From: an uncultured Desulfatiglans sp.
Lineage (GTDB): Bacteria; Desulfobacterota; DSM-4660; Desulfatiglandales; HGW-15
Reading direction: 5' to 3'
Assembly (NCBI GenBank): GCA_964610475.1
Contig: CAZSZQ010000004.1
Span: 1-56,669, forward strand
DNA length: 56,669 nucleotides
Within the stretch, counting starts at the first letter, position 1, and each line of letters starts with the position of its first letter. The position numbers and the translations under genes were made by a program. The notes beneath the pieces were generated by a model. That model made no database searches, was not told where the DNA came from, and saw nothing but the letters and a program-made list of their open reading frames with translations. Positions 1 through 56,669 of the stretch are shown piece after piece.

Positions 1-560
1 TCATCAAGTTTCCTCTGGATCGGAATAATATAGTTGAGTGCACTCTTTTCACCCACATCTCTTCCGTCCAGAAGGATATGAATCCTTACCTTTTTAACTC
101 TTGATTCCAAGCACTTATCTATAAATATAATAAGATGATCAATATGAGAATGGACATTTCCGTCCGAAAGAAGCCCGATAAAGTGAATCGTTCCTCCTTT
201 TTTAGAACGGGATTCTATGTCATGCCATAATTTTGACGCAAAAACATTCCCGTTTCTGAGAGCGGTATTAACCAGACTTGCACCCTGTTCAAAGACCCTT
301 CCGGCTCCAAGTGCATTGTGCCCCACCTCGCTGTTACCCATGTCATCATCACTCGGGAGTCCGACAGCTTTCCCATGTGCCTTGAGCTGGGTATATAACT
401 CCGATTTAAACAGACGATCCAGTACAGGAGTATCTGCTAAATATACGGCGTTGCTGTCATCATTCTCCCCGATACCAATTCCATCCATGATAATCAGGAG
501 TACAGGGCCTTTTCTGCTAAAAATATTTTTTTGTGGTTTTAGTTCCAACATCATTTTCAT
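1..560 (-). CDS. gpmI: 2,3-bisphosphoglycerate-independent phosphoglycerate mutase, N-terminal part (gene runs off the window start)
   Basis: Not in the ORF track because it is cut by the window edge. Minus-strand translation from ATG at 560 reads MKMMLELKPQKNIFSRKGPVLLIIMDGIGIGENDDSNAVY...PSDDDMGNSEVGHNALGAGRVFEQGASL...GGTIHFIGLLSDGNVHSHIDHL. This is the typical iPGM N-terminus (DG.G and MGNSEVGH motifs). The start could also be ATG 554 or 551. Confidence 0.85.
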   Translation of the reverse strand, partial: MKMMLELKPQKNIFSRKGPVLLIIMDGIGIGENDDSNAVYLADTPVLDRLFKSELYTQLKAHGKAVGLPSDDDMGNSEVGHNALGAGRVFEQGASLVNTALRNGNVFASKLWHDIESRSKKGGTIHFIGLLSDGNVHSHIDHLIIFIDKCLESRVKKVRIHILLDGRDVGEKSALNYIIPIQRKLD

Positions 561-843
561 CTCCGCATTCATGTGATTAAGCTATGGATATTACAACAAA
601 ATATTAAAAACGGTCAAGTAATGATTCATATTATCTTTTCAGACAGTAGCGTCAAAAAAATGTCGACATGGTCAAATCATCTGCATTTATAGTTAAATAT
701 TAACATCAACTTATTATTGATCTTTGAGGTTTTCGTGATAAAAGTCATTTTACAGGGCTTAAAGCAGACAACTAAATCTGACATATAACACATTGATAAT
801 ATTGTTATATATAGATTACTTGAAATCAGTTACGTTACTTCAT

Positions 844-885
844 AAAAAAGACCCTGTCAGGGCAACCCTGACAGGGTCTTTTTTC
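844..885. terminator. Bidirectional rho-independent terminator hairpin
   Basis: Perfect 13-bp stem GACCCTGTCAGGG (850-862) / CCCTGACAGGGTC (866-878) with a 3-nt loop, an A-run on the left and a T-run on the right. It lies about 90 nt downstream of the stop of the minus-strand gene 973..2115. Confidence 0.8.
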
Positions 886-972
886 AGAGATTAGGAATGA
901 AGTAAGGAGGGAGACTCCATTTCCTTACAATTTACATTTGCAATTTTAATACCAATAATTGATCATTTATCA

Positions 973-2115
973 TTACAATTTAATTATTGAAATATGCTCC
1001 GACAAACTCTTGATTTTATCTACATCTACCTCCACTCCAAGCCCGGAACCATTTAGTGTCGATGCCTTTCCACCATAACCAAATGACACATCGATACGAG
1101 TAATATTTTCAGCAAGAAGGAGATTATCATAGGATCCGTCATAATAAACAGAATCATTTGACAGCAGACTGAGTATACGTCCTGCGGATGACAGCAGACC
1201 GGACTCGCCTAGCTGGCAGCCTATCTGAAATTTAATTTTTGTTTTCCTGACATAATCAATCATTTTAAGTGAACGCCTCATACCTCCACATTTTGAAAGC
1301 CTTATATTTATCATCTGATAATACCCTTTGTCATTCAATTCAATTAAATCGTCAAGCGAACATGCAGATTCATCGGCCATCAGATCAATGTTATATCTAT
1401 TTGTTTCATTGCTTAACCTGGCAATGTCAGGGTTATTGGGAAACATGGGCTGCTCTATTATATGCACATAATAATCATGTATCAGTTCAAGATTTTGTAA
1501 ACCTGTTTCATAACTCCACACTCCGTTAACATCAACTTTCAGATCATATCCTTCAGTAAAAATTTTTTTCACTGTCTCCAGAAGCATTTGGTTATGTGAG
1601 TAGTCCTCACCCATTTTCAGTTTTATTTTATTTATTCCCAGATTTTTAATTTTCCTGCACACATTTTCTGCTTTCTCCTCTGTCGTCAATGGAATAACAG
1701 CTCCATATTGTATGGAATCAGTTAAATAGTCCTTTGCAAAATAATCTATCAGATGTTTTTTTTCATATCTTGCCAAGGCATCCAATAAAGCCATTTCAAG
1801 GGCACATATTGAGGCATTCATCTCTTTTCCGTCCGGGAGTACATCAATCAGATGCCAGATCTGTTCTAAACTTTCCAGATGCAAGGGAAATTCAACCCTT
1901 TTTATCAGAAATCTGATGTTCTTTTCTGCAGTTTCCGTATTCTCACCTGTCACATAGGACCTTGGGGCGCCCTCACCGGCGCCAAGGATATTGCCATTCT
2001 CCCCGATAAGGATCACAACGATATTTCTGACCCATAGCCTTTTTCTGAGGGAATGTGTAAATTCTACTGAAAAAGGCAGGATAACCCTGGCTATGGCGAC
2101 TTCCTTGATTCGCAT
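973..2115 (-). CDS. Enolase-superfamily enzyme, muconate-lactonizing-enzyme subgroup (dipeptide epimerase / N-acylamino-acid racemase / OSBS-like)
   Basis: 380-aa ORF. KxK motif (KIKLKMG), metal ligand positions in DVNGVW, IEQP and MADES, and a second catalytic Lys in RLSKCGG. The ATG abuts the stop of the upstream kinase gene. Confidence 0.8.
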   Translation of the reverse strand: MRIKEVAIARVILPFSVEFTHSLRKRLWVRNIVVILIGENGNILGAGEGAPRSYVTGENTETAEKNIRFLIKRVEFPLHLESLEQIWHLIDVLPDGKEMNASICALEMALLDALARYEKKHLIDYFAKDYLTDSIQYGAVIPLTTEEKAENVCRKIKNLGINKIKLKMGEDYSHNQMLLETVKKIFTEGYDLKVDVNGVWSYETGLQNLELIHDYYVHIIEQPMFPNNPDIARLSNETNRYNIDLMADESACSLDDLIELNDKGYYQMINIRLSKCGGMRRSLKMIDYVRKTKIKFQIGCQLGESGLLSSAGRILSLLSNDSVYYDGSYDNLLLAENITRIDVSFGYGGKASTLNGSGLGVEVDVDKIKSLSEHISIIKL

Positions 2116-4119
2116 TTAGATATTTTTTCCTTTGTTACCTGTTAGATGCTGGGGGTGTATCGGAAGATCAATAATGAATTTTGTTCCTTCATTTACCTTA
2201 CTTTTAACTTCAATCGTACCGAAATGATCCTGAATATTCTGATGAACAATGAAAAGTCCCAATCCTGTACCTTTATGATCATTACTTTTATGTTTAGTCG
2301 TAAAATAGGGGTCGAAAATTTTATTGAGAAGATTTTCAGGTACACCTTCACCATTATCTTCTACTATAATTCGAATACCGGCTCCGTTTTCACCTTCTAA
2401 AACCCTGTTTGTTGAAATTTTAATCAGTCCATGTTCAGGAGTGAATTCAATCGAATTGGATAACAGATTTAATATCACCTGTTTGATTTTTTCAGAATCA
2501 ATCCATACCTTTTTTATTTCAGGATCAAAATACCTCTCTACCATTATCTTTTTAGCTTTACTTTTGGGAGAGATTAGAAGAATCATCTTTTCTATTATTT
2601 CATGGATTTGACAGGATTCAAACTTTGATTCTCTGGTATTTACAAGGTCAAGTAGTTCTGAAATAAGATTATTGACTCTCTCTGTTTCCTCCATTGCAAT
2701 TCTACGGAAATTCCCCCTGTACTCCTCATCATCAATTTTATAGGGCAGCATCTGTATAAATGTACCTATAGCTGTCATAGGGTTTTTGATTTCATGTGCC
2801 AGTCTAGCTGCAAGATCTCCTAAAAATGCGAGTTTTTCCGTCCTGCTTAAAAGAGCATTAGACCGTTTAAGTTCAACCATCTGCTCCTCTAATTTTTTAT
2901 ACAATCTGGCATTCTCAATTGCTATGGCTATCTGCGGAGCAAATACCTCGAGTGTATTTCTAGTCTCCTCCGGTAGACCAGTTCCGTCAACAGCGTCAGT
3001 TGCTATAACTCCAATTACCTTTGATCTGGTTATCAAAGGCACAGCAAAAACCGAACTTGGTTTATCATGTATAATAATTATGTTATCTTTTCTGAGGCTA
3101 GAATTCTCAACATTCGGAATGTATTCGGATCGCCCGGTATTCGCAACCCTTGTCAAAAGATTATTTTCTCTATCCAGGGGCACACGATAATTTTTTACTT
3201 CCTCAGGGATATTATTTTCAAAACCCGTTACATAAAGGTATTCCAGATAATTTTCCTTTTTATTAATAATCATTATGATTGCCCTGTTTATCCTGCAGAC
3301 ATTTGACAGAGAACTCATAATGACATGAAGGAGTTTTTCCAGATCGAGAACGGAAAGAATAGCTTTACCTGTCTCCTGGACAGCCTGGAGCTGTTTGAAC
3401 TTTTCATTCAACTGGACATTTAAACGGTTAACCTCTTCATATTTTTTTTCAAGTAAATGTTTATCCCTCTCCATCTCTTCAATCGTTTCAGCAAGAACTG
3501 ATTTTGAAGAGAAAAATCTTGAAAAAATTTCGTTGATCCTGTTCCGGGCCGGCCATTTGACTATGTATTCACAATAAGGTTCCCCATCAAAATAACAGCA
3601 ACTCTCTTTAAGATCCACATTTTTACTCCCCCATATCAGGGGTATATAAGTATAAATACCTTTATTATACTGACAGATATCCTTTGAAGTCTTCATCACC
3701 GGGTTCCAGTGCAATCTTATTACCGCACCATTTCTGTCAACTGAGACCAGTTCTACTTTTTTGTTCCTGTTAAATTTATCGTTGATCTTTTGTGCATTTT
3801 TATAACTTTTTTCCATAGACCAGAAGGCCTTAATAAATATCCTCTGGATATAGCCGAGTGATGTTTTAGTGACAGCATATTTTGCTATTTTAAAGGGAAG
3901 ATCTTCCTCTCCTAATGATACCTTGGCTCTCCTATATAATTCTGAGGCAACTTCGCTTGATATCCAGTTATTTGGATCTTTCAAATAGGAAGCCGGATCC
4001 GGAAGCATATCCAATTCAGGATGCAGATCAGCTAGAAAACCATGAATATCAAGATCACTATGATCACTCAGATAATTAAGAACGGCCTTTGAGTTTATGC
4101 AATTAACTTCTTTTTCCAT
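2116..4119 (-). CDS. Sensor histidine kinase (unassigned Cys-containing N-terminal domain, coiled coil, GAF, HisKA, HATPase_c)
   Basis: 667-aa ORF. H-box LAHEIKNPMTAI, N-box LLSNSIEFTP, G-boxes EDNGEGV and GTGLGLFIV, and a GAF-like block around VPLITRSKVIGVIATD. Confidence 0.85.
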   Translation of the reverse strand: MEKEVNCINSKAVLNYLSDHSDLDIHGFLADLHPELDMLPDPASYLKDPNNWISSEVASELYRRAKVSLGEEDLPFKIAKYAVTKTSLGYIQRIFIKAFWSMEKSYKNAQKINDKFNRNKKVELVSVDRNGAVIRLHWNPVMKTSKDICQYNKGIYTYIPLIWGSKNVDLKESCCYFDGEPYCEYIVKWPARNRINEIFSRFFSSKSVLAETIEEMERDKHLLEKKYEEVNRLNVQLNEKFKQLQAVQETGKAILSVLDLEKLLHVIMSSLSNVCRINRAIIMIINKKENYLEYLYVTGFENNIPEEVKNYRVPLDRENNLLTRVANTGRSEYIPNVENSSLRKDNIIIIHDKPSSVFAVPLITRSKVIGVIATDAVDGTGLPEETRNTLEVFAPQIAIAIENARLYKKLEEQMVELKRSNALLSRTEKLAFLGDLAARLAHEIKNPMTAIGTFIQMLPYKIDDEEYRGNFRRIAMEETERVNNLISELLDLVNTRESKFESCQIHEIIEKMILLISPKSKAKKIMVERYFDPEIKKVWIDSEKIKQVILNLLSNSIEFTPEHGLIKISTNRVLEGENGAGIRIIVEDNGEGVPENLLNKIFDPYFTTKHKSNDHKGTGLGLFIVHQNIQDHFGTIEVKSKVNEGTKFIIDLPIHPQHLTGNKGKNI

Positions 4120-4141
4120 TTATATCAATTAGTTTTATTTG

Positions 4142-5119
4142 TTAATTAATATTCAAAACCGGTTGTGAATGAATTACCGTCACCTGTCTTTCTTCCTCGT
4201 AATCCAATCCGTGCGTGTTGATTATTTCAGAATATTTCTTCCATTCGTACCATTGTTCAGGATATTTATAGATCAACTGCTCGAGAACTTTTAATACAAC
4301 TTCACCTGTTGTTGCCAAAGGAATGTATCGAGTCATTTCTATCATCTGCTCATGAGAATAGGCAATAAACCTGTATTGATTCAGACTGTAACGGTGCATA
4401 ACCCCAAATACCACTTCAGCACCTGTACGTTTATGAAGCAGATTAATAGTCCGGTCAAGTCCGGTTATTTTACCGAGAAATGATGTAATTTTTCCCCCTG
4501 ATGGCTTCCATTCATCAATTTCATCACATTGCGTAATAAGTACCCGGTTTTGTTTTAATTCATGTATGGCCATTTTTATTACACTACCTCGGTTATCAGC
4601 ATCAATCACTCGAATCCCAAAATTTGCAGCCTGTTCAAAACCCTTTTTTCTGAGCTGATGTGTCTTAAATTTAGCTATCATTGAGATATCAATATCATTT
4701 ATTGCCAGTACTATCGGGATATATTCAATCGCTCCATAATGACCCGTAATCAGGATTACACCCCTCCCCTTTATAAGTGAGCTTTTAATAATTGGTATGT
4801 CATTACATGAAACATGATGAGTTAAAAAATCAACAACTTTATTCTTCTTTTCAAAAGATATATAAATTTTTTCATAATAATGGGAGTATATTCCGGAAAA
4901 GACCCTTTCAATAAGGCTTGATATATCTTTTTTTCTCTTTATGCAACCTAATGCATCTTTAACTGATTTTTTAATTGAATTCCTTTCATCTTTATTAACT
5001 AAAAAATACAACCTGCACAATAAAAACATATATATTTTTATTACACCCCATCCAAAAATCGTGTACAAAAAAAAGTTAAATTTCGCCTGCAAGAAACTAC
5101 TCAATTTTAGCATTCTCAT
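4142..5119 (-). CDS. LpxL/HtrB-type lipid A biosynthesis (lysophospholipid) acyltransferase family protein
   Basis: 325-aa ORF with an N-terminal TM helix and an H(x)4(D/E) acyltransferase box in ITGHYGAIEY. AAGGAGG Shine-Dalgarno just upstream of the ATG. Confidence 0.7.
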   Translation of the reverse strand: MRMLKLSSFLQAKFNFFLYTIFGWGVIKIYMFLLCRLYFLVNKDERNSIKKSVKDALGCIKRKKDISSLIERVFSGIYSHYYEKIYISFEKKNKVVDFLTHHVSCNDIPIIKSSLIKGRGVILITGHYGAIEYIPIVLAINDIDISMIAKFKTHQLRKKGFEQAANFGIRVIDADNRGSVIKMAIHELKQNRVLITQCDEIDEWKPSGGKITSFLGKITGLDRTINLLHKRTGAEVVFGVMHRYSLNQYRFIAYSHEQMIEMTRYIPLATTGEVVLKVLEQLIYKYPEQWYEWKKYSEIINTHGLDYEEERQVTVIHSQPVLNIN

Positions 5120-5170
5120 GGTGCCTCCTTCTCTATAATTAATTTTTCAAAGAGCTTTATGAAATATGAC

Positions 5171-5185
5171 TCAATTTCTATGCCA
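5171..5185 (-). promoter_or_regulatory. Candidate sigma-54 (-24/-12) promoter for the acyltransferase-kinase-enolase operon
   Basis: Minus strand reads TGGCAT-AGAAA-TTGAG, about 50-65 nt upstream of ATG 5119. The -12 element deviates from TTGC. Support comes from tandem dyads 161 bp upstream, the same spacing as at the comEA locus. Confidence 0.35.
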
Positions 5186-5345
5186 AAAAAACACAGGTGT
5201 ATGACGGGTTTCCTGTTTAAAAGCAACTGTTAATATCTACTTATAACAAATTAATTTTATTAATAAATTTATCCCAGGTAAAAATACTTAGAACGGGAAA
5301 TAGAAAAGAGGCATTCTTCTTAAGCCTTGAACTTCACTTTTAATG

Positions 5346-5383
5346 TGCACAATTTTATGTGCATGTGCACTAATATATGTGCA
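5346..5383. promoter_or_regulatory. Two tandem perfect dyads TGCAC-N8-GTGCA (putative enhancer-binding-protein UAS)
   Basis: TGCAC(5346-5350)-aattttat-GTGCA(5359-5363) and TGCAC(5366-5370)-taatatat-GTGCA(5379-5383), starts 20 bp apart. Half-sites resemble NtrC-type TGCAC/GTGCA half-sites. They sit between divergent sigma-54-like promoters. Confidence 0.45.
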
Positions 5384-5694
5384 ATTTTATATTTTTCTAA
5401 CTAGAGTAACAGGTTTTGAGATTAAAAATAGCAGTTATTAAATAATTAAATTATAAAATGATTTCTAACTTCCTCGCTGGTCATTTTTCATTTAAAACCT
5501 TGAGTATTTATTTAATTGATCCGTCTCCGGTTATCGGTCTTCTGTAAAAGTCTTTAATATCAAACAATTAGTTGAGTTGTAATAAAATACGGCTCAAGGC
5601 CGGCTGTGCAATGGTCAATTTCTTGATGTAAGTAAAAAGATATATTTTCACTAAAAAAAGATATATATAGAAGTATTTTTCTGTAAACGGTATT

Positions 5695-5710
5695 TGGCAC
5701 GATGATTGTA
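5695..5710 (+). promoter_or_regulatory. Candidate sigma-54 (-24/-12) promoter upstream of the NtrC-type regulator
   Basis: TGGCAC(5695-5700)-gatga-TTGTA(5706-5710) with correct N5 spacing, about 93 nt upstream of ATG 5803. It has the same TGGCAC-N5-TTGTA as the site at 16181-16195. Confidence 0.5.
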
Positions 5711-5802
5711 TAGAGCAGTGGATGGCTTTAAAAGTATATACTTTTAAAAATACTCAACAGGTTTCAAGGCTTTTCATTTATATATAGTGAAAGGGATATA
5801 TA

Positions 5803-7143
5803 ATGGATAACAGGGCTTCCATTCTGGTAGTGGATGACGAATATGGAGTTTTACAATCATTTAATATGGTATTGGGGGCAGATCACAATATACTCCTTGC
5901 AGATAGCGGTGAAAATGCTGTTAAAATATTTGCTGAAAATTCGGTCGATCTGATACTTCTTGATATATTGCTTCCGGATGCCAATGGTATTGAATTATTA
6001 AAAAAATTCAAGGAAACCGACTCCAATGTTGAGATTATAATGGTTAGCGCTGTTAATGAGATAAAAACCGCTGTAGAGGCCATGAGATTGGGAGCATATG
6101 ACTACATAGTCAAGCCATTTGTTGTTGAAGAAATAATAAATATTGTCAGCCATGCCCTTGAAAGGCACCGCCTTCAGAGGGAAGTGACATACCTAAAGGA
6201 TGAACTAGAGAGGTTTCAACCATTTGAAAAGATGGTAGGCAGGGATAAGAAGATGCTTGATATCTTCGAATTAATATCCAGTATCGCTGATGGTGACGGT
6301 GCAGTATTGATACAGGGTGAAAGCGGTACCGGAAAGGAACTGGTCGCAAGGGCAATCCACAGACTTGGAACAAGGAGAGATCAGCCCTTTGTAGTCATCA
6401 ATTGTGCGGCTATTCCTGAAACGCTTATGGAGAGTGAAGTTTTCGGCCATATGAAAGGTGCCTTTACCGGCGCATCTGCTATAAAGATTGGCAAGCTGGA
6501 AATTGCCAATAAAGGGGTTGTTTTTCTGGATGATGTCGATACACTCGATATCGCCATGCAGGCAAAATTATTAAGAGTAATTCAGGAAAAGGAGTTTGAA
6601 CGGCTTGGGAGCACAAAACTAATAAAAATCGATGTAAGGTTTATTGCCGCATCCAATAAAAACCTCTGGTATCTTACTGAAACAGGACAATTCAGAGAGG
6701 ACCTTTTTTACAGACTTAATGTGTTTCCCGTGGAAATCCCCCCGTTGAGGGAAAGACGCCAGGATATCCCTCTGTTACTTGAGCATTTTCTATGCCTTTA
6801 TTCTAAAAAATACGGAAAACCTTTAAAAAAGTTTTCTAACAGTGCCATAAAGGTACTTACAGATCATTACGAATGGCCAGGGAATGTCCGTGAGCTTCAG
6901 AACCTTGTTGAACGCCTTGCCACAATTACCAAAGGGAATGTAATTTTCCCAAAAAGCATTTCCGGTTTCAGCATCAATAAAAAGGAAGTAAAAGATATGC
7001 CCCTCAAGCATGCGGTTGATATATTTGAAAAAGAGTATATCAATGAGGTATTAAAACGGGCAAGTGGTAGCCGGAAGGAGGCATCCCGCATTCTTGGTAT
7101 ACATCGAAATACACTTCAAAAAAAATTGACTGACCAGTTGTAA
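5803..7143 (+). CDS. Sigma-54-dependent response regulator (NtrC family: REC, AAA+, Fis-type HTH)
   Basis: 446-aa ORF. REC (ILVVDDE, DLILLDILLPD, KPF), Walker A GESGTGKE, sigma-54 contact loop GAFTGA, Walker B VVFLDDV, and C-terminal HTH ASRILGIHRNTLQKKL. Confidence 0.9.
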   Translation: MDNRASILVVDDEYGVLQSFNMVLGADHNILLADSGENAVKIFAENSVDLILLDILLPDANGIELLKKFKETDSNVEIIMVSAVNEIKTAVEAMRLGAYDYIVKPFVVEEIINIVSHALERHRLQREVTYLKDELERFQPFEKMVGRDKKMLDIFELISSIADGDGAVLIQGESGTGKELVARAIHRLGTRRDQPFVVINCAAIPETLMESEVFGHMKGAFTGASAIKIGKLEIANKGVVFLDDVDTLDIAMQAKLLRVIQEKEFERLGSTKLIKIDVRFIAASNKNLWYLTETGQFREDLFYRLNVFPVEIPPLRERRQDIPLLLEHFLCLYSKKYGKPLKKFSNSAIKVLTDHYEWPGNVRELQNLVERLATITKGNVIFPKSISGFSINKKEVKDMPLKHAVDIFEKEYINEVLKRASGSRKEASRILGIHRNTLQKKLTDQL

Positions 7144-7160
7144 AAATATACATTTCATTT

Positions 7161-8174
7161 ATGAAAATTATAGATAAAAGACCGGTCATAGGTATAACGA
7201 TGGGTGACCCGTCGGGAATAGGGCCTGAAATAATATGCAAACTGCTGGCAGAGGGCGTTGTCTTCAGAGTATGCAGACCTGTTGTAATCGGTGATCCTGG
7301 GGTTCTTTCCGATTACACAACCATACCCATTATAATAAATGAAATAAGTAAACCTGGAGATGCCCTGGGAAAAGCAGGTCATATGGAAGTCCTGAAGATA
7401 TCATCACTGAAAAAACAGGATCATCTGGCAGGCAAACCAACTCCTTCAGGCGGTGTGGCCATGGTTAAATATATCCTTACAGCAGTTGATATGGCATTAA
7501 AAGGAGATATTTCTGCAATGGTAACCTGTCCTCTTAATAAAGCCCTCATGAACAGGGTGGGTTATAAATATGAAGGTCACACACAGCTTATCTCACACCT
7601 TACAGATACGGAAGATTATGTGATGATGCTGGCTGGGAGTAAACTGAGAGTAACTCTGGTAACCATTCATTGCGCTTTAAAGGATGTACCCGGAAAACTC
7701 ACAAAGGAGAATATATACCGGACAATATTCATAACAGCTTCATCTCTGAAAAAGGACTTCGGAATTAAATCGCCCAGGATTGCTGTTGCAGCATTAAATC
7801 CCCACGCTGGAGAAGAGGGTCTTTTTGGTGTGGAGGAGAGCACTCTTATCCGTCCTGCTGTCGAAAAAGCAATCGACTCTGGATATGATGTTACAGGACC
7901 GCTTTCTGCAGACACACTTTATACAAAGGCAGTTTCTGGAGATTACGATGCGGTTGTAAACATGTACCATGACCAGGGGCTGATTCCGCTGAAACTTTTA
8001 CATTTTCACGATGGAGTAAATGTTACCCTTGGGCTACCTATTATCAGGACATCGGTTGATCACGGTACTGCATACGATATTGCAGGTAAAGGCATTGCAA
8101 ATCATAACAGTCTTAAAGCCGCTGTAATAATGGCTGCTGAAATGGTTAAGAACCGGCATTGTTATTCAAAATAA
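7161..8174 (+). CDS. pdxA: 4-hydroxythreonine-4-phosphate dehydrogenase
   Basis: 337-aa ORF with motifs [30 protein letters not shown] and RTSVDHGTA. Confidence 0.9.
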
Positions 8175-8177
8175 AAA

Positions 8178-11033
8178 ATGGCTGTAAATGAAATCAGGAT
8201 AAGAGGGGCAAGAGTACATAACCTTAAAAATATCAATCTTGATATTCCAAGGGACAGGATTGTTGTTATTACCGGCATGTCCGGATCAGGAAAATCCTCC
8301 CTTGCCTTTGATACGATTTATGCTGAAGGACAGAGACGGTATGTTGAATCTCTTTCAGCCTATGCCCGCCAGTTTCTTGAACAGATGGAGAAACCTGATG
8401 TGGACTCAATAGACGGCCTTTCTCCTGCTATTTCAATCGAGCAGCTTGCCTCCAGCAGAAATCCGCGTTCAACAGTTGCGACCGTTACTGAGATATACGA
8501 CTACCTCAGGTTACTCTATGCAAGGATAGGTCATTCTCATTGTCCAAAATGCGGGATAGAGATATCTGCTCAGACAACACAGGCCGTTGTTGACAGGATA
8601 ATGTCTCTTGAGGAGGGAACCAGAATCCAGATACTGGCCCCTGTTGTAGAAGGACGCAAGGGTGAATTCCGTCAGCTTTTTGATAAACTGAGAAAAGACG
8701 GTTTTACCCGTGTCAGGATTGATAATGAGATCAGGTTGCTGGACGATGATATCAATCTCGAAAAAAATAAAAAGCATAACATGAGCGTTATCGTCGACAG
8801 GCTCATAATCAATAAGGAGATAAAAAATCGCCTTACGGATTCGATGGAGCTTACTCTCAGGATGGCTGATGGTCAGGCCGTTGTTGATGTTATCGGCTCA
8901 GAAGAAATTTTCTTCAGTATAAATGCTTCCTGCAGAAAATGTGGAATAAGTATCCCTGATCTTACACCTCAGATGTTTTCATTTAACAACCCACAGGGGG
9001 CATGCCCTGCATGCAGCGGCCTGGGACAGAAAAGATTTTTTGATCCTGATCTGATAGTGCCTGATCCGGGACTTTCACTTAGAGAGGGAGCGATTGCACC
9101 ATGGTCAAAAAGGAATTCTATATATTTTCAGCAGATGCTTGATTCTATCTGCAAAAAATATGATATCGATATATATCAGTCCTTCAGCAGTATCAGCAGC
9201 GAAAAACAGCAAACACTGATGTTCGGGTCAGGGGATGTTGTAATAAATTTTTATTTCGAAAAAGAAGGCAGACGTTATTATTATGACCGGCCTTTTGAAG
9301 GTGTCATCCCTGCCCTTGAAAGAAAATATACTGAAACAGACTCGATCCAGGCAAGGGAAGAAATTGAAAGATACATGAACATAATGGAGTGCCCTGTATG
9401 TGAAGGCTCCAGAATAAACGAGATCAGCAGGTCAGTAAAGATAGGCGGGCATTCCATAAATGAACTGACTGCATTTTCCATAAAAAAGGCATATGATTTT
9501 TTTAATGGTCTCGTTTTGACCTCAAGAGAGGAACAGATATCAAAAAGGGTGATTAAGGAGTTAAGGAACAGGATATCATTTCTGAACAATATCGGTCTGT
9601 CATACCTGAGCCTTGACAGGACTTCTTCATCACTGTCAGGGGGAGAAAACCAGAGAATAAGACTTGCAACACAGATCAGTTCAGGTCTGGCAGGGGTTCT
9701 ATATGTGCTTGATGAACCCAGTATAGGACTTCACCAAAAAGACAACCGGTTATTACTTGATAATCTTGTAAGGTTAAAGAACCTCGGAAATACTGTACTC
9801 ATAGTTGAGCATGACACAGAAACCATTGAATCAGCTGATTACATAATTGATATGGGGCCTGGTGCCGGGATACATGGGGGAGAGGTTGTTTTCTGCGGGA
9901 CACCAAAGGAACTTTTGAAGGCCGGAAACTCCCTTACCGGAAAATACCTTTCCGGAATACTTAAAATACCTGTACCTGAAAAAAGGAGAAAGGGAACCGG
10001 TAAAAAACTTATTATCCGCGGAGCAGCACAGAACAACCTGAAGGATATTGATGTGGAACTTCCGCTTGGTACATTTATTTGTGTTACAGGTGTATCGGGT
10101 TCCGGAAAAAGCAGCCTCATAAACGAAACTCTCTATCCGGCCCTTGCCCAGAAACTTTACCGTTCAAAAAAGACTGTAGGAAAAGTCAGGGAAATAAAGG
10201 GAATTGAATATATTGACAAGGTTATAAGTATTGATCAGACACCCATAGGCAGAACCCCCCGGTCGAATCCTGCTACATATACAGGAATTCTCGCCTATAT
10301 AAGAGATCTGTTTGCCATGCTTCCGGAATCAAAAACGAGAGGATATAAATCAGGAAGATTCAGTTTTAATGTGAAAGGCGGCCGATGTGAAGCATGTAAT
10401 GGTGACGGACTTATAAAAATCGAAATGCACTTTCTGCCTGATGTACATGTCTTATGCGAAACATGCAAAGGAAGCAGATTTAACAGAGACACCCTTGAGA
10501 TAAAATACAGGGGTATGAACATTGCTGAAGTGCTTGATATGACTATAAACCAAAGCTTTAAATTTTTCGAAAATATACCTAATATAAAAAACAAACTCAA
10601 AACACTGCTAGATGTCGGTCTCGGCTATGTCAAACTGGGGCAATCAGCAACCACACTGTCAGGCGGGGAGGCGCAAAGGATTAAACTATCCAGAGAATTA
10701 AGCAAACGCAGCACCGGAAGAACAATGTACCTGCTTGATGAACCGACAACGGGACTCCATTTTGAAGATATTAAAAAACTGGTTGAGGTTTTAAGATATC
10801 TTGTTTCCATGGGAAATACTGTCATTGTGATCGAACACAACCTTGACGTGATCAAGACCGCCGACTACGTAATAGACCTTGGCCCTGAAGGCGGCGATAT
10901 GGGGGGCAACATTGTTGCAGAGGGAACACCTGAGGAGATTATACAAATAAAAGAATCTTATACTGCTGATTATCTGAAAAAGGTGCTGGACTTATCAAGT
11001 CAATCAAGTCAGGGCATGTATAATATTGATTGA
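8178..11033 (+). CDS. uvrA: Excinuclease ABC subunit A
   Basis: 951-aa ORF. Two ABC modules ([18 protein letters not shown]), two LSGGE signatures, CxxC zinc modules, and the canonical N-terminus [12 protein letters not shown]. Confidence 0.95.
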
Positions 11034-11376
11034 CCCATATCATTGTGACACATTGGTCTCCTGCAGTAACGGTTATAAACGACTGGCCTGTTCATGACGG
11101 AGATGTCGTGGCTATCCCCCCACACTAGGGCTAGCCTGGCTGCTTGGCAAAATCACACTGCCCCGTCTGATGGCCATTATATTAAGTTTATACTTTTCAG
11201 ATAAAGTGCTGACCCGGCTGGAACATAACCCTCAATAACTGCGGTAAACACCCTCACTAAAACAAGAAGACGACTAAAATTATGCATATAGTTGTCATTC
11301 AATTCATTGAAAGTTATCTTTAAAAATGCTACACAATCCACTTTGATTAATAAATAAAACCAACGGAGTAACATAT

Positions 11377-13500
11377 ATGAAAAAACTGATCACATCGGCT
11401 CTGCCCTATGTAAATAATATTCCCCATCTTGGAAATATCATCGGGTGTGTGTTGTCCGCTGACGTCTATGCAAGATTCTGCCGTCTTAGAGGATATGAAA
11501 CACTATATGTGTGCGGTACTGATGAATACGGCACAGCAACAGAAACAAAGGCAAGGGAAGAAGGACTCACTCCCCGTCAGATATGCGATAAATATCATGC
11601 GCTTCACAGGGAAATTTATGAGCATTTCAATATATCCTTTGATATATTCGGAAGGACATCAACTGAAAAGCAGACTGAGATAGCTCAGGGGATATTCAAA
11701 GACCTGGAGCAGGCAGGTTTGATATCAGAAGAGACTTCAAACCGTGTTTACTGTGAAAAGGATCATATGTTTCTTGCTGACAGATATGTTGAAGGCACCT
11801 GCCCCCATTGCGGAGATGAAGATGCCAGAGGGGATCAATGTGATAATTGTGGAAAACTTCTTGAACCTGAAAACCTTAAAAATCCCCGCTGCAAGATATG
11901 CGGTGCCAGACCTGCATTAAAAGAGACTTCCCATCTCTACTTGAATCTGGATAAACTCCAGGACAAACTGAAACAATGGTCGGATGATGTATCCAAAAGG
12001 GGTGATTGGACCAATAACGCAATCCAGACTACCCTCTCCTGGTTTGAAAAAGGCTTGCAGCCAAGACCCATCACAAGGGATTTATCATGGGGAATACCTG
12101 TACCAAGGCCAGGCTATGAAAAAAAGGTATTTTATGTCTGGTTTGATGCGCCAATAGGATACATATCAATCACAGCAAAAGATAGGGATGACTGGAAAGA
12201 ATGGTGGCAGAACCCTGATAAAGTTACACTTTATCAGTTCATGGCTAAGGACAATATCCCTTTTCATACAGTAATATTCCCTGCGTCGCTCATTGGCACA
12301 GGTAAAAACTGGACACTGCTTTATCATATCAATGCAACTGAATATCTGAATTATGAAAATGCCAAATTTTCCAAATCCAGAAATATCGGCGTGTTTGGAA
12401 ATGATGTTAAGGATACAGGCATACATATCGACCTGTGGCGGTTTTACCTTCTTGCAAATAGGCCTGAAAGAAATGATAGCCAGTTTATGTGGGATGACTT
12501 TATTGAAAAGGTCAATTCGGAATTCACAGACAATATAGGCAACATGGTTAACCGTGCTCTTGTATATTTAAAGAAAAACTTTAATGGCGTAATAAAAGAC
12601 TGCAAACTGCCTGAATCTCACAGTTCATTCATTGAGAAATGCCAAAAGGAGCTTGAACAGGTGACCGAGGCATTCGAGGCGGTCAAAATACGTGATGCCC
12701 TAAGAACGATACTTGCCATAGGAAACATGGGAAATAAATTTTTTCAGGATATGCAGCCATGGGAGCGTATAAAAACAGAACCGGGTCACGCCCATGCAAC
12801 TGTTTCAGTTCTTGCATATCTGGTAAAAAGTATTGCTATTGTGTTGAACCCTTTTATGCCTGAAACATCTGACAATATAAGAGAAATTCTGAATATTGAT
12901 AACTGGTCATGGGATGAGATAGGCAGGTTTCAAGGAATGGACGGGCATATAATCAGCCAGCCATCAATCGTCCATAAAAAACTTGATCCCAAGCTTGCAG
13001 AAAAATTCAGAAAGCAGTTCAGCGGAAAACAATCTGACTTTGGCCGAGCGCAGTTGAAAATTGGAAGGATCATAGAAGTAAAAAATCATCCGGATGCTGA
13101 TCAATTGTACTGGCTCTCGGTTGACCTTGGTGAAGAAAGGCCAAGAAGTGTTATAGCGGGCCTGGTAAGCAGGTACACACCTGAAGAACTTACAGGGAGA
13201 AAGGTTATTCTTCTTGCCAACCTGAAACCAGCAAGGATCAGAGACATAGAGTCAGAGGGTATGATCCTGGTTTGTAAACACAGAAACAAGATGGAACTAT
13301 TGGACGGAAGCCCCTTTGAATTAGGACAGTTGGTGACAGTAGACAAACAGAAAATAGATCACAATGAACTGACCATTGAAGAATTTAATAAGATCGATCT
13401 TCTGGTTAAGGACGGATTTTTGTGGTCAGACGGGCAGAAGTGCCAAATCGGAGGCAAACCTGTTGAGACTAATCAGCTCAAAACCGGAAAAGTATGCTGA
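11377..13500 (+). CDS. metG: Methionine--tRNA ligase with C-terminal tRNA-binding OB domain plus an EMAPII-like tail
   Basis: 707-aa ORF. HIGH-type motif PHLGN, KMSKS-type motif KFSKS, zinc knuckles CPHCG...CDNCG...CKICG, and a Trbp111-like block LKIGRIIEVKNHPDADQLY. Confidence 0.95.
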   Translation: MKKLITSALPYVNNIPHLGNIIGCVLSADVYARFCRLRGYETLYVCGTDEYGTATETKAREEGLTPRQICDKYHALHREIYEHFNISFDIFGRTSTEKQTEIAQGIFKDLEQAGLISEETSNRVYCEKDHMFLADRYVEGTCPHCGDEDARGDQCDNCGKLLEPENLKNPRCKICGARPALKETSHLYLNLDKLQDKLKQWSDDVSKRGDWTNNAIQTTLSWFEKGLQPRPITRDLSWGIPVPRPGYEKKVFYVWFDAPIGYISITAKDRDDWKEWWQNPDKVTLYQFMAKDNIPFHTVIFPASLIGTGKNWTLLYHINATEYLNYENAKFSKSRNIGVFGNDVKDTGIHIDLWRFYLLANRPERNDSQFMWDDFIEKVNSEFTDNIGNMVNRALVYLKKNFNGVIKDCKLPESHSSFIEKCQKELEQVTEAFEAVKIRDALRTILAIGNMGNKFFQDMQPWERIKTEPGHAHATVSVLAYLVKSIAIVLNPFMPETSDNIREILNIDNWSWDEIGRFQGMDGHIISQPSIVHKKLDPKLAEKFRKQFSGKQSDFGRAQLKIGRIIEVKNHPDADQLYWLSVDLGEERPRSVIAGLVSRYTPEELTGRKVILLANLKPARIRDIESEGMILVCKHRNKMELLDGSPFELGQLVTVDKQKIDHNELTIEEFNKIDLLVKDGFLWSDGQKCQIGGKPVETNQLKTGKVC

Positions 13501-13624
13501 AACAATAGGAAAACGTAAATTTATTAAGTTATCATCCTCAAGACAGCATGAATATCTTGCTTTTCTGGCCAGGGAAACCCTTCAGACAGGTGATTTTACC
13601 GGCTTTTATAAACGATATAAGGAA

Positions 13625-14239
13625 ATGCATTCCTGGGTGGAGCTTGACCAATATTCTCCTCCCCAATATCTCACAGATAAAGAGGCTGTATATGAGCACT
13701 TTTTATTTCACAGGGGCTTTAGCGGAAATCCCGAGTTCCTTGAAGAAAAGGAACGTCCGGATAACGCACAGGGATTACTTGCATGGGAACCACGTTTGGA
13801 TATAACCATTGTACTGGACCAGGTAAGAAGCCCGTATAATACAGGTTCCGTACTCAGGCTCATTGATAATTTCGGTTTCAGAAGGCTTGTACACAATGCC
13901 CGGTGGCTGAGACTTGATCATGCCCAGCTTTGCAGGGCTGCAAGGGGTGCTGAGAAATGGATACCGGTCGAATATATGCCAGATCTGATTGGATGGATGA
14001 GTGAACTAAACATCCCTGTAATTGGCATTGAAAATTCAGCGAATGCTATATTAATAGATGAATGGCTGCCTGAGACACCCTGTGTTCTTATTTTAGGTAA
14101 TGAGGTTTATGGAATAGCAGCAAGATTGCGTGAACGATGTGACATACTTGTAAAGATACCAATGTTTGGATTCAAACAATCCATGAACCTCCACCATGCC
14201 CTTGCCATTGCAGGTTATAAAATAACTTCCGTGTTATAG
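13625..14239 (+). CDS. SpoU/TrmH-family RNA 2'-O-methyltransferase
   Basis: C-terminal SPOUT motifs VLDQVRSPYNTGSVLR, ILGNEVYGI and SMNLHHALAI. The ORF is open from 13376, but that would overlap metG by 125 nt, and the first in-frame ATG after the metG stop is 13625. The start is uncertain. Confidence 0.7.
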   Translation: MHSWVELDQYSPPQYLTDKEAVYEHFLFHRGFSGNPEFLEEKERPDNAQGLLAWEPRLDITIVLDQVRSPYNTGSVLRLIDNFGFRRLVHNARWLRLDHAQLCRAARGAEKWIPVEYMPDLIGWMSELNIPVIGIENSANAILIDEWLPETPCVLILGNEVYGIAARLRERCDILVKIPMFGFKQSMNLHHALAIAGYKITSVL

Positions 14240-15601
14240 CTAACTGCTTTGTTCAGCCACTATCAGCCACGTATTATTTACTTTCTTTAACAGAAGCATT
14301 TTATCAGATACCACTGAAAAATTTGAGGATCTGTAATTCTGGGAGAATCTGACAGCAATCTGATCACTATTATCAGGATTCGATATCTTTATGTCCGATA
14401 TCTCAACCTTTATCCATTTTTTCATTTTGTTTTTTTTTATTTTATCAGATGTCCAGCCTTTTTTATCCAGACTCCCTGATCTAAAGTCATTTGAATAAAA
14501 AGAAGCATATTTTGCAAAATCACCTTTACCCCCTGCACTCATCTCCCAGGCGTTTTTCCACTCACTTATGAAGGTATAAACCTGGTTGTATAAATCACTA
14601 TCGGTTTCAATATCCTGTCCGGAAGATTTTTCAACAGGCGGTATAATTATTTTCTCATCAATAACCTGTTTTCGTATGGCTGATCCTTTATCAGACTGTA
14701 GCTTAGCCGCCAGTTCAGGCCCGGTATTTACGGATTCATCACCGGCAAGATCCTCAACAATGACTGGCTCTATAATACCATTGCGCATTTCAGATACAGA
14801 ATCATCACTATATCTTATCAAATATCCGCCAACTCCTGCTAAAATTACAATAAAGGAAATCATATATATTGATAAAATTTTTCTTAACCAAATTGGTATA
14901 ACTCCATACCTGATTATACCCAGTGTAAAATTTTCATCTCCTCCTTTTCTACGAAATAGTTCAATAATGCTTTTACATATCTTTTTCGGATTTTTAACCT
15001 TCCTAGATAACCATTGTATATCTCTATTTGAAACTCTTTCTGTAAGTCTTTCGGTAGTAAGTATGACCATTCCCTTTTTATCGAGAGGGTATTTTTTTAT
15101 ATATACATCAGATGTCTCATGAATTCCGAGACCTTTTATTAATGCCTGAAGTGCACGGGGATCATCATACCTTTTTTCTGCGAAAGGATCTTCTTCCCTT
15201 AGTGTATGGTCCCGTGTAAGCTGATTTAATTCATGATCCTGAAAAATGTATATTCTTGAATCACCCAGATGAGAAAAATACATTATCTTATTCTGGATAT
15301 ACATAATGCATACGGAGGCAGCCATCTTTTCATTGAGCCTGACCCTTTCTTCAAGGATTGCCCTGTTTGCTTCCTCCAAGGCATAGGCAATTGCGTCAGC
15401 AGGTGATTTGATCTTTTCAAAATATTTATTAAATGCTTCAAGGATAGTTTTACAGGCCAGATCGGATGCTTTTGAACCCAGAGAATCTCTGCCGACACCA
15501 TCAATTATTACAAATAGATTATTTTGGTGGATAAAGTTATTTTCCTTTTTAAATCCCTTGCCGTCAGAATAGGTAACAAATGTATAGTCTATATTTTTCA
15601 T
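14240..15601 (-). CDS. PP2C-family Ser/Thr phosphatase with a TM helix and a C-terminal NTF2/SnoaL-like domain
   Basis: 453-aa ORF. PP2C motifs IIDGVGRD and LGDSRIY, TM segment ILSIYMISFIVILAGVGGYLI, and a C-terminal block EWKNAWE...FSQNYRS...NTWLIVAEQ. Confidence 0.7.
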   Translation of the reverse strand: MKNIDYTFVTYSDGKGFKKENNFIHQNNLFVIIDGVGRDSLGSKASDLACKTILEAFNKYFEKIKSPADAIAYALEEANRAILEERVRLNEKMAASVCIMYIQNKIMYFSHLGDSRIYIFQDHELNQLTRDHTLREEDPFAEKRYDDPRALQALIKGLGIHETSDVYIKKYPLDKKGMVILTTERLTERVSNRDIQWLSRKVKNPKKICKSIIELFRRKGGDENFTLGIIRYGVIPIWLRKILSIYMISFIVILAGVGGYLIRYSDDSVSEMRNGIIEPVIVEDLAGDESVNTGPELAAKLQSDKGSAIRKQVIDEKIIIPPVEKSSGQDIETDSDLYNQVYTFISEWKNAWEMSAGGKGDFAKYASFYSNDFRSGSLDKKGWTSDKIKKNKMKKWIKVEISDIKISNPDNSDQIAVRFSQNYRSSNFSVVSDKMLLLKKVNNTWLIVAEQSS

Positions 15602-15740
15602 TAGTAGGTTGGAAAATGAAAGTATTTTAAAATCTATTATCAGAGATATACAGAATGAGTCAAGTTCAAATAGATCTTAACTGCACAGAATATTTTATAT
15701 ATATTAATCTTTCGAATAATGGAAGGAATAGATGGTAAAT

Positions 15741-15772
15741 CCATTCCGGAATTCAAATAATTTCCGGAATGG
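15741..15772 (-). terminator. Hairpin downstream of comEA (possible terminator)
   Basis: Perfect 11-bp inverted repeat CCATTCCGGAA / TTCCGGAATGG with a 10-nt loop, 13 nt after the comEA stop. There is no clear U-tract. Confidence 0.4.
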
Positions 15773-15784
15773 ATTCAGAAAAGA

Positions 15785-16075
15785 CTAACCCTCTTTATTG
15801 ACAAAGATAAGGTCTTTAATTGAATCAAACTTCTTCTGACCAATACCTTTCACATTCATTAAATCCTCAATCTTTTCAAACTTACCATTTTTTTCTCTAT
15901 ACTCGATGATCTTTTCTGCATACGTTTCACCAATACCTTTCAACCTGACAAGATCCTGAACTGTTGCCTTATTCAGGTCAATCTTATCCACATCAGGTGT
16001 TTGTGCAATTCCTGCTGCTGCAAATGCAAAAATGAAAAAGATTACTAAAATCCGTCTAAATTTTAACATCTCCAT
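15785..16075 (-). CDS. comEA: ComEA-type helix-hairpin-helix DNA-binding protein with signal peptide
   Basis: 96-aa ORF. Signal-like N-terminus, then LNKATVQDLVRLKGIGETYAEKIIEYREKNGKFEKIEDLMNVKGIGQKKF (tandem HhH). Confidence 0.8.
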   Translation of the reverse strand: MEMLKFRRILVIFFIFAFAAAGIAQTPDVDKIDLNKATVQDLVRLKGIGETYAEKIIEYREKNGKFEKIEDLMNVKGIGQKKFDSIKDLIFVNKEG

Positions 16076-16180
16076 GCAAAATCCTCCTTTTTACCTAAAG
16101 GTTAATAAAATCCATCAAAGGAATATCCGTTCCATGATGGCACAAGACAATTTCTTCACTTAAGTGTGCATAACGTCAAT

Positions 16181-16195
16181 ACAATATCAGTGCCA
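16181..16195 (-). promoter_or_regulatory. Candidate sigma-54 (-24/-12) promoter upstream of comEA
   Basis: Minus strand reads TGGCAC-TGATA-TTGTA, about 106 nt upstream of the comEA ATG. It has the same -24/-12 elements (TGGCAC, TTGTA) as the 5695 site; the N5 spacer differs. Confidence 0.45.
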
Positions 16196-16356
16196 GACCT
16201 TAGTACTCTTTTAAAAAACCGGGGGTGGGAATTCTGATGATATGTGTTTATTCAATTATTTTAATATGTTAGTACAAATCTGAACTGCTCAGATTTTAAA
16301 ACAGCATTAATATGGATAATCTCTATTAAACGGATTTAGACATTTTCTTGTGGATA

Positions 16357-16396
16357 TGCACTGTTTCAGGTGTTTTAATGCACATAAACCGTTGCA
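16357..16396. promoter_or_regulatory. Two degenerate TGCAC-N8 dyads (putative UAS or operator)
   Basis: TGCAC(16357-16361)-N8-GTGTT and TGCAC(16379-16383)-N8-TTGCA, starts 22 bp apart. They lie 162 bp upstream of the minus-strand TGGCAC, mirroring 5346-5383. They are also about 60-95 bp upstream of the plus-strand cNMP gene. Confidence 0.35.
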
Positions 16397-16452
16397 AAAA
16401 AAACAAAATACCTGCAAATGATCAGAAAAGCGTTTTATAAGATCTGACAGGA

Positions 16453-17016
16453 ATGTTTTTTGCATATAAACAGAAAAGGGAAAAGGATATGAGAGACTCA
16501 GGGAATATTCAGGGAAACAATGAGATAATAAAAAAATTACGCTCAATAACCCCGCTTAAACATATAAGAGACGAGGATATTAAAGGACTTTTAAAATCCG
16601 GCAGAATAATAAAATATGACCCGGGTGAAGTCATTATAGACGAAGGCGAATACAGCAGCTTGATATATTTCTTAATACAGGGTGAGACGGGCATCAAAAA
16701 GGAAGGTGAAATAATAAACACTCTTAAACGGTGTGGCGATCTTTTTGGTGAAATGAGTATAATCGACAATGCCCCGAGATCAGCTTCAATTGTTGCCATT
16801 ACCACTACGGTATGTCTGGCAATTGATACTTCATATACTCAGACTTTAAAGGGAAATGATAGAAATGCTTTTAATTCGGTTTTATACAGAATTTTTGCCG
16901 AAATACTAGCGGAAAGACTCAGACAGATGGATGAAGAACTTATCAAAGTAAAAAATGAAAATTATAATATTGTTACTCAGCTTGAGATGTTAAAAACCGG
17001 TGCTGACCAGAGGTAG
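16453..17016 (+). CDS. Cyclic-nucleotide-binding domain protein without a DNA-binding domain (C-terminal coiled coil)
   Basis: 187-aa ORF. cNMP-binding signature GDLFGEMSIIDNAPRSASIVA. The C-terminus (LRQMDEELIKVKNENYNIVTQLEMLK) is coiled-coil-like, not an HTH. The start may instead be ATG 16489. Confidence 0.75.
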   Translation: MFFAYKQKREKDMRDSGNIQGNNEIIKKLRSITPLKHIRDEDIKGLLKSGRIIKYDPGEVIIDEGEYSSLIYFLIQGETGIKKEGEIINTLKRCGDLFGEMSIIDNAPRSASIVAITTTVCLAIDTSYTQTLKGNDRNAFNSVLYRIFAEILAERLRQMDEELIKVKNENYNIVTQLEMLKTGADQR

Positions 17017-17026
17017 TTACCCTGAT

Positions 17027-17230
17027 ATGCTTGATTGCTTAAAATGCAAATATTATTATATAACATGGGACAAAAACTTTCCATGCGGATGCAGGGCTAT
17101 GGGTTTTAAAAGCAGAGAACTGCCCTCAGCTGCTGTGCTTGATAATTCAGGTATGGATTGTCTTCAATTTAAAACAAAAACAAACAGGAAAAAGATAAGC
17201 AGGGTATTTTTAAAGGCAAAACTTATCTGA
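17027..17230 (+). CDS. Small Cys-rich hypothetical protein
   Basis: ORF 17000..17230. The internal ATG at 17027 gives MLDCLKCKYYYITWDKNFPCGCRAMGFKSRELPSAAVLDNSGMDCLQF (CxxC...CxC...C). It follows the cNMP gene with a small gap. No family is assigned. Confidence 0.45.
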   Translation: MLDCLKCKYYYITWDKNFPCGCRAMGFKSRELPSAAVLDNSGMDCLQFKTKTNRKKISRVFLKAKLI

Positions 17231-17320
17231 TCACATAGTATTATTTTTATCCAATAAACAACTTTTCAATTCTCTTTCCAAGATTTTTGTTCAACTCACT
17301 CTCATGACAGATTGATTACC

Positions 17321-17349
17321 TTGACATATTTCCCTCTCCTTGAGAATAT
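17321..17349 (+). promoter_or_regulatory. Sigma-70-like promoter upstream of the bicupin gene
   Basis: TTGACA (17321-17326), a 17-nt spacer, then GAATAT (17344-17349). Confidence 0.35.
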
Positions 17350-17401
17350 GAATCACTGATGGTCTATAGTGAAGTAAATGTTTTTGAGGTGGATTTTACT
17401 A

Positions 17402-18328
17402 ATGGTTGATTTAAGATCACAATCAAAATATGAAAAGTACGCTATCAGGCAACCGGATATGGATCTATTTCCCAAAATTAAGGGGCGTGAACCTATTATG
17501 ACTTATCTAAATAACAAACTGTTTCCTGATTTGCCCTACCATATTGATCTGAGCTTTATTACTTCTAAACCTGAACCGCATATTTTTGAACATACTTTAA
17601 CTTATGACAGGATATATATTTTCTGGAGCACAGACTACAAATATCCCCAGAATTTAGGTGCTACTATTGAGTGTTATATTGGCGGGCAGAGAACCGAATT
17701 CAGTAATACAACGAGTCTCTTTATACCAAAAGGAACAAGACTTGGACCGGTCAACTGGCTGAAATGGACCGCTCCGCATATCATGATGCAATTTATTCTT
17801 GGAACAGGTGACACCTCTGTTTTAACCAAAAGCGGAATGTTCCAGCCCAAAAACGTTCTACCTAAAAAAACCGATGAGATCAATTATGAACAATATGTAG
17901 TAAGAAGCCCCCTGAGAGAAGCTGGAGACGCACGCCAGGAACCATACAGAATGTATCCGACTATGACCTACATGAGTTCACGGCAGTGTAAGGCGAATAA
18001 TAACTATATTGAATTCGGTTATATCTGGGATAAGGTGGAACCGCCTGTGCCAAGGATGACCCACTACAACTTCAACGAAATAGTCCTTCACTTCGGAAAC
18101 GACCCTGACAACCCGACCAATCTGGGATGTCACATGCGATTCGATGTTGGCAATGATAAACTTGAATTTGATACCAATTACTGTATATGGCTGCCAAAAG
18201 GTATGACCCACGGCCCGCTGATGTGGTACGATGTCAAGAGGCCTTTTATTGAAATGGCTATTATGCTTGATGCCGGAACAATTGAACAATATGCTGATGA
18301 TGCGAATTTTGAACTGAACATTAAATAG
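17402..18328 (+). CDS. Two-domain (bicupin-like) protein of unknown function, paralogous to the gene pair 23594..24097 and 23123..23560
   Basis: ORF opens at 17378, but GAGGTGG sits 9 nt before ATG 17402. Two cupin motif-2 copies are present: FIPKGTRLGPVNW and WLPKGMTHGPLMW. Each is preceded by a DNP/NLG block (YPQNLGATIECYIGG and DPDNPTNLGCHMRFDVGND). Confidence 0.6.
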   Translation: MVDLRSQSKYEKYAIRQPDMDLFPKIKGREPIMTYLNNKLFPDLPYHIDLSFITSKPEPHIFEHTLTYDRIYIFWSTDYKYPQNLGATIECYIGGQRTEFSNTTSLFIPKGTRLGPVNWLKWTAPHIMMQFILGTGDTSVLTKSGMFQPKNVLPKKTDEINYEQYVVRSPLREAGDARQEPYRMYPTMTYMSSRQCKANNNYIEFGYIWDKVEPPVPRMTHYNFNEIVLHFGNDPDNPTNLGCHMRFDVGNDKLEFDTNYCIWLPKGMTHGPLMWYDVKRPFIEMAIMLDAGTIEQYADDANFELNIK

Positions 18329-18463
18329 TGTCTATCTAAAACTGTCGTTTTTGGATTTCCATTCCAGAATTTATCTCTTTCTGAATGGACACTAAATAGA
18401 TAAAACAGATCGGAATATAGAAAGGTTGTAAAGAATCTCCTTTTTACAATTAAAAGAAATATA

Positions 18464-20395
18464 TCAGGCATTAACGGCAGCTCTGGTAAAATTCTCTAAA
18501 AAATAATCCAGGGATTCATGCTGTTTTTCTGTCAGATCCTTGAATTGTATACCCCTTCTGCGAATGGTAACATCCGTAAGATCCCTGGAATGATTTAATA
18601 CAGCGTCAGATACGGTTCTACACAAAATGTCTTCAAGAACAAATCTTTTATCCGAAGTCATAATAGAATATTTGCCATTCTCAACTATCTGGTTTTTAAC
18701 ACTGTAATATTTGAATGACATACCGGATCTGCTTATATCAATCAGACTGTGTTTCTTTTCAGGTCTTGAATTGGAAACAACAAAAATATCCTCTTTCGTT
18801 GTAAACCTCTCTTGAAGTCTCCTGTCTCTTTTTCTGATACTAAGGATATCCTTTAGGGTTTTTGCCAGCGTAGTTGTCCTGACCGGTTTTGTCAGTATTT
18901 TACATATCCCTTTGCTTTTAATAGCTGCCGGGTCTACTTTATTATTGAAACCTGTGCAAATTATAACAGGAATTTTTTCTCTGATCTCCTGAATTTTTAT
19001 TGCTAGCAGATCACCTGTCATCTTGGGCATAGTCATATCGGTGATTACCAGATCAAACAGATCCGGATTATTTTCAAACACTTCAAGCGCCCGGCTGCTT
19101 TCTGTAAATGCTTTGACTTTGTAACCAAGCTGTTCCATCATAATCTTCATTGTGTCAGCTATCATGTATTCATCATCAACCAGCAATATGGTTTCCTTAC
19201 CGCCGGGAATACACTCAACATCCATAACAGGTTTGTTGTCTAAAACTGCATCAATCACTGGCAGATATACTGTAACCCTGGTTCCCGCTCCGACCATGCT
19301 TTCCACTTTAATAGCGCCGCCATGGTTTTTTATTATCCCATGGACAACAGCCAGTCCCATCCCTGTCCCTTTTCCAGGCTCTTTTGTGGTGAAATATGGA
19401 TCAAACACCCTTTTGATGATATCGTTTGGGATACCATGTCCTGTATCTGATATGGTAAGTTCAGCGTAACGGCCGTGTGGCAAGTCACTAAACGATGTTA
19501 TCGGATCTATACCCATTACTTTAGTAGTTATACTTACTTCAAGTACGCCACCCGAACCATTCATGGCATGTGCTGAATTTGTACAGAGATTAATCATTAC
19601 CTGGTTGATCTGTGTCTGGTCACCCATAATAACAAGCTGAGAATCAGGAAAATTCTTTTTTATTTCTATATCAGAAGGTAAACTTGACCTGAGAAGTTTC
19701 AATGATTCATCAATACTCAATATAAGATCAATGGGTTTTTTCTCCACATCGGAATATCTTGAAAAACTTAATAACCGGCTGACCATTTCTTCTGCCCTGC
19801 AACTTGCAGTGATTATATTATTTAAATATTGCCTTATTGTATTGTCCTTTGGAGTTGATCTCATGGCAAGTTCAGTATTTCCTATAATAATACCAAGCGT
19901 ATTATTAAAATCATGGGCCATACCTCCTGCAAGAGTTCCTATAGCCTCCATTTTTTGAGACTGTCTTAGCTGGTGTTCAAGTTGTTTTTTTTCTGATTGT
20001 ATTACTCTCTTTTCATCCTTTGATCTTTTATTTCTTACCGCATTTTCTACCCTGATGATTAATTCATCCGTATTAAAGGGTTTTTTGATATAATCAGATG
20101 CACCTTCTCTTATAGCCTTTATGGCCGAATCCATTGTAGTGTCCCCTGTAATTATAATAAATAAAGTATCAAGATCCAGATCCTTAACAGATTCCATGAT
20201 CTGAAATCCGTTCATTACAGGCATCATAACATCCAGGATAGCAAGATCGTATTCCTTTTGATGCAGGAATTCGATTGCTTCCAGGGCATTATCAGTTACG
20301 GTTATCTCATAGTCCTTTCTGGACAGCACTGCCTTAACGCTCGTAGCTACAACCGTATCATCATCTACTATTAATATTTTTGCACTCGGCTCCAT
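18464..20395 (-). CDS. Hybrid histidine kinase: REC, HisKA, HATPase_c, REC, PilZ
   Basis: 643-aa ORF. REC1 (ILIVDDD, LAILDVMMP), H-box MAHDFNNTLGII, G-boxes SDTGHGI and GTGMGLAVV, REC2 (ILLVDDE, DLVITDMTMP). C-terminal PilZ motifs RRLQER (RxxxR) and DISRSGM (DxSxxG). Confidence 0.85.
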   Translation of the reverse strand: MEPSAKILIVDDDTVVATSVKAVLSRKDYEITVTDNALEAIEFLHQKEYDLAILDVMMPVMNGFQIMESVKDLDLDTLFIIITGDTTMDSAIKAIREGASDYIKKPFNTDELIIRVENAVRNKRSKDEKRVIQSEKKQLEHQLRQSQKMEAIGTLAGGMAHDFNNTLGIIIGNTELAMRSTPKDNTIRQYLNNIITASCRAEEMVSRLLSFSRYSDVEKKPIDLILSIDESLKLLRSSLPSDIEIKKNFPDSQLVIMGDQTQINQVMINLCTNSAHAMNGSGGVLEVSITTKVMGIDPITSFSDLPHGRYAELTISDTGHGIPNDIIKRVFDPYFTTKEPGKGTGMGLAVVHGIIKNHGGAIKVESMVGAGTRVTVYLPVIDAVLDNKPVMDVECIPGGKETILLVDDEYMIADTMKIMMEQLGYKVKAFTESSRALEVFENNPDLFDLVITDMTMPKMTGDLLAIKIQEIREKIPVIICTGFNNKVDPAAIKSKGICKILTKPVRTTTLAKTLKDILSIRKRDRRLQERFTTKEDIFVVSNSRPEKKHSLIDISRSGMSFKYYSVKNQIVENGKYSIMTSDKRFVLEDILCRTVSDAVLNHSRDLTDVTIRRRGIQFKDLTEKQHESLDYFLENFTRAAVNA

Positions 20396-20491
20396 AAAAA
20401 CTCCTTTGGAGATAAATAATGAACATTTTTAGTCAATAAACTTTTTTCTGAGCACCAGATGCATTTTCAGATACTTCCTGTTTATATACAT

Positions 20492-22699
20492 TTAATTGAC
20501 AGGCAATGTTATCTTAAAACATGCACCCTTGCCGCTGTTATCATCAAGATAGACCGTTCCGCCCATTCTCTTGATAAGTTCATAAACAATCAATAATCCA
20601 AGACCATCATGATCAGATTTGGTTGTTGATTGCTTTTTAAACAGGTTGGATTTTAAATGATCTGGAAAACCCGCCCCTTCATCAGATATGGATATTTCAA
20701 TTTTTTCCATATCGCCTTTCGGACTGGTATTATTAAGATTACCATTCCGTAAACTGCCTTTATGCCTTACATCTACGGTTATATTTCCACCCTGTGGCAT
20801 TGCCTCTATTGCGTTATTAATCAGATTTATCAATACCTGTCTGAAAGCATCCTTGTCGATTTTGATATCCGGGATATTCTCATCTTCCTTGAAATTTATC
20901 CTGATTTCAGAACCGGTTATATTGCTGTTTTTTATGAGAAGAATAGTATCTGAAATGATGCTGTTGATATTTGAGACACTTTTTTCTGCTTTTTCGGCAG
21001 ATGGGGATGATTTGAATTCCTTTAATAATTTGCTTATACGGTCCAGTTCATCATCTATTATCCTTATTTCATCATTCCCAACATTCATATCATCAAGCTT
21101 CATGTTAAGAACCTTAAGGTAATTTTTTATGGCACTAAGGGGGTTATTTATTTCGTGGATCAGTTTTCTGGTCTGTATTAAATTCGATTCGATGTTTTTA
21201 TTTGTTTTGCCTTCACCCTTGTTATTCAGATCATCATCTGCGAGATATGGTATTGTTAATTCGATAAAATACCGCAGCCTTTCTATACGTTCTCTGTTTA
21301 TATTTATCCCTTTATTATTGATCCCGAAGACAATGACTCCCAAAATTCTTTCATTATAAATCAAAGGCAGACAATAAATCCCATCTGTGTTCATATAATT
21401 GGATATCTGAAGGTCAAAAAGGGCAGATTCAGTGTTATCTACCCTTTCAAGAGAGTTGATTTCAATTCCCATTAAAAAGGAGGTAATTATATTGCTCTCT
21501 TTAGCATCAATTGAAACCGAAACATCATCGCATAATGATATATTTCCGGGTAACGATAGCCTTATGCCATCAAGAGATTTGTTTGCCGCATTGTGCTTAA
21601 AATAAAAAGCCTCATCGATTCCTGTCAGTATATTAATAGATCTTCCGATATTTTTGTATCGTTCATTCACATCGGTTGATTTACGAACCCTGTCAACCAA
21701 TATTGACAGCAAAGAAGCGTTCCCTATCTCATTCAAATGTATAACTTCTCTTTTTTCTTCCGGTTGATAGAGGAATTCACTGTTATTTTTTAAAATTTCA
21801 ATCCCAAGGTTTAACAGACGATTTTGGGCCTTTAAATCGGCAATTGAGATTAATTCTTCAATCTGATTATCGGTCAAATTGAACAATTCTTTTCCTGTTT
21901 CCAGACAGCTGGAACGATTACCCTCATATTTGGTATAAACCATACTGGAAAAATATACCATCTTTACCAGTTTATTTGACTGTTTTATAGTTTTCAATGG
22001 ATGATGGTGATAAAAAATAGCATCTGAGAGAAATGGAAAAGAATCCCAGTGCTCAACCATACGGGCACCCATAAAACAGTGATTAATACCAAGTGCATGA
22101 TCCTCAGAGGATACTTGGTTGGTATCATTATCAATAAACTCTGCCGACGAACTCAGCCTGCTGTATTGAAGGGGAAATCTGGTTAAAAGAGCTACAGCAC
22201 CCATATTATGGATAAGGCCGGCAATATAAGCATTAAATGAGGATGTATAACCAATTGATTCAGATATAAGGGCGGAGAGATGTGCGGTTTTTAGTGAAAG
22301 AAAAAAATCGTTGTTTTTACAAAATTCAATGCAGTCTGAGTCCTGTGAGATATATGAACGGGTTAATAAATCTTTTATTAGATGTACCGAAATATCGTTT
22401 CCTATTATTTTAATTATATCATTAAAACTAACTATAGTTTTATTTTCTGAAAAATATGATGAATGTGCTAAATTTAGCAAATTAAATGAAAGTGAAGGGC
22501 TTATAGCAATGTAATCTTTGAGATCTTCTGAAAATTTATGAAGATCAAATGTCTTAAGTATTTTGGCACTAATTTCAGGTTCAACGGGAAGAAACAGGAG
22601 TTCGGCGATAATCGAGTCAACTGAGCCTGTAATTACCCTGTTGTAATCTCTCCTGCGATAATATGATAAGTTCCGTTTAGTCATCCGATGCATCTTCAT
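20492..22699 (-). CDS. HDOD, GAF-like, histidine kinase sensor protein
   Basis: 735-aa ORF. HDOD features (AGLIHNMGAVAL, HALGINHCFMGARMVEHW, FYHHHP), a central GAF-like block (LIYNERILGVIVFG), H-box IHEINNPLSAI, and G-box DGLGLLIVYELI. Confidence 0.8.
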   Translation of the reverse strand: MKMHRMTKRNLSYYRRRDYNRVITGSVDSIIAELLFLPVEPEISAKILKTFDLHKFSEDLKDYIAISPSLSFNLLNLAHSSYFSENKTIVSFNDIIKIIGNDISVHLIKDLLTRSYISQDSDCIEFCKNNDFFLSLKTAHLSALISESIGYTSSFNAYIAGLIHNMGAVALLTRFPLQYSRLSSSAEFIDNDTNQVSSEDHALGINHCFMGARMVEHWDSFPFLSDAIFYHHHPLKTIKQSNKLVKMVYFSSMVYTKYEGNRSSCLETGKELFNLTDNQIEELISIADLKAQNRLLNLGIEILKNNSEFLYQPEEKREVIHLNEIGNASLLSILVDRVRKSTDVNERYKNIGRSINILTGIDEAFYFKHNAANKSLDGIRLSLPGNISLCDDVSVSIDAKESNIITSFLMGIEINSLERVDNTESALFDLQISNYMNTDGIYCLPLIYNERILGVIVFGINNKGININRERIERLRYFIELTIPYLADDDLNNKGEGKTNKNIESNLIQTRKLIHEINNPLSAIKNYLKVLNMKLDDMNVGNDEIRIIDDELDRISKLLKEFKSSPSAEKAEKSVSNINSIISDTILLIKNSNITGSEIRINFKEDENIPDIKIDKDAFRQVLINLINNAIEAMPQGGNITVDVRHKGSLRNGNLNNTSPKGDMEKIEISISDEGAGFPDHLKSNLFKKQSTTKSDHDGLGLLIVYELIKRMGGTVYLDDNSGKGACFKITLPVN

Positions 22700-23122
22700 T
22701 CTATCATTGGGCTATATATAAATATTGTGAATATAAAATTTTACTAAAAGATAGTTGCATCTCGACTCGAGCAGCAATAGTGCTTAAAGGATGCTAAAAA
22801 AAATTTTTTTATTTTTCTATAACAATAAATTTTAATTGTCAACAAAATGTAGGGCATAATTCATTTTTTTACCCTATATATGGTATTTATTAAAATGACT
22901 TCCTGATTTTTTTAAACTACATTTTATAGACAATAATTAAAATCGTCATTTATTGATATTATCTTGAAAACATTAAAGGCGGATTTTAAAAGTAATATAC
23001 TACGGCCTGAAGAACCTTTCTATCATTTCTGACACAACGTATGGGTAAAACCGATAAGGAAAACCACTTAACACAATCTGTTAATAAGGATGTAATAAAA
23101 GTAATATTTTATAATCTTTTTA

Positions 23123-23560
23123 CTATTTGTATCTAAGTGTTGGCCCGGCAGTAAAATGCATGATCGGTTGGTTTACTTTTTTAATAATTAAGGGGCCATG
23201 TTCAATACCTGCCGGGATATAGGAGGCAAAACTCTCAGTAATATTATAGGTTTTGCCGTCTATTGTGAACTCTATCTCTGCGCCAAGGTCGCAAATGTTA
23301 TCATAATTATATCCATAAAACCCTATCAGTTCTCCCCATGAATGTTTATGTGCTTCAACCTTTGTGACCCCTTTATTGAATTCTTTCCCGGGAACAATCC
23401 ACATTGCCTCACTGTAGAAATCTGCCTCAGGGACAACATCCCCATCAAGATGGGCAATCCTTCTGAATAGCTTTGTATCCATCTTTGGCCTGAACGAGGG
23501 ATATGTCACGTTTGGTTTATCAACCATAACAAAAAGCTTTTCATATTTTTTTCCGGTCAT
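23123..23560 (-). CDS. Monocupin protein (paralog of the bicupin C-terminal half)
   Basis: 145-aa ORF. Cupin motif 1 HKHSWGE (HxHxxxE) and motif 2 IPAGIEHGP (PxGxxH), plus DNICDLGAEIEFTIDG. Confidence 0.65.
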   Translation of the reverse strand: MTGKKYEKLFVMVDKPNVTYPSFRPKMDTKLFRRIAHLDGDVVPEADFYSEAMWIVPGKEFNKGVTKVEAHKHSWGELIGFYGYNYDNICDLGAEIEFTIDGKTYNITESFASYIPAGIEHGPLIIKKVNQPIMHFTAGPTLRYK

Positions 23561-23593
23561 TTTGTCTCCTTTATATACCCTTTATATCTGATT

Positions 23594-24097
23594 CTATGAA
23601 TAACTCTGACCCGGGCCAACAGTATAATGGAATACGGGCGATTCCATATTGCTTAACACCTTTAAGGGACAATGTACCATGCCGGCAGGTATATAAACCA
23701 TAAAGCTCTTATCAAGTATATATTTTTCATCCTCCAGCCAGAACTCTATTGTCATGCCCAGATATGAAGGGTTATCAGAATGGCAGCCAAACATTGTAAG
23801 TACCTCTGAAAAATTATGAGAATGCGGGGCTACCCCTGCTGCCTTTTCAAGCTCCTCCCTTGTCAGAATGGGTTTTGGCCTCTGATCTTTGAATGTCCGG
23901 GGCCATATCCACGTGCTCTCCGAATAAAATGCCCCTGGAATCACATCGCCGTCCATCCAGTTGATATGCTCAAGTTCAAGACGATACCCGTCTTTATCAT
24001 AACCTCTCCCGATTTTCTGATCTCCTTTATAGTCAGGCATCTTCTCAATATGTTTTAGATCAGTACATATATAAGGGCCATATTTTGAATTTTTCAT
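23594..24097 (-). CDS. Monocupin protein (paralog of the bicupin N-terminal half)
   Basis: ORF opens at 24133, but GGAG sits 9 nt before ATG 24097 (MKNSKYGPY...). Cupin motif 1 HSHNFSE and motif 2 IPAGMVHCP, plus DNPSYLGMTIEFWLED. Confidence 0.65.
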   Translation of the reverse strand: MKNSKYGPYICTDLKHIEKMPDYKGDQKIGRGYDKDGYRLELEHINWMDGDVIPGAFYSESTWIWPRTFKDQRPKPILTREELEKAAGVAPHSHNFSEVLTMFGCHSDNPSYLGMTIEFWLEDEKYILDKSFMVYIPAGMVHCPLKVLSNMESPVFHYTVGPGQSYS

Positions 24098-24277
24098 CTG
24101 GATATTCTCCTTCTGGAAACGCCTGTAAGGCATCTCCGGTTAAAATATTTTATCTCAATCGTTGATTAAAAAGAGGCGGATTATATTGAGTAGACCACAG
24201 GGTGTCAAGGTATTTTCTTATGATTTTTCAGTATGTTATAGCGAACTAAACCATTATGATATTGTTCTGTCAGGCGA

Positions 24278-24318
24278 AATTCCTGCCCTACGGTAAAAGA
24301 CCGGGCAGGGCAGGAATT
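24278..24318 (-). terminator. Strong hairpin between hcp and the cupin pair (possible terminator or attenuator)
   Basis: Perfect 12-bp inverted repeat AATTCCTGCCCT (24278-24289) / AGGGCAGGAATT (24307-24318), with an inner CGGT/ACCG pairing. It lies 12 nt after the hcp stop. There is no obvious U-tract. Confidence 0.45.
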
Positions 24319-24329
24319 ATTTAGAAAGG

Positions 24330-25958
24330 TTAACCTAAAATTGTCTTAAGATCATTATCAGGCGTTGAAATCGGCATGATATTGAAGTTTTTTACCAGTA
24401 CATCGAGCACATTCGGCGTAATAAAGGCAGGCAGGGACGGCCCCAGCCTAATATCCTTTATACCGAGATATAATAAAGTTAAAAGAATTGCACATGCCTT
24501 CTGCTCATACCATGAGAGTATCATAGAAAGAGGAAGATCATTTACTCCACAGTTAAACGCCTTGGCCAGAGCAACTGCTATCTGTATGGCAGAATAGGCA
24601 TCATTACACTGACCTATATCAAGTAGTCTGGGGATACCGCCGATATCTCCAAGTTTTTTATCAAAAAAGCGGAATTTTCCACAGGCAAGCGTTAAAACAA
24701 CACAATCGGAGGGTATCTTTTCAACAAATTCAGTGTAATAGTTTCTCCCTGGCTTTGCTCCATCGCATCCTGCAACAAGGAAGAAACGCCTGATAGCACC
24801 TCCTTTGACCGCTTCAATCACCTTACCCGCCACTCCCATGACTGCATTATGTGCAAACCCGGCTATTACCGTACCCTTGTCTTCATCTTTTGAAAATCCC
24901 GTCATCTCAAGAGACTTATTTATTACAGCAGAAAAATCAGTATTGCGAACATGCTTTACTCCTGGCCACCCTACCAGACCTGTAGTAAAAAGATTTAGGG
25001 TATAACTCTCCTGCGGTTTTTGAATACAGTTTGTGGTCATAAGGATCGCCCCCGGGAAAGCGGCAAATTCTTTTGCCTGGTTCTGCCATGCAGTACCATA
25101 ATGCCCGTAAAAATGGCTGTATTTCTTCAGATTCGGGTATCCATGTGCTGGAAGCATCTCTCCGTGGGTATATACATATATGCCTTTTCCCTCACTTTGT
25201 TTAAGGATTGTTTCAAGATCAATCAGGTCATGACCGGAAACAAGTATAGCCTTTCCTTTTTTATAACCAAGGGGAATAGATATCGGAACAGGGTGACCGA
25301 ACCGTGACGTATGGCCTTTGTCCAGAAGCTCCATTGCCTTGAGGTTTATCTCACCGCATTTCAGGGCAAGACCCACCCAGTCATTTAATGTGAGATTTTT
25401 CTTGAGCATTGATGTAAGTGTTTCATGGATATATGCATACACTGCCTCATCCTCCTGGCCCAGAAGATGCGCATGATCCGCATAGGCACAGAGGCCCTTT
25501 ATTCCATATAATGTGGTGTGCATAAGAGAAAGAATATCAGGATTAATAGATGTATCGGACTTGGGTCCTACACTCTCACCTTTAGCTACAAGTTCGCTGA
25601 CAGAGCTGCCGGGAATATATATGGCGGCATCTTCTTTAAAGTCTGCCTTTCCTCCTGCTGCAGAAACCTTTTTCTTAAGCTGATCCCTGAGTTCGGCGCA
25701 TTTTTTAATGAGATTTACAAATCTGTTGCTGTCAAAATCCACATTGGTCAGTGTGGAAAAGACGGCCTCACAGGTAAACACATTGACATCACGGTCACTG
25801 ATACCCGCCTTTCTTCCTTCTACTGCATACAGGGATAATCCTTCTACCATATAAATAAGCAGATCCTGTAGCGCTGCAACATCCGGCTGTTTTCCGCACA
25901 CACCGATCTTTGTGCATCCCTCTCCCTTGGCTGTCTGTTCACATTGATAACAAAACAT
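24330..25958 (-). CDS. hcp: Hybrid-cluster protein (hydroxylamine / NO reductase), class I Cys spacing
   Basis: 542-aa ORF. The N-terminus MFCYQCEQTAKGEGCTKIGVCGK has Cys-X2-Cys-X7-Cys-X5-Cys spacing. AAGGAGGAG Shine-Dalgarno upstream. Confidence 0.95.
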   Translation of the reverse strand: MFCYQCEQTAKGEGCTKIGVCGKQPDVAALQDLLIYMVEGLSLYAVEGRKAGISDRDVNVFTCEAVFSTLTNVDFDSNRFVNLIKKCAELRDQLKKKVSAAGGKADFKEDAAIYIPGSSVSELVAKGESVGPKSDTSINPDILSLMHTTLYGIKGLCAYADHAHLLGQEDEAVYAYIHETLTSMLKKNLTLNDWVGLALKCGEINLKAMELLDKGHTSRFGHPVPISIPLGYKKGKAILVSGHDLIDLETILKQSEGKGIYVYTHGEMLPAHGYPNLKKYSHFYGHYGTAWQNQAKEFAAFPGAILMTTNCIQKPQESYTLNLFTTGLVGWPGVKHVRNTDFSAVINKSLEMTGFSKDEDKGTVIAGFAHNAVMGVAGKVIEAVKGGAIRRFFLVAGCDGAKPGRNYYTEFVEKIPSDCVVLTLACGKFRFFDKKLGDIGGIPRLLDIGQCNDAYSAIQIAVALAKAFNCGVNDLPLSMILSWYEQKACAILLTLLYLGIKDIRLGPSLPAFITPNVLDVLVKNFNIMPISTPDNDLKTILG

Positions 25959-26008
25959 AATTTTCTCCTCCTTAAAAGTTAATTTTATTCTCCGGTATTT
26001 TTTTATGG

Positions 26009-26050
26009 ATTATAGTCTAATACAAAAACCTTTACATTGATTTATGTCAA
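26009..26050 (-). promoter_or_regulatory. FNR/CRP-family (HcpR-type?) class II activated promoter of hcp
   Basis: TTGAT-ttat-GTCAA palindrome (26037-26050; 9/10 match to TTGAT-N4-ATCAA). Its centre lies 32 bp from the centre of a perfect TATAAT (minus strand, 26014-26009), the geometry of a -41.5 site. Confidence 0.65.
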
Positions 26051-26217
26051 AAAATAAAAAGATGAGAAAATTATTTTTAATGAAATATACTGTTTATTTT
26101 ACCCTGTAATTTCTATTTGTTCAATTTTATAAAATATTTCTTTGAAAAAAATATTTTTTTAGTTATCTTCTTGCTGCTTTCAATATCCATGAACAGATAA
26201 ATGAGGAGGTATTCACA

Positions 26218-26994
26218 TTGGCAGAGGAAATAAAAAAGCCGGGCACCCAAACCTTGCAGGCCTTAAAAATGGAAGCAATGGAGACTTTGGCCGGCGGCAT
26301 AGCTCATGATTTTAACAATATACTTTCCGGTATTGTAGGGTATTCGGAAGTGGCATTGGTGCTTGCAGAAAAAGACAGGCAACTATTTGATATAATAGGC
26401 AAGATACTTGAGACATGTGACCGTGCAAAGCATCTTATAAATCAAATACTCTTATTCAGTCCTCAGAGTTACCAGATATATGACGACGAACCGGTTCAGG
26501 TATCATCTATTATCAGTGAAGTTATAAAACTTTTAAGTGTATCATTGCCTGGGAATATTGAGATCAAAGAAAATATCGACAATAACACCGGTCTGATAAA
26601 AGCCTCACCGGCTATGATCCACCAGGTCATTTTTAACCTGTGTACGAATGCAATACATTCCATGAAAGAAACCGGTGGCGTTCTGACAATTGACCTTTCA
26701 GATATCATACTTGGTATAGAGGATGCCCGGCTATATAAGAATACCGAGCCAGGGCATTATCTGAAACTAATCGTAACTGATAATGGTACAGGAATACCAG
26801 ATGAAATTATTGATAAAATTTTTGATCCATACTTCACAACAAAGTATAAAGGTGAGGGAACAGGATTGGGTCTATCAGTTGTTCATGGAATAGTAAAGAA
26901 TTATAAAGGCACAATATCAGTTTACAGCAAACCCAATATACAAACCTCCTTTACCGTAATGCTTCCATTAATGACAACTCGTGATGATAATTAG
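26218..26994 (+). CDS. Sensor-less soluble histidine kinase (HisKA and HATPase_c only), TTG start
   Basis: 258-aa ORF starting TTG at 26218, 8 nt after GAGGAGG. H-box [13 protein letters not shown]-boxes TDNGTGI and GTGLGLSVV. The core is paralogous to the 18464..20395 kinase. Confidence 0.8.
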
Positions 26995-28190
26995 TTTGTC
27001 ATAATAAACAGGGGTTTCATTTCAAAACTCTTATATAGAGGTCTCAGCCGTTTCGTATCATAATGTTTTTCTACATCAACAACCTTTTTTGAACTCGTTA
27101 CTACTTCAATAGGCATATTGTCATATCTTCCATTTTTTAAAACGACAATCCGCCCGTGTATTTTGCCCAGTATAAGATCCAGGGCAAGGTTCCCATAGGC
27201 CATAGGGACAATCGAATCAATGGCATCAGGATCCCCTCCCCTTACGAGGTACCCGAGCTTCTGGTTTATTGTATCAATAGACCTGCCATTATTATACTTT
27301 GCAGATCGTTCTCTAAGCTCTGATGACACAAGATCACCTATACCTCCCAGTTTTTTATGTCCGTATGCATCAGTTCTTGCTTCCTGAAATATCATCTCCC
27401 CGCCTTCAAACATGGCTCCTTCCGAAACAAGGACAACAGAGTAGTGGCTGGGGTTTTTTCTCCGGTCTTCGGTTAGGAGTCCTGTAAGTAACTCCATGTC
27501 AAATTTGTGTTCAGGTATGACACATCTGTTTGCAGCCCCTGCCATGGCTGGAAGCATTGCGGTAAAACCGGCATAACGCCCGAAAACTTCGAGTACGAGA
27601 AACCTCTCATGGGACCCAGCGGTTGTACGGAGGCTGTTTGTCATGGAAATGGTCCTGGTCACACATGTGCTGAAGCCTATGCAGTAATCTGTTCCCGGGA
27701 CATCATTATCCATTGTTTTTGGTATTGCAACAACCTTGACTCCCTCCTGGAACAACCTTACTCCGTAGCTTAATGTATCATCCCCGCCAATAGGAATCAG
27801 GTAATCAACCCCTAAAAAATCCAGATTTTTCAGTACATCAGGTGTAAGATCATTTATTTCTGAAGAATATTTATCTTTCAGATGTGACGGCACTTGTGTA
27901 TTTTTAACATGACTCGGTCTTGTTCTTGAAGTGTGCAGAAAGGTTCCGCCTGTTCTTCCTGCTTTATTTACTATCTCTTCAGAAAGTATCTGAAAATGAT
28001 CCGAGTTGTCAGCATCTTTATCAGGAATAATTCCTATTGTGCCCTGCCATCCGTGACGGATACCAATCACCTGGTACCCTTCTCTTATAGCCCTGATTGT
28101 TATAGCCCTGATAGCAGGATTCAGGCCCGGTACATCTCCGCCTCCAGTGAGTATTGCAATAACCCCTTTTTTATTCAGGTTTACTGACAT
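26991..28190 (-). CDS. pfp: 6-phosphofructokinase, probably pyrophosphate-dependent
   Basis: ORF opens at 28307, but GGAG precedes ATG 28190 (MSVNLNKKGVIAILTGGGDVPGLN). GGDDT and PKTMDND carry the Asp/Lys signature associated with PPi- rather than ATP-dependent PFKs. Confidence 0.85.
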   Translation of the reverse strand: MSVNLNKKGVIAILTGGGDVPGLNPAIRAITIRAIREGYQVIGIRHGWQGTIGIIPDKDADNSDHFQILSEEIVNKAGRTGGTFLHTSRTRPSHVKNTQVPSHLKDKYSSEINDLTPDVLKNLDFLGVDYLIPIGGDDTLSYGVRLFQEGVKVVAIPKTMDNDVPGTDYCIGFSTCVTRTISMTNSLRTTAGSHERFLVLEVFGRYAGFTAMLPAMAGAANRCVIPEHKFDMELLTGLLTEDRRKNPSHYSVVLVSEGAMFEGGEMIFQEARTDAYGHKKLGGIGDLVSSELRERSAKYNNGRSIDTINQKLGYLVRGGDPDAIDSIVPMAYGNLALDLILGKIHGRIVVLKNGRYDNMPIEVVTSSKKVVDVEKHYDTKRLRPLYKSFEMKPLFIMTN

Positions 28191-28230
28191 GTTTATCTCC
28201 TTATAATAATAAACAAATATGGCGATTATT

Positions 28231-29667
28231 TTACTGTTGTGGAACTGTTTCTTCTCTTTTTGAAACGACATATTCCATGGTAAACTTGCCATTGACGCCG
28301 TTTTCAATTTTTATCTTACTGTCAAGATTAAGATTAACCAGCATTTTTCCTGTTTCTTTTATATTTTCAAGGGATATCTTATCGGTATAGGCAGTTGCTA
28401 TCTCATCAAGTATTAAGCTTGGGCCGCTTAATATGGCAATCTCTGGTTTGAACGAGACCCTGGATATCAGGATATCCCCTGACTGTTTTCCTTTCCAGTC
28501 CGCCTGAACAGGAACATTTTTTTTTGCAGGTTTGTCTAAAATAACGTCTATAGACGGCGGTGTTGCGTTTCTTAAAAAAACACCTGGAGGAAGTGATATA
28601 TTTTCATTTGCTATATAAAAAATGTTTCTCCCTAATTCACCATTACTCAGATCAATAGTAACCTTTACATTTCCAGGGGTAAGGTTCTTAAGGAGTGTCC
28701 CTGATCCGTTGAGATTAAGCGAAATCGTTTTTACCGATGTATCCAGTAATATCATTTCCTGTTTGCTTCCGGTGTATTCAACAGGCACCTCAAGTGATAT
28801 AATTGTATCAACACCCCTGGTAAAAATCAGCCAGATTACTGTAATTAAAATCAGGGAGATAACTGCTGGAGTAACCAGCTCCTTCTTAAATTTTCTGTTA
28901 CCCGACGAATCCTCATCCACTATACCGAGATGTCTTTTGATGCGATTAGTAAGCTCTTTATCGGTTTGGACATTAAAGATATCTCCTGACTTTGCCATAA
29001 CAACATTTTTTCTCTCTTCTGATGAAACGATGATAAGGGCATCTGTATTTTCGGCAAGTCCTGCGGCAGCCCTGTGACGCATACCATAATAGGAAGGGAG
29101 ATCCTTTCTATGGGACAGAGGGAGAACAGCCCCTACCTGACTGATTCTGTCACCCTGTATAATAGCAGCGCCATCATGTACGGGATTATCATGCCAGAAG
29201 ATGCTCATGATCATCTCTTTAGAAATTGTTCCATCCCATTTTATACCGCTGTGTACAGAATCAAATATATCTTCTTTGCCGGGAATAACGATAATGGCTC
29301 CTGTCCCCTTTCTTGCCATTTCAAAGATGGCATCGGAGATTATATCCACAGGGGTTTCTATCTCATGGCGACGGGTTTCCCAGAAAAGCGCCCTGATATT
29401 TTTTGCCTGAAGGACTGTCCTGATTTCATTTCTGAATATTACTATTATTATTATTGCGGCAACCGCTGTGAAACCCTGGACAGCCCAGCTTGTGACAATC
29501 AGACCCATATAAAAGGCTATCTTCTGAAAGAACCACAAAACAGCTATTCCTATGAGTACACGAAATACATTGGTGCCTTTAAACAGGACATAGAGCCTAA
29601 AAAGTATATAACTCATAAGAAGGATATCTAATAAATCCTGCCATCTGTATATGAAATCATGTGTCAT
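28231..29667 (-). CDS. cdaA: Diadenylate cyclase CdaA fused to YbbR (CdaR-like) repeat domains
   Basis: 478-aa ORF. Three N-terminal TM helices, then a DAC domain (TGAIIVIPG, HDGAAIIQGDRI, GMRHRAAAGL, ALIIVSSEE), a fourth TM, and about 190 aa of YbbR-like repeats (LEVPVEYTG..., VKVTIDLS..., VPVQADW...). Confidence 0.8.
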   Translation of the reverse strand: MTHDFIYRWQDLLDILLMSYILFRLYVLFKGTNVFRVLIGIAVLWFFQKIAFYMGLIVTSWAVQGFTAVAAIIIIVIFRNEIRTVLQAKNIRALFWETRRHEIETPVDIISDAIFEMARKGTGAIIVIPGKEDIFDSVHSGIKWDGTISKEMIMSIFWHDNPVHDGAAIIQGDRISQVGAVLPLSHRKDLPSYYGMRHRAAAGLAENTDALIIVSSEERKNVVMAKSGDIFNVQTDKELTNRIKRHLGIVDEDSSGNRKFKKELVTPAVISLILITVIWLIFTRGVDTIISLEVPVEYTGSKQEMILLDTSVKTISLNLNGSGTLLKNLTPGNVKVTIDLSNGELGRNIFYIANENISLPPGVFLRNATPPSIDVILDKPAKKNVPVQADWKGKQSGDILISRVSFKPEIAILSGPSLILDEIATAYTDKISLENIKETGKMLVNLNLDSKIKIENGVNGKFTMEYVVSKREETVPQQ

Positions 29668-29672
29668 AATAA

Positions 29673-30161
29673 TCAGTCTGTTATACTGAATCTAATGGTA
29701 TGCAGGACATTATCATCAGCATCGGTAATCTCCACACGCCATGGACCTTTATCGCTTTCCCTCAACTGAATACTGCTATAGGTTTCCCAGCGCGGAGGTT
29801 TAATAGTAAGCCTGAATTCTTTACTTAATTTATCATTGAAATAAAATTTATGAAAGATGAATGTCTCTTCATAAACAGGATCAAAGTCGTTAAAACATAT
29901 AATTCTGCCTAAACCTGATGAAAAAACAACCCCCTCATAAACCGGCTTGTTCTTGGAAACGATCTTCTCACATAAGACCGCCTTTTTCAACACTGGGGCA
30001 GGCATTCTGGCAACCTGGGGCGTATCATCGGTAAAACATGGTATACAGAACATAGCCATTATGATTACAGAGGATATGGCAAGCCTCTTTGCATTAATAA
30101 ATATAAAACAGGAAAATGTAATTCTACCGGAAAACCAAGATTTAATATTACTTTTGTACAT
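29673..30161 (-). CDS. Exported or membrane-anchored protein, DUF2914-like
   Basis: ORF opens at 30224, but ATG 30161 overlaps the usp stop (TAATG). Hydrophobic N-terminus, and a C-terminal pattern FHKFYFNDKL...RWETYSSIQL...GPWRVEITDADDNVL...FSI recalled as DUF2914-like. Family assignment is from memory only. Confidence 0.55.
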   Translation of the reverse strand: MYKSNIKSWFSGRITFSCFIFINAKRLAISSVIIMAMFCIPCFTDDTPQVARMPAPVLKKAVLCEKIVSKNKPVYEGVVFSSGLGRIICFNDFDPVYEETFIFHKFYFNDKLSKEFRLTIKPPRWETYSSIQLRESDKGPWRVEITDADDNVLHTIRFSITD

Positions 30162-30580
30162 TATTTCACCATCATGACAGGGCATGGGGCCAGAATTCCA
30201 ACACGATAACTGATGGTTGCCCATCCTTCACCGGATTCCAGGCCACCCAGTTTATGGGAACTGAGTATTATCAGATCTATCCCTTTTGAAGATGCATATT
30301 TTACGATTTCCTGAACGCGCTTTCCATATATTATTTCTGTATGAATATCGATTTTTCCGGTTATGTATTTCTTTGCCATTTTGGTCATTTTTTTTTCAGC
30401 ACGGACTGCAAGCTTTTCATAAAACTCCCGGAATTCCTCTCCTTCATCTTCTTCAATCGTTTCTACCACATTCAGGATGGTTATCCTGGAGGCTTTATCC
30501 TTGCCCATACCGGCTGCAATTTCAAGGGCTTTGATGCTTTTATCAGTCAAATCCGTTGGTACAAGAATATTCCTGAACAT
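30161..30580 (-). CDS. Universal stress protein (UspA family)
   Basis: 139-aa ORF with MFRNILVPTDLTDKS...DLIILSSHK...VGILAPCPVMMVK. Confidence 0.85.
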   Translation of the reverse strand: MFRNILVPTDLTDKSIKALEIAAGMGKDKASRITILNVVETIEEDEGEEFREFYEKLAVRAEKKMTKMAKKYITGKIDIHTEIIYGKRVQEIVKYASSKGIDLIILSSHKLGGLESGEGWATISYRVGILAPCPVMMVK

Positions 30581-31092
30581 ATACTGCTCCTTTTATTATC
30601 TGTCAGTTTTCTTTTTTTTGTCCCAGACCTGGATCAGGTAATCCTTAATCTGATCAATTTATTTTACCCGTTTTTTAAAAGCGCTTCTGCTTCCTCTTAT
30701 GACTTTTTCCGGCTCTGTTTAATAAATAACGCTACCCTTGCATAATAGAGAAGCGTCATTACGTCAAGCAGTTTATCCCTGTTAATCTCCCCTGTAAATG
30801 ACAGCTTGCGGCCGGCTCGTATAATAACTTCTCTCATACCTCAGTGAAAAAATGCAGATTTTTACATCCGCTTTAGAGTTATCTTTTATTCACCTATTAA
30901 CCTTTTCACTTCATTCGATAAATTATATTATTTATATCATATATTAGAATCCGATAACAATAATTTTTCCTTTGAAAATCTGTTACATAAGGACTAAATT
31001 ATGTGAATAGTTTTCCTAAGACAGTAAAATTTGACCTTTTTATTTTTATCTGTTTTTCGTTCTATTTGTTTTAACAATATAATGGAGGGCAA

Positions 31093-32571
31093 ATGGAATC
31101 ATTTCTTAAAATTCTTTTTGTTTCATCTGAGGTTATACCCTACGCAAAAAGCGGCGGGCTTGCCGATGTGTCAGGGGCTTTACCTGATGCTTTAAAGGAA
31201 GCCGGTATGGATGTAAAAATTATCATGCCCCTTTATTCTTCTGTTAAAAAGACCATGCTGAATAAAAACCCTGTTCTTGAGAAAATACCCGTACCTCTGG
31301 GAAATACTGTACTTACCGCTCAAACATACATAGCAAAAAGTAAAAAACGTGTACCCACCTATTTTGTGGACAGGGAAGATCTTTTCAGAAGACCGAATCT
31401 CTATGGCAACTCAACAGGTGACTATTACGATAACCTTGAGCGTTTCACCTTTTTTTGTCATGCAGCATTAAGGATCACCAAAGAACTGGACTTTAAGCCC
31501 GATATCATACATTGTCATGACTGGCAGACCGGTCTGATACCCGCACTCCTGAAAGGGTCTTATAAAGGAGAATTCTTTAAGTCTTCATCAGTTCTTTTTA
31601 CCATACATAACATGGGGTATCAGGGAGTTTTTCCAGGGTACAAAATTACTGTATCGGGATTGAACGGTATGGAGTTTTATCACCAGGAAGGAATCGAATA
31701 CTGGGGTAATATAAGCCTCCTTAAATCCGGAATTGTATATGCCGATGCAGTTACAACAGTGAGTCCAACCTATTCTGAGGAGATCAAAAAACGTGAATTC
31801 GGGCTTGGTATGGAAGGGGTTCTTGTTAATAAAAAAGACTCTCTTTTTGGTATTTTAAACGGTGTTGACTATGATATATGGAATCCGGAAAAGGATAAAT
31901 ACATACCGCAGAATTATTCTCCAAAAGACATGTCAGGAAAGGCCATATGTAAAAAAGGACTCATTTCAGAGATGGGGCTTGATCCTTCTCTCATAGAAAA
32001 ACCTCTTTTTAGTATGGTCTCACGGCTTGACAGGCAGAAGGGGCTTGACCTCCTTCTTGAGATAATCGATAGATTGATAGCGCTCGATACAGGAATGGTA
32101 CTGCTTGGATCAGGAGACAGCCAGATAGAAAATGCTTTAGCGGAGGCAGCAAAACGGCATAAGGGAAAGATAGGAATTGGCACAGGCTTTAATGATCGGC
32201 TGGCTCATGAGATAATGGCAGGGAGTGATATTTTTCTTATACCCTCAAGATATGAACCTTGCGGTCTCACTCAGATGTATGCCTTAAAATATGGAACAGT
32301 ACCCATCGTCAGGGCAACAGGAGGCCTGAATGATACTGTCTTTTCATATGACAGGGATAAGGTGAAAGGAAATGGATTTAAGTTTAATTCTGCAATCCCT
32401 GAAGAGTTTCTCTCATGTGTAAAGAATGCTATAAACCTCTTTAAAAACAAGACAGAATGGAAAAGGATTATTTCAAATGGTATGAAACAAGACCTCTCAT
32501 GGAAAAAATCAGCTGAAAAATATATAGAAATCTATAAAATGCTTCAGATTAAAAAGGGTAAATATTTATGA
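31093..32571 (+). CDS. glgA: Glycogen synthase
   Basis: 492-aa ORF. N-terminus ILFVSSEVIPYAKSGGLADV; also HCHDWQTG and SRYEPCGLTQMYALKYGT. GGAGGG Shine-Dalgarno upstream. Confidence 0.92.
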   Translation: MESFLKILFVSSEVIPYAKSGGLADVSGALPDALKEAGMDVKIIMPLYSSVKKTMLNKNPVLEKIPVPLGNTVLTAQTYIAKSKKRVPTYFVDREDLFRRPNLYGNSTGDYYDNLERFTFFCHAALRITKELDFKPDIIHCHDWQTGLIPALLKGSYKGEFFKSSSVLFTIHNMGYQGVFPGYKITVSGLNGMEFYHQEGIEYWGNISLLKSGIVYADAVTTVSPTYSEEIKKREFGLGMEGVLVNKKDSLFGILNGVDYDIWNPEKDKYIPQNYSPKDMSGKAICKKGLISEMGLDPSLIEKPLFSMVSRLDRQKGLDLLLEIIDRLIALDTGMVLLGSGDSQIENALAEAAKRHKGKIGIGTGFNDRLAHEIMAGSDIFLIPSRYEPCGLTQMYALKYGTVPIVRATGGLNDTVFSYDRDKVKGNGFKFNSAIPEEFLSCVKNAINLFKNKTEWKRIISNGMKQDLSWKKSAEKYIEIYKMLQIKKGKYL

Positions 32572-33284
32572 AAATTGCCGTTGGTTCGGATCATGCGGGC
32601 TTTACATACAAATCTATGCTTGTGGAATTTCTTATAGGTAAAGGGCACGTTGTTAAAGATTTTGGCACCTTCAGTAAAGACAGCGTTGATTATCCGGTGT
32701 ATATCCGCCCTGTTGCTCTTGCAGTAAGTAAAGGCGAATATGAAAGAGGAATTGTACTGGGCGGTTCAGGAAACGGTGAGGCAATGACAGCGAACAGGAT
32801 CAAGGGGATTAGATGTGCACTCTGCTGGAACAAAGAGAGCGCCCTGTTAGCAAGAAAACACAATGATGCAAATATGATCTCTCTGGGAGAAAGGATGATT
32901 ACCAAAGAGGATGTTATCGAAATAGTACAGACATGGATTGAAACACCCTTTGAAGGCGGAAGACATATTAACCGCATCAGGCAGATTGATGAAGAGATTC
33001 CTCCGTTTGAACTAAAAAAAACATCTGATATCAAAAACGTTTCATATGAAAATGATGATTTTAATGTTGTCATCTCATTTGGATATATCCTTTATACAGA
33101 GGGTAAAAGGAGTACCGAATTCAGGGTTGAACCTGGTTTAAAAGGCCCTACCCTCATATACATACCATCCCCTGAAAACTGGAATAGAATCATGCCTGAC
33201 TGGGTTCAAAATAGAAGGGACCAGATCATTGAGCGGATAACACTTAAGTGTAAGCATCTTATTTTTGAGTACAGGGAATTTTAA
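32568..33284 (+). CDS. rpiB: Ribose-5-phosphate isomerase B with an about 90-aa C-terminal extension of unknown function
   Basis: 238-aa ORF. MKIAVGSDHAGF...GSGNGEAM..ANR...FEGGRHINRI covers a normal-length RpiB. Residues about 150-238 are extra. The ATGA overlaps the glgA stop. Confidence 0.85.
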   Translation: MKIAVGSDHAGFTYKSMLVEFLIGKGHVVKDFGTFSKDSVDYPVYIRPVALAVSKGEYERGIVLGGSGNGEAMTANRIKGIRCALCWNKESALLARKHNDANMISLGERMITKEDVIEIVQTWIETPFEGGRHINRIRQIDEEIPPFELKKTSDIKNVSYENDDFNVVISFGYILYTEGKRSTEFRVEPGLKGPTLIYIPSPENWNRIMPDWVQNRRDQIIERITLKCKHLIFEYREF

Positions 33285-33344
33285 GATACCTGGGCCGGGG
33301 TTGCGCATATAAAAATTATAAAATCCGTATAATATAAACAACAT

Positions 33345-33635
33345 ATGTACCGCATTATTTTCCCCTGACTCATCATAAAAAGTCTTAATGCCTTTGACTT
33401 CGATATTCTTTATACTGCCTTATCCCCTTAATACCTTTGGGGAACCTGAAAGACTTTTTTAATAATTGTGATCTGAATGATCGTGACTGATCAAAACGCC
33501 ATCCACCCGGTCATCTACCCGCGCGTACTGCAATGCACCTTCATAACCGTCCGGATCATATGGATATGTATCAAGAAAAGTTCCGTAAACCGCGGTTATT
33601 GTAAAGCTTGAATTACCATTCCATTTAATTTTCAT
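33345..33635 (-). pseudogene. Decayed metallo-beta-lactamase-fold hydrolase gene (N-terminal remnant with in-frame stops)
   Basis: Minus-strand ATG 33635 gives MKIKWNGNSSFTITAVYGTFLDTYPYDPDGYEGALQYARVDDRVDGVLISHDHSDHNY, containing HxHxDH, then a stop at 33459-33461. The same frame continues KSLSGSPKVLRG, a second stop, then GSIKNIEVKGIKTFYDESGE. It is far shorter than the about 200+ aa usual for this fold. Confidence 0.5.
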
Positions 33636-33674
33636 CTTATCTTACCAGAAAAAAATATCCGCATGATTTTCATG

Positions 33675-34166
33675 CTAGAGGTAATAAAGCTCTTCATCCA
33701 CCTTTGGAGGCAACTCTTTTAATAGCTTGTATGTCTTTTCCTTGAAGCTTAACTGCTCTTCTCCTTCAAGAAGATCCCCCATTTCCGCCTCTATCTGTTC
33801 CGGGTCTTCACCTGCCTCCATCCTGGCAAGCGCTTCTTCCATTCCGGGCCCCAGATTAAGGCCTGTCATATCTGAGAGTTTTCTCATAAGATTTGCAGCC
33901 TGTCTGGGATCGTCTTCATTTATATTTTCCGCTTCCTTTGCGAGCATGTTCATGGCCTTTTCCAGCTTTGATTCATCCATATCAGGCATCGGCATCTCAT
34001 CTTTTTCTTCACCATTTCGTTTTAATGTTGCAAATTTTGACATCTGCCTTTCAAGTTTTGTTTTTTTACATTTTGGGCATATTGGTTTTTTATCGATATT
34101 TATTGTAGATGAAAAAAAATTGAATATCATGTGACACTTTTTACAATAAAATTCATATATCGGCAT
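33675..34166 (-). CDS. FmdB-family zinc-ribbon protein with an acidic C-terminal tail
   Basis: 163-aa ORF. MPIYEFYCKKCHMIF...CPKCKK (CxxC...CxxC), followed by a Glu/Asp/Met-rich region. Confidence 0.75.
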   Translation of the reverse strand: MPIYEFYCKKCHMIFNFFSSTINIDKKPICPKCKKTKLERQMSKFATLKRNGEEKDEMPMPDMDESKLEKAMNMLAKEAENINEDDPRQAANLMRKLSDMTGLNLGPGMEEALARMEAGEDPEQIEAEMGDLLEGEEQLSFKEKTYKLLKELPPKVDEELYYL

Positions 34167-34269
34167 AACATCTCCATGTAAAATTTCTTAACCTGAACCA
34201 AATGATATGAAATACAAAAAAAGAAATCATGAGTCAACCATTTGTATATATTATATTATGGATTACAGC

Positions 34270-34296
34270 TTGTATTTTTCGTGATATTGCTATAAT
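34270..34296 (+). promoter_or_regulatory. Extended -10 sigma-70-like promoter for the HIT-lapAB-mutS-amidase string
   Basis: TGcTATAAT at 34288-34296, with TTGTAT at 34270-34275. It lies about 55 nt upstream of ATG 34352. Confidence 0.4.
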
Positions 34297-34351
34297 CTCA
34301 GTTTAATCTAAGTATCTTGAAAACCGGAGCAATATACTTTTGGAGGCATAA

Positions 34352-34837
34352 ATGGAGGTACTTTGGGCCCCATGGCGCATGGAATATATATTATCTGACA
34401 ACAAGAAGCCTGATTGCATATTCTGCACGGATGATAAAAGAGGAGATGATGAAGAGCGCCTGATATTATATGTGGGTAAAAAAAGTATGGTCATGATGAA
34501 TAAATACCCATATGTAAACGGTCACCTGCTTGTTGCTCCTGTAAGGCACTCTCACGGCCTTGATATGCTTCATGATGAAGAAAGGCTTGATCTCATAAAT
34601 ATGGTCGAGAGCTCTATAGAAATCCTGAAAAAGGAATTCAAACCGGAAGGGTTCAATGTCGGCCTCAACCTTGGAAAGGTGGCAGGTGCCGGCGTAGAAG
34701 AACATATGCACTTTCATATTGTGCCGCGCTGGCATGGTGACTCTAACTTTATGACAGTTCTTGCTGATGTAAGAATAATCCCTGAACATATAAGAGAAAC
34801 ATATATGAAGTTAAGGCCTTATTTTAAGAAAATATAA
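34352..34837 (+). CDS. HIT-family nucleotide hydrolase/transferase
   Basis: 161-aa ORF with histidine triad HMHFHIVPR. GGAGG Shine-Dalgarno upstream. Confidence 0.85.
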   Translation: MEVLWAPWRMEYILSDNKKPDCIFCTDDKRGDDEERLILYVGKKSMVMMNKYPYVNGHLLVAPVRHSHGLDMLHDEERLDLINMVESSIEILKKEFKPEGFNVGLNLGKVAGAGVEEHMHFHIVPRWHGDSNFMTVLADVRIIPEHIRETYMKLRPYFKKI

Positions 34838-34869
34838 TATAATTTTATCTGGAGGGAGGAGGATAGGGT

Positions 34870-35232
34870 ATGAAACATATCAAATTTCTGATTTATGTCT
34901 TTATCATTTTTGTGGTGGTGATGCTCCTTGTACAGAATCATCAAGCCTTTAATACGAGTGTTGTTTTCCATGTAAACCTTTGGTTTGGCAAATACGAGTC
35001 TTCCGGGATAACGGTTTACCTGATATCAGCAATAGCATTTACGCTTGGCCTTATCATCTCATGGCTTTACAATCTGCTTGACAGATTTCAATTGAAAAGA
35101 GAAATAGTCAGGCTAAGAAACGAAATAAAAAATAAAGATAAAGAATTAAATACATTGAGGAATTTACCCATTACCTCGGAGAGTGTCACTCCAGGTGTGA
35201 GTGTAAATGATAATGATATAGATTTGACATGA
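34870..35232 (+). CDS. lapA: Lipopolysaccharide assembly protein A (LapA/YciS-like, DUF1049)
   Basis: 120-aa ORF with two TM helices and a coiled-coil tail, immediately upstream of lapB. Confidence 0.7.
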   Translation: MKHIKFLIYVFIIFVVVMLLVQNHQAFNTSVVFHVNLWFGKYESSGITVYLISAIAFTLGLIISWLYNLLDRFQLKREIVRLRNEIKNKDKELNTLRNLPITSESVTPGVSVNDNDIDLT

Positions 35233-35245
35233 ATGGGGAATAGAA

Positions 35246-36523
35246 ATGGCTGTACAAGCCTGGCAGTACTTTGCTGATCCCGGCAATCAAAGATTCCTGT
35301 TATATCTTGTTTTAGCGCTCATAACTGGTTTTTTAACAGGAAGATTTCTTAAAAAAGGTAAAAGCGGCAAACGGGAACTGTTTTTTAACAAGGGAGATAA
35401 CGCCTTTTTCAAAGGTATAAAATACCTCCTCTCTGATGACCCTGATCACGCAATAGAAGAGTTCACAAAATCTGTTCAGATCAATTCAGATACCATCGAA
35501 ACATATGCGGCACTGGGGAACCTCTACAGGTCAAAGGGGGCTATAGACAGGGCAATACATATCCGCAGAAGCATCATCCTGAGGCCCAATATTGATGAAG
35601 AAACAAAGGTCAGCGCCCTTTTTGATCTTGGTCTTGACTATAAAAAGGGCGGTTTCCTTGACCGTGCACTTGATACATTCCTTAATGTCCTGAAAAAAAG
35701 TCCATCAGACGTCCCTGCGATGGAAGAGCTGGAAAAGATATATGAGGAGATGAAGGAATGGGAAAACGCATTTTCTATCCGCGAGAAGATAACCAAGATT
35801 ACAAAAAAGGATTTCAGCAATATACTCGCCCATCACAAGACGGAGGCCGGTAAGGTCTTAGTTGAACATGGTGATATTTCAAAGGCAAAATCATCCTTTA
35901 AAAAAGCGATATCCATCAACAGGTACTGTATCGATGCCTATCTTCATCTCGGGGACCTTTATCTCTCTACCGGTGATATCAAAGAGGCCATGTCTACATG
36001 GAAAAGGATCGTAACCATTGCCCCGCAATTTACATATCTCGCATATATAAGACTTGAAGAGGTATATAATAAATTAAATGATGTAAAGCAGATAGAAAAT
36101 TTTCTTAAAGGTTGCGCAGAATATAATTCCGATGCATTTACCCATCTCGCACTTGCCAGGCATATGTACAAGGAAAAAAAATATGACGAGGCCATTTACG
36201 AACTTAAAAACGCACTTGAACTTTACCCGGGATTCTGGGAGGCCAGGCGTCTTATTGGTGAAATACTCATCGAGACAGATAGAACAAGGGATGTCATTGA
36301 TGCATACAGTGATCTGCTGACACACCTCAATATACCTTATCTTGAGTTTCAGTGTTTTAACTGCGGTTTTCACCCAATTAATCTTGCATGGCAATGCCCC
36401 CAGTGTAAAAAATGGGACACTATTTCACTTATTGATTCCGGCCTTAAGAATACCACGAATATTTCAAGACCTGCTCTGTTTCTAAAGGAAACCCTTAATA
36501 ATAATCATGGGAAAGAATCATGA
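35246..36523 (+). CDS. lapB: Lipopolysaccharide assembly protein B (TPR plus rubredoxin-like zinc finger)
   Basis: 425-aa ORF. N-terminal TM helix, multiple TPRs, and a C-terminal CFNCGF...CPQCKKW motif. Confidence 0.85.
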   Translation: MAVQAWQYFADPGNQRFLLYLVLALITGFLTGRFLKKGKSGKRELFFNKGDNAFFKGIKYLLSDDPDHAIEEFTKSVQINSDTIETYAALGNLYRSKGAIDRAIHIRRSIILRPNIDEETKVSALFDLGLDYKKGGFLDRALDTFLNVLKKSPSDVPAMEELEKIYEEMKEWENAFSIREKITKITKKDFSNILAHHKTEAGKVLVEHGDISKAKSSFKKAISINRYCIDAYLHLGDLYLSTGDIKEAMSTWKRIVTIAPQFTYLAYIRLEEVYNKLNDVKQIENFLKGCAEYNSDAFTHLALARHMYKEKKYDEAIYELKNALELYPGFWEARRLIGEILIETDRTRDVIDAYSDLLTHLNIPYLEFQCFNCGFHPINLAWQCPQCKKWDTISLIDSGLKNTTNISRPALFLKETLNNNHGKES

Positions 36524-39129
36524 ATGAAATGACGCCCATGCTCAGGCAATTCCTTGAAACAAAGAGTCTTTATCCCGATTGTATCCTTTTTTTCAGGATG
36601 GGAGATTTTTATGAGATGTTTTTTGAAGATGCGGAAAAGGCATCAAAGATACTCGGTATTACCCTTACATCAAGAGGTTCATTTAATGGCAGCAAGGTAC
36701 CCATGTGCGGAGTACCCCACCATTCATCAAGAGCATATGTTGCCAAGCTCATAGAAAGCGGATACAAGGTTGCTGTATGTGAGCAGATCGAAGACCCTAA
36801 AAAAAGTAAAGGCATTGTCAAGAGAGATGTCGTAAGGATAATAACACCCGGTTCTGTATTGACCGAACTTGATGTAGAGGGCGGCCGAAACCTCTATATG
36901 GCGGCTGTTTCATCTGGTGAGGGTGTATATGGTTTAGCCCATGTTGATCTATCCACCGGCGATTTCCGGGTAACAGAAGTCAGTGAATGGCGTGAGTTAT
37001 TTGATGAACTGGGAAGGATAGATCCTGCAGAACTGCTCATATATGATACCGATCATCTTAAAGAAAACAACGATCTTGCGAGATACAGGATAGAGGTATT
37101 AAAAGAACCGGATTATGACAGGAGCGGATCAGAACAGATACTCAAAGATCAGCTTGGTGTAAAATCCCTCGCCGGTTTCGGCTGTGAAGGTATGATAGAG
37201 GGGATAACTGCAGCCGGGGCTATTGCACAGTATCTCAGGGAAACCCAGAAAGGTAATCCGGATCACATCAAAGAGATCACGACCTATCATCTGGGAGACT
37301 ACATGTTTCTGGATGAATCCACCACCCTGAGTCTTGAGCTTTTTGAAACCATGCGCAGACGGTCATCAAAGGGTTCTCTCTTCAAAGTCCTTGATAAGAC
37401 AGTCACTCCCATGGGAAGCAGGCTGTTAAAAAGATGGATAGGCTACCCGCTTGTTGATCTTACTCATATAAAGAAAAGGCTTGCTGCTGTGTCAAATTTC
37501 CGGAATGACAGGATATTCAGAGAATATGTGAGAGAAAACCTTAAAGGCATATATGACCTTGAAAGGCTCAACGGTAAGGTTTCACTCGGGCGGGCAAATG
37601 CCCGTGATCTTATTGCGTTAAAGGCCTCTGTCCTAAAATTACCTGAAATAAAAAGCAGGCTTACAGGATCAGCAAGTGATATGCTTTCAGATATTGCCGA
37701 AAACCTTGATACACTCCAGGATGTAGCTCAAATAATTGAAGCCGCCATAATTGATGAACCGCCTGTATCACTCATAGAAGGAGGCCTTATCAGGGAAGGT
37801 TATAATCAAGAACTCGATGAGCTCATATCCATTACAAGACATGGGAAAAAATGGATTAACGAGCTTGCCAGAAAAGAGCAGGAACGGACAGGCATCCCGA
37901 AGCTAAAAATAGGCTTTAACAAGGTCTTTGGTTATTTCATAGAGATAACAAAGTCCAATCTTCACCTTGTGCCTCCCGATTATATCAGGAAGCAGACCCT
38001 TGTAAACTGTGAGAGATACATCACAGAATCACTAAAGGAATATGAAAGCAAGGTTCTGGGGGCTGAAGAAAAACGTTTTGATCTTGAGTTAGCTATTTTT
38101 GAAACAATAAGGGCGAGAATAGCCTTTGAGAATCACCGTATAAAGGAAACTGCATCGAGGATCGGTGAGATAGATGTGCTGGCCGGTCTGGCAGATGTTT
38201 CCGAATTAAACAACTATGTAAGCCCAGAGGTAAATGAAGAGGGTGTTATTAACATAACAGACGGCAGACACCCGGTTATTGAGCAGACTGTCAGGGAAGA
38301 GGATTTTGTCCCTAATGATATTTATCTTAATGACTCGGATCAGCAGATCATGATCATCACAGGTCCCAATATGGCAGGTAAATCTACAATACTAAGGCAG
38401 ACAGCCCTTACTGTGCTCATGGCCCAGATGGGATGTTTTGTCCCGGCATCAAAGGCGGTCATAGGTATTGTAGACCGGATATTTACCAGAATAGGGGCGT
38501 CAGATGATCTTACAAGAGGCCAGAGCACATTCATGGTGGAGATGGATGAAACGGCAAACATACTGCGTCATGCAACGCCAAAGAGTCTTGTTATACTGGA
38601 CGAAATAGGAAGAGGTACAAGCACCTATGATGGACTGAGTATAGCATGGGCGGTTGCCGAGGCTCTTCATGACCTGGATAACAGGGGCGTAAGGACGATT
38701 TTTGCAACACATTACCATGAACTCACAGAACTTCTTTCAACCAAATCGAGGGTTAAAAATTTTAACATTGCGGTAAGGGAATGGAAGGATAAAATAATAT
38801 TTTTAAGAAAGATGGTGCCAGGGAGTACAAGCAGGAGCTACGGTATACAGGTGGCAAGAATAGCCGGCATCCCGGATAAAGTCATTGAAAGGGCAAAGGA
38901 AATACTTAATAATCTTGAAAAGGAAAACCTTGACGATTTCGGGAGACCGCAGATAGCCAGATCAAATATTAAAACGGTCCGGAATGAAAGCGTCCAGTTA
39001 AGCCTTTTTGGGAATAATGAAGGCAGGGTTATAAAATGGATAAAGAAACTGGATATCTCAGGGATAACACCTCTTGAGGCTTTGATAGAACTGGATAAAA
39101 TTAAAAGATATGTGGATAATTTGACATGA
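36520..39129 (+). CDS. mutS: DNA mismatch repair protein MutS
   Basis: 869-aa ORF. TPMLRQFLETK, FFRMGDFYEMF, Walker A GPNMAGKST, DEIGRGTSTYDG and TIFATHYHEL. Confidence 0.95.
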   Translation: MNEMTPMLRQFLETKSLYPDCILFFRMGDFYEMFFEDAEKASKILGITLTSRGSFNGSKVPMCGVPHHSSRAYVAKLIESGYKVAVCEQIEDPKKSKGIVKRDVVRIITPGSVLTELDVEGGRNLYMAAVSSGEGVYGLAHVDLSTGDFRVTEVSEWRELFDELGRIDPAELLIYDTDHLKENNDLARYRIEVLKEPDYDRSGSEQILKDQLGVKSLAGFGCEGMIEGITAAGAIAQYLRETQKGNPDHIKEITTYHLGDYMFLDESTTLSLELFETMRRRSSKGSLFKVLDKTVTPMGSRLLKRWIGYPLVDLTHIKKRLAAVSNFRNDRIFREYVRENLKGIYDLERLNGKVSLGRANARDLIALKASVLKLPEIKSRLTGSASDMLSDIAENLDTLQDVAQIIEAAIIDEPPVSLIEGGLIREGYNQELDELISITRHGKKWINELARKEQERTGIPKLKIGFNKVFGYFIEITKSNLHLVPPDYIRKQTLVNCERYITESLKEYESKVLGAEEKRFDLELAIFETIRARIAFENHRIKETASRIGEIDVLAGLADVSELNNYVSPEVNEEGVINITDGRHPVIEQTVREEDFVPNDIYLNDSDQQIMIITGPNMAGKSTILRQTALTVLMAQMGCFVPASKAVIGIVDRIFTRIGASDDLTRGQSTFMVEMDETANILRHATPKSLVILDEIGRGTSTYDGLSIAWAVAEALHDLDNRGVRTIFATHYHELTELLSTKSRVKNFNIAVREWKDKIIFLRKMVPGSTSRSYGIQVARIAGIPDKVIERAKEILNNLEKENLDDFGRPQIARSNIKTVRNESVQLSLFGNNEGRVIKWIKKLDISGITPLEALIELDKIKRYVDNLT

Positions 39130-40865
39130 TGCCTATTGTAAAAAAAAGAAAAGTCATTCTTACAATATTGTTTCCTCTGTTGTTATTTCTTGTTTTTTCC
39201 GGAAGGTTTCAAGTATGTAATGCCACTCCCTCTCCTGAGAAGTTATTGAAGATCGCTGATAATTGCAGGGAATCACTTTACCGGTCATCATCACGTATGA
39301 GTTACAGGCATAACTGGACAGACTGTATTAAGTCTTATGAGAGGATATATAGTGATTTTCCTAAAACTGATCAGGCTGCCTGGGCAATGTTACATGCGGC
39401 AGGAATGTATCTTGGCTTGTACAAGATTACAAACCTGGAAAAAGATATCGATGAATCCCTGGTATTATATGAAAGGATCACACAGGAATATCCGGATCAC
39501 AGGCTTGCTGATGATGCACAATATAAAAAAGGTGAGATATACTATACCCTTAAAAAGGATGCGGCCCAGGCCTATGTAGAGTTTCTTAAAGCAGATATCA
39601 GGTTCCCTAACGGAGACATGCAGCCCAAGGCAAAAAAGATGCTGGAAAAGCTCTCTGCTATTATGGGGAAAAGACTTGAGCAGGGCGATAACGATATTAC
39701 CTCCGAAGGGAAGACAGACAGAGGACTTTCCTCGGTCACAAATATACGCCACTGGTCAACACCCAGCTATACAAGGGTGGTGATTGATCTGGATAAACCG
39801 GTTGATTACAAAGATCATCTCCTTAAAAAAGATACCGGCCTTGATAAGCCCAGGAGACTCTATCTGGATATTAAAAATTCTATCGTTGGAAAGGATATAG
39901 AGACCACCATACCAATTAAGGACGGCCTGTTAAAAACAGCCAGGGCAGGCCAGTATAGCCCTGATACTGTAAGGGTTGTTCTGGACATAGAAAGTATAAG
40001 CGGCTACAAGACATTCAGGCTCCATGATCCTTTCAGGATAGTAGTGGATGTTCAGGGAAATAATAGAGCTGCATCAGGAGGAGAAAAGAAGTCACAGAAA
40101 AGGCACGCCGGAAAGGGGGTATTAAAACCTGAAAAATTTGATGAAACGGTATCTCTTGCCAGGCAATTGGGTTTGACAGTTAAAAAAATTGTTATTGACC
40201 CAGGGCATGGAGGCAAAGACCCGGGCTGTCTTTTTAATGGAGGGATAAGAGAAAAGGAGATAGTTTTGGATCTTGCCAAAAAATTGAAGGTAAAGATAGA
40301 AAAAAGACTGGGATGCGAGGTATTTCTTACAAGAACTACAGATATTTTTATGCCGCTTGATGAACGAACAGCCTTTGCCAATATCAAAAAAGCCGATCTT
40401 TTTATTTCTCTTCATGTGAACGCCCATAAACAGGGTGATGTATCTGGCATAGAAACATATTTTTTAAATATGGCAACCGATAAACAGGCTGTATTGGTAG
40501 CGGCAAGAGAAAATGCAACATCGGAAAAAAATATAAGTGATCTCCAGTCTATACTTAATGACCTTATGCTTAATACAAAAATTACCGAATCCAGCAGACT
40601 GGCATACAAGGTCCAAAGTGGTATGATGGATGATATAAAAAAAGCATATAAGGGACACAAAAATCTTGGTGTCAAACAGGCGCCATTCTATGTGCTTATC
40701 GGTGCAGAGATGCCTGCAATATTAATTGAAACAGGTTTCATTTCGAATATAACTGAGAGAAAAAGGCTATTAAATGATAGTTATAAAGAAGTGCTGGCTG
40801 AAGGCATTGCAGGAGGCATTGAATCATACATAAAGAGCATAGACCAGGTTAATATAGGAGGCTAG
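39126..40865 (+). CDS. amiC: N-acetylmuramoyl-L-alanine amidase with an N-terminal CpoB/YbgF-like TPR domain and an AMIN domain
   Basis: 579-aa ORF. Signal peptide, TPR-like region (YERIYSDFPKTDQAAWA...YERITQEYPDHRLADDAQY), AMIN block (IRHWSTPSYTRVVIDLDKPV), and Amidase_3 (VIDPGHGGKDPG, ISLHVNA). Confidence 0.85.
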   Translation: MMPIVKKRKVILTILFPLLLFLVFSGRFQVCNATPSPEKLLKIADNCRESLYRSSSRMSYRHNWTDCIKSYERIYSDFPKTDQAAWAMLHAAGMYLGLYKITNLEKDIDESLVLYERITQEYPDHRLADDAQYKKGEIYYTLKKDAAQAYVEFLKADIRFPNGDMQPKAKKMLEKLSAIMGKRLEQGDNDITSEGKTDRGLSSVTNIRHWSTPSYTRVVIDLDKPVDYKDHLLKKDTGLDKPRRLYLDIKNSIVGKDIETTIPIKDGLLKTARAGQYSPDTVRVVLDIESISGYKTFRLHDPFRIVVDVQGNNRAASGGEKKSQKRHAGKGVLKPEKFDETVSLARQLGLTVKKIVIDPGHGGKDPGCLFNGGIREKEIVLDLAKKLKVKIEKRLGCEVFLTRTTDIFMPLDERTAFANIKKADLFISLHVNAHKQGDVSGIETYFLNMATDKQAVLVAARENATSEKNISDLQSILNDLMLNTKITESSRLAYKVQSGMMDDIKKAYKGHKNLGVKQAPFYVLIGAEMPAILIETGFISNITERKRLLNDSYKEVLAEGIAGGIESYIKSIDQVNIGG

Positions 40866-40871
40866 ATTACC

Positions 40872-41261
40872 TCACTTTTTAGCCAATGTTTCTGCTACTG
40901 CCGATAGTATATCTTCTCTGTTAAAGGGTTTTAAAAATACCCTGTCAACACCCAGTCCAGTGGCCATACGAAGATACTGTTCAGGAGAGTTTTTACCACC
41001 ACCCGACATAGCAAAAATTTTAACGTCAGGAAACTCACTTTTTAACTCAAGGATTGTTCCGAGACCTTCTTTGTCAGGCATTATAATGTCTGTTATAATC
41101 AGATCTGCCTGTTTCTCCCTGTGAATACGGATAGCCTTGTCGCCGTCTTCCGCTTCTCTAACAGAATATCCCTCTTTTTCCAGCATCCGACGAAGGGCTA
41201 GTCGCATCTGCGCCTCATCATCAACAACTATAATATCTTTTACTTCTTCTGTCATTTTCAT
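40872..41261 (-). CDS. Single-domain response regulator (CheY-like)
   Basis: 129-aa ORF with IIVVDDE, DLIITDIIMPD and LKPF. Confidence 0.85.
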   Translation of the reverse strand: MKMTEEVKDIIVVDDEAQMRLALRRMLEKEGYSVREAEDGDKAIRIHREKQADLIITDIIMPDKEGLGTILELKSEFPDVKIFAMSGGGKNSPEQYLRMATGLGVDRVFLKPFNREDILSAVAETLAKK

Positions 41262-41309
41262 ATTCCTGCATATTCATAAAAAAGACAAATGATGAATTAT
41301 AGGGACAGG

Positions 41310-41594
41310 TCAGTCGCCTAAAGGAATTCTGATTTTTTTTAACTCTTCCTCGGCAAACACCTTTCCGCAGCCAACACATTTTTTCGATGAGATATTTACA
41401 TGACCGCAGGCAGGGCATGGAATTATCTCTTCGTTCTGTACATCGTTTATCTTTTTTTCTTCCTGTACCAGATGAAGTGGAAATTTATGTTTGCATTTTG
41501 GACATGTTACAGTTATTCCCTTTTCAGTAACAGCTTGAATCTTGGAAAGATCCAAACTATAATGGGCCTCACACTCTGGACATTGCAGTTTCAT
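41310..41594 (-). CDS. Double zinc-ribbon protein (MJ0042-type N-terminal finger)
   Basis: 94-aa ORF. MKLQCPECEAHYSLD...TCPKCKHKF, then CPACGH...CVGCGKVF. Confidence 0.65.
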   Translation of the reverse strand: MKLQCPECEAHYSLDLSKIQAVTEKGITVTCPKCKHKFPLHLVQEEKKINDVQNEEIIPCPACGHVNISSKKCVGCGKVFAEEELKKIRIPLGD

Positions 41595-41812
41595 GATAAT
41601 ATTCCCTTATTAATCACATACCTGACAAAATTGATTATCTAATAAATTCTTGAAATTTATAGCATTTATTATACAAAAATACAAGTTAGAAAAATAACCG
41701 GCATAAATATTAACTATATTTGTGCTTTATTGCAATGTTAAAATAATTTTATATCATTATAAAATATAAGATAATAAAAGATAAACATCAGACAATTATT
41801 ACCCATTTTAAT

Positions 41813-43501
41813 TTACTGGTAAGTTACCCTGAATACCTCTTCAATAGTAGTAATGCCATTAAGCACCTTCTGAGCGCCATTCTGCCTCAGAGTAATCATT
41901 CCGTGTTCAACTGCTTTATGTTTAATTGCATTCGAATCGGATGTTTTAAGAATCAGATTCTGAATGGACTCATTAACGATCAACAGTTCAAATATTCCTG
42001 TTCTTCCTGAATATCCCGTATTCAGACAGGCCTGGCAGCCTGTCCCTCTGTAAATTTTCCTGCCCTGAAGCATTTCAGGAGTTATACCAACCTTGGCAAG
42101 GGATTGTTCATCTGGTTGATACTCTTCCTTGCACTCAGGACAGATAACACGAACCAGCCTCTGTGCCAGAATTGCAATAACAGATGAGGTCACAAGAAAT
42201 GGTTCTATCCCCATATCGGTAAGTCTTGTTACTGCGCTTGCAGAGTCATTTGTATGGAGCGTTGAAAAAACAAGGTGGCCTGTAAGGGCTGACTGGATGG
42301 CTATCTCAGCGGTTTCAAGGTCGCGAATTTCTCCAACAAGAATAACATCAGGGTCCTGCCTTACAATAGACCGCAATCCCCGTGCGAATGTCAAATCTAT
42401 TTTAGGGTTAACCTGTATCTGTCCTATGCCATCGAGCTGATATTCTATCGGATCTTCAATCGTAATAATGTTTTTATCGGTATTATTTATTGTGGAGAGC
42501 GCTGCATAAAGAGTGGTTGTCTTTCCACTTCCGGTTGGGCCTGTTACAAGAAATATGCCATGTGCCGCGTTAATGAGATCATTGAATTCACTAAGTCTTT
42601 CAAAAGGCATACCAAGATCGGTTACACTGATAAAAATTTTTGTCTTATCCAGAAGCCTCAAAACTACCCTTTCTCCGAATGCCGTCGGGATGGTTGAAAC
42701 CCTGACATCAATGTTCTTATCACCTATCCTGATTTCGATACGGCCATCCTGCGGGAGTCTTTTTTCAGCTATATTCATATCGGCCATAACCTTGATACGC
42801 GATATAAGTGCAGATTGTATCTGCTTTTGAGGCGAGATCATGTCGTAGAGTATCCCGTCAAGGCGGTACCTGATTTTTAGTCCCTTCTGGGTCGGCTCGA
42901 TATGGATATCACTCGCCTTGTCTTTAACTGCCTGTGAAAGCATGACATTAACGAGTTTAATTATTGGTGCATCACTTGTATCATCAAGAAGGTCTCCGGC
43001 TTCCTGCATCACCGAAATAATTGAATCCCCGTTTTCATCGTGCATGTCCTGGAGCACCTGTTCTGCCGAATCCTGGCTGCTGTCATATATGAAGTTGATT
43101 GATGAGAGTATCTCGGCCTTTGGCGCAAGTATAGGTCTGGCATCCTTTAAATTGAGTTGAAGCTTGAGGTCGTCCAGGGCTTGAAAATCAACAGGATTAT
43201 TTATGGCAATTTTTTTTGAGTCTTTGGTAATGAGAGGTATCATGCAATATTTTTTTAAATATTGTATAGGAACCTTTTGAGTAAATTCAGTATTCAGGCC
43301 CTCTATAGAAATAGAATAGTGATACTCAAGGTTATACTGGATTCCCAATGCCTTTAGAAGATCGGATTCTGATAATACCTTCTGCCTTATAAGTATTTCA
43401 CCTATTAGTCCGCCCTTTTCTTCCTGAACCTTCACACCTTCATTGAGTGCTTCCTCTGAAACCACTTTCAAATCCAGCAATATTTCTCCCAGTGATTTCA
43501 T
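41813..43501 (-). CDS. gspE: Type II secretion ATPase GspE
   Basis: 562-aa ORF. Walker A GPTGSGKTT, Asp box, Walker B ILVGEIRD, His box, and tetracysteine CPECK...CQAC. Confidence 0.9.
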   Translation of the reverse strand: MKSLGEILLDLKVVSEEALNEGVKVQEEKGGLIGEILIRQKVLSESDLLKALGIQYNLEYHYSISIEGLNTEFTQKVPIQYLKKYCMIPLITKDSKKIAINNPVDFQALDDLKLQLNLKDARPILAPKAEILSSINFIYDSSQDSAEQVLQDMHDENGDSIISVMQEAGDLLDDTSDAPIIKLVNVMLSQAVKDKASDIHIEPTQKGLKIRYRLDGILYDMISPQKQIQSALISRIKVMADMNIAEKRLPQDGRIEIRIGDKNIDVRVSTIPTAFGERVVLRLLDKTKIFISVTDLGMPFERLSEFNDLINAAHGIFLVTGPTGSGKTTTLYAALSTINNTDKNIITIEDPIEYQLDGIGQIQVNPKIDLTFARGLRSIVRQDPDVILVGEIRDLETAEIAIQSALTGHLVFSTLHTNDSASAVTRLTDMGIEPFLVTSSVIAILAQRLVRVICPECKEEYQPDEQSLAKVGITPEMLQGRKIYRGTGCQACLNTGYSGRTGIFELLIVNESIQNLILKTSDSNAIKHKAVEHGMITLRQNGAQKVLNGITTIEEVFRVTYQ

Positions 43502-43502
43502 A

Positions 43503-45884
43503 TTACTGCTCTGTCTTTAAGGATTTAAGATTATCTTTTGCCATGTCGGAGAGTTTCCTGCCCAGCTGCAAGGGCTCTGAAGATTCTCCTGCCCTCTCCG
43601 GGGGATCAATAGCAATAAGTCTTTCATACATTTCTATGGCCTTTTCACGTTCTCCCTTCAGTTGGTATATGTATCCCATATTATAAATTGCATATGGATT
43701 ATTAGGGTTTTTATCAAGGGATTTATGATAATATTTCATAGCCTTTTCATAGTCCTTCAGTTGAAGGTACTTATATCCCAGCTCAGCGCGTCTCATATCT
43801 TCCGAGAGCCTGCCATCAGTATTCATTCTGATGGCGCCCTCTTTTATGGTGTCAATATGGCCTTTTTTATTTTCATAGAGCTTATCTGCCTCTGTCGGAT
43901 TTTCAATAATATGGGGTGTGAGGAATATATAGAGATTCTTCTTTTCAAGGGAGGCAGTCTTTGATCTGAACAGATAGCCTAAAACAGGTATGCGCCCCAG
44001 TAAAGGCACCCTGTAATTTGTCCTGTTGTCTTTTTTATCAATAAGGCCGCCAATCACTATTGTCTGACCATCCTTTATTCTTACAGTAGTCTTTGCTGTT
44101 CTTTTAAAGGTTGTCGGCTGCCCCTCCTCATTAAAACTTAACACCTGACTCACCTCCTGATCTAACTTGAGCCGTACGAACCTTTCCTGGTTTATCTGGG
44201 GTGTAATAGCCAGCTTGACACCTACTTCCTTGTAATCATAATTGCTGTAACCGCCCCCATAATTTGAATCATTTACCCTTTCATCTCTCCTTGTTATAAA
44301 TGGCACTTCATCTGTTACCTTTAACTCAGCCTCTTCATTGTCAAGGGTCATTATCATAGGGTTAGAATGGATCTGGACATCTGAATCGGTTGCATATGCC
44401 CTGAAAACAGCGCCAAGATCAGCAAATTCTATCCCGCCGATTGTAATCTGATTACCCAGGACACCATATGTAAGGCCTGTAGATAAACTCACATTCCCGT
44501 TTGAATCGACAGATGGGAAATTATTTACTCCGGGATTGGAGGCACTGAAAACAGATGCAGAACTGCCCTCTTCGCCAACCTGCCATTGCACGCCAATCTC
44601 ATACTGATTTTTCATACTGACTTCTAATACAAGCGCCTCTATGTAAACCATGCTTCTGGGTCTATCCAATTTCCGGATCACCTCTTCAAGTATATCATAT
44701 TCATCCTTTTGCGCTGTTATGATCAGGGAGTTAGTGGCCTTGTCAGAGACTATCTGGATATCCTTTGAAAGCACATTGGCGGCGCCTGCTTGTTGTGCTG
44801 CCTGTTGAGTATCTTTGGGAAGGGCCATAAGTGTTTTTGCCAGTTCTTCGGCATTTGAATTCTGAAGATAATATACATGTATATCTCCGCCTCCGCTTAT
44901 CTCCTTGTCAAGCAGGTTTAGCAATTCTTTTATCTTGAGTGTATCAACTTCTGATGCAACTATAATTAGTGAATTTGTTCTTTCATCAGGAACAATGATC
45001 ATCTGTGTATCCGCAGGCTGCCTTTTGGCCCCGGCAACGCCGCTAAAAGTTTTGAAAACAGAGCCCAGGCTTGTGGCCATTGTACGTGCTGATGCATGTT
45101 TGAGAGGGATCACGGTTATTTCCTCCCCTGTTCCCGGGATATCGATCAATTCAATTATTTCCAGAAGACGAGTTATGTTAGACAACACATCGGTAACAAT
45201 GAGGATTCCGGTAGGGTCATATGATATCATAAGACCGCCTTTGGAGATATAGGCACTGAATACCTTCTTTAATTCCTCAGGACTTGCGTATTTTAATGGG
45301 ATTATCTGAGTAACGACTTTGTCTTCAGGACTAATCCTGGCATTCCCGAACCGTGTCTCAATGTCTTTTGATCTGGCTTCAACTGAAGGTATTATTTTAA
45401 TTACCTTTCCTGAAGGCACAGTAGTAAATCCGCTGACTTCCAGAACCGATTCAAAGACCTTATAGGCTTCATCGACAGTAATTTTTGAGGGTGAGATGAT
45501 TGTAACTTTACCTTTTACATTATTATCTACCAGGAAATTCTTACCGGTTAATTCACTGATGAACTTAATCAGCAATGATATGTCAACATTATCAAAATCA
45601 ATGGAAATTAAACGGGAATCTTCTTTTTCTGATGATGCCTTGCCCTTATCCGGCGTGACTTCCGGCGCTGGTTTTACAGTTGCTGCATCTCCAGCTGATT
45701 CAGACGCTGTGAGTTGTCTTCTGTTTTCATTATTGTCTGGGGGCAGCTCAGACTCCCTTGTTTTTTGAGGTGACGACGTTATTTCGTTCCCCTCTGATAA
45801 GCGGGCACTGTTGCCGGTCTCAGCCTGAAGAAAATAAGCCATAAAGATGAGTACAGTGATTAATAAATATTTTCTAAGTCCCAT
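43503..45884 (-). CDS. gspD: Secretin GspD with a low-complexity N-terminal linker and a C-terminal TPR extension
   Basis: 793-aa ORF. Signal peptide, N0-N3 domains (ISIDFDNVDISLLIKFISELTGKNF), and the secretin core (VPLLGRIPVLGYLFRS...LYIFLTPHII). This is followed by about 110 aa of TPRs (YLQLKDYEKAMKYYHKSLDKNPNNPYAIYNMGYIYQLKGE). Confidence 0.9.
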   Translation of the reverse strand: MGLRKYLLITVLIFMAYFLQAETGNSARLSEGNEITSSPQKTRESELPPDNNENRRQLTASESAGDAATVKPAPEVTPDKGKASSEKEDSRLISIDFDNVDISLLIKFISELTGKNFLVDNNVKGKVTIISPSKITVDEAYKVFESVLEVSGFTTVPSGKVIKIIPSVEARSKDIETRFGNARISPEDKVVTQIIPLKYASPEELKKVFSAYISKGGLMISYDPTGILIVTDVLSNITRLLEIIELIDIPGTGEEITVIPLKHASARTMATSLGSVFKTFSGVAGAKRQPADTQMIIVPDERTNSLIIVASEVDTLKIKELLNLLDKEISGGGDIHVYYLQNSNAEELAKTLMALPKDTQQAAQQAGAANVLSKDIQIVSDKATNSLIITAQKDEYDILEEVIRKLDRPRSMVYIEALVLEVSMKNQYEIGVQWQVGEEGSSASVFSASNPGVNNFPSVDSNGNVSLSTGLTYGVLGNQITIGGIEFADLGAVFRAYATDSDVQIHSNPMIMTLDNEEAELKVTDEVPFITRRDERVNDSNYGGGYSNYDYKEVGVKLAITPQINQERFVRLKLDQEVSQVLSFNEEGQPTTFKRTAKTTVRIKDGQTIVIGGLIDKKDNRTNYRVPLLGRIPVLGYLFRSKTASLEKKNLYIFLTPHIIENPTEADKLYENKKGHIDTIKEGAIRMNTDGRLSEDMRRAELGYKYLQLKDYEKAMKYYHKSLDKNPNNPYAIYNMGYIYQLKGEREKAIEMYERLIAIDPPERAGESSEPLQLGRKLSDMAKDNLKSLKTEQ

Positions 45885-45934
45885 GATTTATCCTTCTGTT
45901 ATAATAAAATAAGGATTTAAATATCATTTTGTGA

Positions 45935-46657
45935 TTAAATCGAATCAGTCCCATTTACCCGTAAATAATTCTTAAGGTTCTGGAGATCAGGATCTTTATT
46001 TGCCCAATCCTTCACATTTTTATCAATTTCTACCGCCTTATTCAGATAAGTCATCCCTTTCTCCGTTTCATTGAGTATAGAATAAGTACACGCAAGGTTA
46101 TAATAGGGATTTACATAATCCGGTTTCAGCTTTACTGCTTTTTCAAGATACCTTATGGCATCTTCATATTTACCATTCTGCATGGATAATACACCCATAT
46201 CATTTAATGAATTAACATGTCCAGGGTCCCTGGAAAGGATTGTTTTAAAAATATCCTCAGCCTCCTGTAATTTGCCTTTCTCAAAAAAAGACACAGCCTC
46301 TTTATACAATGCTTCTCTTTGATTCATGATTTCTTCTTTGTTTTCATCGGCTTTTAATACATCCTCTGCATGAAACAGATTGCCCGTATCTGGTAACTTA
46401 CTGTTTAAACCCGAGTTATCCTGCACCGGCAAGTCCACTGTTAACCGGCTAACCCGCTGTTTCTCATCGGTTTTTTTTTCAAACCTGTAGTATATCAGGA
46501 CAAGTATTGCTAAAATAATTACAAGAGTTATGAAAACAAATTTTTTATCAAAAAAACGTTCGAGACCACCTGCTTTTCCTATTGAACGTATGTAGCCTAT
46601 GTGATTTGCATCCTTATTTTTCTGGGCTTTTTTCAGTGCTTCGTTGATATAACTCAT
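45935..46657 (-). CDS. Single-pass membrane TPR protein (MshN / GspB-analogue candidate)
   Basis: ORF opens at 46732, but ATG 46657 (MSYINEALKKAQ) lies 1 nt after the exeA stop codon (TAGAATG). One TM (FVFITLVIILAILVLIYY) and three or more TPRs at the C-terminus. Confidence 0.6.
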   Translation of the reverse strand: MSYINEALKKAQKNKDANHIGYIRSIGKAGGLERFFDKKFVFITLVIILAILVLIYYRFEKKTDEKQRVSRLTVDLPVQDNSGLNSKLPDTGNLFHAEDVLKADENKEEIMNQREALYKEAVSFFEKGKLQEAEDIFKTILSRDPGHVNSLNDMGVLSMQNGKYEDAIRYLEKAVKLKPDYVNPYYNLACTYSILNETEKGMTYLNKAVEIDKNVKDWANKDPDLQNLKNYLRVNGTDSI

Positions 46658-46658
46658 T

Positions 46659-48221
46659 CTATTCCGCCATCTGATATAAAAGTGCCCTGGTTCGCGGGCC
46701 GGCAGCTCCGTCAACGCGCAGGCCGAAATCATTCTGGAAACGCTTCATTTCATTAAAGGTTGTCATGTCATATAGACCTGTAATCCTAACCATATATCCT
46801 ATACCCATTAATGTTTTCTGCATTATATTTACTGAAGGATGCTGCATGCCGATGTTTACTACCTGATCATCATTATAAACAGGGAATATCCATGAAACAG
46901 TTCCACCCCAGTTTTCGAATAGTAACTCCCTGGTTATCTCCCGTTGATTGCCTCCACTGTCTGTACAAACAGCACCTTTGTCACTGACGCCTATAATAAA
47001 AAGATAACTGCCTGAGACTTTATTTCTCCTGGTTTTTAGTCTAAAAGGTTTTTTCAGCAAAATATAATATTCCGGAGCCAGTTCAAAATTAACAAGGCTC
47101 AGGTGGTTCAGTTTTTCATTGATATCATCCGAAGAATAGTGTTTGTAAAAAACAGAAAACAACTGGGTTACACTCTCTTCATCACTCAGAAACAGCCCTG
47201 GAACTTTTTTGCTTATTCTTTCTCCTCCAATTTTTTCTTCATCGATCGCTCCAACTTCATTGCCTTTGGTATTATTTTTTACTTTTAAATATGTACTCCT
47301 GCTGTAGAATCCTGTAATTGCAACAGCGGCAAGTACTATAAAAACTGGTATCAGGAAGTAAACAGCTCTTAACCCGTACAAATTTTGAGGTTTTTTCCCG
47401 ATAGAATCAAATCCGTAGAGATCGTCAACGGCCTTTTCAATAATTTTTCCAGTTACAGTATGAGTATCTTTGGTATATGCAATAAGAAGAGCCCTGTCGC
47501 AAATACTGTTTATTCTTCTTGGTATGCCGTTTGATCTTGAATATAACTTTTTAAATGCCCCTGCGGTAAAGTTAATATCTCCATGACTTCCTGCTACTAC
47601 AAGCCTGTGTTCGACATATCCCTTTAGATCCATGTATCCGAGCGGTTTTAAAAAATAACGGACGATGATCCTGTCATTAAGCTGCCTGAGAGACGGTGCT
47701 CCGATAATATCATTTAGTTCAGGTTGACCTATTAAAACTATCTGTAATAACTTCTCTCTTTCCGTCTCCAGATTTGAAAGCATTCTTAACTGTTCAAGAA
47801 CATCCCGGGACAGGTTCTGGGCCTCATCGATTAAGAGTACCGCATTACCTCCATTACTGAAATTCTCAAGAAGAAACCGGTTAAGGGCATCTACATGGTC
47901 TTTTATACTGACTACCCTGCCTGGGTCAATATTTACACTGAATTCCTGTAATATAAGTTTCAGAAGTTCGGTATCAGAGATATAAGAATTGAGTATAAGA
48001 GCACTTTTAGTTTTTCGTTCAAGACGGTTCAGAAGCACACGGCAAATAGTCGTCTTTCCTGCCCCTATACTGCCGGTTATGAGTATGAACCCTTTTCTTT
48101 CGTTGATTCCATAAAGAAGGTGATCAATCGCCTCCCTGTGATTCGAACTGAGAAAAAGATATCTCGGATCAGGCGTAAGATTAAATGGTGCCTCTGTAAG
48201 TCCAAAAAATGAATTATACAT
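46659..48221 (-). CDS. exeA: ExeA/GspA (MshM-like) AAA ATPase with a C-terminal peptidoglycan-binding domain
   Basis: 520-aa ORF. FGLTEAPFNLTPDPRYLF, Walker A GSIGAGKTT, Walker B LLIDEAQ, one TM, and a C-terminal PG_binding_1-like motif FQNDFGLRVDGAAGPRTRALL. Confidence 0.85.
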   Translation of the reverse strand: MYNSFFGLTEAPFNLTPDPRYLFLSSNHREAIDHLLYGINERKGFILITGSIGAGKTTICRVLLNRLERKTKSALILNSYISDTELLKLILQEFSVNIDPGRVVSIKDHVDALNRFLLENFSNGGNAVLLIDEAQNLSRDVLEQLRMLSNLETEREKLLQIVLIGQPELNDIIGAPSLRQLNDRIIVRYFLKPLGYMDLKGYVEHRLVVAGSHGDINFTAGAFKKLYSRSNGIPRRINSICDRALLIAYTKDTHTVTGKIIEKAVDDLYGFDSIGKKPQNLYGLRAVYFLIPVFIVLAAVAITGFYSRSTYLKVKNNTKGNEVGAIDEEKIGGERISKKVPGLFLSDEESVTQLFSVFYKHYSSDDINEKLNHLSLVNFELAPEYYILLKKPFRLKTRRNKVSGSYLFIIGVSDKGAVCTDSGGNQREITRELLFENWGGTVSWIFPVYNDDQVVNIGMQHPSVNIMQKTLMGIGYMVRITGLYDMTTFNEMKRFQNDFGLRVDGAAGPRTRALLYQMAE

Positions 48222-48271
48222 CCTTTACCGTCACTATGATTTCTAAATATTACTCCCTGAAAAAACCATGA

Positions 48272-49144
48272 TCATTTAAACCTGTAATTAATTGTTCTTT
48301 CAATCCCTCTTCTTATTATCTGGATTTCAACTGCTTCATCATTCTGTAGATTATTGTACAATGATATCAGATCTTCCGGGCTTTTGATTTCATTACCTTT
48401 CACGCCTTTTATGATATCACCGTTTCTGAATCCCATTTTTCTAAAAATGGAATTGGCCTGTACCCCGGTTATCGCCAGCCCGTCTGCCTCTCCATTTGAA
48501 AAGTGCGGTTTGATCGATGCCTGCGACAGGAGCTCCTGGATATTTGACAAAGATTCTTCAATTTCTGACCTCTGTATGGTTATTGTTCTGGAGGGGATAT
48601 TCTGTATTTGTGCATCTGAGATTCTGGCACCCTGAGTTGCGGGCATATCCCCTGTCTGGGTTGATGCTTCATCCATTAAAAGAATTTCATCTTTCCCGTT
48701 CACCGTCAAAACAACCCTGCCCCGGAGTATATTTTTTATGACCGCGTTTTTTACACTGTCTCCAACCATGTAAATATCCTGTGACTGTTTTGATTTATCA
48801 GTGATAACTGCATAGTCATATTCGTTACTGCCCGCAACAGTTCCAAGCAGGATCAGGTCAAGCGATGTTTGTTGAAGGCTTTCAACCTTGGAGAGATCTT
48901 CCTCAGGATTAACCTGCCCTTCACCTGTTTTACCAAAAATGCTCCGGCTGTCAATAATCTCATAGTCATTCAATTTCTGAGCAATTTGTCTTTTTGATTG
49001 CCCCGGTTTTGAGGTATTTGAGGCTATTTCAAAATCGGGTTGTTCAAGTCCTGCCTCAAAAATACGGTAAAAAGTATCAACACCCATGAAAATTATTGCG
49101 CCGATAGTTAGAATTTTGATTACGGTATATATGTTCTTTGTCAT
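48272..49144 (-). CDS. gspC: Type II secretion protein GspC (TM, HR region, PDZ)
   Basis: 290-aa ORF. N-terminal TM and a C-terminal PDZ-like block GLAITGVQANSIFRKMGFRNGDIIKGVKGNEI. Its position is inside the T2SS cluster. Confidence 0.7.
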   Translation of the reverse strand: MTKNIYTVIKILTIGAIIFMGVDTFYRIFEAGLEQPDFEIASNTSKPGQSKRQIAQKLNDYEIIDSRSIFGKTGEGQVNPEEDLSKVESLQQTSLDLILLGTVAGSNEYDYAVITDKSKQSQDIYMVGDSVKNAVIKNILRGRVVLTVNGKDEILLMDEASTQTGDMPATQGARISDAQIQNIPSRTITIQRSEIEESLSNIQELLSQASIKPHFSNGEADGLAITGVQANSIFRKMGFRNGDIIKGVKGNEIKSPEDLISLYNNLQNDEAVEIQIIRRGIERTINYRFK

Positions 49145-49156
49145 AATAAATAGCTT

Positions 49157-50083
49157 TTATCTGAATTCATATGATGGTTTTTCAAGCGTACCCTGAATAT
49201 CAATCTTTAATTTACCGTTTTTCATCATGTCCTTAATCAGGTTGTTGGTTGCATTACCGGCTTCAGGCATATTCCTGAACAGAGAAGGTAAAGGTTCAAT
49301 TTCCATAGAAAGTCTTAATCTGCTTGAGAGAATGTTATTGTCAAGTTGCACGGCACCTGTTGCAGTGCCGTTAATGGGCCCTCCGGTCATAATAAGATCT
49401 TTTATGTTGAGCCTCCGGTTGTCAAGAATGGAGGAAAGGCTGATTTTATTGAAGCTGATTTCATTCAGATTCAAAATAGGGTTAACCAGTTTTAGCTTAC
49501 CTTCGGCCAGATACAACGAAATCTCGGTATTGCCGCTTAGAAGACCGTTTGACTCGCCCATGAACTTGATTTTACCCGTGAGTATCCCTTCCAGTCTTTG
49601 ACTGATTACAGGATGAATAAATAAATCTTTATCGAGTGTAATACCGCCAATATCTATCGTGACATCAACTCGTTCTTTATTTGCACTATCTTTTTCCTCT
49701 AAAAAACCTGATATCGCGCCACCTTTCACTTTGCTCTTAAAATAGTATTTAGGATTACCTTTTAACCAGCCAGGGATAGAAAACCTGACAGAGGATTTTT
49801 CGGAGACATAAACCGGGGTATCGGCATTTTGTTTTAAGGCTATTTTTAAGCCCATGATTTTTAAGCCGGGGGAAATGGATAATCCGATTTTTTCAAAACT
49901 GATACTTACCTCCGGATATCTTTTTTCCACCTTTGACTTGACATAATTGGATAATGCCCTGGAAGGGAACATGACATACAAGAAAAAACCAGTTAAAACA
50001 ACCACGTAGATTATATAACATAACCGGCTTTTTTCGTTTGTTATCATTAAGAGTTTATTCATATACCTGTCATTATCCTGCAC
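49157..50083 (-). CDS. gspN: Type II secretion protein GspN-like
   Basis: 308-aa ORF (GTG start at 50083; alternative ATG at 50062). One N-terminal TM and a beta-rich periplasmic domain. Its position is after gspM. The call is from context and architecture only. Confidence 0.5.
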   Translation of the reverse strand: MQDNDRYMNKLLMITNEKSRLCYIIYVVVLTGFFLYVMFPSRALSNYVKSKVEKRYPEVSISFEKIGLSISPGLKIMGLKIALKQNADTPVYVSEKSSVRFSIPGWLKGNPKYYFKSKVKGGAISGFLEEKDSANKERVDVTIDIGGITLDKDLFIHPVISQRLEGILTGKIKFMGESNGLLSGNTEISLYLAEGKLKLVNPILNLNEISFNKISLSSILDNRRLNIKDLIMTGGPINGTATGAVQLDNNILSSRLRLSMEIEPLPSLFRNMPEAGNATNNLIKDMMKNGKLKIDIQGTLEKPSYEFR

Positions 50084-50609
50084 TTTTATCTATTTTATAT
50101 GTCAATAACCTGATAGTCGTATCAAGATATGTTTCTTCTTTTTTATTATGTTTGATAGTAATCTTGTTGATAAAAATATATCTTTCAGGCTTCTCTATCC
50201 TGTAAAGATATTCCGTCAGTTGACGCTGAGTTATTGCATCAAGTTGTATCTCAATTATGTCTTCTATAAAACCACCCTGTTTTTTCCCTTCGGATGGGTT
50301 CACTCTTGTCATATTATTCTTTAAACCTATTGTTTCTGCCTCCTTATTGACAAAGGCAAACAGAGATTCCCCCCCCCTGTTTGAAATAGCCAGCTCCAGG
50401 CTGCCTGAGATCTCATCAATGTCATGTCCCATGGAACCCAATCCATTCATATCCTCAATATATTTTTCGAGTTTTTTGGTTTCATTCTCAAGATGTGCTT
50501 TTTCATCAAAAAAGGGAAGAACAAGCTGTTCAATAATAAGGAAAATCCCGAGAACAAATCCTGCTGCACTCAAAAATATTTTTTCCCGCTTAGCCAGCTT
50601 CATATTCAT
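50073..50609 (-). CDS. gspM: Type II secretion protein GspM-like
   Basis: 178-aa bitopic protein (TM IFLSAAGFVLGIFLII) directly after gspL. Its size and topology fit GspM/PilO. Confidence 0.55.
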   Translation of the reverse strand: MNMKLAKREKIFLSAAGFVLGIFLIIEQLVLPFFDEKAHLENETKKLEKYIEDMNGLGSMGHDIDEISGSLELAISNRGGESLFAFVNKEAETIGLKNNMTRVNPSEGKKQGGFIEDIIEIQLDAITQRQLTEYLYRIEKPERYIFINKITIKHNKKEETYLDTTIRLLTYKIDKSAG

Positions 50610-50627
50610 TAACCTTATATTTGTTTA

Positions 50628-52121
50628 CTATTCAGCCCTTTCAAGCTTCAAATCAAATTTTATTCCGTCTTTACTTTGCCCGGGATTAATAATATTCACA
50701 CTTTTATACAGATCAGAAGGTTTTAGGATATTCGCAATTTTATCAACAGTATCGTAGCTATCGGTATTTGCTGAGATTGTGACCTCCCTGTTATTTATCT
50801 GCATTGTATTTATATTTATATTATATTCACCAGGAATACGCTGAGAGATATCCTTTAATATATCCAGCACCTTTTGATCGGTTTTGATACCCGTTGATGT
50901 ATCTGCGGAAGGGTTTTTTAAATCCTTCAGGTTTTGCTCCAAAATTAATATCTTATATTGTGTCCCCTTTATACCCTTATGTTCAGTAAATTTATTATCA
51001 AATAATTTATTGAAGTGATCTTCAACAAGGGCATGTTTTCTGCTCAAATAATAGTAATCGATACTGTTGTTAATAATCAGCATTATGAAAAAGATACTTA
51101 ACAGAACAGCCACCTTACGGGCATCCTTTCCTGGACCAAAGATATTTCTTTTTACAGCAAACTCGTCTCTCCTGAAATTGAAACCAATATTTTTTTTATT
51201 TTCACGTATGGACACGGCAAGCGCATTATCCATTAATGATGGTTCATAAATCCCGGAGAGAGCTGAATCCATTCGCAGTCTGCTGTCTCCGCTGATATTA
51301 ATTCTCTGGGGAGTAGCTTCAAACATGGTACTCATTACCGATGAAATATCTTTATATCCTGATAATCTGCCTCCATAAAATATCTTTTCAACTGTAAAAT
51401 CTTTCTTTGCCTGTGATATAAAGGAATGGATAGTCCGGTTTGTTTCATGAAATATGCTGATTAAAAAATTTTCTATGGATGCAGGGGAAGGATGTACACC
51501 TTTTTCAGACCCCGAAACATCTGCTTTTTCTAACAGGACGCAGGGTAATTCTCGAACTAGAACAATTTTATTGTTTTGAAAAATAACAACACAAGGGTTT
51601 TCGTATTCAAGATCCAAATAAATTCCGCCGTCAGTTGTTTTTTCCTGGTCAATAAGCCATATAACAACCGGCACCGGCCTTACATCTATTATGTCAGGAT
51701 TAATTCCGGCGTTATTAAATTTTTGAATATATTCAGCTATATAAACCTTTTTTATTGCCGCTGTCAAAATTGCTGAAGGGTTATTTTCATGGGTATGGTT
51801 ATAATCTATCACCATATCATCGATTGAAAAGGGGAGATGCGTCTCTATCTCAAAGGGGAGGGTCTGTCTGATTTTTTTGGTATCTTTGAAAGGGGTTTTG
51901 ATATTTCTGAAGGAGATATCAGAAGCAGGTATCGATACAAGGCACCGGTCGCTTTTCATATCAAAACTGCCTGTCAGTTTAAGAAGCGCCTCTTCAGGAT
52001 TATTTCCTGTAACAGGTTCTGAAAAGCATGATACCATCTGATAGCCCTTTAAACCGCTTATTAACTGAACCGCAGATATATAGTTCTTTGAGACATCTAT
52101 TCCTAAGATCTTGCCCGGCAT
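50628..52121 (-). CDS. gspL: Type II secretion protein GspL-like (PilM-like actin-fold N-domain, TM, PilN-like C-domain)
   Basis: 497-aa ORF. N-terminus ILGIDVSKNYISAVQL is typical of PilM/GspL cytoplasmic domains. TM VAVLLSIFFIMLII sits at about residue 340. Confidence 0.6.
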   Translation of the reverse strand: MPGKILGIDVSKNYISAVQLISGLKGYQMVSCFSEPVTGNNPEEALLKLTGSFDMKSDRCLVSIPASDISFRNIKTPFKDTKKIRQTLPFEIETHLPFSIDDMVIDYNHTHENNPSAILTAAIKKVYIAEYIQKFNNAGINPDIIDVRPVPVVIWLIDQEKTTDGGIYLDLEYENPCVVIFQNNKIVLVRELPCVLLEKADVSGSEKGVHPSPASIENFLISIFHETNRTIHSFISQAKKDFTVEKIFYGGRLSGYKDISSVMSTMFEATPQRINISGDSRLRMDSALSGIYEPSLMDNALAVSIRENKKNIGFNFRRDEFAVKRNIFGPGKDARKVAVLLSIFFIMLIINNSIDYYYLSRKHALVEDHFNKLFDNKFTEHKGIKGTQYKILILEQNLKDLKNPSADTSTGIKTDQKVLDILKDISQRIPGEYNININTMQINNREVTISANTDSYDTVDKIANILKPSDLYKSVNIINPGQSKDGIKFDLKLERAE

Positions 52122-52252
52122 CCATTATTCCCGATAATTAGTGTCCCCAATTTGTAAAGGTAATAGAAATTTAAAAAAACCGTTAATGTTTTATACATAA
52201 ATATTTAATAAAACTCAATATATTATTGATGTTCATTTAATAATGCTTTGGG

Positions 52253-53230
52253 TTAAATGATCTCCCATGACAGTACGGTAAACCTGTCTCCAGCCCTCTT
52301 TATATTGGCCTTTAATTCCTTTTCGGCAGTTTCCTTAAATCCTGTAGATAATATTTCAAAATAAGAGCTTTTTATTGTAAGGAGTGACGGATTTATAATA
52401 TCTTCACCGGTACCGAGTGTGTCCTTGTACCATAGTACTTTACCCAGGTCATTATCCATATCTGCCCGGTATGCAAGGATTTCATCCACCATTTCAGGAT
52501 CAAGCTCCTCTGAAATGGACATCAGTATATAACGATCTGCTGTATTGATATTTATCCTGCCGCTACGGTCTCCGTATACTGTCAGAAATTCCTTTAATCC
52601 GGGGGAATCCTTTGTCCCGTAAAGCAGTTTTCTGCTTATACCCTTGATATAGACCATCTCGTTTACCGATCTTAAATACCCGTTTCTGCAGGTATATGGA
52701 TTATCAAGGGACTGATAAAATGAACTTTCTGCCCCAAATCTGGTGGGTTCATCGTCTCTGTCAATCCAGTCCTTGATATTATCCAGAATGTCTTCTGATT
52801 CTTCCATTTTTAGAGCAAAGAGATCCGAGGTGAATAATCTCAATAAGATCTGCTTTTGATCTTCATTATATGTTCCATCCGGTTTTACAAGGCTGTTTAT
52901 CTGTATTCTGCCTGACAGATCTGTGATTTTCACATAGAATCTGCCGGCATCGAACAGACCTTCTGAAAGTGAGCTCGCTTCTTCTAAAAGGGCCCAGTCA
53001 TCATGTAATGAATCACTGTTTGAATCATCCTCCCGGAGTAGTGTAAGCGCCAGGTTGTAACCTGATTTTGCAATATAGCCAAGCAGTATATTGTCCCTGG
53101 AATTTACAGCACCGTTTAGTTCATGCCTCATTGATCCGTTGAAGTGAAGCGTGAGAACCACAATAATACTTATCATAAGTATGGTTATTATGAGAGCGAC
53201 GCCTCTATTATTTTTAAATATCTGTTTCAT
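52253..53230 (-). CDS. gspK: Type II secretion minor pseudopilin GspK
   Basis: 325-aa ORF. N-terminal hydrophobic segment RGVALIITILMISIIVVLTL without Glu5, a large periplasmic domain, and an RININTA motif. Confidence 0.75.
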   Translation of the reverse strand: MKQIFKNNRGVALIITILMISIIVVLTLHFNGSMRHELNGAVNSRDNILLGYIAKSGYNLALTLLREDDSNSDSLHDDWALLEEASSLSEGLFDAGRFYVKITDLSGRIQINSLVKPDGTYNEDQKQILLRLFTSDLFALKMEESEDILDNIKDWIDRDDEPTRFGAESSFYQSLDNPYTCRNGYLRSVNEMVYIKGISRKLLYGTKDSPGLKEFLTVYGDRSGRININTADRYILMSISEELDPEMVDEILAYRADMDNDLGKVLWYKDTLGTGEDIINPSLLTIKSSYFEILSTGFKETAEKELKANIKRAGDRFTVLSWEII

Positions 53231-53233
53231 CGT

Positions 53234-53956
53234 TCAATTAGCGAGCGGCAGAGCCACAGAGGTTGAAAAAATTAATGGTTTCTCCGGGTTATCACTATCA
53301 ATAAACTCAAGTGTGACAGTAATAATGGATGGCAGCTTTTTTTCTGAATCCACTACAGACTCATCCCATGCATCATAGGTATCACCGTTTTTATCTCTGT
53401 AGGTAATATTAACCGAATACAGACCCTCGCATATTTTCCACCCGCTGGTATTTTCCTCAGGCCAGGCAAGGTTACCCTGGGTATCAGATCTGTAGAGAGA
53501 TATGCTCTTATCCTCCTTCATAAGCGGATAATAGGCTATTTTTGCATCTCCTTCTTCATAATTGTATCCGCTTACATCTATATGTGACCTTGAGAAGAAC
53601 CTGATTTTATCTGCCTGCCTGTCTTCTATATACTTATCCTCCCCTGTGAGGGTTTCAATACCGGTGTCATCCTGGATATTTTCAGTTTGCTGAGGTATAT
53701 AGGCCGATTCAAGATCCTCGATTATCCTTATCAAGGCGGTCCTCGCCATACCATAGATGTCTGCCTTGCTTTCCGCTATCTGGATATTTCTGTATGTCCC
53801 TGTATAGGCTGGGTATATAAGCGATACTATTACAGCAAATATGGCTATTGCTACTGTTATCTCAAGCAGGGTAAATCCGCACTGGCCATGGGTCTCCCTG
53901 TTTTTAGGGGATACATGAAGCAGTAAGAGGTTAAAAGTATATGAATAATCTATCAT
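53234..53956 (-). CDS. gspJ: Type II secretion minor pseudopilin GspJ-like
   Basis: 240-aa ORF with a prepilin-type N-terminus GFTLLEITVAIAIFAVIVSL after a 26-aa leader. Confidence 0.65.
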   Translation of the reverse strand: MIDYSYTFNLLLLHVSPKNRETHGQCGFTLLEITVAIAIFAVIVSLIYPAYTGTYRNIQIAESKADIYGMARTALIRIIEDLESAYIPQQTENIQDDTGIETLTGEDKYIEDRQADKIRFFSRSHIDVSGYNYEEGDAKIAYYPLMKEDKSISLYRSDTQGNLAWPEENTSGWKICEGLYSVNITYRDKNGDTYDAWDESVVDSEKKLPSIITVTLEFIDSDNPEKPLIFSTSVALPLAN

Positions 53957-53994
53957 CTAAAATATTTTTTTCAGATTAATATAAGGGTAAACCA

Positions 53995-54393
53995 TTATAA
54001 AAACTTATACAGCCTGAGATCATATTGATAGACCTTTTTTTCTCCAAAATAAACATGCAGATCAATCTGCTTGAAACGATCAGCATATTTTTCAAGTATC
54101 GGCAGTGAGGTGCCGTTTATCTCTATCTCCCAGTAATATTCAGGATACAATTCTCCAAAATCCCCTGAATCATTTGATAGATTATCTGTTTCAACCAGTT
54201 CCAGTTCTGCCATCTTTGCCTGGGCGAGAAAGGCGGCAGTTGTATAGAATTTTGCCTCATTTGCCAGACTCAATCCCTGGGATTGAGAAGCAAGGAGGGT
54301 TGTAAGCGAAATTCCTATAAGGGCAAGGGCAAACATAACCTCCATGAGGCTGAACCCTTTTCGATCAAATATCTTTGGATAAGATGTCTTCAA
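53995..54393 (-). CDS. gspI: Type II secretion minor pseudopilin GspI
   Basis: 132-aa ORF with KGFSLMEVMFALALIGISL. Its size is typical of GspI. Confidence 0.7.
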   Translation of the reverse strand: MKTSYPKIFDRKGFSLMEVMFALALIGISLTTLLASQSQGLSLANEAKFYTTAAFLAQAKMAELELVETDNLSNDSGDFGELYPEYYWEIEINGTSLPILEKYADRFKQIDLHVYFGEKKVYQYDLRLYKFL

Positions 54394-54937
54394 AGCTGAG
54401 ATAATCCTCTATGATTTTTACCTTTCCTAAAAAAGGTTCCAGCAACAATGTAAATTTTCTATCTCCGCTGTCGCTTAGATGTATCAATGAATAACCTACA
54501 TATCCTTTTCTGCTGAACCTTATACGGGACTCACCATCAGCCTTCCTTTCGGAGCCAAACTGATCTATATCAAGTATACGCACATCTTCCGGCAAGATAT
54601 TGGCATTGTCCCTGGATTCCAGCATTCCGATCTCGTCCTCTCCTTCTTTCTCATACCAGTATATGCCCTTTTCTATATCAAATATCAGGATATGTTCCTG
54701 ATATTTACTGACAGACTCGTCTCTCAGCCATGTTATTGTTGCGACCAGCTTTCGTGAGGCGGTTTTCAGATTGTCATGCAGAAGGCTTTCACGTATGACC
54801 GGCACTGTAATTGATAGTAAAAGCCCTGCAATAAAAATAACAATAGTCAATTCCAGAAGGGTAAACCCCTCCGTTTTTTCTATTTTGGATGCCCATATAT
54901 TTTTTTTAATCGTCTTCCCAGCTGTTGACATCCGCAT
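54365..54937 (-). CDS. gspH: Type II secretion minor pseudopilin GspH
   Basis: ORF opens at 54970; the candidate ATGs 54937 and 54931 still overlap the gspG end. Prepilin motif EGFTLLELTIVIFIAGLL. Confidence 0.65.
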   Translation of the reverse strand: MRMSTAGKTIKKNIWASKIEKTEGFTLLELTIVIFIAGLLLSITVPVIRESLLHDNLKTASRKLVATITWLRDESVSKYQEHILIFDIEKGIYWYEKEGEDEIGMLESRDNANILPEDVRILDIDQFGSERKADGESRIRFSRKGYVGYSLIHLSDSGDRKFTLLLEPFLGKVKIIEDYLSFEDILSKDI

Positions 54938-55346
54938 CTTTTCCTTCACCGCCGGGTTCATTGTCATCACCGTATGACATTATGTCAAAATCTCCGTGCA
55001 ATCCTGGTGAGAGATAAGCATAATCATTTAACCACGGGTCTTTTGGGAGCTTACCGATATAACCTCCCTCTCTCCATTTCCTGGGCAGTTTTCCGACAGT
55101 GGGAGGGGAGATCAGGGCCTGAAGACCCTGCTCTGTTGTTGGATAACTACCGTTATCAAGTTTATACAGATCAAGTGCGGTCCTGAAGGTTTCTATCTGT
55201 ACCCTTGCCTGTGTCCTTCTAGCCTGTTCGGTCTGGCCGGTAAGCTTTACCGCAACATAACTCGCAAGAATACCCAGAATAATTATAACGACCATTATCT
55301 CAATCAGGGTAAAGCCCTTTTCTGTGTTTTTATTCTCTAAATACAT
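54906..55346 (-). CDS. gspG: Type II secretion major pseudopilin GspG
   Basis: 146-aa ORF. KGFTLIEIMVVIIILGILA, the conserved YKLDNGSYPTTEQGLQAL and LPKDPW, and an acidic C-terminus. Confidence 0.9.
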   Translation of the reverse strand: MYLENKNTEKGFTLIEIMVVIIILGILASYVAVKLTGQTEQARRTQARVQIETFRTALDLYKLDNGSYPTTEQGLQALISPPTVGKLPRKWREGGYIGKLPKDPWLNDYAYLSPGLHGDFDIMSYGDDNEPGGEGKDADVNSWEDD

Positions 55347-55368
55347 ATATCCTCCTCAATTTGTTTTT

Positions 55369-56595
55369 CTAATGAACAATCTGGCTCATTTCCATGATTG
55401 GAAGTAGAATTGAAAAGGCAATAAACCCCACTATAATCGCCATACCGAGCAGCATGAATGGCTCAAGCATGGATGTCATGGCCGATACCTGAGATTCTAC
55501 CTCCCTTTCATATATATCTGCTACCTTGTTGAGCATTTTTTCAAGTTCACCGCTATGTTCGCCCACAGCAATCATCTGGACAACAACAGGCGGGATCAAT
55601 TTATTTTTTGAAAGCGGATCAGACAAAGACTTCCCTTCTTTAATCTCTTCTATGGCATTATCAATGATCTCTGCTACCGGAATATTATTGACCACATTAC
55701 GTACAATCTCAAGGGCATTAATCAGTGTTACCCCGCTTGTCAGAAGGCTGCCAAGTGTCCTTCCGAACCTGGCAATGATCATCCGTTTTATTACCGAACC
55801 GAATACAGGAAACTTTAATTTTAATTCATCCCACATGCGTGCAAATTTTTCTTTCCTTTTCACATGCCTGAATATAATAACAACTGCAATGATTATCAGT
55901 AAAAGCACCCACCAGTAGGATTTTAAAAAATTGCTTGCGCCTATTACTATCAATGTTGGCAAAGGAAGGGCCTTTTCCATCTCATTGAATACGACGGTAA
56001 ATTTAGGCACAACAAAGGTTACAAGCAAAAGGAGGGCCAGCACTCCTATAAAAAGCATGATAACCGGATAAACCATGGCTGCAATAACCCGGCCCTTGAG
56101 GGCATCCTGGTTTTCGCTGAAGTCTGCAAGCCGCTCAAGTACAAGGTCCAGTGAACCCGATGCCTCACCGGCTGTTACCATGTTGATATATATTTGAGAG
56201 AAATATCTTGAATGTTGTGAGAGTGATGATGCCAGGCTGTTACCTTCATTTACCGATTCCTTAATCTGAGCAAGAATCTTTTTTAGTAATGGATTAACCT
56301 CCTGGGTAATTAGAAGTTCAAGGGATGCTACAAGCGGAATTCCTGCTGCCATAAGGGTTGCCAACTGCCTGGTCATGGTTGACAATTCTCTGGCTCTTAT
56401 ACGTCTTAATAAAGTATTCAAGGAAGTCCCGCCAGTTGTCTGAGTCTTGATCCTTGAGGAGGATTCCTTTATTGTAATAGGGAAAAACTGGGAATTTCTT
56501 AACTTATTCCGCGCTGAAACAGGGCTGTCCGCATCAATTATCCCCTTTGTCTGCTTTCCCCTGCTGTCCAGTGCTGAATATTCGTAAACAGGCAT
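55369..56595 (-). CDS. gspF: Type II secretion inner-membrane platform protein GspF
   Basis: 408-aa ORF. MPVYEYSALDSRGKQTKGIIDADS, two GspF repeats, and three TM segments. Confidence 0.9.
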   Translation of the reverse strand: MPVYEYSALDSRGKQTKGIIDADSPVSARNKLRNSQFFPITIKESSSRIKTQTTGGTSLNTLLRRIRARELSTMTRQLATLMAAGIPLVASLELLITQEVNPLLKKILAQIKESVNEGNSLASSLSQHSRYFSQIYINMVTAGEASGSLDLVLERLADFSENQDALKGRVIAAMVYPVIMLFIGVLALLLLVTFVVPKFTVVFNEMEKALPLPTLIVIGASNFLKSYWWVLLLIIIAVVIIFRHVKRKEKFARMWDELKLKFPVFGSVIKRMIIARFGRTLGSLLTSGVTLINALEIVRNVVNNIPVAEIIDNAIEEIKEGKSLSDPLSKNKLIPPVVVQMIAVGEHSGELEKMLNKVADIYEREVESQVSAMTSMLEPFMLLGMAIIVGFIAFSILLPIMEMSQIVH

Positions 56596-56619
56596 TTATA
56601 GTCCGTTATTTAAAAGTGT

Positions 56620-56669
56620 TTATCTTATCCCGGTCAGTCTGTTTGCCAGACCTTTAAGGTCTTCTTCCT
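56620..56669 (-). CDS. 3' end of an unidentified upstream gene (partial, 16 codons)
   Basis: The minus-strand frame is open from the window edge (...EEDLKGLANRLTGIR) to TAA at 56620-56622. It is too short to assign. Confidence 0.3.
   Translation of the reverse strand, partial: EEDLKGLANRLTGIR

Follow-up and report, generated by a model that had tools for sequence, protein, structure and literature searches.

Small metallocupins such as the epimerase MarH (6j4b), TM1459, the archaeal phosphomannose isomerase (7zvy) and DddK (5tfz) consist of one beta-barrel, in which two classical cupin motifs supply His/His/Glu/His metal ligands. All four are homo-oligomers made from a single gene. In the canonical bicupins, among them quercetinase YxaG (1y3t), OxdC (1uw8), MncA (2vqa) and the vicilins, two barrels are packed together, and most of the bicupin enzymes known so far rely on O2 or Mn redox chemistry. 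Cupins have also been described in Desulfovibrio next to hcp, the gene for the hybrid cluster protein (hydroxylamine reductase). A gene for a 'cupin fold protein', called ylbA in the regulatory model, adjoins hcp in D. desulfuricans 27774; the authors regard Ddes_1828-1829 as probably one operon and report strong induction of the cupin gene by NO (PMC5701242). In D. gigas, a Cupin_2 protein is a member of the HcpR1 regulon and is induced by GSNO (PMC4534486).

Here we describe two adjacent monocupin genes, A and B, located downstream of hcp in a 56,669-nt stretch of DNA from an uncultured Desulfatiglans sp., referred to below as the window. Like the ylbA-type Ddes_1828 and DGI_2602 ('cupin 2 barrel') of Desulfovibrio, their products are cupin-fold neighbours of hcp in a sulfate-reducer lineage. 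They have the single barrel, the two classical motifs and the ligand set of the small metallocupins but, unlike these, they carry N-terminal extensions, and their genes are paralogues that come as an obligatory pair. A sequence-only reading of the window had proposed that A and B are the split version of a 308-aa bicupin encoded nearby, and that the pair acts with hcp in NO, hydroxylamine or nitrosative-stress chemistry. Our analysis leads to a different joint explanation, to which we assign a probability of roughly two in three: A and B would form a self-contained, heteromeric two-barrel metallocupin that is not coupled to hcp and works in anaerobic small-molecule metabolism.

Two monocupins from an unnamed cupin branch

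Gene A encodes a 167-aa monocupin (23594..24097, minus strand) and gene B a monocupin of 145 aa (23123..23560, minus strand). The ORF containing A spans 23594-24133 on the minus strand; a conserved ribosome binding site and ATG put the start at 24097, in agreement with the 164-170 aa of A homologues. The spacer between the genes (23561..23593, minus strand) is 33 nt long and holds the ribosome binding site AAGGAGA for B. Upstream on the same strand lies hcp (24330..25958, minus strand; NF003658 at E 3e-248, PF03063), whose stop codon is 232 nt from the start of A. The metal motifs of A are HSHNFSE (residues 92-98) and PAGMVH (137-142), with a conserved Cys (in HCP) coming next, and the ligands H92, H94, E98 and H142 are invariant among 30 relatives. 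B has HKHSWGE (71-77) and PAGIEH (116-121); across 27 relatives H71, H73 and H121 never vary, and conservation of E77 reaches at least 90 %. Two genes of these lengths, distances of 33 and about 230 nt, and full HxHxxxE and PxGxxH motifs in both products had all been noted in the sequence-only reading, and every one of these observations holds. Both proteins are also extended at the N terminus by about 50-85 residues, a conserved stretch marked by KY.KY...P..R and FYSE..W motifs. At 35 % identity (BLASTP, E 2e-23), A and B are each other's closest match within the window's three cupins.

Profile searches, suggested earlier as a way to name the family, left it without a name. Against the 27.2-bit threshold of Pfam Cupin_2 (PF07883), B scores 15.9 bits and A 14.7 bits, and the bicupin gives no match; for A this sub-threshold hit (E 0.025) is the only one in Pfam. 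No NCBIfam family matches A, B or the bicupin, and throughout the databases these proteins are called 'hypothetical' or bear a generic cupin label. In profile searches against PDB sequences the best match is MarH, for A, at E 0.0025; with nothing better than this, sequence-profile kinship to any solved structure was rejected. HMMER, run on 1.84 billion representative proteins, retrieves 1,154 relatives at E <= 1e-3, of which 622 also pass E <= 1e-10, a superfamily of about 1,150 clusters at 50 % identity. A and B belong to a large, unnamed cupin branch that has neither a Pfam model nor a close solved structure.

The AF2 model of B is an all-beta cupin barrel (pLDDT 87.7). It shows, as does the model of the bicupin, the double-stranded beta-helix barrel of the cupin superfamily, and both A and B contain the superfamily's metal-ligand signature (HxH(x)3-4E, PxGxxH), which the bicupin retains only partly. 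Foldseek finds 237 matches to the B model in the PDB at E <= 1e-3, and the best 50 of the 237 are all cupins. Small metallocupins are its best fold matches, yet at TM-scores of 0.45-0.58 and identities of 10-19 %. The fold and metal motifs of A and B are thus ordinary cupin features.

The bicupin of the window and the A-B pair in other genomes

The 308-aa bicupin (17402..18328, plus strand) is encoded about 5 kb from A-B. Its relationship to both monocupins is significant by BLASTP, as had been claimed, with E values of 1e-10 for A and 2e-8 for B. The proposed collinearity, in which A would correspond to the N half and B to the C half, fails: both values are obtained with the C half, and A matches the N half at only 0.002. 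The tetrapeptide KYEK, cited as a signature common to B and the C half, sits at bicupin residue 9, in the N half. We built subfamily HMMs for A, B, an A-like third type (A2) and the monocupin C from the sequences of the 73 loci described below. Both halves of the bicupin score with famC, the N half at 99 bits (A 26, B 28) and the C half at 127 bits (A 43, B 35). Together with BLASTP these scores rule out an A+B fusion; A and B, being closest to one another, are not a split version of this protein, and its type (C-C) means that the window locus contains no Rosetta-stone pair.

By HMM scores and motifs the bicupin is assigned to subfamily C, as a more distant C-C paralogue with a degenerate N barrel that has lost its metal ligands. 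A motif search finds no HxHxxxE anywhere in the protein and PxGxxH in the C half only. The N-barrel metal site is complete in 67 of 114 full-length members of the wider bicupin family, so that the clade represented in the window lost the site secondarily. The AF2 model is a single confident two-barrel unit (pLDDT 93.7, pTM 0.90), whose best Foldseek matches are the canonical bicupins (E ~1e-11). This likeness is one of fold, at a TM-score of ~0.5 and an identity of at most 12 %, with no kinship at the sequence level, and it is limited further in that the window's bicupin has one intact metal site only.

A scan for relatives of B with one genome per GTDB species gave 73 loci. Of these, 67 extend far enough upstream of B to be informative. 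In 65 of them B is immediately preceded by an A-type gene on the same strand, and the other two are A-B-B arrays. The median gap between A and B (65 loci) is 50 nt, and A is the better conserved partner, its identity exceeding that of B in 56 of 65 loci. Carriers of A-B are mainly anaerobic Dehalococcoidales and sulfate-reducer relatives; a 'Hadarchaeota' locus (L069), considered as a sign of archaeal spread, has gene hits identical to those of the Dehalococcoidales locus L068 and is probably a binning artefact.

True A-B fusions occur in other genomes. A Leptospirales MAG (L067) encodes an uninterrupted 324-aa protein that scores 146 bits with famA and then 162 bits with famB, with the motifs intact in both halves. 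The 337-aa fusion at L030 (133 then 145 bits) keeps the ligands in its A half only, P0118 scores 182 then 162 bits, and P0334 and P0409 are further examples. An apparent C-A fusion (L039) was dismissed as the artefact of a masked N-run. Among the newly retrieved top representatives of the superfamily we classified 148, and about one third of these are two-barrel proteins, in varying subfamily combinations. The two-barrel forms found are the A-B gene pair and the A-B, A2-A2 and C-C fusions, and the working unit of the superfamily appears to be two barrels, supplied by one gene or by two. A plus B, like the A-B fusions, would plausibly reproduce the two-barrel arrangement of the canonical bicupins. 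The heteromeric metallocupin predicted in the sequence-only reading is thus supported, on grounds other than the in-window Rosetta-stone pair first offered for it: the near-universal order of A then B, and the fusions found elsewhere. From these sequence patterns we infer that A and B form a heterodimer and bind metal, and A-B is very probably a heteromeric two-barrel module with an operon of its own.

Transcription signals and the hcp neighbourhood

Between hcp and A lies a predicted sigma-70 promoter, TTGACA-17-TATAAT, that matches the consensus at 12/12 positions (24180..24208, minus strand). Across nine syntenic relatives its -35 element is invariant and its -10 element is TATAAT, or TATACT in two of them, in an hcp-A spacer whose mean identity is only 58 %. 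The promoter is preceded by a strong hairpin just 3' of the hcp stop codon (24280..24318, minus strand; -26.8 kcal/mol, z -4.7) that had been described, correctly, as having no U-tract; it ends in a UUU tail only. The stem, kept in most relatives and deleted in L010 and L045, is the probable end of the hcp transcript. On the other side of hcp, in its promoter, the FNR/CRP-type palindrome TTGACATAAATCAA (26037..26050, minus strand) matches TTGAYN4RTCAA perfectly and is centred ~41 nt upstream of the inferred hcp start site. It is the sole perfect match in the 56.7-kb window, which has no such box at the promoter of A-B or of the bicupin, and co-regulation of A-B with hcp through a common operator was rejected because the box is found at hcp only.

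By these sequence signals, namely an own promoter, a hairpin in between and no operator in common, A-B would stand outside the hcp operon and outside an HcpR/FNR-type regulon. The best explanation is that A-B is a putative self-contained two-gene operon on its own strong sigma-70 promoter. A 20-nt block conserved upstream of the -35 element has no second copy in the window. A riboswitch or other known RNA in the A-B leader was discarded as well, since Rfam gives no match there (E <= 1) or elsewhere in the window.

The distribution of hcp among A-B loci is narrow. It is found within 10 kb of A-B in 8 of 72 loci and is absent near the pair in the other 64. The same eight loci carry the bicupin, all group in the B tree within a single clade, labelled Desulfatiglans/Desulfatiglandales, and have in common a block of ~16 kb with genes for a phosphofructokinase, a histidine kinase, hcp, A, B, an HDOD kinase, a response-regulator kinase, the bicupin and a cNMP-binding protein. 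As the whole block is syntenic within the clade, the hcp adjacency amounts to a single evolutionary observation. Phylogenomic co-occurrence, proposed earlier as a check, is restricted to this clade, and no phylogenetically independent case exists among the 72 loci. Just outside the clade, hcp is absent from the four relatives with readable upstream DNA: L014 (A 83 %, B 71 % identity), L013 (B 66 %), L086 (A 66 %) and L090 (A 64 %). It lies near A-B in 0 of ~60 Dehalococcoidales/Chloroflexota loci, and the relatives of the bicupin outside the clade show no hcp linkage. Inherited synteny of one Desulfatiglandales-type clade is the best explanation for the position of A-B after hcp.

A functional link between A-B and hcp is therefore unsupported: the adjacency is confined to one clade, relatives of 64-83 % identity have no hcp beside them, and the pair has a promoter of its own that carries no FNR-type box. 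It is likely that A-B has no specific functional coupling to hcp, and the attractive story of a split and fused cupin pair serving Hcp has been removed. The sequence-only reading had also treated cupins as undescribed hcp partners, a view that overlooks the published Desulfovibrio cases, in which ylbA-type cupin genes beside hcp are induced by NO or GSNO (PMC5701242, PMC4534486). There the cupin-hcp cluster is a probable operon (PMC5701242), whereas A-B has its own predicted promoter and no FNR/HcpR-type box. The proteins are set apart by annotation too, Ddes_1828 and DGI_2602 being annotated Cupin_2/YlbA-like and none of A, B and the bicupin reaching the Cupin_2 threshold. YlbA structures are in the PDB; no YlbA/UGlyAH entry was returned by the A1, A3 and A4 profiles searched against all PDB sequences (E <= 10), and none is among the best 50 Foldseek matches of the bicupin.

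Proposed function and alternative readings

The genes next to B, A aside, vary by clade, and no non-cupin neighbour is universal. In about 17 loci, almost all from Dehalococcoidales, the order is a MoaD-like gene, a tungsten-type AOR, A, B, a DUF169 gene and then methylmalonyl-CoA mutase genes; other Dehalococcoidales (L016, L032, L033, L042) have five or six paralogous monocupin genes arrayed in tandem. L014 is flanked by Fe-ADH, LarA-like and altronate-dehydratase-like genes, and L013 (Desulfobacterales) has an AOR 2 kb upstream together with an FAD oxidoreductase, a URO-D and an MFS transporter. At L086 and L090, A-B is accompanied by URO-D-like genes and by transporters of the MFS or MatE type (URO-D and MatE in the latter), at L002 by an HGD-type dehydratase with its activase, and at L005 by a molybdenum hydroxylase.

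On the explanation that we favour, A and B would pair as subunits of a heteromeric metalloprotein with two barrels (a pseudo-bicupin), and each would contribute its 3-His/1-Glu site to a dimer with two metal centres. Since the hosts are strict anaerobes, the chemistry would be O2-independent and redox-neutral, a metal-assisted isomerisation, epimerisation or lyase-type step; the O2 or Mn redox chemistry of known bicupin enzymes is unlikely in such organisms. Among reaction classes we regard isomerase, epimerase or lyase, tentatively, as the most plausible. The substrate class, perhaps a small carbonyl or hydroxy-acid compound, is a guess because no non-cupin neighbour is universal, and the substrates or products would be handled by neighbours that differ from clade to clade, such as tungsten AOR, Fe-ADH, SDRs, URO-D-like proteins and transporters. 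A substrate-diversified, O2-independent metalloenzyme fits both the variable catabolic neighbours and the strictly anaerobic hosts. The nearest profile and fold relatives are small non-redox metallocupins (MarH epimerase, archaeal PMI, DddK lyase), an analogy that favours the same explanation.

Three other readings have to be weighed against it. In Desulfatiglandales, A-B might have been enlisted to work alongside Hcp in the chemistry of NO, hydroxylamine or nitrosative stress, co-expressed with hcp and processing, for example, a nitrogen-oxide-derived or damaged metabolite. The order hcp-A-B does persist throughout the nine syntenic genomes of Desulfatiglandales type, where B identity falls as low as 76 %, and also at L085, and the weak U tail of the hairpin leaves room for read-through, by which A-B could be co-expressed with hcp. 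The Desulfovibrio cupins, unrelated at the family level, are neighbours of hcp or members of the HcpR regulon and respond to NO or GSNO (PMC5701242, PMC4534486); given this precedent a second, convergent cupin-hcp association would be meaningful, and a stress role of A-B is conceivable by analogy with those NO-induced neighbours of hcp (PMC5701242). Were it so, a cupin-Hcp partnership would have arisen at least twice and would point to a so far unrecognised step in the nitrosative-stress chemistry of anaerobes. However, the conserved order is that of one syntenic ~16-kb block; hcp is missing from 64 of 72 loci, including L014 with its 83 % identical A as well as L013, L086 and L090; and the pair has a perfect, conserved promoter, with the FNR-type box at hcp only. 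Dehalococcoidales hold the largest share of the family, next to catabolic genes, and the profiles find no YlbA-type relative. We hold recruitment as an Hcp partner to be quite improbable, and with it a parallel to the unrelated ylbA-type cupin of Desulfovibrio.

The conserved gene order in Dehalococcoidales invites another assignment, in which A-B is an accessory or partner of the tungsten AOR that makes or converts its aldehyde or acid, the hcp-linked copy having been displaced. MoaD-like, AOR, A and B genes follow one another on one strand in those ~17 loci, this order recurs in two or more subclades of Dehalococcoidales (L022/L054 and L048-L075), and L013 brings an AOR 2 kb upstream in Desulfobacterales. 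Most of the AOR-linked loci nevertheless belong to a single clade of the B tree, so that the AOR/DUF169 association may also be inherited synteny; many loci, the window included, have no AOR within 10 kb, and we found no paper connecting a cupin with AOR in Dehalococcoidia or DUF169 with AOR. A dedicated AOR partner therefore seems unlikely. A non-enzymatic role, as a metal-binding, storage, chaperone or sensor protein comparable to the Mn-binding bicupin MncA, would agree with the MncA and seed storage globulins among the Foldseek matches of the bicupin, with a perfect-consensus promoter without a recognisable regulator site, which would suggest high constitutive expression, and with the missing substrate-defining neighbour. 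However, single genomes (L016, L033, L042) carry diversified multi-copy paralogue arrays of the sort usual for enzymes that have diversified in substrate, most neighbours are oxidoreductases or transporters, and in the loci examined neither a signal peptide nor a gene for metal transport was noticed in passing, so that we consider this reading highly improbable.

If the favoured explanation of a self-contained heteromeric metallocupin is right, A-B would be a clean example of cupins built from paired paralogues. We found no paper on a "heterodimeric cupin", nor literature describing what is new here: the cupin branch itself, its consistent organisation as paired paralogues, which have fused repeatedly and independently, and the way it has expanded in Dehalococcoidales. 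These subsurface anaerobes are abundant and poorly represented in culture, and their catabolism is known largely by inference; a diversified A-B module that recurs beside tungsten AOR, DUF169, URO-D-like and transporter genes is thus a reasonable target for biochemical characterisation. A metagenome scan with a single-protein query, which reaches close relatives only, returned 3 loci.

Putative regulatory sequences upstream of hcp and of the A-B pair

The hcp promoter carries an FNR/CRP-type palindrome, TTGACATAAATCAA (26037-26050, minus strand), which matches the consensus TTGAYN4RTCAA. A TATAAT near 26014-26009 points to a start site ~41 nt downstream of the palindrome's centre, which places the palindrome at the position of a class II activator. 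Because this is the single perfect TTGAYN4RTCAA across the window, the motif distribution suggests that FNR/HcpR-type control is restricted to hcp. A 20-nt block, TAGTTCGCTATAACATACTG, lies immediately 5′ of the -35 hexamer of the promoter serving the adjacent monocupin genes A and B (24229-24248, minus strand). It is kept in the four closest relatives (loci L006-L009) and occurs once in the entire window; this block could be the operator of an unknown regulator.

Metal sites of the monocupins and the bicupin

A systematic difference separates the two monocupins next to the distal metal ligand. In A subunits the metal His is followed directly by a Cys (PAGMxHCPL) that is at least 90 % conserved, whereas B subunits have Gly at this place (HGPL); the residues compared are 139-144 of A (window 23666-23683) and 118-123 of B (window 23192-23209). 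The metal sites of A and B may therefore be non-equivalent.

In the paralogous two-barrel bicupin, the N barrel (17402-17850, plus strand) has HTLTYDR and PKGTRLG in place of the metal motifs, and every metal ligand of this barrel is gone in the window's clade. Across the wider bicupin family, 67 of the 114 full-length members keep both HxHxxxE and PxGxxH in the N barrel. Upstream on the same strand are a gene for a cNMP-binding protein without a DNA-binding domain (16453-17016) and, between it and the bicupin, a Cys-rich ORF of 76 aa (17000-17230) that shows 61-68 % amino acid identity in the syntenic relatives L001, L010, L012 and L045. The three genes (16453-18328) may form one unit.

Cupin loci and their neighbours in other lineages

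In genomes of Dehalococcoidales, paralogous monocupin genes occur in tandem, five or six per array, in the order C, A2, A, B, A2, where C and A2 are further HMM-defined subfamilies (L016:990-3600, L032:110-2640, L033:8400-11370 and L042:8900-11500). The genes bordering them are a conserved lipoprotein-like one (c16) and one for a small membrane protein (c11). Such arrays hint that the monocupins could form hetero-oligomers of higher order or act in a multi-enzyme pathway. A locus assigned to an archaeon, L069 from a 'Candidatus Hadarchaeota' bin, has the same gene matches, at the same positions and scores, as the Dehalococcoidales contig L068; it is thus probably a binning artefact and not an archaeal member of the A-B family.

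In about 12 loci of Dehalococcoidales, a DUF169 gene (PF02596) lies immediately 3′ of A-B (for example L049:4577-5320; also L057, L060, L063 and L074), and another (L080:7404-7940) is found directly upstream of a bicupin relative. DUF169 and the A-B and bicupin cupins, both of them uncharacterised families, are repeatedly found together. Several lineages outside the Dehalococcoidales have a URO-D-family gene (PF01208) beside or near A-B (L013:7982-9319, L086:3431-4666, L090:3931-4857 and L002:1813-3048), often accompanied by MFS or MatE transporters.
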